From assembly GCA_964304625.1 (NCBI GenBank), contig OZ199840.1, positions 9,346,882 to 9,410,881 of the forward strand: DNA of 64,000 nt. The letters are read 5' to 3'. The notes beneath the pieces are model-generated. The model saw nothing but the letters and a program-made list of their open reading frames with translations. It did no database searches and was not told the origin of the DNA. The first letter of the stretch is position 1, and every line of letters begins with the position of its first letter. This document shows positions 1 to 64,000 of the stretch, one piece after another. Origin of the DNA: Kudoa neothunni (taxonomy: Eukaryota > Animalia > Cnidaria). The position numbers were made by a program, and so were the translations under genes.

Positions 1-59
1 TTGTTCAATCAGTAAAAATGTGGTAACCACTGATAAAAACTTCCCAATATGCAAAAATC

Positions 60-325
60 AGTCATTCAAAGTTCAGTCGATGATGACTGCATAACAAGTT
101 TTGCGAAAATTGTCCAAAAAATACATGTCCCATCACCTTATTTATGGTCTTTTTTTAAACCCAAGTGAGATATTTTCCATTATTTGATATCAACTGTGAG
201 AAATAAAAATCATGCCCACAATAAGAATTATCTAATGCTATTACGAAGGACCAACTAAAATTACGCCTAAACAATACTTTAACGACTTCAACTATTCAGA
301 CTCAGTTTAATCGTTGTTTAAACTT
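60..325. repeat. Dispersed repeat (unclassified TE relic); inverted copy at ~22585-22850
   Basis: The reverse complement of 22585-22850 aligns colinearly, e.g. aatgctattacgaaggaccaactaaaattac vs aatgctattacggaaggaccaactaaaattac. No intact ORF. Confidence 0.7.
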
Positions 326-1187
326 AGAAACTATTGATAATCGAAAATATGTTGCATTTTGATCTTGAAATATTGTAATAAAGAACCTTGATTTATGTGT
401 CATCCCTGATCGAAAACTTTGCCCATCTAACATTTAACAATTGTCCTTATAGTTTTTACACCGTTATTTTTTAATTTAATCTACCCTGAAATAAATATTC
501 CAAATGTATTTACAAACAGCCTACACATGTCCCATGCTTTATTTTACGTCTTCAATAATTCATATCATAGTTGTATGGATAATTGAGAAAATGTGAAAAT
601 TAAACTCTCACTTGATTTATTTAAAACTATTTTTACTCCTAATTTTTTATTATATGTTATACTAAAATTATTCCCGTTAATTTTTCTGTTATTTAAGCAA
701 TTCAAATTGATAAAGTTAAAGACATATAAAATAACGACAATTATTTTTATTTTTTATAATTATCAACTTATCACTCTAAATTTTAAATATTTCAACATAA
801 AAAGATATTTTGCTTATCATTCCAATCAACAAAAATTAACTCTTACATTTTAATGAAAACGAACTAATAATCACACTTTCTCGAATTATAAAAGTATTTA
901 TTTAAACCCCAGAATGTTTATATTGGTATTATTCACTAAAATTAACTCGTCAATTACTCCGATTTAATAATTTTAAAAATAATTGAAAAGGAAGTAAAAT
1001 ATGCAATCATACATTTCTATATATTCGAAAATAAAACTAATTTATTAATAGAGAATTTAAAAACAAATGAATTCACACGTAGAAACAGTACTTTAATATT
1101 TTTAATTGCCTTCGCTGTATTTCGTATGTGTACGGTTGACGAGTCAGTTAATTCGACCAATTGCTTTGTTGTTGTCATTTTCTTTCA

Positions 1188-4100
1188 ATGGATATCATAA
1201 TCCAGTCCATAAAAAGTAATTCTATTATATTAGTGGATAAAAGGTGACATGTACAACTGCCTAATGTTGCATTTTATTGTTTGTTTTTGATACATCTAAC
1301 TCCTGCATCTCATTCACCTTTTATTTTATCTCTATTAATCCATAACGATTATTTCTATAGGTATCCAGCATGAAATTAGAAAAAAAGATGATCTAAGTAT
1401 ATTATATGTGTTTATATTGGATCATATGTTTGGTTGCTGATGTTTATATTGAACCGATTTTCGCCCTCACCGTTCGTCGCTTGCGTGGCTCAATGGTGAG
1501 AGCGTCGGTCTCCTAAATCGAAGGTTGGGGGTTCGAGTCCCCCCGTAGGCGGGCGTACTTATTGCACTGCTTTGTATTCCTAAAAATGCAGCAATGCAGG
1601 CGTTGCGTTACTTACTTAAACCTTTAGTTAGTCAGTTAGTTAGTTAGTTAGTTAGTGTTGTATTATATTTGATCAGTTTACTAACGTCGCACCAATACCG
1701 GCTAGATCTAGATTTGAATAATTAACCACTATTACACACTTTTATATATTTAATCAAGTCAGCTTTTTATCTATTTTCTCGTAGGCAATTATAGAAGCTT
1801 GTCCTCAAGGCGTGACGTTGATAAGACCACAGTTATCCAGAATGTATTTTCTTAATGTAAATTAGTTAATCGATCAGTTAAAATCATTTGTAGATCAAGC
1901 AAATGGGTGCACATAGTGTTCCAATCTACAAATGTCGCGATATTTTGATGGCACTATTGTATCTAGTCTATCAAGTAATTTCCTACATTATGCTATTCAA
2001 CCGCAAGTATTAACTACCATCCAAGGGCACACAATTCACTGATAGTGAAGCTAACGATATTTTTTTCTGTTTAACTCAACTCTTCACCAAAAAGGACCCC
2101 ATTGTGAAACGTCTGCTTCACATTTCGATAAAAGAACTCTCTAAACTTTCCAACGATGCGATTGTAGCCACTAGTAGTCTGATCAAAGATATCAACCTTA
2201 GTGTGGATTTTTACAAACCATCAGCAATGCGAGCTTTGGTTAGAGTAACCGACAAAGCGATGATAGGTTCTATAGAACGATACCTTAAACAATCTATTGT
2301 GTCCAGTTACAGTCCCTATGTTTCAGCGTCGTTAGTCTCATCGTATTGCATCCATAACCCCGACATGTTGAAGAAATGGACTAGCGAAATCACCCAAGCA
2401 CTCTCAAGTGGTCATCCTTCAGTGGAATACCATGCCATTGGTGTGTCATATTTGATGCGATGTGACGATAAATACGCACTCATCAAGATGATTTCCAAGT
2501 ACGGCACCTCAGTCAACTCTCCTATGGCTGTGGTGTTTATGATCAGAATCTGTACATCGTTGTTGATGCGACTGATGGCTGACAATGGTTCTCTTTCGAA
2601 TCGCCACAAATCAGTCGATCCACTTGCTCACCCATCAGACGATACGAAAATTCTGCTCTTGTTTCTTTCCAACTGTCTGAACACAAGAAGTGAAATCATT
2701 GGATTGGAAGCATGTCGAGCTTGTATTGCGCTCAAATCACTTCCCAACAAGATAGTCCAGCTTATTTTGAACATTCTCAAAATGCATTCCAACTCTTACA
2801 AAAGTTGTGTGCGATTTGCAGCTGTACGTACGTTGTACGATATGATCACCAAACACTCCTACCTAATGGATACCATATCGAAGGAGATGAAAGATCAGGT
2901 GGAATTTTTATCGAATGACGACAACAAAAATATATGTGTGTATGCGATAATTATGTCGCTGAAATTATCAACTCCATCCAATCTCAAAAAATCACTTAAA
3001 CTCTGCTCTCAATTGATGAAGGAGTTGAACGATGAATTTCGCGTCGAAATTGTTAAACATATGGCTGTGATTGCATCCAAACGCACTGAACATGGAGAAG
3101 TGTTGCTGAAGATATTTGATGATTGTTTACGTAACGAAGGTGGTTTTCCTTTCAAGAGTTCGGTTGTGAGTTCGATTGTGGTGCTGTTACGTGTAGATCC
3201 CATTGTGCAAAAAGCGTGTGTTCGCTCATTGTGTGAATACCTTGAGGATTGTGAGTACAGTAGGTTGGCGATTAAAATTATCCGACATATTGGTGTGCAT
3301 ATCGGATGTTGCAGCAATCCTTCCAGTTGTGTGCGTTACATTTTCAATCGTATATTATTGGATAAGTCGGAAATTCGATTGGCAGCTGTGCGCTGTTTAG
3401 CTCACATTGCTGGCCAGTATCAATCTCTTCGAGGTGATATCGCAGTTTTGTTACAACGTTGTATGGCCGACCCAAGTGATAATATTCGAATGGAAGCTGA
3501 TATGTATTATCGATTGTTATCCAATGGCAGTAATGAAGACCAACTAATAAAATCTTACCTCTGCTCCACAATCAAACCCAGCCCCTCTGATATACAACAA
3601 CTTAGATTTGCTGTTTCGCGCTATCTTACGGATGGGAATTTCGAACAAGCTTGCAATATCAACTCGTATAATATGGATGAATGTGTGGAGGGAGATAATT
3701 TGGATTCGGCTGCTAGCCCAAAAATCGAAAGGGCTATCAGCGACAGTTTCAACAACCAACCAGATGCCATGTCTGATCAGATCAACCGTGATGAGGGCGC
3801 TAGTGACGAAAAATCCCAACTTGAAAATGCCCGTAAACAATTACTAAAAGTTGGCGATATGTTTGATGGTTGTGGCCAACTGTTGTCCATGTCGAAATGG
3901 CCCTCCAACCTCACCGAAATCGAATCCGAATATGTGGTGAAAGCGACCAAATATGTATTCGATCAACACATTGCGATCGAGTTCATCATAAGAAACACCG
4001 TGAAGGATATTGAAGTGGATGAGGCCACCTTCGAATTCACACCTCCCGAAGAATTTACTGTAGTCGCATCGAACAAATCCCCTCCTATTGGCTACAATGA

Positions 4101-4679
4101 ACAAGGTTCGTGTTATTTCCTGATGAAACTGCCAATCGATCCCCTCAATGTTACCGGCTACTGCACAAATTGCAGGATGAAATTCAAAGTGAAAGACACT
4201 GTCAATAATGCCACCTATGATGATTTTTACGACGTTGAAGATGTACCTATTGTGGTCGGCGACTACGTTATCGGGGTGGAAACCTACTCATTTGATTCTG
4301 AATGGAATTCACTTGGCAGTGATCACGAACTTAACGATGGTTTCCTATTGGATACAGTTGACTCTATTCAAGGTGTGTTTTCGATATTTAGTAAAGTTGG
4401 GCGGTTTTCATTCGGTGTGTATTTTTAGGTGCTGTCGAAAAGGTGACGCAACTCCTGGCCTTAAATATTGTTCATGATAATGTTGTGCCGTCGACTAAAG
4501 GCATGCAAGGAACCAAGAGAATAGTAAAGATGTTCGGCGATTTTAAAGCTAACCATTCAATTGCTTGTATACTTGAATTTTCCAAACTACCCAACATTGA
4601 TGGAATCACTGTGAATGCTTTCTTCAGAAGTAGCGATCCTTTAGCCTGCGAGATTTTGGTTAGTTCATTATACAACTGA
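1188..4679 (+). CDS. COPG: Coatomer subunit gamma (gamma-COP), 6 exons: 1188-1215, 1361-1396, 1785-1843, 1894-1974, 2026-4372, 4429-4679
   Basis: Splicing at GT-AG sites gives a continuous frame: MDIIIQSIKSIQHEIRKKDDL...VDKTTVIQN...KCRDILMALLYLVYQGTQFTDSEANDIFFCLTQLF. Later motifs RFAAVRTL, EGGFPFK, LCEYLEDCEY, RYIFNRILL and LTEIESEYVV are characteristic of gamma-COP. Confidence 0.95.
1479..1551 (+). tRNA. tRNA-Arg (anticodon CCT), inside COPG intron 2
   Basis: Cloverleaf: acceptor GCTTGCG/CGTAGGC, D-stem GCTC/GAGC with TGG, anticodon stem TCGGT/ATCGA with loop CT-CCT-AA, T-arm GGGGG TTCGAGT CCCCC. Length 73 nt. Confidence 0.93.
1624..1655. repeat. (TTAG)n microsatellite in COPG intron 2
   Basis: ttagttagtcagttagttagttagttagttag. 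Confidence 0.85.
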
Positions 4680-6316
4680 TTACAATTTTTTCTAATTCCA
4701 TATTTTTCTTTTTTCTCCTGCACATTCTAATAACTAATAAAATTGATTCTTTTCATTATTTATATTGCGAATAAAGTCTGTTTCACGTGTTCCGATATTT
4801 TAATTTATTTTTTAACATCTTCATTCGTTTATGTGACCGTTCTAAAAATCTTTACATGCTCGCCTACCTATGTTAATCCATTGAAGTTTTCAATTGCAGA
4901 AAATTTCACATCTTTAAGTAATGTTAGTATTAGTATTTAATGAGAAATCTTAGTTTTTGTGTGTAAATTAATTATTTTTTAACAGGACAAATAATACAAT
5001 TGAAATGTTTTTGATATTTAAATTATACATTAAAACTCTTCAATATATTAATGGCTATCAAAATCACTAATATATAATGAAAAATATGAATTGGTAAGGC
5101 TAACTAACACTTTGCTTTTCGTATTACTGAAGCATTTTTATCATTTCAAATCAAAAACCCTTGATATTATAACTTATTATTTATAATTTAAATTATAAAT
5201 TAATTAATATCAAGGCTGGCGTTTTTTAAAAAAGGTGAACAGATTTTAAAATTGATTCTGAAGACGCATTGATTTATTTCACGATTATATGATTTTAAAA
5301 TTTATATTTTGTAATTTAGACTAATTAATTATGAAGTAGAAATAATTATATCGTCTAATGATCTAGAGATAATTTCGTAATAAGTCTGAAATTATATTGT
5401 ATTTTAAGAATTTCTAATCCTTGGTTTCCACGGTATTTTCAAAAATAATAATGCTATTTAACCTCCCTGTACTACGAGGTAAAAGGGTCACGCGTGTTCT
5501 GAAGGGGTCCCCCGGATCCAAATGCAGATTTGTCTTAATGGATCTTAATTTCTTTGTGTAATGCTTTAAACAATTTTACAACCATTTATAACGTGTTCTG
5601 TGTAGGAAAATAAATTAATTATGAAGCATTAATAGGCTACAAAACAGAGTTCCATAATGCACCAATATCGGCTATCTAAAATTAAGAAAGAATTTAATGG
5701 TAAAAAAATTAAAATTAAACATATTTCATCAGAAAAAAAGTAATTTGGTAAATGAAACACACTTTAAAGAAGAAATCGCAAGTAAACTTGATCCGAGGGG
5801 ACAGCAATGGCGGCAGCGTTTCCGTATAAAATTGGAAACAACAAATTAAAAAAAAGTTGATTAAATCGAATAAAGCTCTGTTGAATCTAATTTGTAATTT
5901 TTCAAGTATTTTTAATGATAATTCAAAATATTAGGTCTTCACAAAGCCCCTCATAATAATTAGTAACTCAAATATTTTCAACAAAATCTGACATAATGAG
6001 ATAACACATGTGCGATTTTGATGCTGAGCAATTGCACATCAATAATAAATAAATATCGAATATAAATTTGAAGCTTACGTTTAATTAATATGAACAATTC
6101 AAGAGATTGAGGATCGCAGCGTTATAAAGTTATAAATGAGAAAATCATCGCCAAAAATCAACATAATAATTTACAATCAATCCAATGGATTATTATCTAA
6201 CGGTGGGGATATGTTTTGACTTGAATTCAAACTAATAATTCTAACCAACTTGAGGTGTCTTGAATAGCCAATCCAATATATATAACCTAGAATTATCAAT
6301 CATCAAAATGTTTCCT

Positions 6317-7855
6317 TTAACATCGCATAAAACTACAAAAAATTAGTTGATCAATTAATAACCTACCCATAAGTAGCATCACATTGGACATAACACCAAG
6401 CAGTACATTATATTCCAATGAAAATAGATTTAAATTACAAAAATAACAAGCAGAAGAGTGATGGTTTGTTTGGAGAGGATATTTGTCAAAGTAACTCAAA
6501 CAGTTAGTGTATTGGGTGGTATTTGATCGAGAGTGCCAACACAGTGAAAAATTAAACAATAACACTAAATCATTTTCACACGTTGAAAATGGGATCAAAC
6601 AACTACTTGCGATTGCTAAAACGCTGAGATGAGTCCATATTAAATGGTTGGAATTAGTGTGGTTTCTGTTGACAGATTTCCCATCGTATAACTGCCAAAA
6701 TATAAAGAAAATTTGGCTGACCAAAGAGAGTCCATAATCAGCGCCAGTAACCAACAAATAAAACTGTTGATAGTTGATGGGGAGTAATGACTGGAACCAA
6801 TCACTGTTGAAACTGTAATGTTGAGCTAATAGGTTACATTTTGGGTAGGTTGAGAGAATAATATACAGATTAATAGTAGGTGTCAGCAGGAAAATCAACA
6901 CCACACCAACATATCGATAAAGAACAACCGCAAAAATAGAATATTTAATTTTTTCGCCCACAATAGGAGTTTGAGCATGAATAAAATGATATAAACGGAG
7001 GTTGGACAACAAAGCAAGTACACCCACAACTATGACTAGTCCAATTCCAGCAAAATGCGTAGTTACAATGGCATTATTGAAGCTGCATTCGGAGGTGGTA
7101 TAACGCACCGCTGACAATGGACTCAAAACAGTCGCAGATATGGAGGAAAAATTCACTATCATACACCACATCAAATACACACATGAGGCCGCAACTGTTG
7201 GGCATATAACAACCAACAGAATCAAACTAGTTTTGGGGATTTCTTCGATCAGATCTTCGATTTTTGTGAATATCAAAAACAAAGGGAAATTTCGAAGGAT
7301 TCTGTGTACAAATACACTCACAAATAAAGACGCTTGGTCAACAGCCGTCTTAAGGTTAATCATTTCGTCAGTGTTGTAATGTGAGGTAAGGATGTAAGTA
7401 GAAAATCCAACAACTATCAATCTGATGCCGTATGAGTTGTATAACACAGTGTGGAAAGTGTTGGTGACTGAGAACAATTTTGAGACAACCAACACACTAA
7501 AATCCAACAGAAATATGCCCATCATTGATATTACAATGTTCTGTGAAACCAACTCCAAAGTGACATCTATACAAATATTATTCGGAACCAACCCACCACA
7601 AAGAACAGTTCCATTGGTTCCAAAGCTATGATTGAGATACACAAGAAAATTGTTAAATGAGTAGTTTCTATTTTTAAGTACAATCATCAGGCCTACTACG
7701 ATCACCACAACCGACACATAAAATCCAGCATATACGACCACCCCAAACGTCACATTTTTAAGTAGGTGACTCACCATATAATCGACCAACAACACCAACA
7801 CAAATAACCCAAATGTGACCACCAAATATAACAGCACAATTGGAATATTATTCAT
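6317..7855 (-). CDS. Uncharacterised multipass membrane protein (512 aa, single exon)
   Basis: Long open frame in AT-rich DNA with roughly 10 or more hydrophobic segments and several N-x-S/T sequons. No family motif recognised. Confidence 0.7.
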   Translation of the reverse strand: MNNIPIVLLYLVVTFGLFVLVLLVDYMVSHLLKNVTFGVVVYAGFYVSVVVIVVGLMIVLKNRNYSFNNFLVYLNHSFGTNGTVLCGGLVPNNICIDVTLELVSQNIVISMMGIFLLDFSVLVVSKLFSVTNTFHTVLYNSYGIRLIVVGFSTYILTSHYNTDEMINLKTAVDQASLFVSVFVHRILRNFPLFLIFTKIEDLIEEIPKTSLILLVVICPTVAASCVYLMWCMIVNFSSISATVLSPLSAVRYTTSECSFNNAIVTTHFAGIGLVIVVGVLALLSNLRLYHFIHAQTPIVGEKIKYSIFAVVLYRYVGVVLIFLLTPTINLYIILSTYPKCNLLAQHYSFNSDWFQSLLPINYQQFYLLVTGADYGLSLVSQIFFIFWQLYDGKSVNRNHTNSNHLIWTHLSVLAIASSCLIPFSTCENDLVLLFNFSLCWHSRSNTTQYTNCLSYFDKYPLQTNHHSSACYFCNLNLFSLEYNVLLGVMSNVMLLMGRLLIDQLIFCSFMRC

Positions 7856-8376
7856 TATTGACTTTCATTTGCGAGTATAATCATGTGAATTTGTTGATTT
7901 TTCGACTGTTTGTAGTATCACTGGCAGTTGGATACCACTTGTGTCGAGATCACAATTTTGTCACACCTCACACAATTGGGTTTGGTTGCGATCTATTCAA
8001 ACAACCTCACGACTGCAATAGCCATAGGAAATCTCCAACTTATTTCCAACCTTTATTTAAACTATAAGTCTAATTTTTATTTCTCTTCCTATGATATTCT
8101 GCATATTTTTCAACCCCATTTCACTCAAAATCTGTTCACTCCTCATTATAATAATAGGGAGTGAACATGGCGAACAACAAAAATGCTCTTTTTATTTCGC
8201 CAACCAACATAACAGTAACAAAGAATAAAATCTTAATTATCCAATTCTCTATTTTTCTATATCGCAATATTGCAATTATCATTTTACATGAATAATAAAT
8301 TGGTCGGTTGGATACAACCCTCAAAAATTCTACAAATGTGAAACCCCGAACACAATCGGATCATACCGAATCAAAA

Positions 8377-9633
8377 ATGAGTGGCAAGGTCCTGTTGATT
8401 TTATGTGTGAATCAAATTGAACTTTATCTAATGTAGACGGTGGCGAACAAACCCAAAATTCGTTGGACTAGAAAAAATCGAGTGCTTGTTCTTAGTGAAA
8501 GAGGCATCGGATTCAGGTAAAGTTGAAAATGTGGAATTCGATGTGTATATTGTTGTTAGAACCCGCCATCTTATGTTGGATGTGATAGCTATGTTGCCTC
8601 ATTCTAAAACAGAAAACAAAGTGGAAAAAGATCTCTCAGTTGAAGATATAAATGAGGTTTTTTCATTCTTATTCTATTAGTTTAATAAGTGAGTTTATAG
8701 TTGTGTGACCTTAGAAATTGTAAGTATTGTCTCTTTTTTCAGATGAGAAAGCACAAAGACACTTATTTATGGTATTTATGGCTTTATTATTTGATTGTTG
8801 TGTTAGGTCAGTTGGATTTCTGAAATAACTCCAAACTTTAGGATATCTTCAATTGAACAAGGACCATCAATCAAATTTCTCGTTGAAGGAAGTAAATTTA
8901 AACACCAAATTATCTGTATGTTTGGATTGGGGTTTTAGTTTACACAGTGGATGAGTTGAGCTTTAAAGGAAACAGCCTTAAGGGGAGTCGTCCTATACTT
9001 TCATTCTCAAAAGTAGTTCAAAATTCAGCATAAGTATTTCATGTAACACTCGTTGATTTCAGGAATTTGATGATCAATCAAGTACCGACCATTGTTATCT
9101 GGGAGTTGTGAAAAAATTACTAATCCACACGTTTGGAGTACCTTTGGGTCACCCTAAAAGCAAACCTTTTATCGATCATTGTATATCGTTTTCATTTTTG
9201 GACGGGAAGATATGGGTTAGAAACTATCAGGTAAATAGAATTGACGGTTTGTGAGTTGTTTTATGTTGGTCGAATAGATTGTGTATCCTGACACAGTGGC
9301 TCCAACCAAAACCTCAACCAAACAACTTGAAATGGTTGAGATCGGTCCTCGTCTTATAATGACTCCTATAGCTTTGTTCAAAGGTAGTTTCTGTGGCAGC
9401 GTTCTCTACAAAAATCCCTCTTATGTTTCTCCCAACACGGTATATATTGTTTTGTGGTGAAAATATGGCAACCAACAATGTTGTGTAACCTGATTTGTGT
9501 GTAGGTGCGCTCTTTGGAGAAAAAACGCGAGGGAATTCATACCAAAATTAAATTCGCGTCCAATATATTTAACAAACAAGTCGACCAACTTAGACACATA
9601 CCTGATGATCCAATCGACAAAATATTCAAATAG
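8377..9633 (+). CDS. BRIX1: Ribosome biogenesis protein BRX1 (Brix domain), multi-exon
   Basis: Spliced translation gives WTRKNRVLVLSERGIGFRTRHLM...PHSK...GPSIKFLVE...ELSFKGNSLKGSRPILSF...HPKSKPFIDH...IWVRNYQ...VEIGPR...YVSPN...DPIDKIFK. Introns are short GT-AG. Confidence 0.95.
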
Positions 9634-9881
9634 AACAACAACTCAGTGTTCTTCGCGCCGTTTTACAACCATTTTTGTCATTACAACTATTTACAATTAT
9701 TTGTATAGATCGTTAGTTTACAATTGTGATTATTTTAATACATTGCCTGGCATCAAATTCATTAAAAAATTAAGTTTCAGATAAAATATATTTTTATCAA
9801 CCAATTGTTCGGCTTTTAAGTTCATAATACTTAGCTTAAGATATTGCGAGTTCATTTTTTGATAATTTGTATTAATATACA

Positions 9882-11000
9882 CTAGCGGGAACTTCCCAGC
9901 GTTGCTGGGGGAAGATTTTGCATAGATTCTTTTCTAGATAATATTCAAACAATATATTGAAGTTACGAATTAACCCATAGATGCAAAATAACTAACAATT
10001 TTTAAGTGACATACTTCCAACTATTTGGATTAGCGAAATTTAAATTAGGGTAATTTCTTCGAAAGATTGTAACAATCCTGGCGTTCATTTAAAAACTTCG
10101 TGGCTCGGTACCAACATTAAATAATTAAAGGTCGGCGTCGTATTTTTTTCATTCCCGAATTATTTAAATCCCGCAAGAGTGTTATCTAAAACGTTATTTT
10201 TTATCCAAGCTCAGAAAGTTCATTCACAGCTATTCATGAGAGATAAAAAAATATATAGAGATAGAAGAAATCATAAGAAAATTATTTTTTATTGCTAGAT
10301 AAATATCCTTTGGCCCAGCATCAACATTAATGAGCTTTTTCTCACAAACAAACAGTTAAAAATCGCTTTAATATCAACTTGAATAATTTAAATAATTTGG
10401 TGAAATAAAAGTGAAATCATCTGCATTGAATTTAATCACGGAAAGTTAAAATTAGCGGGCGATTTCAATGAAACCTACGGACGCATTATTTCCATTATAA
10501 CGCGTGAACCAATTTATTTTTAACGTCCTACACAAATTCATTGTTCATGAAACATATATAAATTTTTTATCACATCTAAAACCATTAACAGAACCTTTAA
10601 AAAGTGTTTATCTAGTCAAATACGTTAAAACTCCACAAATAAGGAGTGTATTTTCATAAACACCAATCTTATACACAAAGATAGAAGATATCGTCTAATT
10701 TAAATTTGATAAAGTAAATAAGGAGGAAAGTTCACTTCAACCGACCTTCACCATGACATAATCCGATGTTAATCCAATTATTGAACTTACGTAATCCGTT
10801 AAACAAACTTTAAATCGACAAAATCACCATTTTCAAATTACTTTTGGGATGCTTTGTAATATGAAAACGATTTAAAGATTTTTTTAAACATTGTAATTTT
10901 CAAAAAATTTCATAAATGTCTCTCTATAAGGAATACATTTTGACGCACATGCGTACTTGCTGACACACACGGAAACTTCAGCTTTATATATATATATAGA
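9882..11000 (-). mobile_element. Non-autonomous Helitron
   Basis: On the minus strand: 5' TCTATATATATATATAAAG, 3' hairpin CCCAGCAACGCTGGG followed by CTAG. Inserted between A and T with no TSD. Confidence 0.75.
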
Positions 11001-11129
11001 TTTTCGAATAGAAAAGCGAACAAAATTCATAAGCTTCTGTTATTAGTCCACACAAATTTAACCTCAAAATACAAACTCTTGTGTCCCCTAGTTTTTACTA
11101 TTCATAATTCGTAATTTCATTGTTATTAT

Positions 11130-13792
11130 TGGAGGTCGTGATTTTCGATTAAAATCGATAAAAGTCAAATTTTTTTTAATATTTTTATATTATTCGGATA
11201 AAATCGAGATAATTTACTTGTATTTTTCGTTTCCTCATGGGCAGAAAAAGAAGACAAATTGACAATTATGTAGCCGAATAAACATGTTTATAAAATGCGG
11301 ACAACAATCTAATTAGTAGATTTTGTAAGAAAACATTGCATCTATCACAAAATAGAATTTTGGCGAATATTTATTAAAAAAAAACTTGTCGTTAGAAAGC
11401 GTCTTTTGAGAATTTACCACAAATTTTCGATATTTTTTTAGAGACAGAAAAATGAGTTATGAATGAACCTGGATTTTATTGCTACGTTTGATGGGCCTCC
11501 ACTGTTATTTATTGATAGAGATAGTAGATATCGCGATGTTTCCGTAAAATAATGTTATGATAGTCAATCATTGTGTAGTGGGAGAATTTTGGTAGATAAA
11601 AATCCGCCAACAATATCATAATAAAATTCGAAAACTAATAAACCAATCTTGGGAAATAAATGATGTTCCCTAGTAATAGACGAAAGTTCTGATTTTAAAA
11701 TAGTTCATTAACCTTCTAGTGAATTTGGGGGGAATTTTTACCCCAACGAGAAGTTATTGGTTGTATACATAATTCGTTGGTTCTTCATTGGACACAAATT
11801 TTTTACCGATCGATCATGTAAAAAAGTTAGTAATGTATGATTTCGAAATATAATGACTAAAAATATTAAATCAGAAAAATTATATCAAGATTACACTCCA
11901 ATGAATTTTTGGGGAAAAAAATTACCACGGATTTTATTCACACCAATTTGTAGATAAAATAATTATTATTATGTAAGTCTAATTATAGGTTTATCTGATG
12001 GATAAATTTGAAGTTATTACCTATACTGATGTTCACGTGACTTCCGTTTTTAATTTTAACATGGCGATGATTGAGATGAATGTCACCGATAGTAATTAAA
12101 ATGATGAATAAAATTCTTTTAAAATGATTATAAATACTTTAAATCTGATATGTCGTAAGAATCTGACGAGATTGAAAACTTTGGGAATGAATTCAGGTCA
12201 ATCCATAATCAGTAATGAAGGCCGATGGTGGTGTTTTTCCATTTAATGGATTTATTATTTATAAATTCATTAAAATTTACAAAAAAAACTTTCAAGATAA
12301 TATGGTTATGAGAAAGTTTTTGAAAATATTACAAAGCTACTAAATCTTTCCATTAATGATTAATGGAAGAAACATCCTTGAAACCCAACCTTATCTATTC
12401 TGCTGTAACTCAGAATTCCAAATAAATGAATACTATTTTCAAAGTTTAAATGTTTTGACGGAAAATTGATTAGAAACCTGCTACTACTTGTTTCAGATGT
12501 ACGAAACTGCCGCAAAATTTATTCTGAGTATTTGCGAACCTTATTCTCATTAGATGATTTATTTTGTTGCGCAAATAATAATTAAATATTTATTACATAA
12601 TATAAATGTGAAATCCACTCAAATATTAAGCTGTAATCAAAAATTGTCATTGCGGATTTTAACGAATACAATTTTCGTAGGATTATGAGGATTACTACTC
12701 GAGTGTGAGTTGTTTTGCAGCTGAATCTAGCTAGCAGTGGGATTTTGTCTATTTTTATTTTCTTAGATCGAATATTTTTCTTGGTTCGAATGGATGAATA
12801 AAAAAGTGGGGTAATTTTTTACCCCAAAATTCATCGGAGTGAGTGCAGTCAATTTTTAGTACACCCGAGGGTTAATTAACATATTGGTTCGTTTTTATGA
12901 TCCAGAAACAGAAGAAAAATCTATATTTATGATTGATTTAAAAATCCTCAGTGAATTTAATTTGTTATTTTCCACGAAGTAATTTCAGAGGAACTTCAAA
13001 AGAATAAATTAGATTGGCAAAACTTTATGGCCATCATATCGGGGGTCCGCTTCGTTTATGGGGAAATCTCACCAAAATATGTAACTACTTCGTAGTCGTA
13101 TCGTAAGGATGTTATGTGTTTCAGATTTAATCCTCAGTACAATACAGAAACCCGTGGATGTCAAATTTTTAAACATTAAGGAATTCTGTGGTAAGTTATC
13201 GGCTTTGCTATCTAAAAAAGCTTCTTATTATGGATACGCTAGCAAAATAAAATCATGAATGAAATACCAAATTTCGTTGATGCGTTCAGCTCTGAATTAT
13301 CCAACTTGATCAAAAAAATAGAAGGATTTTTTCTTAAAATTCATGAAAAATATCGGAATCATTAAAAGTAAAAATATTGATAAATTTGTTAACGTCGATC
13401 AACGAGAAATTCTACAGCAAGAGTTGTTGAAATTTTCACTCCATAGAAGAGATAACATGATAGGTTCTGGATTTTAGAGAATAAACAAATCAAAGCATTG
13501 CGTATTGTCTAGGTTGGGCTAGAATTTGGCGCATACACCGCTATCACCCACAGTTGTGGAAAATATTTTCTCGAAGTTGAAACGTTTTCACGCAATCTAA
13601 TAATAAATCTGGAATTCTAACAAATAGAAATGCTTTAAATGTTATATATTAAAGAAAAATTGTATACAAATATATTTATGTTTATATCGTTGACACTGAG
13701 CTGGATAATAAAGTAATCATATTGTGCATGAGCTAGTATTTAACATATCCGTCGAATTTTTTGAAAATAGTTGCAGAAAATTACGGCCTCTA
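11130..13792 (+). mobile_element. Decayed hAT transposon
   Basis: Imperfect TIR TGGAGGTCGTGATTTTC / TAGAGGCCGTAATTTTC (rc). Degenerate 8-bp TSD gttattat/gctataat. Relic peptides SLVIDESSD (~11668) and PLSPTVVENIFSKLK (~13538). Confidence 0.75.
11712..12871 (+). mobile_element. Non-autonomous piggyBac derivative nested in the hAT
   Basis: TTAA on both sides (11708-11711, 12872-12875), CC...GGG termini, subterminal GGGG-aattttt-ACCCC repeats. The hAT peptide resumes after the right TTAA (INILVRFYDPE). Confidence 0.7.
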
Positions 13793-13929
13793 GCTATAAT
13801 ATAAGAGCATCTTATATTATTAAACATCAATAAAGATTTTATAGAAACTAAGAACAATAAGATATTCGAAAAACATTTATGTACATAAAATTAGAGAAAA
13901 TAAATATTAAAAATTATTAAATTCGAATT

Positions 13930-15734
13930 CTAAGTGTTTTTTTCATTTCCATTTTTCACATACCATAATTTTTTTAATGGATCAAAAAATAACAGTAAAT
14001 TCCTATCCAACTCAGACTGTGAAGAGTTGGCTGTGATGGACGAAATCCAATCATCAAAGTGCTGGCTAAAAAAGGGATTGACCAATGTGCCATATTGAGA
14101 GAATTGATCATAGGAGTATATTTTGGGATGGTGTTTTGAGTAAGGATTGTTCTTTAGACATTGTTGAGCGGCAACATACAACATAGCAACATCATCTTTG
14201 AGTAAGCTGCTGCCGAATATTTGGCAGTTTGTATGTTCAGATACCGCCTTTTTCAGTTCCCAGCCAGACGAAACAATTGGTGAATTTCTCTAATTAGCAA
14301 CCAATTAATTCAATAAATCAAAGAAATTAATTCAATCACATTTAGAACCACTAAAATAGGTTTATCATTAAGTTGGCGTCGGTTAATAAATTCGAGTAAT
14401 AATTTAGAAAAGTCTTTGAGTTGAATATGAATAATAGCATTATTATCTCCACCTTCGTTACGATATTTTATGTTAAAACGTTTTCTGTACAAAAAAATTA
14501 AATTTGAAACGTCCACAATAGCTTCAAATGATGTTTTCTTAACCAGTCGATCGAGTTTGATCAATTCCATATACAGCTTGGGTAGTTTTGATTCTGTAAC
14601 CCTAATTAATCCGCGTTTACATTGTTATCAACTTTAGAATAGAAAACCGTTTTAAGTTAGTAACAAACTGGTTAAGCGCTCTTCTAACACGATCTGCATC
14701 TAAAGTAAACCAAATTATCATCGCGGCTCGAATATCAGCGTTATAAGGGCAACTTACACTCGCACAAAAGTTCATTTTCTGTAGAACAACGAATGAATCT
14801 ACCATTCAGTTTTTTCAGTTGATCAAATTCTGTCTCATTCAAGTTTTGTTTCGTGTATTTTTTGAACATAATATAGGTGTGTAGATTTCTAAATAGCAGT
14901 TTCAATAAATAGGGCGTATTCGGCAACTATGGCACTTCAGAACAAGGGATTCATTCGTCATTAAGTTGGTTTCAGTTAGCTTAAGTTGGTCGGTGACGGC
15001 CAAATCAACTTGACCTTGTTGTTTTTGAGTCCATTTACTGGCAAGATCTTTTCTTAAATAAATGTATCTAACAAGTTGGTTTAAGAACTGGCTCTTCAAA
15101 TCTTCATCCCTTTTCCAATTTAAAAAATTCTCATTCAAAACACCGACAATTTTGGTCAGCAAATTTTTATCAACCCCGCATAGATTCTATGAGGTAATTA
15201 AAAATTTTAAAAATTCAATATAAAAACTTCAAATAAATAGGACCAATATTTGGATGGAATTTTTGTGGAAGCAAATGTAGTGATAAAACTCATTAACAAC
15301 AAATGAATAGAAGAATAATGCAGTTTGTAGTCACGGTGCAAACAAACAATAATATTTAGGAATTTAAATAATTTAAGATGGTTGTTCTCTATCATATCCA
15401 AATATGACACCACTAAATGTTTGTCTATTGTGTTGAAATAGATTTCTGGAGAGTGAAAAAGAAGGTAGAGCCATAAATCCACTTTCAGCTCATCATTATT
15501 TCTACCAGTATCGCTATCATAGCGCATACTTAGTAAAGTTAATGCTTTAAGTATGTCTTTGTTGTAATAGGCCATATTACTGTCAAATTCGAAATTGTGA
15601 AAAATTTGATTGTGAGGTAGCTTTTGAGAGGGAAGTTTTGTGGTTAATTTTATATAGAATGGTGTTTTGCCTTGTATGGTCACGACCTTTCTTCCTATAC
15701 CTGCTGGAAATATTTGGAAGTAACATTTGTTCAT
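13930..15734 (-). CDS. PRORP-like NYN-domain nuclease, paralog B (no presequence, Zn site apparently absent); about 6 exons
   Basis: The ORF fragments join through 40-60 nt introns. NYN motifs FEAIVDVSNL, KPILVVL, KDDVAMLYVAA and IYSYDQFSQY. The N-terminal region aligns with the neighbouring paralog. Confidence 0.7.
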
Positions 15735-15867
15735 TTAACGTTAAAAAACAGTCGTTTTAAACTACCATGTGATAATCCGCGCATGTGCATTGGTGAAAAT
15801 TTTGAAACATTCATCGAAATAACTGTTATTTTCCACACATTGATAGTTTAATTGTGTTGATAAAATA
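15735..15867. promoter_or_regulatory. Putative bidirectional promoter (133 bp between divergent ATGs)
   Basis: Divergent start codons at 15734 and 15868. Contains the near-palindrome GCGCATGTGC (~15779-15788), which resembles an NRF1-type site. Confidence 0.5.
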
Positions 15868-17964
15868 ATGAGGTCGGTTGTGCGAAAAAATTTTAAAATT
15901 TTACGCAAACCATCTACCACGCTAACAAACAGCAGTGCGAATAAGACATTTCAAGTGTTCCCAGTTGATCTGAGGGGGCACAAAGAAGTGATATTTTCAG
16001 ACACTTCACATTATTATTTGAAATGCCCACTGGTTTCAACCACCTCCCAAAATGAGGAACTATTCAGTAAAATGTCGCATTTACTGGAAAAATCCAAAGA
16101 AGTGCATTTCTACTGTAGAAATAGTTTACGGTCGTTAGCGTTATTACTGGAAGCGAAGAAAGATTTCAACAGCAACAACTTGAATCGACTGGAATATTTG
16201 ATCAGTGTGATTATTAATGAGTACCCAAATGTGATAACAAAGAGCGGACTTGGACCTCAAATCATTAGACAGTTTTTGGATGTGATTGCAAAGGTGAATC
16301 CTAAAGGAGAGAAAATGAACGATTGGCTTGGAGTGTTGTTTTTTGAAAACAAGTTAAAATGTGGTGTTGAAAATTTTGGAGACACATTTTCCCAATCAAC
16401 ACTGACAACGATCATGAAAAACTTTGTGCAAAATCCCGCGCAAATTTACGTAAACAACGTACATTTGGCCGACATCCTCGAAAGATACAATGATATCACT
16501 ACGCTTCGTGGAACTACTTTCATTGCCAACATGGTTGATATGTGTTTTCAGAGGGGAGCCTATTTTCGACCCGAACTAATCGAAATGTTGTACCGAAATT
16601 TGTTGGACTACAAGCTGAAAAGTTGTCAGTCGTTAGGAATCCGGTATTCGATTCCGCATTACATACTTAAACATATCGATTTCCAGCTGGATGGTATCAA
16701 CTACGTGTTAGATCGTTTAAAATTGTCGATGAATACAAACGAAGACGATTCAAAAGATGGCACTTTCTCTAGAGAATTATTTCAACCAGCCACAAATCAT
16801 TACAAGAATTTAGCTAGAAAGTTTGATTCAAATCCAGCTTCAAGTCAATTATGTTGTCAATTATTTTAGAATGTTAAGCCTGAAATTCGAGTACCTGTCC
16901 AAACGTTACGATAACTTCTATTCGAAGGATCTAAAGCAATTGATATCGCTGATGCCTCGCCAAAATTTGAAATTTATATCAACTGGTGGCTTGTCTTTTA
17001 CTGATTATATGGAGAGAAACAAAAATTGTGTTGTGTGTGGTGCAGAATGGAGTTTAAACATTAACACTGTTGAAAATTTAAAACGTTTTTCTGTGGTTAT
17101 CGATCGTTTTGTTGCTACTGCCGAAAAGTAGGCTGCTTATTTTTCATATGTGTATTATCATCTGCTCTTGTGTAGCGAAAATATTTAAATAAATGTTATT
17201 TTAATATTCTATCGTTGATAGCTTTATGAGAAAGTTTGACTTCAATCTACCCGAAGCTGCAACCAAATCCGCCCAACTTGATCCACTCCTTTCTAACCCA
17301 AACTATCACTATATTATTGATTTCAACAACTACATGCTTACTAATCAATCCAACTCAAATCAAGATATTAATTGGAAACAGCTAATAGATCAATTTTTCC
17401 ATGAATTCGAAAACTCTAGCTCCTTTGTGAGCAAAAATATTCTACTTGTTTGTCAGGTTTTTCGAACAAGATGGTTGCGATAATTTAGTTTAATTTATTT
17501 AGATGAGCAAATATCGACCCAAACACTCCAACAACTCATTTCTAACCTATCGCGATGTTGTGGAACGTGCCCATCGAACCAAATTTGTCCATTCGATCAA
17601 CGTCGATGGTTATTCTGATGATTTTGTGTGTTTGTATGTGGCAATGAAACAAATGCAAACAATACTCAGAACCAACAACCACACTCTACCCCTTCCTACG
17701 ATTAAATCCAACGATATCTATAAACAATATGCGTCTCTAGTGGATTTGGATCTGAGAAATCACTTCGATACTTTGTTAGATGTTGTAGTTTCCCCTATGT
17801 GTGAGACAGCGTCCAGGAGCACCTCACCAAATAGTTCCAACGTTTCTCAGACGAAAATTTTGCGTCCGCTTTCTTCAGCTGCTTCCTCCTCGGGAAATAG
17901 CTCCACATGTTCACATATCGTTACTAGCAAAGCCATATATTGTGTCAATTTTAACTCTAATTAA
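15868..17964 (+). CDS. PRORP: PRORP/MRPP3-like protein-only RNase P, paralog A; about 4 exons
   Basis: Basic, S/T-rich, acid-free N-terminus (MRSVVRKNFKILRKPSTTLTNSS), then a helical region, CVVC, NYN motifs YIIDFNNY / SDDFVCLYVAM / IKSNDIYKQY, and C-terminal SHIV...IYCV. This matches the split Zn site of PRORP. Confidence 0.78.
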
Positions 17965-19308
17965 TTAGTTTTTATATTATCTTTTCCTATTGTTTAATCT
18001 CTTCGCGCTAATTAAAATTGTCTTGTGATTAAATTTTTAAATTTTGTGTTAAAAAGTTGAAATTTAGTCCATTTGTATATTTTTGATTACACAGTAGGTA
18101 ATCGGTAATATACAATTTCTTCATTAGCTTAAAAAATTGCTGTTAATTCCCTCGTGTGCGTGTACTCCAATTTAATTTTCTCCATTATTATACATAGGTA
18201 ATATGACTACTTAATAATAACAACTAAAAATATATGTTCAAGTGAAAAATACTCTTCCATTTTTTGATATAATATTTGATTCTTATTATATTGAGCTCAA
18301 TTTTAGTGTATGGCTTGTTCTATGAGGTTATACAAATTCCTTTTTTCCACTGTATTATGTAAAAATATAATTTATTCTATCTTATAATATCGTAAAAACA
18401 TTTCCAACGAACAACTAATTTATACACGATTCTTATGAACATGGTTGAAGTTAAATATTTTAAATGTATATAAATTTTTAATATTAATCGTTTTTCATAG
18501 GGCCATGTTCATGTTGGTTTAGTAAAGCTTCTTCTATGTCCCGCCCTTATTCTTAAAATTTTGTTACTTCGATGGACTTTAATATACAGCACGGTTTTAT
18601 TTTAAAAATAATTTATTCTGTGGTTGAAATTTTTCAAATCATATCTGATAAAATTATTTAAATGATATTGTCTTAATTATATATAAAATCATATGAACAA
18701 CTTTCGAACAATTTTAAAAGTTGGGTGAAGTGTTCATTAGCTGTATTTGTACTAATCTCTGCAGATTATGAGTGTAGTCGTAGTCCTTCCATATTTTATT
18801 CAATTTTACAGCAATGGAATGACTCTAGGTTATAATTTAATCAATTCTTTAGTTATAATTATTTTATCAATTGAGATTAGTTGGAATTTTTAACTTCTAC
18901 AATCCCACCAGGTCATAAGCCCTGATTAACTGACAAATTATTTCTTTACCCTGTTTTTCTGATTTATTTCTAAAATATATCAATAATTTTGAAAAAATCT
19001 TAAACATACTATTTATTTTGATTAAGAGTATACTGTAAAATGTATAGTGATGACTATTATTGCGCCACCAAATACAGATTGGGAAAGTTTTTCGTTATTT
19101 CCTAATTATCTTCAATAATACAAACGCTCTAATTTTAATTTCTTCCCATCGCGATTTAATAAAAATAAAATTTCCGCGGTTTAACCTAAAATGGGCTGGT
19201 TATTTTACACTATATGTGACGAACTTGGGTACAAAAACATAACGCTCGGCAAAAATCGAACACAATATTAAATTAAATATAAAACCATGATATATTTACA
19301 CAGAGTGC

Positions 19309-19990
19309 TCAATTCCTTATTTTTATATTTACTCCTAAACAAAAAATCAGATATATATCCGGGAAAGCTATCCGGACTTTTGTGGGTCGCGTTTCTGTAT
19401 TTGCGTTTGAAAACTCCCCAAGTAGCTTCGCTTCGATTCGATTAGTATGGGCATCTTCATTCGATACAAATCTCCTTTTATTTATCACCTTTGCATGAAC
19501 AGACCCTAAATCGGCCAGTCGATTATACCCAGTCCAACCATCTGTCCGTATTGTGGGTGGAACCGTCTTCAACATTTTAGATGATTATTCCCTCGAGAAC
19601 ACTTTGATTTCTACGGTGGGAAATTTTTAAGAACCAGTTTCAATCTTCATCTATCCTGTCTATCATCCAATACTATTGGTTCTTCAATATTCTACCTACA
19701 TTGTATTTTTTTATTTGAGATAGCGGTCTCGTCGATCTGTACAACAACTCCTATTCCACCGATTTTTTTGGATTCTTCATCAAGTTTTTAAGCCATTAAA
19801 TCGTGAATAATACTCTTCCATTCAAAAATAGAGGCATTTAACCCTATTTTGAAATATAATTGTAGTGTTCCGTAAGTAGTCGTTGGGTTTTGGATGACGT
19901 AAACCACAAAAAGAAAACTTTTCCACAGAGGAAGTTTGGATAATTCGAAAATACTATTTTTTCGGCTGAAATTTGATATAAACCCCCCTA
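19309..19990 (-). mobile_element. Merlin (ISXO2/IS1595-like DDE) transposase relic
   Basis: IGGIGVVVQIDETA (rc of ~19725-19765), TIRTDGWTGY and HTNRIEA motifs, frameshifted. Confidence 0.8.
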
Positions 19991-20104
19991 ATCTTCAAAT
20001 AAAAAAACCATTATATAAGTCGTATATGTACAAGAAGACCTAACCTAATTCAATTTGATAACTAACATTTTGTAACGAAACTATAAATTCGGCCCACTAA
20101 TCTT

Positions 20105-20883
20105 TTATGTTTTCCGTCTCCATTGGAATTCGCCAAGGAACTCATTAATACCATCCATACTGACTGTTCCATCATCATTTATTGGCGAGATTTTGTACTT
20201 GATTGCACCCCATGCCCCATCAATTGTGTTGGTGTGGGCGCCTGTCTCATTATCTACGTATTCTATGCCGTGATTGACAGTGAGATGGTGGTTGAAATTA
20301 TGAAGTTTTTCGTAACTCTTGAAACAATCAATGATAGTCGTCGATCCAGTTTTTACATAACTTTTTATGATATTTATTAGAGTCTCAACATTTCTATCTG
20401 GAACCTCAAACAAAAACATTTCTCTCTCTGGCGTCCTCTCTACACCTACAAGAACCCACGCATCATGACCTCGATTATGTTTCACCTCCCCAAACTTGGA
20501 ATCGTCTATTTCCACAATTACTCCCTCTCCACCAATTATGATGTCTCCGAAATCCAAACTATCAGCCACCATTTGTCTAAGATAGTGACAGTAATTCTGA
20601 TCAGATTGATAGATATTACGCCAACCATCCAATAGTAAGCTAACTCCAAAAAATCATTAGCTTATAGGTTCATGTTGTTAAAAAAAGTTGATTCAAAAAT
20701 TGAAACTTCTTTTCTACAATTTCTTAAGCGGCATCGCCAGTTTTTTCGATGAAGCGTAAATCTAGCTTCCCCACACTTAATGCAATTTGTCGGTTCTTTA
20801 AGAATACCATTATCAATAAGGTATTTAATAGCGTTATGTTCATTTTTAAAAATTTCCCCAAATGACTTCTTCGATGATACCAT
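20105..20883 (-). mobile_element. Merlin (ISXO2-like) transposase, interrupted
   Basis: N-terminal Zn ribbon CIKC...WRCRLRNCRKEVSIFESTFF, then GGEGVIVEIDDSKF, WVLVGVER, DCFKSY, TVNH and HTNTIDGAW. Confidence 0.88.
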
Positions 20884-23800
20884 GGTTAAAATGTAGAATA
20901 GTGGCCGTAATCCAAATCAGCGACCACGATAAAAATCTAACTCGTTGATTATTTTAATTTTTTGTTTTTATCATTGTTTAATCACTAGTAGGATATTTTC
21001 CGCACTGTATTTGTTAGCAATAATAGTTTCTATAATCTATCATATAAATAACTGCTAGCCCCCGTAATTATTTCCACTGGTCATACCATTTAATCGATCG
21101 AGTAAAGCATGCTTTATTTATCCTAAATTTGAGTGTGGTAACTATAATTTTTTATCGATTTTCATATTTCATCATTAGCGATTGTCTATTATTAATTCCA
21201 TCTCCGTAGGAATAGGTTTTCCATATTTTATACCAGAATTAGATGATTAATTAGAGCGATTTTATATATTCATTTTAAAAAATAAATTTTTGGATTAAAT
21301 CCACTCATTCCTATCACAAATTGTTCAACTAATATCAAACTAATTTTATTTAATCATAGAAAGCTCAGTGGGTCCTTTTTGGTCAAAAATTTAATTAAAT
21401 GCTTATAAAATTATAGGGATATTCTATATAACAAAATTAATGTTACATAAATTATCTCATAAATTTTATATAATTATATTTACAGGAGTCAATAAAATTT
21501 GTTCATCCTATGTATGTTTTTTATCAGACTTTTCAAAAAGTTACACAAAGGCTCAATGGGCCGCTTTTTGGTCCAAGAATAAATTGACCAAATAAAGTTT
21601 CTTTAGTATCGTACAGACTTCTTTTATAGTTTATTTAATTCAAAATAAGAAATGGTATTTTGTGGAATAATTTCAGGAATCTATAAATTAAATTTATCCG
21701 TAGAGAATGATTTTTGTAATATTTAACTGTTCATTGAATCTATTAATTCTTTGTTCTAAATTAAGATTTTTTGGTAAGAAATAACCCTTAATGTAATAGA
21801 AACTTTTTTTTCGAACCATAATATTTCGTATATTTTCCATCGAAGATAAATCTCGAACGTGGGTAATTTTCATAAAAATATTAGCTATTTGTCAATTCCA
21901 TCAACAATCCAACAAGACTAGTAGACTTAAATTCATCCTCAGCGTTTTACCCCCTGCAAATATAGGACTCGTCATTCTTTGACAACCAAACCAGGAGAGC
22001 CAATTTTCCATCGTGGGCGTTTAAGCGTTCTGAGTGAATCTTACAAATATATTTTGTTCAATCAAGCAAAGTGTACTCTGAACCAACACACAACAATTTA
22101 TATATGGATTGATTTAATATTCTTTTTTCATCGATATTAAAATACAATAAGGCCAAGATCTGCCGTAATGATAAATGCCACTCTTTAAAAATTACCCTTT
22201 TCTGAAAAAATATTTATTTTTGTGATTGACCATGTACATATCTGATAAGCATTTGTAACACTTTATAAACTTGGGCTAGAGTTTTAGGTTTTTTAACAAG
22301 TTAGTAAATTTTTTAAAATCTAATTTAAACAAAAACAAGCCTCGTAATAACATAATGTCTATATTACCTAATGAAAACTCCATTTTCGAAACCGATTCGC
22401 GATTTCTTCCGTTAGTCCCCAATGAATCACCTCAAACTGCAGTTTAGCCAATTTCAAAATAGTATTCATATCTTCGCTCGTTTTCAGATACACGATTTAA
22501 TTAAAAAATAACACTATAATAATAAATTTCAATTTTTACAGTATTTCAAGATTAAAATGAATCATATTTTTAGTTATAAATATTTTCTGCGTTTAAACAA
22601 CGATTAAACTATGAGTCTAAGTAGTTGTAGTAGTTTAAATATTGTTTAGAAGTAATTTTAGTTGGTCCTTCCGTAATAGCATTAAATAATTCTTATTGTC
22701 GGAAGAATTTTTATTTCTTACAACTGACATCAAATATTGGAAAATATCTCATTTGGATTTAAAAAGGACCATAATGTAATAGGAAAATTAGTTTTTAGAC
22801 AATTTTTGCAAAACTTCTTGTGCAATTATCATCTACTAAACTTTGAACGAAAAAATACCATCCTGATTTCATCTTAAAATTCATCCAATCAGTGATTTGT
22901 GAACATCCATTCTATACGCTCGAAAATTTATTCCTTTGTATATTTCTGAGGTATTTCGTAAGAAACCAAACAAACAATATTAATTTCTACGAATAGAATA
23001 AGTCTATTTCGCATTCTTACGTGCAATGTCACATATTTTCGTTTATTTATGTTGATTCAATTTTGATTCGGTAAGGGTGTATTCCAACCCGATGTATTGC
23101 TGAGCAAGTTTAAAAATTGTTTTTAAATAAAAAAATAAAGTATTTTTAATTTATAAAACGTTTACAACAATAATTATATCATTTTAAACGATTTGTTGCA
23201 TTTTGATCTTGAAATACTGTATTAATAACCATAAAAATTTATTTATTTAATTATATAACTTGATGCACAGCTTGGTAAATATTCATTCAGTCATAATTTT
23301 TTAATACAAAGGAATATTGTTTATCGCACTACATATAAACTTGAATTCAGTTTATATAATCCCATTACTATCAACTCAATAAATATTTTTGTTGCGAAAA
23401 TTGTTTTAGCTAAATTCTTTTAATTGCTTGTATCTGTGCTATTTGTGAGAGTTGGGTAGGAAAATTAACCCTTTTTCAAAAAATTCCAGGCAAGTTTGTT
23501 TTTTGTTTGATTATACGTTCATATTAGAAAGTATAGTTTGTTTATCGGATCCAAAATCTTTTATTATTTGTAAAATAGGCACGTATGCGCGTGCGTGATA
23601 TGCTTTTTGCCAAAATCGTTTAAATTTTAAAACATCTATTTATCTCTAATTCACTTTGGAGTACATATATAATTTGAATTTTAAATAATTTAGGAATATT
23701 TCGACTTAACAGCCTCCACACTGACGATAATCTACCATGAAGTTTATGCTAAAAGTCGTCAAAATGGTTTCAATTATTAATATAGATTTTTATCTCACAA

Positions 23801-26530
23801 TTAAAGTTATTTGCAACAAAAAGTCCAAACTGGGATTTGAATCTGTGTTATCAACACCAAAAAGTGATGATGCCCTTGCTCATGATCGCGCATAGGTAAT
23901 TGATGGATTACAACCCTATAATCCACATGTTATACTGCTCGTTGTTGAAAACGGTAATTTAGGATTTCACCTTAAGTACAGACGTTTTTTGATTATGGGT
24001 GTGACGAAAACGAAACACGGGTCTCACCCAATAAATTAATATGAGATTAACCATTCATTTAAGCTCCAATTGGATTTATAATTTTAATTGATTTATTCCT
24101 TGATTTAATTTTATACTTTTTATTTTTAGTTTTTATTTCTTATAACAATTAAACTCCTTATGGCAGAATTTTTATTATTTTTTAATAAAATAAAATTTGT
24201 TATTATAAAATGATTAAGTCATCTAATTATGCTGTACTTATTCATTAATTTTAGATAAAAAGTAATATTTTGTTTATTTAAATAAAAAACAAGATATCCA
24301 CCCATATACTCAATACTACAGTCTCATTTATTCTATTGCTATTGAGGATTATTTGGTATGAAATAGCATAAATACTTTAAACAAAAAAACCAAAGTAGCG
24401 ATTGCCTCAATATTTATAACAACGACAATAATTCTGAATTAAAGTCATAGGTAATTTTGGAATGATAAATGATTTTAATTTCGCCGCCAGTATATTTGTA
24501 TTTAAATTATTTATACAATTTTTATATTCCAGTAATTTATTCTAAAAAATTCAATTTTTGCATTGATGAAATAAAAGTAGTTTAAATAGATTTGAAATAG
24601 TCTCAAGATTATTTTATTCGGTTAACTTCAAAAAAATATATTATCATGCGAAAAACCGATAAATTGAAGAGTGGCGTCTCTGTGAGTTATTGTTAGATTG
24701 TTGATGAAACCTCAATGTCCACAATGATATAACATTTTACATATTTCATAGGGATTCAAACCATAAGGATTTTCATTCCTGATTATATGCAGCACGAACA
24801 GTCCAAGAATAGTCAACAGGTACTTACACTAAATATTGTGATCAGTTAACAAGTCATTAAGTTGACATGGCACAATTTTTTTCGGAAAATCATCTCTTCC
24901 GGAACAAACTAGTTCCTGATAGTGGTCGTCACGGAATATTATTTGAAGGCGGGTTACTTCATGATTAATCGCATCATTCATTGACTTTAAAATTTAACAA
25001 TACAGCAACATGAATAATATTTTTCCGGGTTTATTAACCTTGCAGAAAGCACATTCGAGATCGTTCCCAAGTGATATAGCTAAATATTACAAATTTATTT
25101 TAGCTAGTTAATCATAGTCGAAAATACAACCGGAACCACCTGAAGTATGTGTCATTGTCGAGATCAACCTTGAACTTAAACTGTGATTAAACTTTTGATG
25201 TATAGATTTTGTCAATGAGCACTATCAAAGAGAGTTTCACTACAACATCAGTGTATCACATAATCACACCATTTGGGAGTCAATTGTGCACAACCAACCC
25301 ATGACTTCCGAAAAACCATTGGACGCATCAAAAACGAATGTTCTTCTCAGGATTTCTTTTCGTGTATTTTTATTATACTAAACCCAACGAGAATCTAACA
25401 TTGACGTGGTTCACAACGTAAGCTACGTTTATCACTAATGCATCAAAGTAACTTAAGCTTGTTCCACTCACAGCATAAACCAGCGTAATAAAGTAAAATA
25501 ATTCGAATATCATCTTAATTATTGGTTCATCTAACCCTTATCATAGAAAAAAATTGTATTGTTAATTTTTTTATTGCTGACTTGCATAAGTGTAAAATAT
25601 TAATAGTTGAAATTATCGATAACATATTTTGAAATTAGCTCTTAAAGAATCACTTATGATAAAATATTTTTTATATCAAAAATATTCATCTGATTTGATT
25701 TATCAACTTTTTTAAGGAAAATGTAGAGCAATTATCAAATTCGATTTAAAAAATTATAAGCTAGCTAATATTCAAATTTCACAAACCGCGTAATAAACTA
25801 GAGTAGAAATGGTATAATAATTTCAAACCGACTTTATTTAGACAGCAGCTATTCCATAGTAAACTTTAATCCTACATTTCATTCACCCTTGCGCAATGAC
25901 AATTTTTGATCACAGCAACTCTTACTCAGAAACCGTCTAAAGATTTCATTTTTTTAAATCTACGATATTTAATTATTTCTGACCTGCCGCTTCGCTCTTG
26001 GGAGTTAGAATAATCAAATATAGTCAAAACTAGTGATATATGAATAATATTTACTATACAAATAGCCATTTTCTTTGATTCTGTCTACTTATTCGGTTCA
26101 ATATATTAAACTGGCGATATGAATTGAATCGTGAATATTCTAAAATGTCATTCATTTCATATTTGGATAATTGTCTTCAAAAGGGTGATATTGTCATTCT
26201 ATTTAATGAATTGCATAAAATTATACCTAAAGATGAAAATACATTGAGCCGAATAATATTCTTACATTTTAATCAACTAATTCTCAATATAATCGTCTCT
26301 GTGTGGAGAACACCTAATGGGATTGAATGTTGTATTCAACCAGGTGGTCTTGTATAATTTCTTGGGTGGGTTTTGTTGTTTGTTCATGATTAAATGTAAA
26401 AACTTTACCTCACGTACGATCATAGAACACATTGGAACATACGGAGTTTTTTTAGGTAACGGAATATATTCGATTCGAAAAATTTTTTTGCACGCAAACA
26501 TGCTAAAAAGGAAATTATGACGATTGTAAA

Positions 26531-26561
26531 TCATCATCAGCGTCATCATCATCATCATCAT
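26531..26561. repeat. (CAT)n microsatellite
   Basis: tcatcatcagcgtcatcatcatcatcatcat. Confidence 0.8.
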
Positions 26562-27737
26562 CTATTGCTATTGACGAATAAATATTTTCAAAGTAAATCA
26601 ATAATTTATAAATTGAGTTTAAGTAAATTTATTCAGAGAAGGTGTGGTGCAACCTGGAAAATCAACTAGATTTATAGCAAATTTGGCGAACAGGTCTACA
26701 TACAATTAAACCCAAACAACATTGATATTCATGTTGCTTCTCGAATGAATAGATTCTAATGACAAATCCACCATATCTCTTCATACATATCACACAATTC
26801 ACTTTCATTGAATGAATAACGGGTTCAATGCACACTCCAATGGGGGAAATAATACTATCTGGTGAGGTCTTATTGTTTATTTCTCCACCACCATCAATCA
26901 GCACTCAGAATCTAATTCTAGTTGGGTCAAATAATTCGTTTCAACACATAAAACAATAGTGACTACAATCAATTCATTATTCTATACTATACAACACATA
27001 TTAATAATCAATAAAAATCCCTGATAACTCTATTTATCGATATGAATAGTAAGCTGTGACGCGGACGATTCACGAACAACTTCTTTTCCGGCTATATTAT
27101 AGGGGCCTGAAGTGACGTAGCATCCGATTAATAACACATACCTAGAGAACAGAGCAGTAGCGGGCTTCAATCTTGGAGAAAAAGGAGTTGGATGGCCCAT
27201 AAAGTTATTATTAGACCATCTTGAAAATCCCCAAGTAACTTTATTAGACGCGAATACAATTTTTAAGGTGAATCATTGGAGCAGAAACAATTTTAATGAA
27301 TACAATCAAAAAATTTAGAGTAGCACTAATTTTTTTTTCAATTAATAACAAGTCTTACACCACAAAATTTAAATAGCAAGAGTGCATGGCGAAATGTATT
27401 CGGTTAAGAATTTGCCCATATGACCACTCCTTTTCCGTTCAGATAGAAAAAACAAGAGTGCATGTAAATTCAAAAAAAAATAATTTTTTCGTCTTTTTAT
27501 GAGTTTCGAATAAGAGAGTTAAAATGAGTGATATGTTTGTAGTGAAACTATAACACATAATATAGAACTTTACATAGAGGTTATTTTTGGTCGATCGGTA
27601 CGTAAATACAAACTAATAAATCCCGGACCAAATGTGTGACTTTCCAATAAACTATATTGGTTTAATGTTCCTTGTGAGGATTTCCTTGGCGAGAGTTGTT
27701 TTGATTGGAACCTTGGGGCATATTGTCGCTGTTTGAG

Positions 27738-29557
27738 TTATTCTCGAGCTGGTATTGATGAAGGATATTCGACGTTTGTTGCAGATTGTAATAAGGGTTT
27801 GGCGGGAGCAATGTGGAGCTCATTTGTTGTTGCATTGGATTGCTATTGGTATTGGTTGAAGAGCCGCTGGCGCCACCGCCACTTGTGTTGTTGGTGCTGG
27901 CAAAAAGACCGCCACTAGCACAAAAATTTCCCAGCTAGACAAAAATTAATACTCATAACGTAGCAGGGATTATTAGATGTTTACATTGGCCAAATTTTGT
28001 GCCTGATTCAGTGAAAGAGTGGCCGATGAGGCACCCCCACTACTTGTTGAGGGATTAGCCACTCCCAACGACTGATTGAGTTCATCCTGGGTCCCATATA
28101 TGTTTAATATGTTTCCAATTTTGGTAGAATCAAGGTTGCCTAAATAGTTGCGCAATTCCTATAGAAAAATTATTAATTTTGTCACAACATAAAAAAATAC
28201 CTCATTTGAGATACCAGTATTATTATCATTGTTCATTGTAGATGATGAGCCAAGGGATGAGAAAAAGCTGGTGCCGCTTGGAAAGAATTGAGATGAACCC
28301 AAATTTAGCTGATTGCTACTGCCTCCGGTTGTCATGGAAGGATCAATATAAGTTGTCATAGAGGAAGATCCACTATTATTCACATTACTGCTTCCTCCGG
28401 AAGGATGACTGCTAGGGAGAGTTTGCATTTGGGTGGAGCTTTGGGACCCTATCAATTTACTCCCGGGATAATTAATAAGGGAGGGATTTTGATAGTTGAG
28501 AGGTGGCATTCCAATAGGGTTCGAAGGATTGGTGGTGGAGCCAATATTTTTTAGTATGTTGGTGTTGGAGTATGGTACGTAGGAGGGGTTCATGGAGCTA
28601 GAACCGGAAGTCATTTGGCCAGTGTGGCTGAAACTGGGGTTGATAAAACGATGTTGACCACCGGTGCTTGTTGTTGTGTAGAAAGTAGACAAGTTTGTAT
28701 TATACAATGGATTTTGAAGTGAATATCCTTTAGATATGCCGAATACTTGTGTGTCCATGGTTGGACTATCAAAATCATTCATGGATTTGCTGTCACCCTT
28801 ACGTCTTCTTTTTCTTGGCTTGTAGGTGTAGTCAGGGTGAAGAAGGTTGTGATTTTCACGCAATTTGGTGGACAACTAAATTCACACACACGCACACACA
28901 CATATATTATCGATAATAGGAGTAATAATCAAATACAGCAACATATGGTTCCTTCTCGGCAGATGACATTCGTCCCCATTCTCTTCCCAACAATTTGCTG
29001 ATCTCACAATTCAACAGATTTGGATAGGCCATAGCTATTCGCCTTCTAGCTTGTTTGGACCACACCATAAAAGCGTTCATTGGTCGTCTCACATATCCCC
29101 GGTTATCCTCTTGTGAGGTGAGTTCAGCATAAATAGCTTCCTCATTGAAATTTGCTCCAATTGACGAGATTGCCGCCTGGACCGACTCTACCGATGGTAG
29201 CGATGAGATATTTGATGAGGGATTATAGTTTGGACTTAGAGAAGTAGGCTTTATTATTTCATAGTTATTGCTGACAGAATTATCATTATATTTATTTACA
29301 GTTGTGGCGGTATTTGAAGTGGATTGAGTTGGAAGGTTATTATATCGATTCAACGAATAGTTGATATTGTTGTTGTTGTTGTTTTGCTGATTGTTCCCAC
29401 CTGTGGATGAGGGGTTATTGGAAGAAGTGCTGGTGTTGGTGGGTGCATTATTTGAGCCGGGAACATTATTATTGTTGATATTGCTGTTACGAGAAGCTTG
29501 ATCTGAAGTCTTATTAGAAGACGTAAGTGAACTTGTGCTTTTGGAATTATTGTCCAT
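27738..29557 (-). CDS. Sox-family HMG-box transcription factor, 4 exons (29557-28935, 28875-28201, 28158-27985, 27934-27738)
   Basis: HMG box VRRPMNAFMVWSKQARRRIAMAYPNLLNCEISKLLGREWGRMSSAEKEPYVA|LSTKLRENHNLLHPDYTYKPRKRRRK, with N/S-rich flanks. The frame is continuous across GT-AG introns. Sox subgroup not assignable by eye. Confidence 0.9.
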
Positions 29558-32166
29558 TTTCTGTTTTCAAAACTACAGAAATCGTTGATTAAAACAGTGC
29601 ACATTGGATCAATATAAATTGATTGGTGATGCTATATTAGAGTCCTTATTTTGATTATTAACAAAATACAATGCTATTGATTAGGCAAAACTACAAGTCA
29701 CCCCTTTAAATTATTCTATAAATAGAATTCAATATATTCAGAACGATACAGAGATATTATGATGTTCGGATGAATAGACGATCAAAGAGAATAAGCCATT
29801 TGTTAATGTGTTTAAGTGAAATTAGGATTGTAAATATTAAATGAACAGAATCAATGAATTAAACCAAAAATATCCCATATTATTATATTATTAGGTTTAA
29901 GTCAAATCGACGATAGGACCAACTCCCAAAATATGAGTTAATGCCACATATGTTTCTCATTCGGATAAAATGTATCTTACATTCACTACAATTTCTTTTC
30001 TGAACTACGGTAGAGTGGGTGGTCAAAATTATCACCACTCACGGAAACCTTACACTATCTCGCTATCGAAAGCAAAAATAGGTAGAGACTCGAAAAAACT
30101 TAGGTAGCTGAATAAGATAACAATTGATTTAACAAGACCCGACCAGAGGTGTAACCGAATAATCACTCGATTGTTTCAAAACAAAAATCTACCAACTTAA
30201 CAAATGGGTTTTTATGGTACAATCAATTCAAACTAATAGATCAATCGATTGCGACAAAACACCATCAACAACGCGTCCAATTTATCGACTTGGTCGCCAA
30301 CATTTAGATTAAATGGAAACTAGCTAATTAGTATTATCCGTAGAAAGTCTCCCTCACAACTAGTAAGTGTTTGTTATCCCATAGCATCACCATTTAAACA
30401 ATAAAATAACCGTTTACAAATCAATATAACGAAAATTACCTATTTAGGAAAGTGCCACTCGTCCCTCTTATTCAGAATTTTATTGAGCTATTTGTTTCTG
30501 TCGCTTCTCGTATTCAAAGAACTTTGACGCCTATGAATTGTTTATTCATGAACTGAATTGATTTGTTCTATACCTTCTTACACCGAACACAATACACTGA
30601 AATGAAGCTGTGAATTTCTTTCAATGCAACCAATTAAAAAATTAATTTTTTCATACCTACTTTGGTGTCTACAGCAAATAGCAACTGGTGTTAGAAATGT
30701 GAATTTGATTTAGATTAAAATCTCATAAAACGATTTGCCGCCCATATTTTAGCTGTCAATCCGAAGATATGTTTGGTGGGAGTTTTTTTACCGAAAACAC
30801 TTTCAAAAATTAACCCTCAACTGACTCAACAGCCATTCCAAATACGCCATGTTGTGTCTAATAGTTGTGGGATTATCGACTATTGTAGCAACATTCACAT
30901 CGCTAATACCAGATTATACCAAATGAATTAACGTATCACCCTACCACTTTAAATTATTATCTGATTCACTATTTCTAACCGATAACGGTCGGAAAAAATA
31001 TAAAAAATAGGATTTGATGTTAATTGGCACGATTTCGAATTAATTCATCGCAGAAATAAATCAATCTCTTCAATCCTAATAATGTTATGAATAGAAAAAC
31101 AGATTAAAATTAAAGTTGGAATTTTGGAATTAATCTCTCATGTAGCTGACCATCTAACAACCATTTCTCCAACGATGTATATTACATGTGTAAAATGTGT
31201 GCTAATATTGATAAAATAATTCTTTTACACCTTTCAGTTTAATTGCATATTCATACATGAAGTTTTTTTAACTTAGCGCTGCGATAAAGGGTAAGCATGT
31301 ACCGCGGAAAGCGCTACCCTAATCCCGCATATCAACCAAGGTAGTAGTTTTAAGCCGGCACATACACTCAAAGCTTAAGAAGATTTTAGCCGGCTTACTT
31401 TGTCATAAGTTAATCAAATAATAACTTATATTTATAAAAATTACTTTTCGTCTCTTGGCCATAGATTGTCATTAGTTTGCTGCTGCATTATTTTCTCTCT
31501 ATCTTCCACATGAAATTCTACTGTGTGTACTGTGCATTCTTTTTCTATACGAATTGTCTAATTTCAGCCAAACAATTAATACCAACTAAATGAATATACT
31601 ATTGAATGATTAAGGCTTAAATTGTACTGTCTACCTATGGAGAATAGATGCTCTTTTTCTAACTTCCGATTTAAATGAATAAATAGAGTTATTCAAATAT
31701 CAGTAAAAGCTGATTATTAACTCAACCATAGAAGCAGATGAATGATATTTAGTTCTATCAATTCGTTAACCTACTACAATATTTTGGTTCCACTATTGTA
31801 TTATTTGTTGGTATAAATTTAGACCAGCATTCGAACAATAGCGATCAAATATCAAATAGGTTAAACAATTTATCATCTTAATCGCCATAAAAAATCGCAT
31901 TCTTTAAGAAAAATATATAGACAAACAATCTATTCATATAAACAAACGCAAATTCAAATTTTTCATTTATTTCCGCCAGGCATTTGAGCTAAAACTTATT
32001 CTTTATATATTCGTATATATATATATATATATGTGTGTATTATATATGTATATAAGGAGGAAAAACAGGATAAGGTTAATTGAAACAGTGGACTATGGAG
32101 ATTTGTTTTTGATTGATAATCTTCTAAAAATTAACAGTTAAATGTACATAATTATCATGAAATAGT

Positions 32167-33465
32167 TCAATTGGTTGGGATGAGGAATTTGACTCGAGCT
32201 GCGTCTGCAAGCAGAGCTTTAATTTCCAACTCGGAGTAGATAAGTTTCTGACATAGATCTTCGATACGAGTTTCCAATCCAGATTTGAGTTCATATCCAT
32301 AATAATAAACAGTACCATATGCAAATTTTGCCGTTCTTTTGGCAATACAAGTGTCGAACATATTTTTTCTATAAGCCTTCAATTTGTTGGCTTCTTCGAC
32401 AATCTTTGGGTTTATTAGAAGAGTTTTTTTGAACTTTTTACGAAAATAATCATACACATAACGGTCAGCATAATTCAATTCGTTGATTTTGTCCTTAATT
32501 TTGTCGGTTAACGTTTCTTTTTTTGTGCCGTAACTTTCGTTCATATTAAAAGTTAAAATATCAGTGTAGGTTAGATTCAACCGATCCTTCAGAATGATTA
32601 AACTCTCATCAAAATACTCCATTATCATAACCAAATCAAAATCATTCTCCACCTGCTTGATTATATTGTCCAAATTTGAACGGTGCATGTCCTCTTTGTT
32701 GTAACCCAAATCAAATAGTATCCCATTGACTAAGAGTTGCATGAGAGGCATTTTGTTGGTCCATTTCAATAACCTTTTGTCAAATTTTTTATCAAAAAAT
32801 GTCTTTATAGGAGTTGGGCTGGTGCTCACACCAAACAAACTCCCAAGTCGAAAATATTCAAACGTTGATCTCCAACCAGTTACAGGGTCCCTCATTATAG
32901 TAAAATAGAACGTGGATTTCCTAGGGAAAACCCTTTCACAATTCGATCGGTCAAATCTCACATGCTCCATGTATATATCAAAAATTCCACTGATATCGCC
33001 CGTATTTTTTGGTATATAGTAATAGTTTGAGTTAAATCTCACAGGCCATACATGTATAATTCCCTTTCCATTCGTCTGCAGCAGCAATGGAGTCAGACCA
33101 TTATTTAGAGTGAGTCTGGCCAATATATTGTAAACTGTGGAGGAGCCGGTTTTGTGTGTTTTTAGAAAGAAAATTTTTTTGCTGAGTTCTTTTCTCCACC
33201 CCAACGATACAACCATGTTGTGAGGTAATGTGGGGAGCTTTGTTCTAGAAAATCTCACCTCCATCATATTCACTTGGCTATTATCATCCGTTGAAATCGA
33301 TATGTGGATTAGAATCATCATCGCACATATCAAACTGATAAATATCAGCAGTCTGTTTGCTGGACTCGGTTTTTGCATTTGTTCAGCGTGCAACTTATAA
33401 CTCCCTACACATATATCGCTGACAATGAAAGCAAACAACACACTTAAATGATTACATTCACACAA
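32167..33465 (-). CDS. Galactose-3-O-sulfotransferase family protein (type II membrane, single exon)
   Basis: TM anchor LLIFISLICAMMILIHISI, 5'-PSB motif FLKTHKTGSST, 3'-PB motif FTIMRDP, and FDLVMIMEYFDESLIILK plus NYADRYVYDYF. The true start may be the downstream MQKPSP. Confidence 0.92.
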   Translation of the reverse strand: MCECNHLSVLFAFIVSDICVGSYKLHAEQMQKPSPANRLLIFISLICAMMILIHISISTDDNSQVNMMEVRFSRTKLPTLPHNMVVSLGWRKELSKKIFFLKTHKTGSSTVYNILARLTLNNGLTPLLLQTNGKGIIHVWPVRFNSNYYYIPKNTGDISGIFDIYMEHVRFDRSNCERVFPRKSTFYFTIMRDPVTGWRSTFEYFRLGSLFGVSTSPTPIKTFFDKKFDKRLLKWTNKMPLMQLLVNGILFDLGYNKEDMHRSNLDNIIKQVENDFDLVMIMEYFDESLIILKDRLNLTYTDILTFNMNESYGTKKETLTDKIKDKINELNYADRYVYDYFRKKFKKTLLINPKIVEEANKLKAYRKNMFDTCIAKRTAKFAYGTVYYYGYELKSGLETRIEDLCQKLIYSELEIKALLADAARVKFLIPTN

Positions 33466-33685
33466 TAGCTCATCACTGGTTGCTAATTGTGAGTTTTTGT
33501 CCCTATATTTGTTACTCTGTTACCTAGCAATGAGTAATTTGAAATGAATCTTTCAGCAATATTATCTACTCAATCAACATAAGATCTTGTGAAAAAAATC
33601 GAAAAATGCTTAATACGATCCAATAACACGCAAAATCTATAACCTCTTGAGACTTGATTGATAATTCTTAATCCAATCTACCTCT

Positions 33686-33721
33686 CCTATGCTATGCTAT
33701 ACTATACTATACTATACTATA
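33686..33721. repeat. (CTATR)n pentanucleotide microsatellite
   Basis: ctatgctatgctatactatactatactatactata. Confidence 0.8.
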
Positions 33722-34462
33722 TAGTTCACTCTATACGAGTATAGATCTTACTTCTAATGAATCTCAATTTTTTTGAATAAAACTTTAAAATTACCAAATA
33801 AAAATTCTATTTTTTAATTTATAGACTATTTTCACAAAAAAACATTAATGTTTAATAAGTGATAAACTCCCAATCTCATAAATCATAAAGAACAATCCTC
33901 AATTTATTGTTGTGTAAAAATAACTAGACTGAGTTACTTTCGTTTAATATTGTAATTTATAATCCCTATGCTAAGTTTTATTTGTACTAATTATCATGAT
34001 AATTGTAAATTAGCACTAAACATTGCCAATAAAATGAATGGACAGTTAGATATTAAAAATTTGACCATATACTACTAAATTTTACGAATGTATGCATACA
34101 CAATAATGTTTACATACCAATACTCTCGTTAAATACGTTCCATATGTATTATAAGCATTAAAATAATCAGCATAAATTTAGGTATCTTATAGAAAAACAA
34201 CATTTTAGTTGGAGTTGATCACAATAAACGCCATGATAACAATTTATTCCATTTAATATTTAATTAACTCGTCTCAAAAAAATATATATACCAAAAAAAT
34301 ATTCATTTATTCTTTCGAAAGTTTCATGATGCCAAATTACGTTAAAATCGTGTTACACAGCGAATCTTCTATAATAAGAAGATACTATCTGCGCAGAAAT
34401 CGTGTTCTCAATACACCGTTAAAGAATAAATACAGTGGAAATAAATTTGAATAATAATAGTA

Positions 34463-35230
34463 AAGTCGAACTCCGTTTATCCGAAAATGTTGGGACCTGG
34501 CATTTGAAACGAGGATACTGAAATTTCGGTTAAACGAAGTTAAATGAATGCGCATGTGCAATGGCAACAAATTGTAGGTTGGTTGCATACTTTATTTTCC
34601 ATTATTTAATGTTTGTTTTATATTTTTAACAAATATTCTACTATATATATATATATATATATATAAAGTTATGCTAGTGAATACAATGTGAAAACATTAG
34701 TTCAAGTTACCGTAGTTCTAGATCCAGCGCAGTAGGCGCACGCATACTACAGATGTGTGCGACTTTAGCGCCATATTTGACTGATACATTCTAGATTTTA
34801 AAAATAGACTATTATTATTATTAATTTCTTATAATTTCTTCTCAATATGGATATTGTGGGCTGTACTAATAATGACGACAAGAATAATTAAAGTAACAAT
34901 GAGGAGTATTTTCCCAGAATTCTCCTTAACGTTATTTAGAATTTCCTTTTTAATTAAGATATGCCTTATTCCAACAATTTAATATTTATTAATGATTGCA
35001 CTCCGAACGTGAAACACTATATTATCCACGTTGCATTGTTTCTATTAATCAAGCATAAACTTAAGTTGTTGAACAAATAACGAACATATGAATCAAAAAG
35101 TTGTTTCGGATTGAGGTTGCTGAAATTTCGGTTTAACAAAATTTTTTATTTAAAATCTACATCAGTTTCAAATAAATTTTAAAAAATCGTTCGGATAGCG
35201 CGATTTTTGGATATACGGGGGGTTCGACTG
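34463..35230. mobile_element. pogo/Tc1-type MITE with TA TSD
   Basis: TA|AAGTCGAACTCCGTTTATCCGAAA ... TTTTGGATATACGGGGGGTTCGACTG|TA, with no ORF. Confidence 0.75.
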
Positions 35231-35692
35231 TATATTATTAAAAATTAATTATGTTGTTATAAAAATTGGAAAATAAATTAAATTGTTGTTGTTGGATGAT
35301 ACCGCCATAGGCGGCATCGTTCCTATGTTCGGAATAATTCGTACATTAATTAATCACATATATATTCACTTATACTGTATTCGGCCAATAATAAATTTAT
35401 CGTTGAGGCCCACATGGCATTCTTAAATTGTCAAAAAGTCCTCCGCTTAGTTAATTGATATAAAACATATGAATAACCATAAAAATTTGATGTTTCTTGT
35501 CAATCAAATCTTCGGAGATTATATTTAAGAACCTCTAATCTCTTTTATCATACATGACGCTAAAAGAATGACATAAATATCACTCACAAATACAAATTTC
35601 TCAGAAATTTTTTGTTACTTTCATGAAATTATAAGAGAATTTTTGTATAATACATAAATCATTGAATATAATTTTCACTCTCCTAACACCTG

Positions 35693-36400
35693 CATTGGCG
35701 GCTCGTGATCTAAATTAGTGGGGGTGCTGCAACGCAATAAAAATGTTTTGTAATCGTTCTTTAAATTGAATAAATTTCTGATGAGGAAACAACCAATTGC
35801 TTTTAAACCAATTATAATATCAAGAAGAGCACTAAAACGGAGATACAACAACATGGTTATTGCGCATTTTTAGAAATAGTGTCAACAATTCAAAATATAC
35901 AAATTAAATATACATACAAATATAATTATAAAATTGAGAAATAATTGTGTTAATAGAATCAAAAATATTTGCATACTTTATTCCCGGTGACTTAAGATTT
36001 TATCGCAAAACTCTTAGAAAAAAACTCAAACTACTCGATATAAGAGTGAAAGAATGGATCGAACTTTCGAGAACAAGAAATACAAAGCTGTCCAGTGAGT
36101 ACAATAAAATAGGAAAATAAATTAGCCAACGACATAACTGTCTGTCGAAGGCAGTTCCATGAGGTTGCTTCGAGAGTTGGTCTAAAAATGAACAAATTAA
36201 ATAGAAAATCCAAAAGAAATTAATCAATTATTCAAGGTCTATGACACCGAAATGTTGAGTCACATTTCAAAAGTTAAATTTAGCTCGTATTAAGAAAAAT
36301 TCGATGTTTAACATATTTTTTCGCACCTTTTAACATTCTATTAGAATTCTGCAAAAGAGTACAATTATATACGAAAAACATGCGACCTCAAGGAGGTATC
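35693..36400 (+). mobile_element. hAT-like relic (one terminus)
   Basis: hAT-style end CATTGGCGGCTCGTG...GGGGGTGC followed by stop-ridden transposase-like sequence (NRKIIS; IQKKLIN). Confidence 0.4.
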
Positions 36401-36651
36401 TATTCCGCTCAATTTAATATTTGCCTTCAATCAATAGTTTCATTTATTTAATTGAGACCATTTATTCAGAGTAATCTATATCATATTTCCGATTGAGATT
36501 TTTAACGTATAGACTTTAAAAATAAATAATTATTTCGATTTCGCTATTACGTAACGATTTTTTGATTTTAATCTTATATCCCTTTGTCGCCTTTCTAAAA
36601 TATACAAAGTAACAAAATCACAACAAAGTATTGATTCATAAAATTGAAATA

Positions 36652-36912
36652 CAGTCGAATCTCGTCAATCCAAAAATGTTGGGACGTGGCATTTCCCTTT
36701 TGGATACCGAAATTTAAGCTAAACGAATTCGGCATATGCACATGTGCGAAGGGAAAAATTGTAGGTTGGTTACACATTTTATGTTTTTAATTACTCTATG
36801 TTTATTTTATATTTTTAAAAACAATTCTACTATATATAAGTTTCAATAGCTGATACAATGTGAAAACGTTATTTTGAGATATAGCACTTCTAGATCCAAC
36901 GTAGTAGGCGCC
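36652..36912. mobile_element. Truncated second copy of the pogo-type MITE
   Basis: TA|CAGTCGAATCTCGTCAATCC, followed by ~260 bp colinear with 34463-34740. Confidence 0.7.
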
Positions 36913-38330
36913 AGGCTAAATTACAGCATACGGTCAACAACGGTTATTGCTCACTTTTTGGGGGAATGAAATATTAAACTCGATTATTTTTCTTAAAACA
37001 AATGAAATAACGTTTAATTTTTTCAAAAAATTGTTATAAAAATATATTTCTAGGTAAATTTTACAATTTTAGATATTCTATCCATCACTGGGTAGAAATC
37101 AGTCAATCCTTTTGGATTTTAAGTTAAAATGTTCAGCGTGTTTCTGAGACAGTATTCTTCAGTTTCTCCACGTTTAATACGTACGTGATGTGGTCATTTT
37201 CATTTCAAATAGATGAATTGTTCTTATAAAAATTAAAACCAGATTCTATAATTTCACATTTTATCCATAATCTAACGGATTAATAATGATATAACAACCT
37301 TATTGGATTTATTAAAACTTTAAAAGTTGAGAATTAAAGATAAGCTTGATAATCTTGTGTATCAAGAATGATGTTCTTTCCGAATTAATTGCGAGAAATT
37401 TTTATTTTAACTCTAATTTTTGGAATTAAATTATTAACAGATTTGGATTTACCAAGGTTCGGTCGGTTAAGAAAAAGCCAAAGATATACGTAAGAACCAT
37501 GGCATATATTTATGCGCGCGCATTTTACAATGAAGTTGTTATTTTACGTTTAATTAAATTTTGAAATTTGTGATTACATTATATATAATCCTTTATATTT
37601 ATATTCATTTTAATGTATTAACAATGATACAATTAGATATTATTACAGTTGAAAAACGTAATCAAATATTTTTATAAAAAACGGTTTTAATAATATTAAT
37701 TTTTAGTTATCACATAAAAAACCTGATAATTAAGTCAAAAAAATGCAATTCGTTTCAATATATTATTCTCTTTTTAATATTTATCATTTATAATTGTAGG
37801 CATGTTATCAGAATTTAAAAACAATTTTACTTACACTATTAATATTTTAAAATTTTTACAATTCAACATCCTTTTCAATAATCAATAATGATGTTTTAGT
37901 TTATAAATTTTTTTTGCGATTTTCTCGTACTAAATTTAAAAGGTATTTAATTTTAATGGAAGATATTTACCTTCGGATTTTTTAAACCGTTGTTTCACAC
38001 ATTGTAGTAACACAAATTTATACGTCATTTATAATAAAAAATATCAAACCTACAATATATTTATTATAAAAATGTTTAGCGTAATTATTAAACATTTTCG
38101 GAGTTACTTATTTTCATCATAATGACAATCAAACTTGCTTACAATATAACATTGTGCAATGTAATTTTTATCCTAATTGTTTATAATCTACTTTATTGAT
38201 GAAAGTCTTATTTTCCCAACGAAAAATTACACTGATTCATCGAAAACTTAAATTATTTTGTATTGATACTTAACGAGAATTAAGAATATCCTCGATGCAT
38301 TTGGATGCTTAACTGTCACCCAAAAAATAA

Positions 38331-38750
38331 ATGAAACTAAATTTATATTCTGTTTTTAAAACAATATTCACTTTAGAAAATATTTCTCAAATAATGTTAG
38401 ATTATGGATATTTTCGACAGGATTTATTTTATACTATTAAATGTTTCCTCAAGATATCTCAAGAAAGAAATCGCATAGTTCTAGAAGAAATCATATGCGA
38501 GAATGTAGAGGAAGGTTCCATTATTTGTACCTATATTTGGGCAGATACAACCGCGACCAATAAATATCCAGACAGTCTTGCTGAATACGTGACCGATTTA
38601 TTGTATCGAAGAAAATATTCTGGAAAAGAAATTAGCACATTTTGTAAGTATATAATGAATTTATATACAGTTTAAATATTTTTTACGATTTTTAACGAGT
38701 GCGAATTTTTTTGCCCGAGGACAGACACATACCGTAATACGTCCTTGATT
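38331..38750 (+). mobile_element. Heavily deleted Merlin relic
   Basis: ERNRIVLEEIICENVEEGSIICTYIW resembles the ISXO2 second-Asp region. The 3' end resembles the end of the 19.3-kb relic. Confidence 0.55.
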
Positions 38751-39129
38751 ACGTCTCATGAGTGTTTTATAAATTAACGGAGAGTCAAGTATAATCATAA
38801 ATGAGATAAAAAATATTATCAGTCGATTAATTATATTATTTGTATAGAAGTTTTGTAGAATTTAAAAAATAAAACAAAAATTTAAAGTATTGTGAAAAAA
38901 ATCATCGGTTTCTTAGTTATTTACGTTGAAGTATAAAAATGCCTTAGCTTCAGATAGTACAAATATTTATAAATAATATAAATTATCAATATTATAAATA
39001 ATGTTACAACAATGAGAAATTAAGCGTGCTTAGTAACTTTTAATATATAATATTCAGATAATATATTTTTATCCGATTATAATTTAATTTTAGTTTACAT
39101 TTTAGTGTTCTATTTAAAAACATTCTTTG

Positions 39130-42053
39130 ATGATATTGATTCTAATTGAAATTTACTTTAGTAACTATTTATTTGGATGATCATTTCAAAATAAGTATTT
39201 CAGAAATAGCGATAACCAACCAAATATCATTGCTAACAAATTGTAATCAATGTTTGGGTAGTGGAAAAACATGGTGCCTTGATGGAGTGGATATTTTGAG
39301 TTTTACTATGCTAGAATACCTTTTAGGTTTTACCTGCTGGAAGTGAAAGTAGATGCAGTTATTCAACAGATGCAAGTTCCCACTGTAGTGATCTCTTACA
39401 GTATCTCCGAAATACCTGTATAACAAATGCTTCTAACTTATACAGCTCACAAATTCCGAGTAATTGGAATCCAATCAATGAAGATATTGACGGAATTGAA
39501 AAAACCTACACTGAAATGTCAAGTTTAGGACATGGCATCGGTTTAAAAGATTTTTGTGTATCAGTTATTTATAATTTTTAGAATTAAATCTTACACTCGA
39601 AATTCCTGCAATATCGCCATTAGAACTATTCGCAATAATTGACTTTAATTCGTTTAGTTCAGAAATCATAGATTCTATCACGAATGATTTTATAACCTAC
39701 TGTAATCTAGACTTTTATTATTATTATTTTTATAATAGATAAAACTTAAATAAATAGTTAACGATAGTACGAGTGCTAATTTAAAAGTATTCGAAATTGG
39801 TTTCATACTCACTCAAGATACATTGTAATAATTAATATAATCTTTATGGTTATTTTCTGTTAGAGGGGATTCTCTACTTCCGCTCCGTTCTCTTCTCAAA
39901 TATACCAACAGTGTATGGTAATCATATGTTAAGAAAGTGACACTGATAATTTTGTAGAAAGCATTCTATTTTCAAGTTTTCACACAAGAAAATCGACTGA
40001 TCTATGATGAAGTTTTCAAATCGATTGTATTGGATATTATCTGCAAACAAGTACTGATTAGGATTTTTGAATTTTGATATCTTGTATTGGAAGGAACTTG
40101 CTTCGCTAAATGAAAAAAATCCTAAACGCATCCTACTTCTATCCAACCGGGTACACCCATTCGAAAATGGGCAGGTAGAATTAAAAACACAATTTCTCCT
40201 ACATTTATTATATTTAATGTATTTAGTTGGCCAATCTAATTCGGAATAAGTCAAAGTTCTGCAATTTTTTAAAAAATATAAACCATAAAAATATTGTAAG
40301 TATCACTAATCTCTCGAAAAATGTAAATATTTTGTTAGTACCATATGGATACAACAACATTTGGAGATGTCTTGCGAGAAAATTTAATCCAACTTCATAT
40401 AGTTACGGGAAATCAAGAAGTTTATAACTATAATAAGGTGTTTTTGCATTAATTCTATTGACATATATGAATAACACTTTAGCATATTGTTTACGGAAGT
40501 GAATACATGATCCCAGCAATAGCCAGTCATTTTTATCAAGGTCGAACCTTTTTAGGATTGCTACGATTTTTTCATAGAGTACTATTGACCAACGAAATCG
40601 TTAATGTTATTATTATTACTGGCAGAAATTCTTTCATAATAGCCTTATAAATTATCCTTTCGCTGACCAATTTATTGATTTCAACGTTAGTGTGGATGGA
40701 CACACGTATTGATGTTTATTTTTCTGTAGAAAATAACGTTATTTTAGAAGTTCTAGAAGATTTTATTTTGGCGACTTTGAAGAACCCCACAATGTCACTG
40801 TGACGATTAAAGTAAAAAAATGCTTCCCCAAGCAAAGCCTAAGCAGAGAGTATGATTATTCATCTTCTGTTAATTACATTAATATTTTAGATATGAAGTT
40901 TCTGTCTTTGGCTACAAAACGTTTCGTATATCTCCGCCTATGGGAATGTGTCTCTGCGAATGCGAAGATCCTCTTCATTATTCCTATGTAAATAAATTTC
41001 CATTTACTGTTTTCTCTATCCTGCTACTTTTCACAATGTTTTATATTATCCAATTATGTAAAAATAGATAACATGGTGAAATCCATATAGGGTAATAGAA
41101 GTGACATTTGCAACTTCAGAGGTGACCTGGTCTGTGGAAATTGCAGATGTGATAATAGATTGTATAGTATATTATACACAAAACTGTACTAATACTGCCT
41201 TTAGTACTTCGGATGATTGCTCATACGTGGATTCATTATTATTCTTCAAACCTAATAGTTTAAAATCAGAATCTTCTGTAAATGAGGATCATTGTTGTAA
41301 ACCTTCCAAATACGGTTGTTGTCAATCTGACCTTTGCGAGAATGGACGTTGCAGCTTTTACGACTGTCACACTAATAAAATATTGAATGAAACCATGCGA
41401 TATGGAAGCTGTGACAGATCCAACCCTGCAATACTGATTGATGCAAGTCAAGTACGTTAAAACCAGTCGATATTCTTATAAACTTATCAAACATGTTAAA
41501 ATTATATAGAGCGTTGACCAAGAATGTGAATTTGGATTTATGGGAAAAGGTTGTCAACAAACCGTATTTTTGTGGATAGACTGCAACTCAACTCAATTGA
41601 TATAGAGCCACCATGTTGGATGCGACGTGTTCATTCCATGCCTTTCAAAATACCTAAAACGCGACACTAAACTTAATAATGAGTCACCAATGGACAAAAT
41701 TTGCACGCATGTGTCTTTTAATCTGCCGAACACTGATTCCATAAAATTCATACCCATCCAAAATTGCATCTCAATTTTCCCATCTAAAACCATCGTCGAA
41801 TATACCACCTATACTGATCACAAACAATTTTTCATTTATGTCACAAAATCAGAAAAAATTGGTAAAATTTGATTATAAATATTATTATCATTATTAACAA
41901 CGAGATTTAGTTTATAGGAAAAATCTTATTTTGTTTCTCTTAATCCTGTCAGCACCAGTTCTTATAACGATTTTTGTCATCGTAGGAGTTTACATCCAAC
42001 GAAAATCATACAGCAATCTCTCAACTTACAAACACTTTAAAAGTGTCTTGTAA
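39130..42053 (+). CDS. Divergent integrin-beta-like protein, copy 1 (19 exons)
   Basis: Spliced translation: hydrophobic leader; PSI domain (CNQCLGSGKTWCLDG...SRC); beta-I domain (SPLELFAIIDFNSFS...FEIGF...KRILLLSNRVHPFENGQLANLI...DTTTFGDVLRENLIQLHIVT); hybrid end VKKC...MCLCECE; I-EGF ICNFRGDLVCGNCRCDNRFTSDDCS; tail domain; TM; short cytoplasmic tail. Confidence 0.85.
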
Positions 42054-42099
42054 ATTCGTCATACGATTCTTTTGGTCCTCCAAATATATGATTCTTAGT

Positions 42100-42900
42100 C
42101 CTATTTCTAATGATGTTTTCTATGATATTTTCTTTTTTAATAATTTATGTTTTCATATTACTCGAAGTAAACATACTCCATTTGGTAAATCTGCCAAAAT
42201 ATGAGAGATTTACCATTTGGTGTCCTTTTATTAAAACAAAGGAAACTCTACAGTACCGTCCCTTTCTGTACGTGGGCGATAATATGCTAGCATCATACAC
42301 GATAAAAAATAAGTCAGTCAATTTATTTTCACTCTATTCAATGAACGATTTTACCATTGATCGGATGTCGGTGTCAGTTTTATTAATATGCTGGATATTT
42401 TTGTTGTCAATATATATAGATATATATATTTGTATTTATAATGGCTTGCGCTAGGGTTGCAATAATGAGTAATTTTTGGGGAATGCGGAAATGTTACTCA
42501 GTGGAAATACTATGAAATACCAAGTTCCTATGTACGTGAAACCACTAAATGTATTATTCTGATAAATCAGAGGTGGGTAAATTACGGCCCAAGAGTCAGT
42601 TTAAATGGCGGCAATGTCGTACCGCTCTGAGGTTGATAGCGCATGCATTAGCTTTGGGCACATCCCTTATATAACCCGGCCGGGGTTACCAGAAAAATTT
42701 AAAAAAGACCCAAGGTAGAGAAAAACACTAGTTTAAAGTACAAAAAAAAATAGAATCGTATCTAGTAAAGTTTTTAACCTTCTTCCGATTCAATAATTAC
42801 GTCTTCAGGCATTAAATTTAAATTTTCTAATAATGTGCTGTCGTTCAATATCGCAAATGTTTTACCCTGCATGATATAATCTGAATAGGATACGTCATTA
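42100..42900. repeat. 3' flank shared with 52020-53105; part also present inverted at ~63145-63520
   Basis: Colinear identity between the flanks. The rc of 42700-42870 matches 63145-63500. The sequence looks coding-like but is stop-ridden and unidentified. Confidence 0.75.
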
Positions 42901-43889
42901 AAAATATAAATATTAATACCGTACATAAAAAAATTGTGTCATTCTTTAATGTTTACAGGTTTTAAATAAAAAACCAAAATTTTGTATTAATTGAAAAATT
43001 TGGCCCAACCATGTGATGAATTATTCGAATTTAGAATACACGGTTTTTTAATTTACATTAATCTGAATCCAATAAAAATATAAATTAAGCAACTGTGTTG
43101 AAGGTTGGTCTATTGAACATTTATATGACTGAACTATAGTCGACAACGTTTATTGCGCATTGAAAATAAAATTTAAGTATTATCCCTAAAATAAGCTAAT
43201 GATCGATTAATTTTTTGGATAATCTGCTATAAATGTGCATTCTACGCTAAATTTTATAATTTTGGTTATCTTATCTATTGCTGAGTAGAATTCATTCAAA
43301 CCAACTCCATTTTAATGTAAAACGCTCGGCGTATTTTTTAGAGAGTATTTTTATTGACATTAACATCGTGTAGGACATATTTACTTGAAATTGATTTCAA
43401 CTTTTAATATTAATCTTAAATAATTTGGCGCATGCCTTCGGTATGGAAAAGAATGTAAATTTCACTATTAGAATTTTATAATTTTTTCACTTAAACCATA
43501 TTTTTAAGTTTATAATTTTATTTGAGTTATTTGGTTACTGAATTTAACAGATATATAACTATTAATGGAAGATGTTCACTAACGGTTTTTTTAAAACGTC
43601 ATTTTCTATATTTCAATCATATTAATGTATGCATAATTTGTAAAAAAAAAATAACACACATATAATAAAGTAAATAAGAATACATGAAGTCACATTAATA
43701 AAACATGTAACAATGAGACATATATTCGCCATATTGACTAAATTATTCCGTAGATTTATTTGATATCTTAATCAATTTTATTTTGTATTTAATCATTTAT
43801 AAATTAATCCGTTATCGATCGACTCACTTGCCTAAATAACTGACAGATTGGAAATTGGTAGGGATATTCAATATTATGATTTTAATTAA

Positions 43890-44496
43890 CCCTTAATAGG
43901 TGACTTTAATACGTTATTGCATGATAAAAAATGTATGATATACAATAAATAATTTATTTTGGAGGACACTTAAACAGGTCAATTTTTTTTATTGAATTTA
44001 AACCTAACTGTTTCAGGATAACGCTTAAAGGCAGGTTGACATCCAATTTTTGTGATCTTCAGCTCTTCATTTCTGGTGGCTTACAATCAAAGAAGCGAAT
44101 AAACCTAATAAAAATTGTTGTCGACGATTAGGTTTGTCTTTCAAATGTTCCAAAATTCTTTGAAAAACAAGATAAATGAATTGAAAGCATCCACATCAAT
44201 AATTTGTCAGTAGATAATTGATTTGAGAAATTCAAACATGACACTGATACATTTATTGCGCAACTGTGAGATTAACTTTTAAATAAAATAAAGCATATTG
44301 CTATTGTCATAATCCTTTTTTGGTGAAAATCAGCTTAAAATAAAAAATTTCGAATTCATTGAAAATTTACAACTAGATGAAAAATAAAATTTGAACAACT
44401 TACATGAAAAAAATTAAAGAAAAACTTTTTTTGAATGAATTATGCTTAATTTACTACTCAGATGGGCTCATGGAACCCAAGATCACTTATTGAGGG
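43890..44496. mobile_element. piggyBac-type MITE
   Basis: TTAA|CCCTTAATAGGTGA ... TCACTTATTGAGGG|TTAA (12/14 TIR match). Confidence 0.75.
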
Positions 44497-44648
44497 TTAA
44501 TACAAAATAACGGTTTCCATAATAATTTTAATTCATATGTAAAACTCCATCTAAAAATTAATATCTTATCCTGTAACATGTGGATTAAAGGGTTGTAATC
44601 CACCAATCACAGATGCGCGATCAATAGCAATGCGGTATGACATCACTG

Positions 44649-46139
44649 CCTTTTAATGCTTTTTAGGTTAAACTGACCTAAATTTTTTAGATATCTAATA
44701 AGTAATTTTTAAAACTTGTTTAAAAATAAAAAAATATCTGTCGGCGAATTCCTGTAATATTGTTACTAGAACTTTATCTCGACATAAGAGTAATATTTTG
44801 TTTGAAAATAAAAATTAATTAAAATAATTTAAGAAAGTTGGGAGATTTGCGTTAGCTTGAAGCATTTTTAGTAAGTTCACGACTAACTAAAAACCGATAT
44901 ATTTGAGAGTTCACTAATCCGTTGTGCTTCTATTTATTTTTTAGAATCCGCTGTATTAATTATTTTTGGCCCCTAGAAGAGGTAGCGAAGGGTCAAAAAT
45001 AATTAAATGCGGTCAAAACTATACCTACCTGGATATTATGATCGTGTCAATAGCCACTTCCTAAGAAAAACTTATTCTATAAAGGACAGATTTAGAGGCG
45101 CGTATTGTTTTAAGACACATTTACTTCAGAAAGCAATTAACCGTTCATTAAAACTTAAGTCTTCATGTGGTATCGGACATTTATTGAGTAAATCACTCAA
45201 TATTCTCATGAATTAGACACGATTTATCGGAATTTCCCCTTTGTCTTTCGTAGTGAGCCGTCAAACTGAAGTACTCTAATAATCTCGGCGAATCTCTTCA
45301 AAAACATTATTTGTCGAAAAAAACATTTTGGATTTTGATTTTGCTCCATAAAAGATTTCAAATGTTCAAAATTTGCTTAAAAGATTGCCATATAAAAAAC
45401 AATTTCAGTATGTTTTAAATTCGAACTTTGAGGATTCTTTCCAAAATCATTTATAATGATGAAAGATAAGTTTTCTGGTTTGTAATACAACATTGTCATA
45501 AAAAACATCGTTTATAGAAATGTTTGTGCAGTCATCCGATTTGAAATTCTATGAGTAGCAACGGTTGCAATACCTGGGACTCTTTCAAAATTTGTGTATT
45601 AAATTTTTCATGATTTAGGATATTCCAAAGTCCGTAATACGTTATTACGGTTGGTTCAAGCGTTAACAATTTTGACATCATCACCCTCTGAATCGGCTAA
45701 ATTTGATGGGGAAAATTATAGTCTTCAAAATATCATAACTAGCCTTCATACTTCGACGAAAATGACTCTTTAATAGCATATTTGATTTTGCAGCACATTT
45801 ATCGTAAAAGTTCGGGACGAGAAAATACTTTATTTTCTCTTTATTTTATCGATAGAATTATTTGAAATTATCTCAATCGTTAAATAATAATTTTATGTCT
45901 CATTTTATATAATAAAGCTGTTGTGTCAATTTGACCCTAAAAAACGTTAACCGTATAATTAACGTTTATTGTTTATTCGAGTGTATTTATTACTTTTTAT
46001 AATTTTTATTTTAATAGAGTATAAATCAGTATTTTAGAAAAGAGGATGCGATCTTAAGGTATATGCGTTAGAATTAAGATATGGATTATACGATACAGTA
46101 TGTTCTGAGGTCAATTTGACTCCAGAAACGCTTGGAAGG
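44649..46139 (-). mobile_element. Decayed piggyBac
   Basis: 5' end CCTTCCAAGCG (rc) abuts TTAA at 46140-46143. Relic peptides RVPGIA and RVLQFDG on the minus strand. Left boundary uncertain. Confidence 0.6.
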
Positions 46140-46886
46140 TTAAAAAAATAGTTAAATAACAAAAAATAATGACATCAGTGCTGCACAATAGCAGAATTCC
46201 GTAGAAAATATATAGATTTCTCTACCAAAATATTTAAATTAAATTATCTTGTTTGCTTATATTCGCACAATATATATATTGGTAAAACAAAATTACCAAC
46301 AATACGTTTAATTTAAATTTGTTTCACTTCTATTGACGCGGTGTTAAACTTTCTATAGAAATAAAACAAATATTAATTAATATTTGTTCCATTTCCGAGT
46401 ATTTGAAGTCAGTATATTATGATATAATTTATGATCAGTAAAATTTAATATAGCTTAATTACTTCTCAAGGGTGTTTTATTAATTAACGGATATTTGTGT
46501 ATGATCATTAACAATACGAGATATTATCAGTTGAATATGTGCATAGATATTTAGCCAATCAATTATATTATTTGTACAGATTTTTCGTGGTATTTAAAAA
46601 TATGAACAAATAGATTAAATATTGTGTAATAAGAGAGTTCTCGGTTTCCTCGGATGGCTCATTAATCCCTTTAAAGGCTTTAATATTATTATTTTCTTCG
46701 AATAATCGTTTAAATGAAAAAATACAATAACCTCAGATAGAATAAATATTTATAAATAATATATAAAAACGAGAAATTAAGCTCGATTTAACATTTTAAA
46801 TGTGTACTATTCATGTAATATATTTTAATCAGATTATAATTTATTTTTAATTTACATTTTGGTGTTCTATTTAGAAGTATTCTTTG

Positions 46887-49800
46887 ATGATATTGATTCT
46901 AATTGAAATTTACTTTGGTACTAATTATTAAATTCTCATTATAATATAACTATGTTAAAAATAGCGTTAACCAACCAATTATCATTAGTTCCAAGTTGTA
47001 ATCAATGTTTGGATAGTGGAAAAACATGGTGCCTTGATGGAGTGGATATTTATATCTATGTTATCATATAATACCTTTTAGTTTTTACCTGCTGGAAGTG
47101 AAAATCGATGCAGTTCTACAGCAGATATATATTCAAATTGTAATAATCCCTTAAAGTATCTCCAAAATATTTATATTACAAATGCTTGTAACTCTTCTAG
47201 ACTACAAAGTTCCGGGAATTTGAATCTAAGTCTTGCAGATATTGATAGAACCGAATCATCTTACTCTGAACTATCAAATATAGGACCTGACATTAGTATA
47301 AAAGATTTTCTGTGTATCGTTTGAACATAAATTTCAGAAATTAACCTTACCTTTGAAATTCCAGCATTAGTGCCACGAGAGATATTCGTTATAATTGACG
47401 TTAATTCGTTTAGTTCAGGAACAATAAATTCTATCTCAGAAGACTTGGAGGCATTTTGTAATTTAGATTATCACTACAGTATACGTAACTTGAGGAAACA
47501 GTTATAGATAGTTGGAAGACTGATTTAAACAGGATCGAAGTTAGTGTCATACTCACTCAAAAAACATCGTAATAATTAAAATAATCTTTATGATAATTTT
47601 ACGTTAGACCGGACACTCTACTTCCACTTCTTTCTCTTCTTCAGTATACCAATCATGTATAGTAATCATGTGTTAGGGAAGTGACACTGATGTTTTGTAG
47701 AAAGCCTTCTATTTTCAAGTTGTCACACAAGAGAATCGACTGATCTATGATGAAGTTTTCAAATCAACCATATTGAATATTATCTGCAAACAAGTATGGA
47801 TTAGGATTTTTCAATATTTATATTTTACATTGGAAGGGAACCGTTCGGCGGAATGAAACAAATCCTAAAGTCATGCTACTCCTAACAAACCGGATGCACC
47901 CTTTCGAAAATGGGCAGGTAGAATTAGGGACTAAATTACTACTACACTTAGTTTATTTAGCTGGCCAAGCTAATTCGGAATAAATCAAAGTCATGCCTTT
48001 TCTCGAACAACAAAAACTATAAAAATGTTGTAATTTTTACTAATCTCTCGAAAGATATTCATATTTCGTTAGTACCATATGGATACAAAAACATTTGGAG
48101 ATGTATTGCGAGAAAATTCAGCCCAAATTCATATTGTTACACAAAAAAGAGAAGCCTACTATTATTATTGGGTATTATTATATGTATGCTCTTGAAAGAT
48201 ACGAATGACATCTTAGCATATACTTTACAGAAATGAGTACCTGATCCCAGCAATAATCAATGTCTATCACCGTAGTACCTTCATAAGATATTTGAACCGG
48301 TTTAAAAATGTACTGATGATCAACGAAATCCATAATATTATTATCGACAGGAATTCTTACATAAGTGCATCATAAGTTATCCACTAACGGACCAATTCAT
48401 TGAGTTTGATCTTATAATGACGGAATGCCGGTAATTTGGTCCTTTTTATATAGATAATAGTTTGGCTGTAGGATTTTCTGGATTAAGTTTCTATGTAATT
48501 TTGAAATCCCCCAAACCGCCTCCATAACGATGAAAGTGAAAAAATGCTTCCCCAAGCAAAGCCTAAGCAGAGAGTATGATTATTCATCTTCTGTTAATTA
48601 CATTAATATTTTAGATATGAAATTTCTGCTATTGGTCACAAGAAATTTCATATATCTCTCTCTACGGGAATGTGTCTCTGCGAATGCGAAGACCCTCTTC
48701 ATTATTCCTATGTAAATAAATTTCCATTTACTGTTTTCTCTATCCTGCTACTTTTCACAATGTTTTATATTATCCAATTATGTAAAAATAGATAACATGG
48801 TGAAATCCATATAGGGTAATAGAAGTGACATTTGCAACTTCAGAGGTGACCTGGTCTGTGGAAATTGCAGATGTGATAATAGATTGTATAGTATATTATA
48901 CACAAAACTGTACTAATACTGCCTTTAGTACTTCGGATGATTGCTCATACGTGGATTCATTATTATTCTTCAAACCTAATAGTTTAAAATCAGAATCTTC
49001 TGTAAATGAGGATCATTGTTGTAAACCTTCCAAATACGGTTGTTGTCAATCTGACCTTTGCGAGAATGGACGTTGCAGCTTTTACGACTGTCACACTAAT
49101 AAAATATTGAATGAAACCATGCGATATGGAAGCTGTGACAGATCCAACCCTACAATACTGATTGATGCAAGTCAAGTACGTTAAAACCAGTCGATATTCT
49201 TATAAACTTATCAAACATGTTAACCTTCTAAGTAACATGAGGTGAAAAAAGACCCCAGAGCGATTTAAAACTCGATTTTCTCGAAGTATAAATAATTGCC
49301 AAAGCTTAAATTTCTACTATTGTCCTAAAATACAAACATCTATAAAAAATAATAATTAAAGAGATTATCATATTTTATGTTAATATTAAAACAATAAAAA
49401 TACACCAAATAACATGGAGTGAAAAAAGACCCCAAATTTTTATTTATTATTTCAATATTATATAATTCAATAATTCCAAAAATAAAGGAGGACTTAAATT
49501 CAAGAGTAGCTTCATGTTGAAAAATGACAAATACTTAAAACCAGGCTGAGCGCGCAAGCGCGAAACTTTGTTTTAGTGGCGATGGAGTATTTTTTAGCAA
49601 GTAGCGATGATAGTATCGATGAATCTGATCTCGATACATTGGATTTGATATATACAAGGGGGTCTGATAGTGAAGACGTTGAAGATGAATCCGTGATTTG
49701 CGAATATGTTGATTCCCTTGCTGATAAAAATAATAATTTGTGGAGTGTCGTGAAACCGAGAAAAACAAAAGATGCAGCGTAAAACAAGATAAATTTTAAA

Positions 49801-51972
49801 CAAGGTGTGACTCCATACGCCACTCAAAGAATTTCTAATATCGCTGGATGTTTTCAACATTTTTCCCCTTGGAAATACTCATTATGGGAATAAATGGGAA
49901 AACGTTGACGTTGATGAACTAAATGGCTTTATTGGATGGATCTTATATATGGCTATCCATAAAGATCGACGAGAACCATTAGTTGATTTGTTTAGTTCTA
50001 CTGAAGGCAGGCAAATATACAAGGATTTATTTTCTCTGCGAAGATTTAGGCAATTAACCAGAGCGATCCATTTTGACGACACAAACACAAGAGAGCAGAG
50101 AAAATTACTGGATAAATTTTTCCTCTTTAGAGAGATCTGGGATATCTGGGTAAATATTGCGAGCAAAAGTTATAATCCAGGGTTTGATGTGTGTCTTGAT
50201 GAACAGTTGGTATCCTTTAGGGGTAACTGCTCCTTCAGGCAATATATAAAGAATAAACCTGCGAAATACGGGTTAAAAATTTTTTTACTAGTAGATCCAC
50301 AAACTTCATATGCATTAAATATGGATGCATATATTGGTAAAAAATGTTCGACTGATGCCAAAGTTCATGATGTTGGTAAGAATATCGCTCTCAAATTAAC
50401 TGAAAATCTAATTGGTTCAGGATGCAATTTGGGTTGCGATAATTATTTTACATCGATTCCTTTGGCCGATGAATTGATCAAAAGAAGAATGACCATAATT
50501 GGTACAATTCGTAAAAACAAACGAGATATACCACCATTCCTACTATTTAATAGAAGAACCCCGGTGAATGAATCAAAATTTGTTTGCAATGGAAAGAAAA
50601 TGTTGGTATCGTTCGCTCCAACGAAAAATAAGAACGTCCTCCTATTGTGTTCATCTAATCATAACACAAAAATTTCTAGAATATTTCCTCATAAGCCAGA
50701 TGTTATCCTACAGTATAATGCTGCTAAAGGAGGCGTTGACACAGTGGATCGTATGTTGGCGTCGGTTCCAGTGAGACGATTCACCAGAAGATGGCCGTTA
50801 GTTGTGTTTTACAACATGATTGATATCTCACTTGTAAATGCGTTTGTAGTTTACAGGGAGATATTTAACGAACCAAATATTAAAAGAAGAGACTTTTTGA
50901 AAAAAGTCGCTTTTGAATTATCGGAACCATTAAACATTAGGAAGAACAAAATTCCACAGTTAATAGAGCGTACAAGTTCCATAAATCCCCGACATTCCGT
51001 TCGAAAATATTGCAAAAAAATAGAAATTATTTAATGAAATGAAAGCCTGTGTAGTTTGCTGAATCACGTTTAGATTTCCAATTTTACATTACGAAAATAG
51101 AAAAATTTATTTTTGTTTCAATAAATCAATTATAGTTTATGGATTTTTTACATTTTATAAGGATTTTAGGAGAATTCTACAAACAGTCATTTTAAATTTC
51201 GGCAATCGCGCGTTATATAGACAATATGCACGTACGCACTTGCGCGGATAAATTTAAAACGTGGAAATAATATGGAAAACTTACAAATTTTATAATTTTA
51301 TTTCACTTTTAGTTAGTAAATAATCTAAGAATTTGAAATATGCAAAAAACTTTTGGGGTCTTTTTTCACCCCATTGTTACTCGGAAGGTGCCCAATTTTG
51401 TGTTACTTAGAAGGTTAAAATTATATAGAGCGTTGACCATGAATGTGAATTTGGATTTATGGGAAAAGGTTGTCAACAAACCGTATTTTTGTGGATAGAC
51501 TGCAACTCAACTCAATTGATATAGAGCCACCATGTTGGATGCGACGTGTTCATTCCATGCCTTTCAAAATACCTAAAACGCGACACCAAACTTAATAATG
51601 AGTCACCAATGGACAAAATTTGCACGCATGTGTCTTTTAATCTGCCAAGCACTGATTCCATAAAATTCATACCCATCCAAAATTGCATCTCGATTTTCCC
51701 ATCTAATACCATCGTCGAATATACCACCTATACTGACCATAAACAATTTTTCATTTATGTCACAAAATCAGAAAAAATTGGTAAAATTTGATTAAAAATA
51801 TTATTATCATTATTAACAACGGGATTTAGTTAATAGGAAAAATCTTATTTTGTTTCTCTTAATCCTGTCAGCACCAGTTCTTATAACGATTTTTGTCATC
51901 GTAGGAGTTTACATCCAACGAAAATCATACAGCAATCTCTCAACTTACAAACACTTTAAAAGTGTCTTGTAA
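46887..51972 (+). CDS. Divergent integrin-beta-like protein, copy 2 (piggyBac in intron 16)
   Basis: Same 19-exon structure as copy 1, with exons open where checked. Intron 16 is expanded from 58 nt to 2253 nt (49176-51428). Confidence 0.8.
49224..51414 (+). mobile_element. piggyBac element with defective transposase
   Basis: TTAA TSD (49220-49223, 51415-51418), perfect 14-bp TIR CCTTCTAAGTAACA, subterminal repeats, DDD motifs CLDEQ/GCDNY/GGVDTVD. In-frame stop at 49780 and truncated Cys-rich tail. The empty site is visible in copies 1 and 3. Confidence 0.95.
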
Positions 51973-53105
51973 ATTCGTCATACGATTCTTTTGGCCCTCC
52001 AAATATATGATTCTTAGTCTTATTTCTAATGATGTTTTCTATGATATTTTCTTTTTTAATAATTTATGTTTTCATATTACTCAAAGTAAAGTTTAACATA
52101 ATTTCAAAAAAAAAAGAATTTATTTTGTTACAGCATACTTTTATAAATTAGTGATTGACAAAGTCTTATTATTTATTGACTAATTACGCTATAATTATTA
52201 TAGCTATCAAAAAATACGAAAATTAAAGTTATTTAATGGCAAAAATATTATTTTTCTCCTTATTTAATCCATTTCTTATTCTAGACGAAATATTGTAACA
52301 GAAATTTTTTTTACTTCAATTAATATCTCCAATGAATCACTCGAAGTAAACATACTCCATTTGGTAAATCTGCCAAAATATGAGAGATTTACCATTTGGT
52401 GTCCTTTTATTAAAACAAAGGAAACTCTACAGTATCGCCCCTTTCTGTACGTGGGCAATAATATGCTAGCATCATACACGATAAAAAATAAGTCAGTCAA
52501 TTTATTTTCATTCTATTCAATGAACGATTTTACCATCGATGGAGTGAAGCAATAGTCAGAGGTTATTGTTCATTATAATAAAAAAAAGTGGTATCAACAC
52601 CATTGATCGGATGTCGGTGTCAGTCTCGACTAGAAGATTTAGCAAACGTCGATCTATGACGGTTTTATTATGCCGGATATTTTTTTTTGTCAATACAGAT
52701 AGATATATACATTTGTATTTATGATGGCTTGCGCTAGGGTTGTAATAATGAGTAATTTTTGGGGAATGCGGAAATGTTACTCAGTGGAAATACTATGCAA
52801 TACCGAATCCCTGTGTACGTGAAACCACTAAATGTATTATTCTGATAAATCAGAGGTGGGTAAATTACGGCCCAAGAGTCATAGCTTAAATAGCGGCAAT
52901 GTCGTACCGCTCTGAGGTTGATAGCGCATGCATTAGCTTTGGGCACATCCTTTACATAACCCCGCCAGGGCTACCAGCAAAATTAAAAAAAACCCAAGGT
53001 CGAGAAAAACATTAATTTAAAGTACAACAAAAAATAGAATCTTATTTATTAAAGTTTTTAATCTTATTCCGAATCAATAATTACATCTTCAGGCATTAAA
53101 TTTAA

Positions 53106-55317
53106 GGCAGTGTCTATTGGCCCGAACAAATTGGTTTATTTAATTTTCGATCTTTTTATTATAGTAAATCTGTGTTGTCTGATATAAAACAACTTGCACT
53201 TGTTTATTTAATTTTTTTATCGCGTTATATCGGTTAAAAATATTCTGTATAATGTAATATGGTTTCGACTAAATGGACCGTAAAAAGTCTTTTTATTGAG
53301 TTTATGAGTTATTTATTTATTCAAATGAACATTTTTAGTTCTGATTTAACTTTTAATTATCTATGTAACTAAAATTTATATTGTAATAGTTTTAATTTTA
53401 TTGTAACGTGCGTTGATTTGATTGTAATCATCCCCAAATGTTGTAATACAAAATTATTGTAAAAAAATTTAGGATTTTTCACAAGACCAAAAACATAAAG
53501 TGTATAGTTGTTGTATTTAAAGATATTTGGTTATAGAAAAAGAAAAATTTTGATTTTACTCCTACGCGCGTGTTTACGAAATGAGATTGCCTGAACTTAA
53601 TACGATTTTTCAAACCGGAAATACTTTTATCATTTTTGAGGAGCTAAAGTTGAAAATAGATGAATACGAACAAAACTCCGAGGGTAGTTTATTTATGTGA
53701 CTCTTAAACCATCGAAAGAACTTAGAAGCGATGTAATAAAACGTTAAATTTAATACTTTAGTTTTATCATACAAAATACTGCTGGGTTCATCGCGACAAA
53801 AACTTAAGTTCTTCAAAAATTTAAATAAATTTTGTATATGCATTAAAGTTTGAAAACACGCAGTCGTTATTTTAGAGAAAACGATCTGTTGGTAGAAGAA
53901 ATTCGAATTCTTATTACAGAGCATGCCCAATGTTTCTAAAATTTTCAGCCATAATTTTTACATAGTAAAAATAAAATATCAAAGGATGAAAGTGATCTTA
54001 TCGCTCAATTTGTTCAAGATAACGGAAATTCCAAAGTAATCCAAGAAAAAATATTACGAGAAAGGGGAACTTTGTTTCATTGAATAAAGTGTCTAACATG
54101 AAGCACTCTTGTAAATCACATACAAAAAGCCTGCAATTTTAAAAAAATTCAAATAAAAAAGGAAGATATTTAGAGATATGGGAAATCAACAATGAGACTA
54201 TAGGCTGCGACATATGTCTTCAATCGAGCTATTTTAAATGCCAACATATTAAACTGAACCCGTCGTCAAAATATTAGAGTTGTATGAATTGTAAAACAGA
54301 AGAATGATAGTAAGAGAAATTATGATAAAAAAGCTTTTGTTTTAATTCATATGCTATTTAAATATATCTTATACCATCATGAATATGTATTTTACCCATC
54401 CATAAGATGGTATTTATGTTACAATAATTTAAAAGGATTTTTTTATCAAATACGTTAAATCAATTTTACAAAATTCATATAGTCATGTAGTCGAATTCAT
54501 GAGAACATCTGTGTGATACATGGCTTGGTGAAAAAAGTCAAAGTCCAACATTTTTTGAATAAAATCACCAATAAATAGTTATATATTTAAAAATTGAAAA
54601 TAATGTTCCAAATATGAATAAAATTGTTATAGTGGATAATAACAATTAAATATTTTAATTGAGAACATAAATTTCAACTAGTATCGTCAAAATTCAGTTC
54701 GTATGCGAAGTCTAAATAAGGGAGTATGTGAAGTGTCCTGATTAGGTGACATTAAATTAAGTATAAATCAATTAATTGGATTCATTTTCAAATAAAAAAT
54801 CATATTCACAACATTTATTTACATTGAGTGATTTTATACCGATATTATAAAAAATATCAATGTGGGACATTTGACGCCATTTTGAGTTTTGGGTTTACGA
54901 CAACCATTCATATGGATGAAATCAATTCAAAAATATTGAAAATAGCAAATAACATGATTACAACAGTGAATTCATTTAAAATTATGAATATAACACGGAT
55001 ATATCATATCAGAAAATTATTATTGCACAATACGTGGAATGAATAAATTTCTTACTGATAAAAAATCATAAAAACATTTCATTCAAATGTCAAACAAGTT
55101 TATGAGGAAAATAGATCATTTACAGCGATAAATTACAATAATGATGAGGATGGGTCTTTCCTAAGTAACGCCTTATATCACAGATTCCTAGGACAAAATT
55201 CTTGTATTTTTTTCACATTAATATATAATTCATTTTAATAATTTTTGGACTCATTAAAATTAAAAAAGAATCCCCTAAATAGGTAAAAACAATTTGTTCG
55301 GGCCAATAGACACGTCC
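53106..55317 (+). mobile_element. TIR element with TTAA flanks and GG...CC ends (Kolobok-like ends, MULE/ZSWIM-like relic content)
   Basis: TTAA|GGCAGTGTCTATTGGCCCGAACAAATTG ... CAATTTGTTCGGGCCAATAGACACGTCC|TTAA. Relic peptide GNTFIIFEELKLKIDEYE at ~53617. Confidence 0.75.
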
Positions 55318-55321
55318 TTAA

Positions 55322-58300
55322 AGAAAATAGGTCACGATAAACTTGTCTTCCCTCTTCTAACCCAAACAATTCATTGACTGGTTGTTGATTATCGTCAAGT
55401 ATTCCCATTAACAATAAACATCCGATGAATCCAACGAATTCGACACTATCTAATTGCTTTCAAACATCACCAAAATTTTTTTTACCGTATTAATTCGTAT
55501 GTTTTAAAATTAAATCATACATTTCCTGGCGAAAAATCCCTTTAAACGTATCAATAATTTCATTTACATTCTGCAAAACGAAGGATGAAACATTAGTACG
55601 ACTGGTCAAAATATTTTCGGCTGCAGTTCTAGAAGTCGAGGGTTTTTCAATTGTCCATAAGGTTCCATTCTTATCTATTAACACTCTAACGAACTTGGGG
55701 TCTTTTGGACCCCAAACCGATATTAAACGTGGTATAGAATTTTGCGTAGTAGTTTGCAAAGCTTTTTATCCTGGCTGTTCTCATAAATTTATAATAGTTA
55801 AAACTTACAAAACTTTGGAAAAAAAAATAACATAGCTCAGAAAAATAAAATTATCCTTTAACGAACTTGGGGTCTAAAAGACCCCAAGTTTTTTTTGTTT
55901 CGTTATTGTTAAAAAATATAAAAATAAGTAACATAAAAATGCAGAAATTTCTATCGACGAAACTTTGAGAAAAATGACAATTTAATGTGTAAATTAATCC
56001 TCTTTAATCCCCTCGGGAACCGCCAGTACTGTTGTATACAATCGTTAACAAAATTCTTACAAACTGTTGACTTGCGTTTTTTAAATCATTTTATAACACT
56101 AAATTATATTTCGAAAGTGTTTATTATTTTCTTAATATCGATAAAGTTTTAGGAAATACATTTTTAATACACATGAACCCTACATTACTGGTAGGTTTAA
56201 AACTAAATGATATTTTTATATTGAGATGATGTTCTAAATTAACTTTTACTTCCTTCAGCACTGATGATTTTTAACCAAAAAAATGATATCACTCCATATG
56301 GTTATTTCGATGCACGAGTGAGTTATATTTTTTGAAGCGTGATGAGTAGTTCGGAGGAATATATAGATGAGATCGAATCGTCTGTTAGTGAATTAGATGA
56401 TTTTTTGTGTGAGGTATCCGACAATACGAAAGGGATGTTAGGTGACGAGTGTCCTACAGATGCTACGGTAGACAAAAATGGAACGGTGTGGACTTTGAAA
56501 AAGCCCCTTTCATCGACAGTTTGACTTGAAAATACACTTTCTTCTTGACCAGGTCCAACGGCATATTCAATTCAAAGAATCAAAAATATTGAAGATTGTT
56601 TCACAATATTTTTTACAAATAATATTTGTGGTGAAATAATAAAATATACAAATGAATTTGGAAGAAGTCGCTTCAGAGATTCTTGGACTGATCTAGATGA
56701 TGTTGAGTTTAAGGCATATTTGGGAACACTTGCTTTGATGGCTGTTCATAAAGATCGAGAGGAGCCTTTAATCGAGCTGTTTAGTCTTTCCGAAGGAAAA
56801 GAATTATATCGTCAACTTTTTTCTTATAACCGCCTCAGACGAATAACGAGATCTCTGCATTTTGATGACGCAAATACTAGGGCTCAAAGAAAGGCGACTG
56901 ATAAATTCTGTGCCATCCGTAGTGTATGGAATATGTGGGTTGACATTTTGCCGTTGTGTTTCTCTCCTAATGAGGATATAACTGTAGATGAGCAGTTAGT
57001 GCCATTTAAGGGAAGGTGCCCGTTTAGGCAATATATGCCATTAAAACCAGCCAAATATGGTTTAAAATTCTTTGTGCTGGCGGACCTAAAGGATAAATAT
57101 GTTCTTAACGTCTCTCCATATCTTGGAAAAAACGGAAGTGAAGCTTGTCGAACCTTAAACGTGGGTGAAAACATTGTACTTTCTCTGACAACCCCATTTC
57201 ACTATTCTGGAAGAACGGTTGTTGCAGATAATTTTTTCACTTCTCTGGGGTTTGCAACAAAATTTCTGGCGAAACAGTTAACATATTTGGGAACCATTCG
57301 TCACAACAAACGAGATCTGCCATCTTGTGTTCTTTCAAACAGACGAAGTGAATTGTACAGCACCACATTTGCGTTCTTCAAAAAAAGTATGTTGACATCA
57401 TACGTAAACAAAAAAGGTAAGGCTGTTATTATATTATCAACTGGAACCAACAATACAGATACAGACAAGGAAATGGGCAAAAATAAGCCAGTAACTATCT
57501 TACACTACAACAGAACAAAGGGTGGTGTAGATACCATTGATAGAATGTTGTCGTCTGTTTCAGTTAGAAGATTTACTCGACGATGACCAACTTATCTTTA
57601 ACCAATGCTTTTTTGCTATTTAAATATATTTTTGTTGAACAAAAAAATGCGACGTCAATTTATGAAAGAGATGGCCCAAGTCCTTTACCGACCATTCCTT
57701 GCTAAAAATACACCCGACAAGAAAATTATCAAAAGGAGTTATTCAGCTCTCTCCGCTAAACCAGTAATTGCAGATTCTAATTTGAAAAAGAGTCGATGCG
57801 AATTTTGTCCTCGAGAGACTGATAAAAAAACTAGCACCCGCTGTGTTAGCTGTAGTAGCTTTTTCTGTCGAGACCATTCATCAAAACAATGTAAGTTTTG
57901 TTGAAAATAATACTAGTTTTATAAAAAAATATAATGTGTATTGTTTTTATTATTTTGCGTTATTAGATTTGTTTCATGTTACTGCCGAATGTTTACGAAG
58001 CGCTGTTTAAGGCAACCGAGCCAGATTAGATAAGATTAATGGTTTTATGAAATGTAGTTTCTCTGAAAATTCATTCGATAAAAATTCATTATAATTTTTG
58101 TATCGTTTAATAATATTTTTTTGGTTATGTTCATGCAATGAAAACTTGGGGTCTAAAATACCCCAAGTTCGTTGGAGGGTAGTCATTTTTACATAACTTA
58201 GAGGGTTAAAGAGTCAGATGGAACATTGGTTTCAACTTCCGAATTATCTGACGACGCATCACATATAAAGGAATAATCCAGGTCAGAAGAATCAGTATCA

Positions 58301-58657
58301 GAGCAGCTGCCGCTATACTCACTCGAGCTCATTTTAATAACTTCAGATGGCGTCCGCGCATTGCAAGATGACCAGTACTATTTGTTGGTTTAAACAATAA
58401 TTCGTCGATGAAATTGTATCAAATTTACCAAAAAAATATTATTTTTGATTTGAAACAATTTAGTAAAAAATGTGGGGTGTAAAAATACCCCAATTTTACT
58501 CGGAGGGTATTTGTGAGTTATATTTTATTTTACAAAACAAAAAAAATTTGTTGTCAAGTAGAATATGTGTTACATAACGTTAAAAGATTAAACGGAATAT
58601 AAAAAATTAAAGATTAAATAGGCCTGGGGTATAAAACACCCCATTTTACTTGGAAGG
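55322..58657 (-). mobile_element. Outer piggyBac (5' half only), split by a nested piggyBac
   Basis: 5' end CCTTCCAAGTAAAATGGGG (rc) at TTAA 58658-58661; ATG at 58332. Removing the inner element rejoins the frame ...NVPSDSL|IDKNGTLWTIEKP. Truncated at TTAA 55318-55321. Confidence 0.85.
55682..58205 (+). mobile_element. Inner piggyBac, near full length, with nonsense mutations
   Basis: TTAA at 55678-55681 and 58206-58209. Ends C(A/C)CTCTAA with AACGAACTTGGGG subterminal repeats. DDD motifs TVDEQ/VADNF/GGVDTID and Cys-rich tail RCEFCPR...CVSC...CRDH...CKFC. Confidence 0.92.
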
Positions 58658-59402
58658 TTAAAGAAATAGTTAAATAACAAAAAAATAATGACATCATAAA
58701 ATCAAAATTTTGGAGGCTGGTAAGTAAGCAGTTATTGCCGAAGAGTAACCACTCTAGTGAAAAATTTGATGTGTTAAAATATGTGGATTAACATCAGTGT
58801 TGCACAGTAGCAGAATTCTGTAGAAAATATATAGATTTCTTTACCAAAATATTTAAATTAAATAAACTTGTTTGCTTATATTCGCACAATATATTGGTAA
58901 AACAAATATTAATTGAATAATATTTGTTCCATTTCCGAATATTTGAAGTTAGTATATTATTATGTAATTTATGATCAGTGGAATTTAATAGAGCTTAATT
59001 ACATCTCGAGAGTGTTTTATTAATTAATGATACGAGATATTATCAGTTGAATATGTGCATAGATATTTAGCCAATCAATTATATTATTTGTACAGATTTT
59101 TCGTGGTATTTAAAAATATGAACAAATAGATTAAATATTGTGTAATAAGAGAGTTCTCGGTTTCCTCGGATGGCTCATTAATCCCTTTAAAGGCTTTAAT
59201 ATTATTATTTTCTTCGAATAATCGTTTAAATGAAAAAATACAATAACCTCAGATAGAATAAATATTTATAAATAATATATAAAAACGAGAAATTAAGCTC
59301 GATTTAACATTTTAAATGTGTACTATTCATGTAATATATTTTAATCAGATTATAATTTATTTTTAATTTACATTTTGGTGTTCTATTTAGAAGTATTCTT
59401 TG

Positions 59403-62294
59403 ATGATATTGATTCTAATTGAAATTTACTTTGGTACTAATTATTAAATTCTCATTATAATATAACTATGTTAAAAATAGCGTTAACCAACCAATTATCA
59501 TTAGTTCCAAGTTGTAATCAATGTTTGGATAGTGGAAAAACATGGTGCCTTGATGGAGTGGATATTTATATCTATGTTATCATATAATACCTTTTAGTTT
59601 TTACCTGCTGGAAGTGAAAATCGATGCAGTTCTACAGCAGATATATATTCAAATTGTAATAATCCCTTAAAGTATCTCCAAAATATTTATATTACAAATG
59701 CTTGTAACTCTTCTAGACTACAAAGTTCCGGGAATTTGAATCTAAGTCTTGCAGATATTGATAGAACCGAATCATCTTACTCTGAACTATCAAATATAGG
59801 ACCTGACATTAGTATAAAAGATTTTCTGTGTATCGTTTGAACATAAATTTCAGAAATTAACCTTACCTTTGAAATTCCAGCATTAGTGCCACAAGAGATA
59901 TTCGTTATAATTGACGTTAATTCGTTTAGTTCAGGAACAATAAATTCTATCTCAGAAGACTTGGAGTCATATTGTAATTTGGATTATCACTACAGTATAC
60001 GTAACTTGAGGAAATAGTTAACGATAGTTGGAAGACTGATTTAAACAGGATCGAAGTTAGTGTCATACTCACTCAAAAAACATCGTAATAATTAAAATAA
60101 TCTTTATGATAATTTTACGTTAGACCGGACACTCTACTTCCACTTCTTTCTCTTCTTCAGTATACCAATCATGTATAGTAATCATGTGTTAGGGAAGTGA
60201 CACTGATGTTTTGTAGAAAGCCTTCTATTTTCAAGTTGTCACACAAGAGAATCGACTGATCTATGATGAAGTTTTCAAATCAGCCATATTGAATATTATC
60301 TGCAAACAAGTATAGATTAGGATTTTTCAATATTTATATTTTACATTGGAAGGGAACTGTTCCGCAGAATGAAATAAATCCTAAAGCCATGCTACTCCTA
60401 ACAAACCGGATGCACCCTTTCGAAAATGGGCAGGTAGAATTAGGGACTAAATTACTACTACACTTAGTTTATTTAGCTGGCCAAGCTAATTCGGAATAAA
60501 TCAAAGTCATGCCTTTTCTCGAACAACAAAAACTATAAAAATGTTGTAATTTTTACTAATCTCTCGAAAGATATTCATATTTCGTTAGTACCATATGGAT
60601 ACAAAAACATTTGGAGATGTATTGCGAGAAAATTCAGCCCAAATTCATATTGTTACACAAAAAAGAGAAGCCTACTATTATTATGGGGTATTATTATATG
60701 TATGCTATTGAAAGATACGAATGACATCTTAGCGTATGCTTTACAGAAATGAGTACCTGATCCCAGCAATAATCAGTATCTACCACCGTAGTACCTTCAA
60801 TGGATATTTGAAAAGGTTCAAAAGGGTATTACCGATCAATGAAATCCATAATATTATTATCGACAGGAATTCGCACGTAACTGCATCATAAGTTATCCAC
60901 TAATGGATCAATTCATCGAGTTTGATATTATAATGACTGAATGCCGGTATTTTCGTTCATTTTCCTATACATAATAATTTTTCTGTAGAATTTACGGGAT
61001 TAAGTTTCTATGTAATTTTGAAATCCCCCAAACCGCCTCCATAACGATGAAAGTGAAAAAATGCTTCCCCAAGCAAAGCCTAAGCAGAGAGTATGATTAT
61101 TCATCTTCTGTTAATTACATTAATATTTTAGATATGAAATTTCTGCTATTGGTCACAAGAAATTTCATATATCTCTCTCTACGGGAATGTGTCTCTGCGA
61201 ATGCGAAGACCCTCTTCATTATTCCTATGTAAATAAATTTCCATTTACTGTTTTCTCTATCCTGCTACTTTTCACAATGTTTTATATTATCCAATTATGT
61301 AAAAATAGATAACATGGTGAAATCCATATAGGGTAATAGAAGTGACATTTGCAACTTCAGAGGTGACCTGGTCTGTGGAAATTGCAGATGTGATAATAGA
61401 TTGTATAGTATATTATACACAAAACTGTACTAATACTGCCTTTAGTACTTCGGATGATTGCTCATACGTGGATTCATTATTATTCTTCAAACCTAATAGT
61501 TTAAAATCAGAATCTTCTGTAAATGAGGATCATTGTTGTAAACCTTCCAAATACGGTTGTTGTCAATCTGACCTTTGTGAGAATGGACGTTGCAGATTTT
61601 ACGACTGTCACACTAATAAAATATTGAATGAAACCATGCGATATGGAAGCTGTGACAGATCCAACTCTGCAACATTGATTGATGCAAGTCAAGTACGTTA
61701 AAACCAGTCGATATTCTTATAAACTTATCAAACATGTTAAAATTATATAGAGCGTTGACCAAGAATGTGAATTTGGATTTATGGGAAAAGGTTGTCAACA
61801 AACCGTATTTTTGTGGATAGACTGCAACTCAACTCAATTGATATAGAGCCACCATGTTGGATGCGACGTGTTCATTCCATGCCTTTCAAAATACCTAAAA
61901 CGCGACACCAAACTTAATAATGAGTCACCAATGGACAAAATTTGCACGCATGTGTCTTTTAATCTGCCGAGCACTGATTCCATAAAATTCATACCCATCC
62001 AAAATTGCATCTTGATTTTCCCATCTAAAACCATCGTCGAATATACCACCTATACTGATCACAAACAATTTTTCATTTATGTCACAAAATCAGAAAAAAT
62101 TGGTAAAATTTGATTATAAATATTATTATCATTATTAACAACTGGATTTAGTTTATAGGAAAAATCTTTTTTTGTTTCTCTTAATCTTGTCAGCACCAGT
62201 TCTTATGACGATTTTTGTCATCGTAGGAGTTTACATCCAACGAAAATCATACAGCAATCTCTCAACTTACAAACACTTTAAAAGTGTCTTGTAA
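59403..62294 (+). CDS. Divergent integrin-beta-like protein, copy 3 (19 exons, apparently intact)
   Basis: Near-identical to copy 2 except for patches, chiefly 60775-60998. No piggyBac insertion. Stop TAA at 62292-62294. Confidence 0.85.
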
Positions 62295-62811
62295 ATTCGT
62301 CATACGATTCTTAGTCTTATTTCTAATGATGTTTTCTATGATATTTTCTATTTTGGTGGTTTATACGATCCATTATTAACCCTGCTATTTTATTATTTAA
62401 CATTTTTCTTTCTAAACTTTATTAAATATATATTTATAAATGAACAATTTTTTACTAATTATTAGAAGTATTTTTGATCATATTAAAATACGATAATTTT
62501 TATTTTTTACTGCTATAGAAAACAACCCCTATTTCACTACAGTACGCTCACTTAAAAATAAATAGTTAAATTATGTTCAAGCATTTTAATTATTTGATTC
62601 ATTTTATTATAAAATTATCGTATCAACAAAGTTTTTATTATGAAGGAAACAAAGACCATAAATTAAACACTATTTGGCAAATAATTTTTTTTATAAATAT
62701 TAGACCGGTGTTTAAATATATTATTAATAACTTTTGTAATGTCAATTTATTTGTGTAACCGCATCCAATATCATAAAGCAAAAACTCGCTTGCGCCCGCG
62801 CAATACAACAG

Positions 62812-63126
62812 TTGACAAATAAAGCTATGGCGGGAAAGGAAAATTCTAATAATAAGTACGTTCTATTAAAAACACAACGCGGATGCGAAAAAATTCTTCA
62901 CGAGGGATTTTTTTATGTTAAAGATTACGCCAAGAATAATACACAATATTTGAGATGTGACGTCAGGAAATGTAAGGGCCGGTTATCGACAACTCTTGGC
63001 GATAAAATTGATAGCATCGAGAAAAGAGGCTATCACGACCATATAGTATCTGATGAAGAAATAAATAAAACGATTTTCAACTGTGATCGAATCTCACATC
63101 CCCAAATTCATAGTTCACACCCTTAG
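62812..63126 (+). mobile_element. FLYWCH Zn-finger N-terminus of a truncated Mutator-like transposase
   Basis: TQRGCEKILHEGFFY...YLRCDVRKCKGRL...HDH. Cut off near a hAT-like end GGGGTGCGGGAACCACTG at ~63126-63143. Confidence 0.75.
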
Positions 63127-63573
63127 GGGTGCGGGAACCACTGTTATGCAGGGTTTAAACATTTACGAATATTGAACCACAGCACATTAGATTGTTTAAC
63201 ATGACACGATTACATAATTACTCAGTAAACATTGTCACACATTATTAGAAAATTTAAATGTTATTTCAAAATGTATTTTGAACTGTGAAGTAATAACTTG
63301 GGAGTGTATTGATCTACATTAGACACTAAATATGAGTGAGTGTTCGTGTCAAGATGTTTCGATTATACGACGATAAATTTAAATTTAATGCCTGAGGATG
63401 TAATTATTGATTCGGAAGAAGGTTAAAAACTTTAATAGATACAATTATATTTTTTTTGTATTTTAAACTAGTGCTTTTCTCGACCTTGGGTTCTTTTAAA
63501 ATCCGCTGACAGCTCTGTTTTGAGATTATATTTTATCATGCCAATAGCCTGTTTGTTGAAAAATTCTATTTAA

Positions 63574-64000
63574 CCCTCTAAGCTATCGAAAAATTCCATC
63601 CTCTAACGGGCTTGGGATGAAAAACACCCCACCCTTTTTATTTGTTACGTTTCCTCAAAAAATTATTTTGAGTTGATTTATAAATTTTTAGAAAATTCTA
63701 GCGATAGAATTTTGAATAAATTTACATTTTTTATCCGACTTAATCCATTTCATTACCGTTCGGCTTAAGGTTCATGACTCACAACGAAAAATAGAGCCTA
63801 ACGTTAAGTTGCGTAAAAAAGAATTTGTTGAAACAAATCATATAATTTTAAAATTTACAGGATAGATAATTATTACGATTGATCGCAATAATAACATTTT
63901 CTAGATGAATGAAGCCGACAATAATAATAATATTCGCAGTTTAAACAGTTGTTAGATGGTTTTTTATCATTTTGGCGAGGACAGAAGGCGCAGCGCTCTT
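63574..64000 (-). mobile_element. 3' end of another piggyBac (continues beyond the window)
   Basis: TTAA|CCCTCTAAGCTATC with a subterminal repeat. The minus strand encodes the Cys-rich tail ERCAFCPRQNDKKPSNNCLNCEYYYCRLHSSRKCYYC. Confidence 0.85.

Follow-up and report, generated by a model that had tools for sequence, protein, structure and literature searches.

The closest described relatives of the gene pair reported here are the protein-only RNases P (PRORPs). The animal mitochondrial enzyme, PRORP or MRPP3 (PF16953, PF17177), is a protein of about 600 aa with a presequence and a helical N-terminal half, in which a CxxC precedes, and an H/C pair follows, a C-terminal four-aspartate nuclease. 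In cnidarians PRORP is expected to derive from a single ancestor (PMC4558845). Trypanosoma brucei has two paralogs, PRORP1 and PRORP2, one of which bears a presequence. PRORP1 is the nuclear enzyme of an organism that has no RNA-based RNase P, and PRORP2 is found in mitochondria with a tRNA-less genome, where it has been proposed to process other RNAs (PMC3807811). Plants have lost the ribonucleoprotein (RNP) enzyme, and their PRORPs feature canonical signatures and recognisable PPR motifs; of Arabidopsis PRORP1-3, the organellar PRORP1 also cleaves tRNA-like elements at the ends of mitochondrial mRNAs (PMC10941002). No eukaryote is known in which PRORP and RNP RNase P occupy the same compartment (PMC10941002). 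Ctenophores, the animal group, besides myxozoans, in which all mtDNA tRNA genes have been lost, have lost MRPP3 as well (PMC4558845). A core of aspartates (D, DD, D) similar in spacing to that described below is found also in NYN nucleases of the Regnase/ZC3H12A (PF11977) and N4BP1 types (PMC5499597).

Two genes resembling PRORPs, here denominated A and B, were found in a window of 64,000 nucleotides (contig OZ199840.1) from Kudoa neothunni, a myxozoan fish parasite with a genome of 40.26 Mb and a mitochondrial contig of 18,219 bp. No PRORP-like locus besides the pair was found in the Kudoa genome, and a literature search returned no paper naming PRORP together with Myxozoa. The genes are arranged head-to-head, as the sequence-only reading had noticed, with start codons at 15868 (plus strand) and 15734 (minus strand) separated by a spacer of 133 bp (15735-15867), presumably a bidirectional promoter. 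Gene A (15868-17964, plus strand) encodes a protein of 635 aa in four exons (15868-16820, 16870-17127, 17222-17456 and 17503-17964), interrupted by introns of 49, 94 and 46 nt. Gene B (13930-15734, minus strand) encodes, in the working model, a protein of about 508 aa in six exons (15734-15228, 15186-15010, 14926-14758, 14699-14648, 14601-14340 and 14289-13930). Both models are made of open frames and GT-AG introns. All exons of A have a coding score in frame, as do the four main exons of B, the score of which turns strongly negative when the frame is shifted. Of the introns of B, numbers 1, 4 and 5 are secure, while numbers 2 and 3 are uncertain in this DNA-based model and have a GC content of 40-43%, versus 15-29% in the secure ones. 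The segment 15009-14944, part of modelled intron 2, scores as coding, and the true intron may therefore be shorter, 17 or 47 nt.

The ATG of B is directly preceded by an in-frame TAA, and a second TAA is found two codons further upstream; no usable splice acceptor is present in the sequence between these stops and the ATG. A 27-codon ORF (15814-15731), considered as the source of a B presequence through an upstream exon or a frameshift, was discarded: it scores as non-coding, and no acceptor would preserve the conserved FQxFP motif. A search for matching reads gave no RNA, but low-depth DNA contigs from a public short-read run, probably derived from the same fish as the assembly. These contigs agree gaplessly with the assembly over the start region, this ORF included, and over the middle of B, so that assembly error accounts for neither the TAA nor the changes of frame in B.

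A and B are old paralogs, as supposed in the sequence-only reading. Their N-termini are homologous (A residues 28-93 versus B residues 6-68, E 0.002; shuffle p 0.003), the NYN-side exon pairs align with E values of 2e-5 and 4e-8, and two intron positions are held in common, introns 4 and 5 of B coinciding in position and phase with introns 2 and 3 of A. The CGV match, listed in the sequence-only reading, is not conserved in the ortholog of A. The six-residue match NLKRFS was rejected as homology, as the common intron position places part of it inside an intron of B. A syntenic ortholog of A (locus L011) was identified in a second myxozoan. Identity ranges from 34 to 43% per exon, and all three introns are located at the same positions. 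The spacer stretch 15737-15764 (28 nt) resembles the DNA immediately 5' of the ATG of the ortholog (empirical p 0.02). An exhaustive HMMER search yielded one true relative (P0001); another hit, P0002, is a tandem-repeat artefact. Word-indexed searches added nothing to P0001, and no homologs were found in JGI metagenomes. Neither the HMMER nor the word-indexed searches revealed an ortholog of B, and in the second species B is not found within the 663 bp that precede A. According to site patterns, B is farther from A than the ortholog is.

Gene A starts with a putative mitochondrial presequence of about 24 aa (15868-15939), basic, acid-free and amphipathic. No D or E residues occur before residue 34, and no other 11-residue window of the protein is as amphipathic as one in the leader (helical hydrophobic moment 0.80). 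The leader of the ortholog is equal in length and basic (moment 0.74), and its sequence is unrelated. The region that follows (15940-16820) has a short beta-rich start and then about 15 helices, in the position of the PPR-like region of PRORPs. The AlphaFold model of the first exon is mostly helical (pLDDT 37), and was matched by Foldseek to weakly similar helical repeats only; exon-by-exon scans of A and the ortholog against Pfam found no PPR. A CxxC (C371 and C374; 17027-17038), invariant in the ortholog, is the first half of a putative split zinc site; 63 residues separate it from the aspartate of NYN motif 1, the distance from the first cysteine being 66 residues versus 55 in AtPRORP1. NYN motif 1 is HYIIDFNN (D437; 17307-17330). 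Motif 2 (17617-17730) consists of DD (521-522), 28 residues, SND (D553) and then QY, and reads DD, 28 residues, TND and QY in the ortholog. H620 and C629 (17914-17943; WHIF...CYC in the ortholog) would form the second half of the zinc site; they resemble, with mismatches, the (W/Y/F)HxP and (W/F)xC signatures. All eight key residues of A are invariant in the ortholog. In total length, in the C-terminal place of the nuclease and in its helical N-terminal half A is consistent with PRORP, and the order of motifs is the same found in Arabidopsis PRORP1-3.

In B, motif 1 is EAIVDVSN (14502-14525), and motif 2 (14092-14196) consists of DD, 25 residues, SYD and then QY. The C-terminal end (13930-14000) keeps the aromatics (FFDP, WYV) and has no His/Cys zinc ligand. 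None of the GT-AG models tried places a CxxC upstream of the nuclease; the CHSC at about 14935 was discarded, because no GT donor completes the reading. B thus lacks the split zinc site and retains the four aspartates.

The D...DD...D pattern noticed in both proteins was verified (A D437, D521/522 and D553; B D332, D421/422 and D450). The four catalytic aspartates of PRORP, corresponding to D399, D474, D475 and D493 in AtPRORP1 (PMC3858429, PMC3562450), are invariant in A, B and the ortholog. Compared with the published PRORP signature (PMC5039416), strict motif 1, (D/E/T/H/N/P/G)h3D(G/A)xN, is departed from at a single position, where G/A is replaced by F in A and in the ortholog and by V in B; A accordingly fits the form (D/E/T/H/N/P/G)h3DxxN. 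Of strict motif 2, DDx15-39(S/T)xDx3DH, all three proteins have DDx25-28(S/T)xD, and QY in place of DH, the D of which is the fifth aspartate of the active site (PMC5499597). The gap between the motifs measures 80 residues in A, 73 in the ortholog and 85 in B, versus the 50-80 aa of the signature, and A deviates also at HxP. The relaxed PRORP order (CxxC; h3DxxN; DD..(S/T)xD; H..C), with a spacing like that of AtPRORP1, is present in A and in the ortholog and in none of 200,000 shuffles of each, the relaxations having been picked after the sequences had been seen; the D, DD, D core alone is matched by about 0.1% of shuffles. Exon-by-exon Pfam scans of the window and of the ortholog gave nothing above cut-off. 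PF16953 and solved PRORP structures were not matched by exon-by-exon queries, among three of which the nuclease domain is divided. PDB searches with single exons or with profiles of two to three sequences returned chance rows, the ESM Atlas gave no usable match by features or by structure, and AlphaFold models of the last (pLDDT 48) and first exon had no match in Foldseek/VIA. None of the Pfam, PDB, Atlas or Foldseek searches, run with per-exon queries and low-confidence models, reached PRORP or any PIN family. The NYN domain assigned in the sequence-only reading is based, in both proteins, on motif order and is not recovered by any profile. PRORP-like ancestry, paralogy and a mitochondrial presequence on A are supported by the order of motifs, the split zinc site, the ortholog and the common introns, and find no counterpart in profile and structure searches. 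Given the departures from the strict signature and the blank HMM, PDB and fold searches, the pair is called PRORP-derived rather than PRORP, a qualification that we regard as quite probable, and location of A in mitochondria is likely as well. With respect to animal PRORP/MRPP3, Kudoa differs in having two copies rather than one, diverged beyond the reach of Pfam models, with F or V for G/A in motif 1, QY for DH in motif 2 and no zinc ligands in B. From the T. brucei pair it differs in that RNP genes are kept and that the two genes are adjacent, head-to-head and unequal.

The main surprise, which had escaped the sequence-only reading, is that Kudoa mtDNA has no canonical tRNA gene. ARAGORN in standard mode and Rfam found no tRNA in the 18,219-bp mitochondrial contig. 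Genes abut; the LSU rRNA shares their strand, and no tRNA lies in between. The mtDNA-encoded tRNA substrates of the three-subunit mtRNase P of animals are therefore missing. TRMT10C and SDR5C1 were not detected either, which is no proof of absence: the genome search for TRM10 (PF01746) was blank, and is uninformative, as RNase Z, which is essential, likewise went undetected in it. Six SDR genes were found in Kudoa, none of which carries what we take to be HSD17B10-type motifs or is, presumably, SDR5C1-like. While ctenophores lost MRPP3, Kudoa has apparently retained and duplicated PRORP in spite of a tRNA-less mtDNA.

The reading tentatively preferred, at a little less than an even chance, is that A descends from PRORP/MRPP3 and cuts mitochondrial non-tRNA junctions, with B as a co-expressed partner in the same processing. 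Gene A would be a highly divergent descendant of the animal mitochondrial enzyme: behind a presequence and a helical arm that binds RNA, it would combine a split Cys2-His-Cys zinc site with a two-metal endonuclease of four aspartates. With no canonical tRNA encoded in the mtDNA, A most likely no longer generates tRNA 5' ends. Its probable substrate would be the polycistronic mitochondrial transcript, devoid of tRNAs, which it would cleave at structured junctions, either hairpins or tRNA-like remnants, to free rRNAs and mRNAs, probably without TRMT10C/SDR5C1. T. brucei PRORP2, and the activity of plant PRORP on tRNA-like elements, are the precedents on which this substrate is proposed. B would be an old inverted duplicate, which lost the cleavable presequence, about 100 middle residues and the zinc ligands, and kept the four aspartates; we infer that it most likely serves as a second nuclease or partner in mitochondria. 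Nuclear tRNA 5' processing would remain with the RNA-based enzyme. If correct, this reading names a candidate enzyme for the release of rRNAs and mRNAs without tRNA punctuation, and provides an animal counterpart to the question raised by trypanosome PRORP2, the role of an RNase P without tRNA. B would also allow a natural test of the need of PRORP for its zinc site and final DH pair.

Import of B would proceed through its N-terminus. The first 48 residues (15591-15734, minus strand), homologous to the mature N-terminus of A, contain no D/E and have a net charge of +7, a feature overlooked in the sequence-only reading; this is the longest acid-free run of the protein (p about 0.009 from composition). 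B might therefore be mitochondrial like A, and the N-terminus is possibly an uncleaved mitochondrial signal. Its amphipathic moment is only 0.49, and its counterpart in A is a conserved segment that is probably folded, features which point in the opposite direction; whether B is mitochondrial or located elsewhere appears about evenly balanced.

It is rather unlikely, but conceivable, that A is a mitochondrial PRORP acting on non-tRNA RNAs and B a nuclear or cytosolic PRORP that handles some pre-tRNAs, or tRNA-like RNAs, alongside the RNA-based RNase P. Besides the features of the N-terminus just described, B begins exactly where the leader of A ends, has no upstream extension and keeps four aspartates. 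Plants and trypanosomes divide PRORP paralogs likewise, and the RNP subunit POP5 was not detected in the Kudoa genome. Yet Kudoa, unlike T. brucei, keeps RNP genes (RNase P RNA, POP1, POP4, RPP30 and an RPP21-like gene), and coexistence of the two enzyme forms in one compartment is not known from any eukaryote. A simple pattern search found no NLS-type basic cluster in B, the N-terminus is of the acid-free, positively charged kind, and the zinc ligands are gone; activity is impaired in the AtPRORP1 C565 mutant. A non-mitochondrial B would make Kudoa the first animal with such a PRORP, and the compartment the first known to hold both RNase P forms.

Alternatively, A may act as in the preferred reading and B be a decaying duplicate, or a catalytically minor scaffold, the mid-gene frame changes being frameshifts. 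The higher GC content of introns 2 and 3 and the partly coding-like intron 2 speak for this, as do the loss of zinc ligands and of about 100 aa and the lack of a detected ortholog. We consider it unlikely, since B has about 430 codons, spread over four exons, that are free of stops and show in-frame codon bias, since both frames can be restored by GT-AG introns of 47 and 58 nt, an ordinary length, and since B, in spite of a divergence from A exceeding that of the ortholog, keeps the four aspartates and canonical common introns. Any death of B would have to be very recent.

That A and B belong to a different subfamily of PIN/NYN nucleases (Regnase/ZC3H12, N4BP1 or KHNYN-like), or are a lineage-specific fusion, engaged in cytoplasmic RNA decay, is decidedly unlikely. 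The core and its spacing are common to Regnase (D141, D225/226, D244), the D-to-DD gap of 84 residues in A equals that of Regnase, and no PRORP or PPR profile was matched. But PF11977 is blank too, both genome-wide and per exon, and no CCCH array is present at the C-terminus of A or B. In Regnases the nuclease is central and a CCCH finger comes after it. A C-terminal nuclease flanked by CxxC and H..C, which Regnase and N4BP1 types lack, a helical N-terminal half of 350 aa and a presequence-like leader, equally missing in those types, are PRORP traits, and the full PRORP pattern did not occur by shuffling, in contrast to the bare core. The LY.A following DD is PRORP-like as well.

Still less probable is that A processes tRNA 5' ends, either of imported cytosolic pre-tRNAs bearing leaders or of aberrant mt-tRNAs missed by scanners. 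Earlier annotations of Kudoa mtDNA included a few candidate tRNAs (PMC4492933), and ARAGORN in permissive mitochondrial mode listed 14 candidates, versus 2-4 in shuffles. The annotations, however, have been judged errors in a work reporting myxozoan mtDNAs without tRNAs (PMC11034133), and the permissive candidates sit in coding genes or hairpin arrays; the best, at C4:16493-16572, is a 21-bp perfect hairpin and no cloverleaf. Imported tRNAs of trypanosomes, in addition, arrive mature (PMC3807811).

Replacement of the RNA-based nuclear RNase P by B, envisaged in the sequence-only reading, has in its favour the missing presequence of B and the plant and trypanosome precedent, and is hardly credible, being contradicted by gene content: RPP30 (E 1e-31), POP1 (4e-11), POP4 (3e-5), an RPP21-like gene (4e-4) and a full-length RNase P RNA gene (G000:C1:3428803-3429106; 28.9 bits versus an Rfam cut-off of 28, E 5e-6) are all present. 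A search with RF00030 found no RNase MRP RNA. The RNase P RNA gene has a GC content of 51% in a genome of 30% GC, and all its conserved regions are intact.

Genes A (15868-17964, +) and B (13930-15734, -) are divergent, with start codons at 15868 and 15734, 133 bp apart. A has four exons (635 codons) and B, in the working model, six (about 508 codons); both feature open frames and GT-AG introns. Under a codon model built from 37 long ORFs in the Kudoa neothunni genome, the main exons of both genes have positive scores in frame, which turn strongly negative on shifting. Three collinear exon pairs align, i.e. N-termini (E 0.002), motif-1 exons (2e-5) and last exons (4e-8), each with a shuffle p of 0.003. 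The final two introns of B match A introns 2 and 3 in codon and phase, and the pair thus stems from gene duplication. An in-frame TAA immediately precedes the B ATG, where the assembly agrees gap-free with short-read contigs. The divergent paralogs and the TAA described in the sequence-only reading are therefore both borne out. No third PRORP-like copy was found in the genome searched (40,260,978 bp in four contigs, the fourth of 18,219 bp). The assembly of this myxozoan, obtained from low-coverage reads of infected tuna, is described as 40.2 Mb in three chromosomes plus an 18,219-bp mitochondrial contig, with 30% GC and a median intron of 49 nt (PMC12239612). Public runs matching the A/B stretch consist of DNA contigs of low depth, all from one sample; the single public RNA run examined gave no RNA reads for it. 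Among the papers searched, none joins PRORP with Myxozoa, and the locus is real and apparently undescribed.

With the aligned last exons as query, exhaustive HMMER searching retrieved a sole relative (P0001, E 7e-17), on the 5,984-bp contig L011 of run SRR31175926. This ortholog of A encodes 615 aa, has three introns at the positions of those of A, and is 34-43% identical per exon. A Sox (HMG-box) gene lies downstream on the opposite strand in both (28081-29557, -; L011:3284-4846, -), the tail-to-tail gap being about 10 kb in K. neothunni and 0.7 kb in L011. Synteny and Sox identity (85% across the HMG region) suggest that L011 comes from another myxozoan. A 28-nt stretch of the A/B spacer (15737-15764) is found also directly before the ortholog ATG (L011:636-662; empirical p 0.02), and is possibly a core-promoter element.

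The combined reading, given somewhat less than an even chance, is that A is a mitochondrial nuclease acting on non-tRNA junctions and B a co-expressed second nuclease or partner. We infer location, substrate and activity of both proteins from sequence. A would be imported into mitochondria: its leader is basic, acid-free and holds the most amphipathic window in A, and the ortholog leader is basic and equal in length, with a different sequence; these features fit a mitochondrial presequence. B lacks such an extension, as had been proposed. No acidic residue occurs in B before position 49 (p ~0.009; net charge +7), the matching part of A having three; this N-terminus is modestly amphipathic (0.49) and shows no NLS-like cluster. 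A 27-codon basic, acid-free ORF (15814-15731, -) lies in another frame, its stop overlapping the B ATG (ATGA), so that insertion of a single A would join the two. It was rejected as a source of a presequence, since it scores non-coding and short-read contigs support the assembly; the leaderless start of B passed this check. For B, the preferred reading is a second nuclease or partner that would be expressed together with A and serve the same process. A non-mitochondrial role is nearly as likely; a nuclear or cytosolic B, in place of the combined reading, is rather unlikely.

Recent decay of B is marginally less probable again. B keeps the four aspartates, but its C-terminal half-site has neither His nor Cys; no CxxC occurs in any GT-AG model, and its middle is about 100 residues shorter than that of A. 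Introns 2 and 3, as modelled, have 40-43% GC and look in part like coding sequence; the introns may thus be shorter (17 or 47 nt; 31 or 58 nt), or the frame changes may be real frameshifts. Coding score and homology are best with a candidate 17-nt GT-AG intron (14943-14927, -), a length that would be remarkably small among animals. No ortholog of B was found by exhaustive HMMER and other homolog searches, and B is absent from the 663 bp upstream of the A ortholog in L011. Site patterns (27:10:17 and 17:8:4) place A nearer to the L011 ortholog than to B, so the duplication would predate the A/L011 split, or B evolved faster.

Profile and structure searches, run exon by exon on a nuclease split across several exons, matched neither PRORP nor any PIN family. 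A and B were therefore compared with the published PRORP signature (PMC5039416). A and its ortholog have, in order, CxxC, (H/D)h3DxxN, DD followed after 28 residues by (S/T)ND, and His and Cys near the C-terminus (WHIF...CYC in the ortholog), with spacing close to AtPRORP1 (C344, C347, D399, D474/475, D493, H548, C565). The relaxed full pattern turned up in 0 of 200,000 shuffles for each protein; as the relaxations were set with the sequences in view, this counts as support and not as a formal p-value. The nuclease core alone is matched by about 0.1% of shuffles. The strict signature fails: motif 1 has F or V at the G/A position, and the terminal DH of motif 2 is QY in A, ortholog and B, so that the site lacks its fifth listed Asp. 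The D, DD, D core alone does not distinguish PRORP from Regnase; A sides with PRORP by split zinc site, helical N-terminal half (low-confidence model), terminal nuclease and leader. A is probably PRORP-derived, and membership of both in another NYN subfamily is unlikely. The earlier PRORP-like assignment is backed for A by motif order and split zinc site, not by the strict signature or by a profile or structure match; neither A nor B counts as a shown PRORP member.

Neither ARAGORN nor Rfam detected tRNAs in the 18,219-bp mitochondrial contig. The permissive mitochondrial mode of ARAGORN gave 14 candidates, versus 2-4 in shuffles, but these sit in coding genes or hairpin arrays, the best being a 21-bp hairpin. 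This perfect, isolated hairpin (G000:C4:16493-16573; L004:7690-7773, -; -48.9 kcal/mol, z -9.3) is located on the coding strand, about 760 nt past the last mitochondrial gene, is followed by GCCA, and may be a terminator or processing signal. A second hairpin is found directly 3' of cob (about 8900-9020). The mtDNAs of myxozoans are regarded as tRNA-less (PMC11034133), and mt-tRNA candidates had earlier been reported (PMC4492933); that A acts on tRNA substrates after all is improbable. The surprise, in place of the earlier inference, is that a PRORP-like enzyme persists, in two copies, in an animal whose mtDNA has no tRNA genes. MRPP3, otherwise single-copy among animals, was lost in ctenophores in the same situation (PMC4558845), whereas in K. 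neothunni such an enzyme is apparently retained and duplicated. Mitochondrial protein genes abut, and the rRNA gene comes after them on that strand, again with no intervening tRNA. A, as a mitochondrial two-metal endonuclease, would cut non-tRNA targets, namely polycistron junctions in this transcript. Plant PRORP, which cleaves tRNA-like elements at the ends of mitochondrial mRNAs, is a precedent for cutting non-tRNA mitochondrial RNA, and T. brucei PRORP2, proposed as an RNase P serving other RNAs only (PMC3807811), is one in tRNA-less mitochondria; for A such a role is putative. The genome search for TRM10 was blank, and says little as it also misses RNase Z (PF13691), whose blank partly reflects low sensitivity. 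The genome yielded only six SDR (adh_short) genes (L035-L043), none of which, judging from HSD17B10-type motifs, resembles SDR5C1.

The earlier proposal that a non-mitochondrial PRORP replaces nuclear RNA-based RNase P is not supported and very improbable, since RNase P RNA, POP1, POP4, RPP30 and an RPP21-like gene are all encoded, and no compartment is known to contain both PRORP and RNP RNase P (PMC10941002). The RNase P RNA gene (G000:C1:3428803-3429106; L001:1501-1804, -; 304 nt, 51% GC) is a full-length RF00009 match just above the Rfam cut-off, with conserved regions intact. POP5 was not detected in the genome search, which was blank also for RNase MRP RNA, partly for low sensitivity.

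The window also hosts a tRNA-Arg(CCT) (1478-1552), a 512-aa multi-pass membrane ORF (6317-7855), and what we take to be coatomer gamma-like (2104-4428) and galactose-3-O-sulfotransferase-like (32167-33465) genes. Transposase remnants at 19309-19575 and 20105-20632 (-), and at 49949-51034 and 56720-57586 (+), are presumably Merlin/IS1595-like and piggyBac-like, by their motifs.
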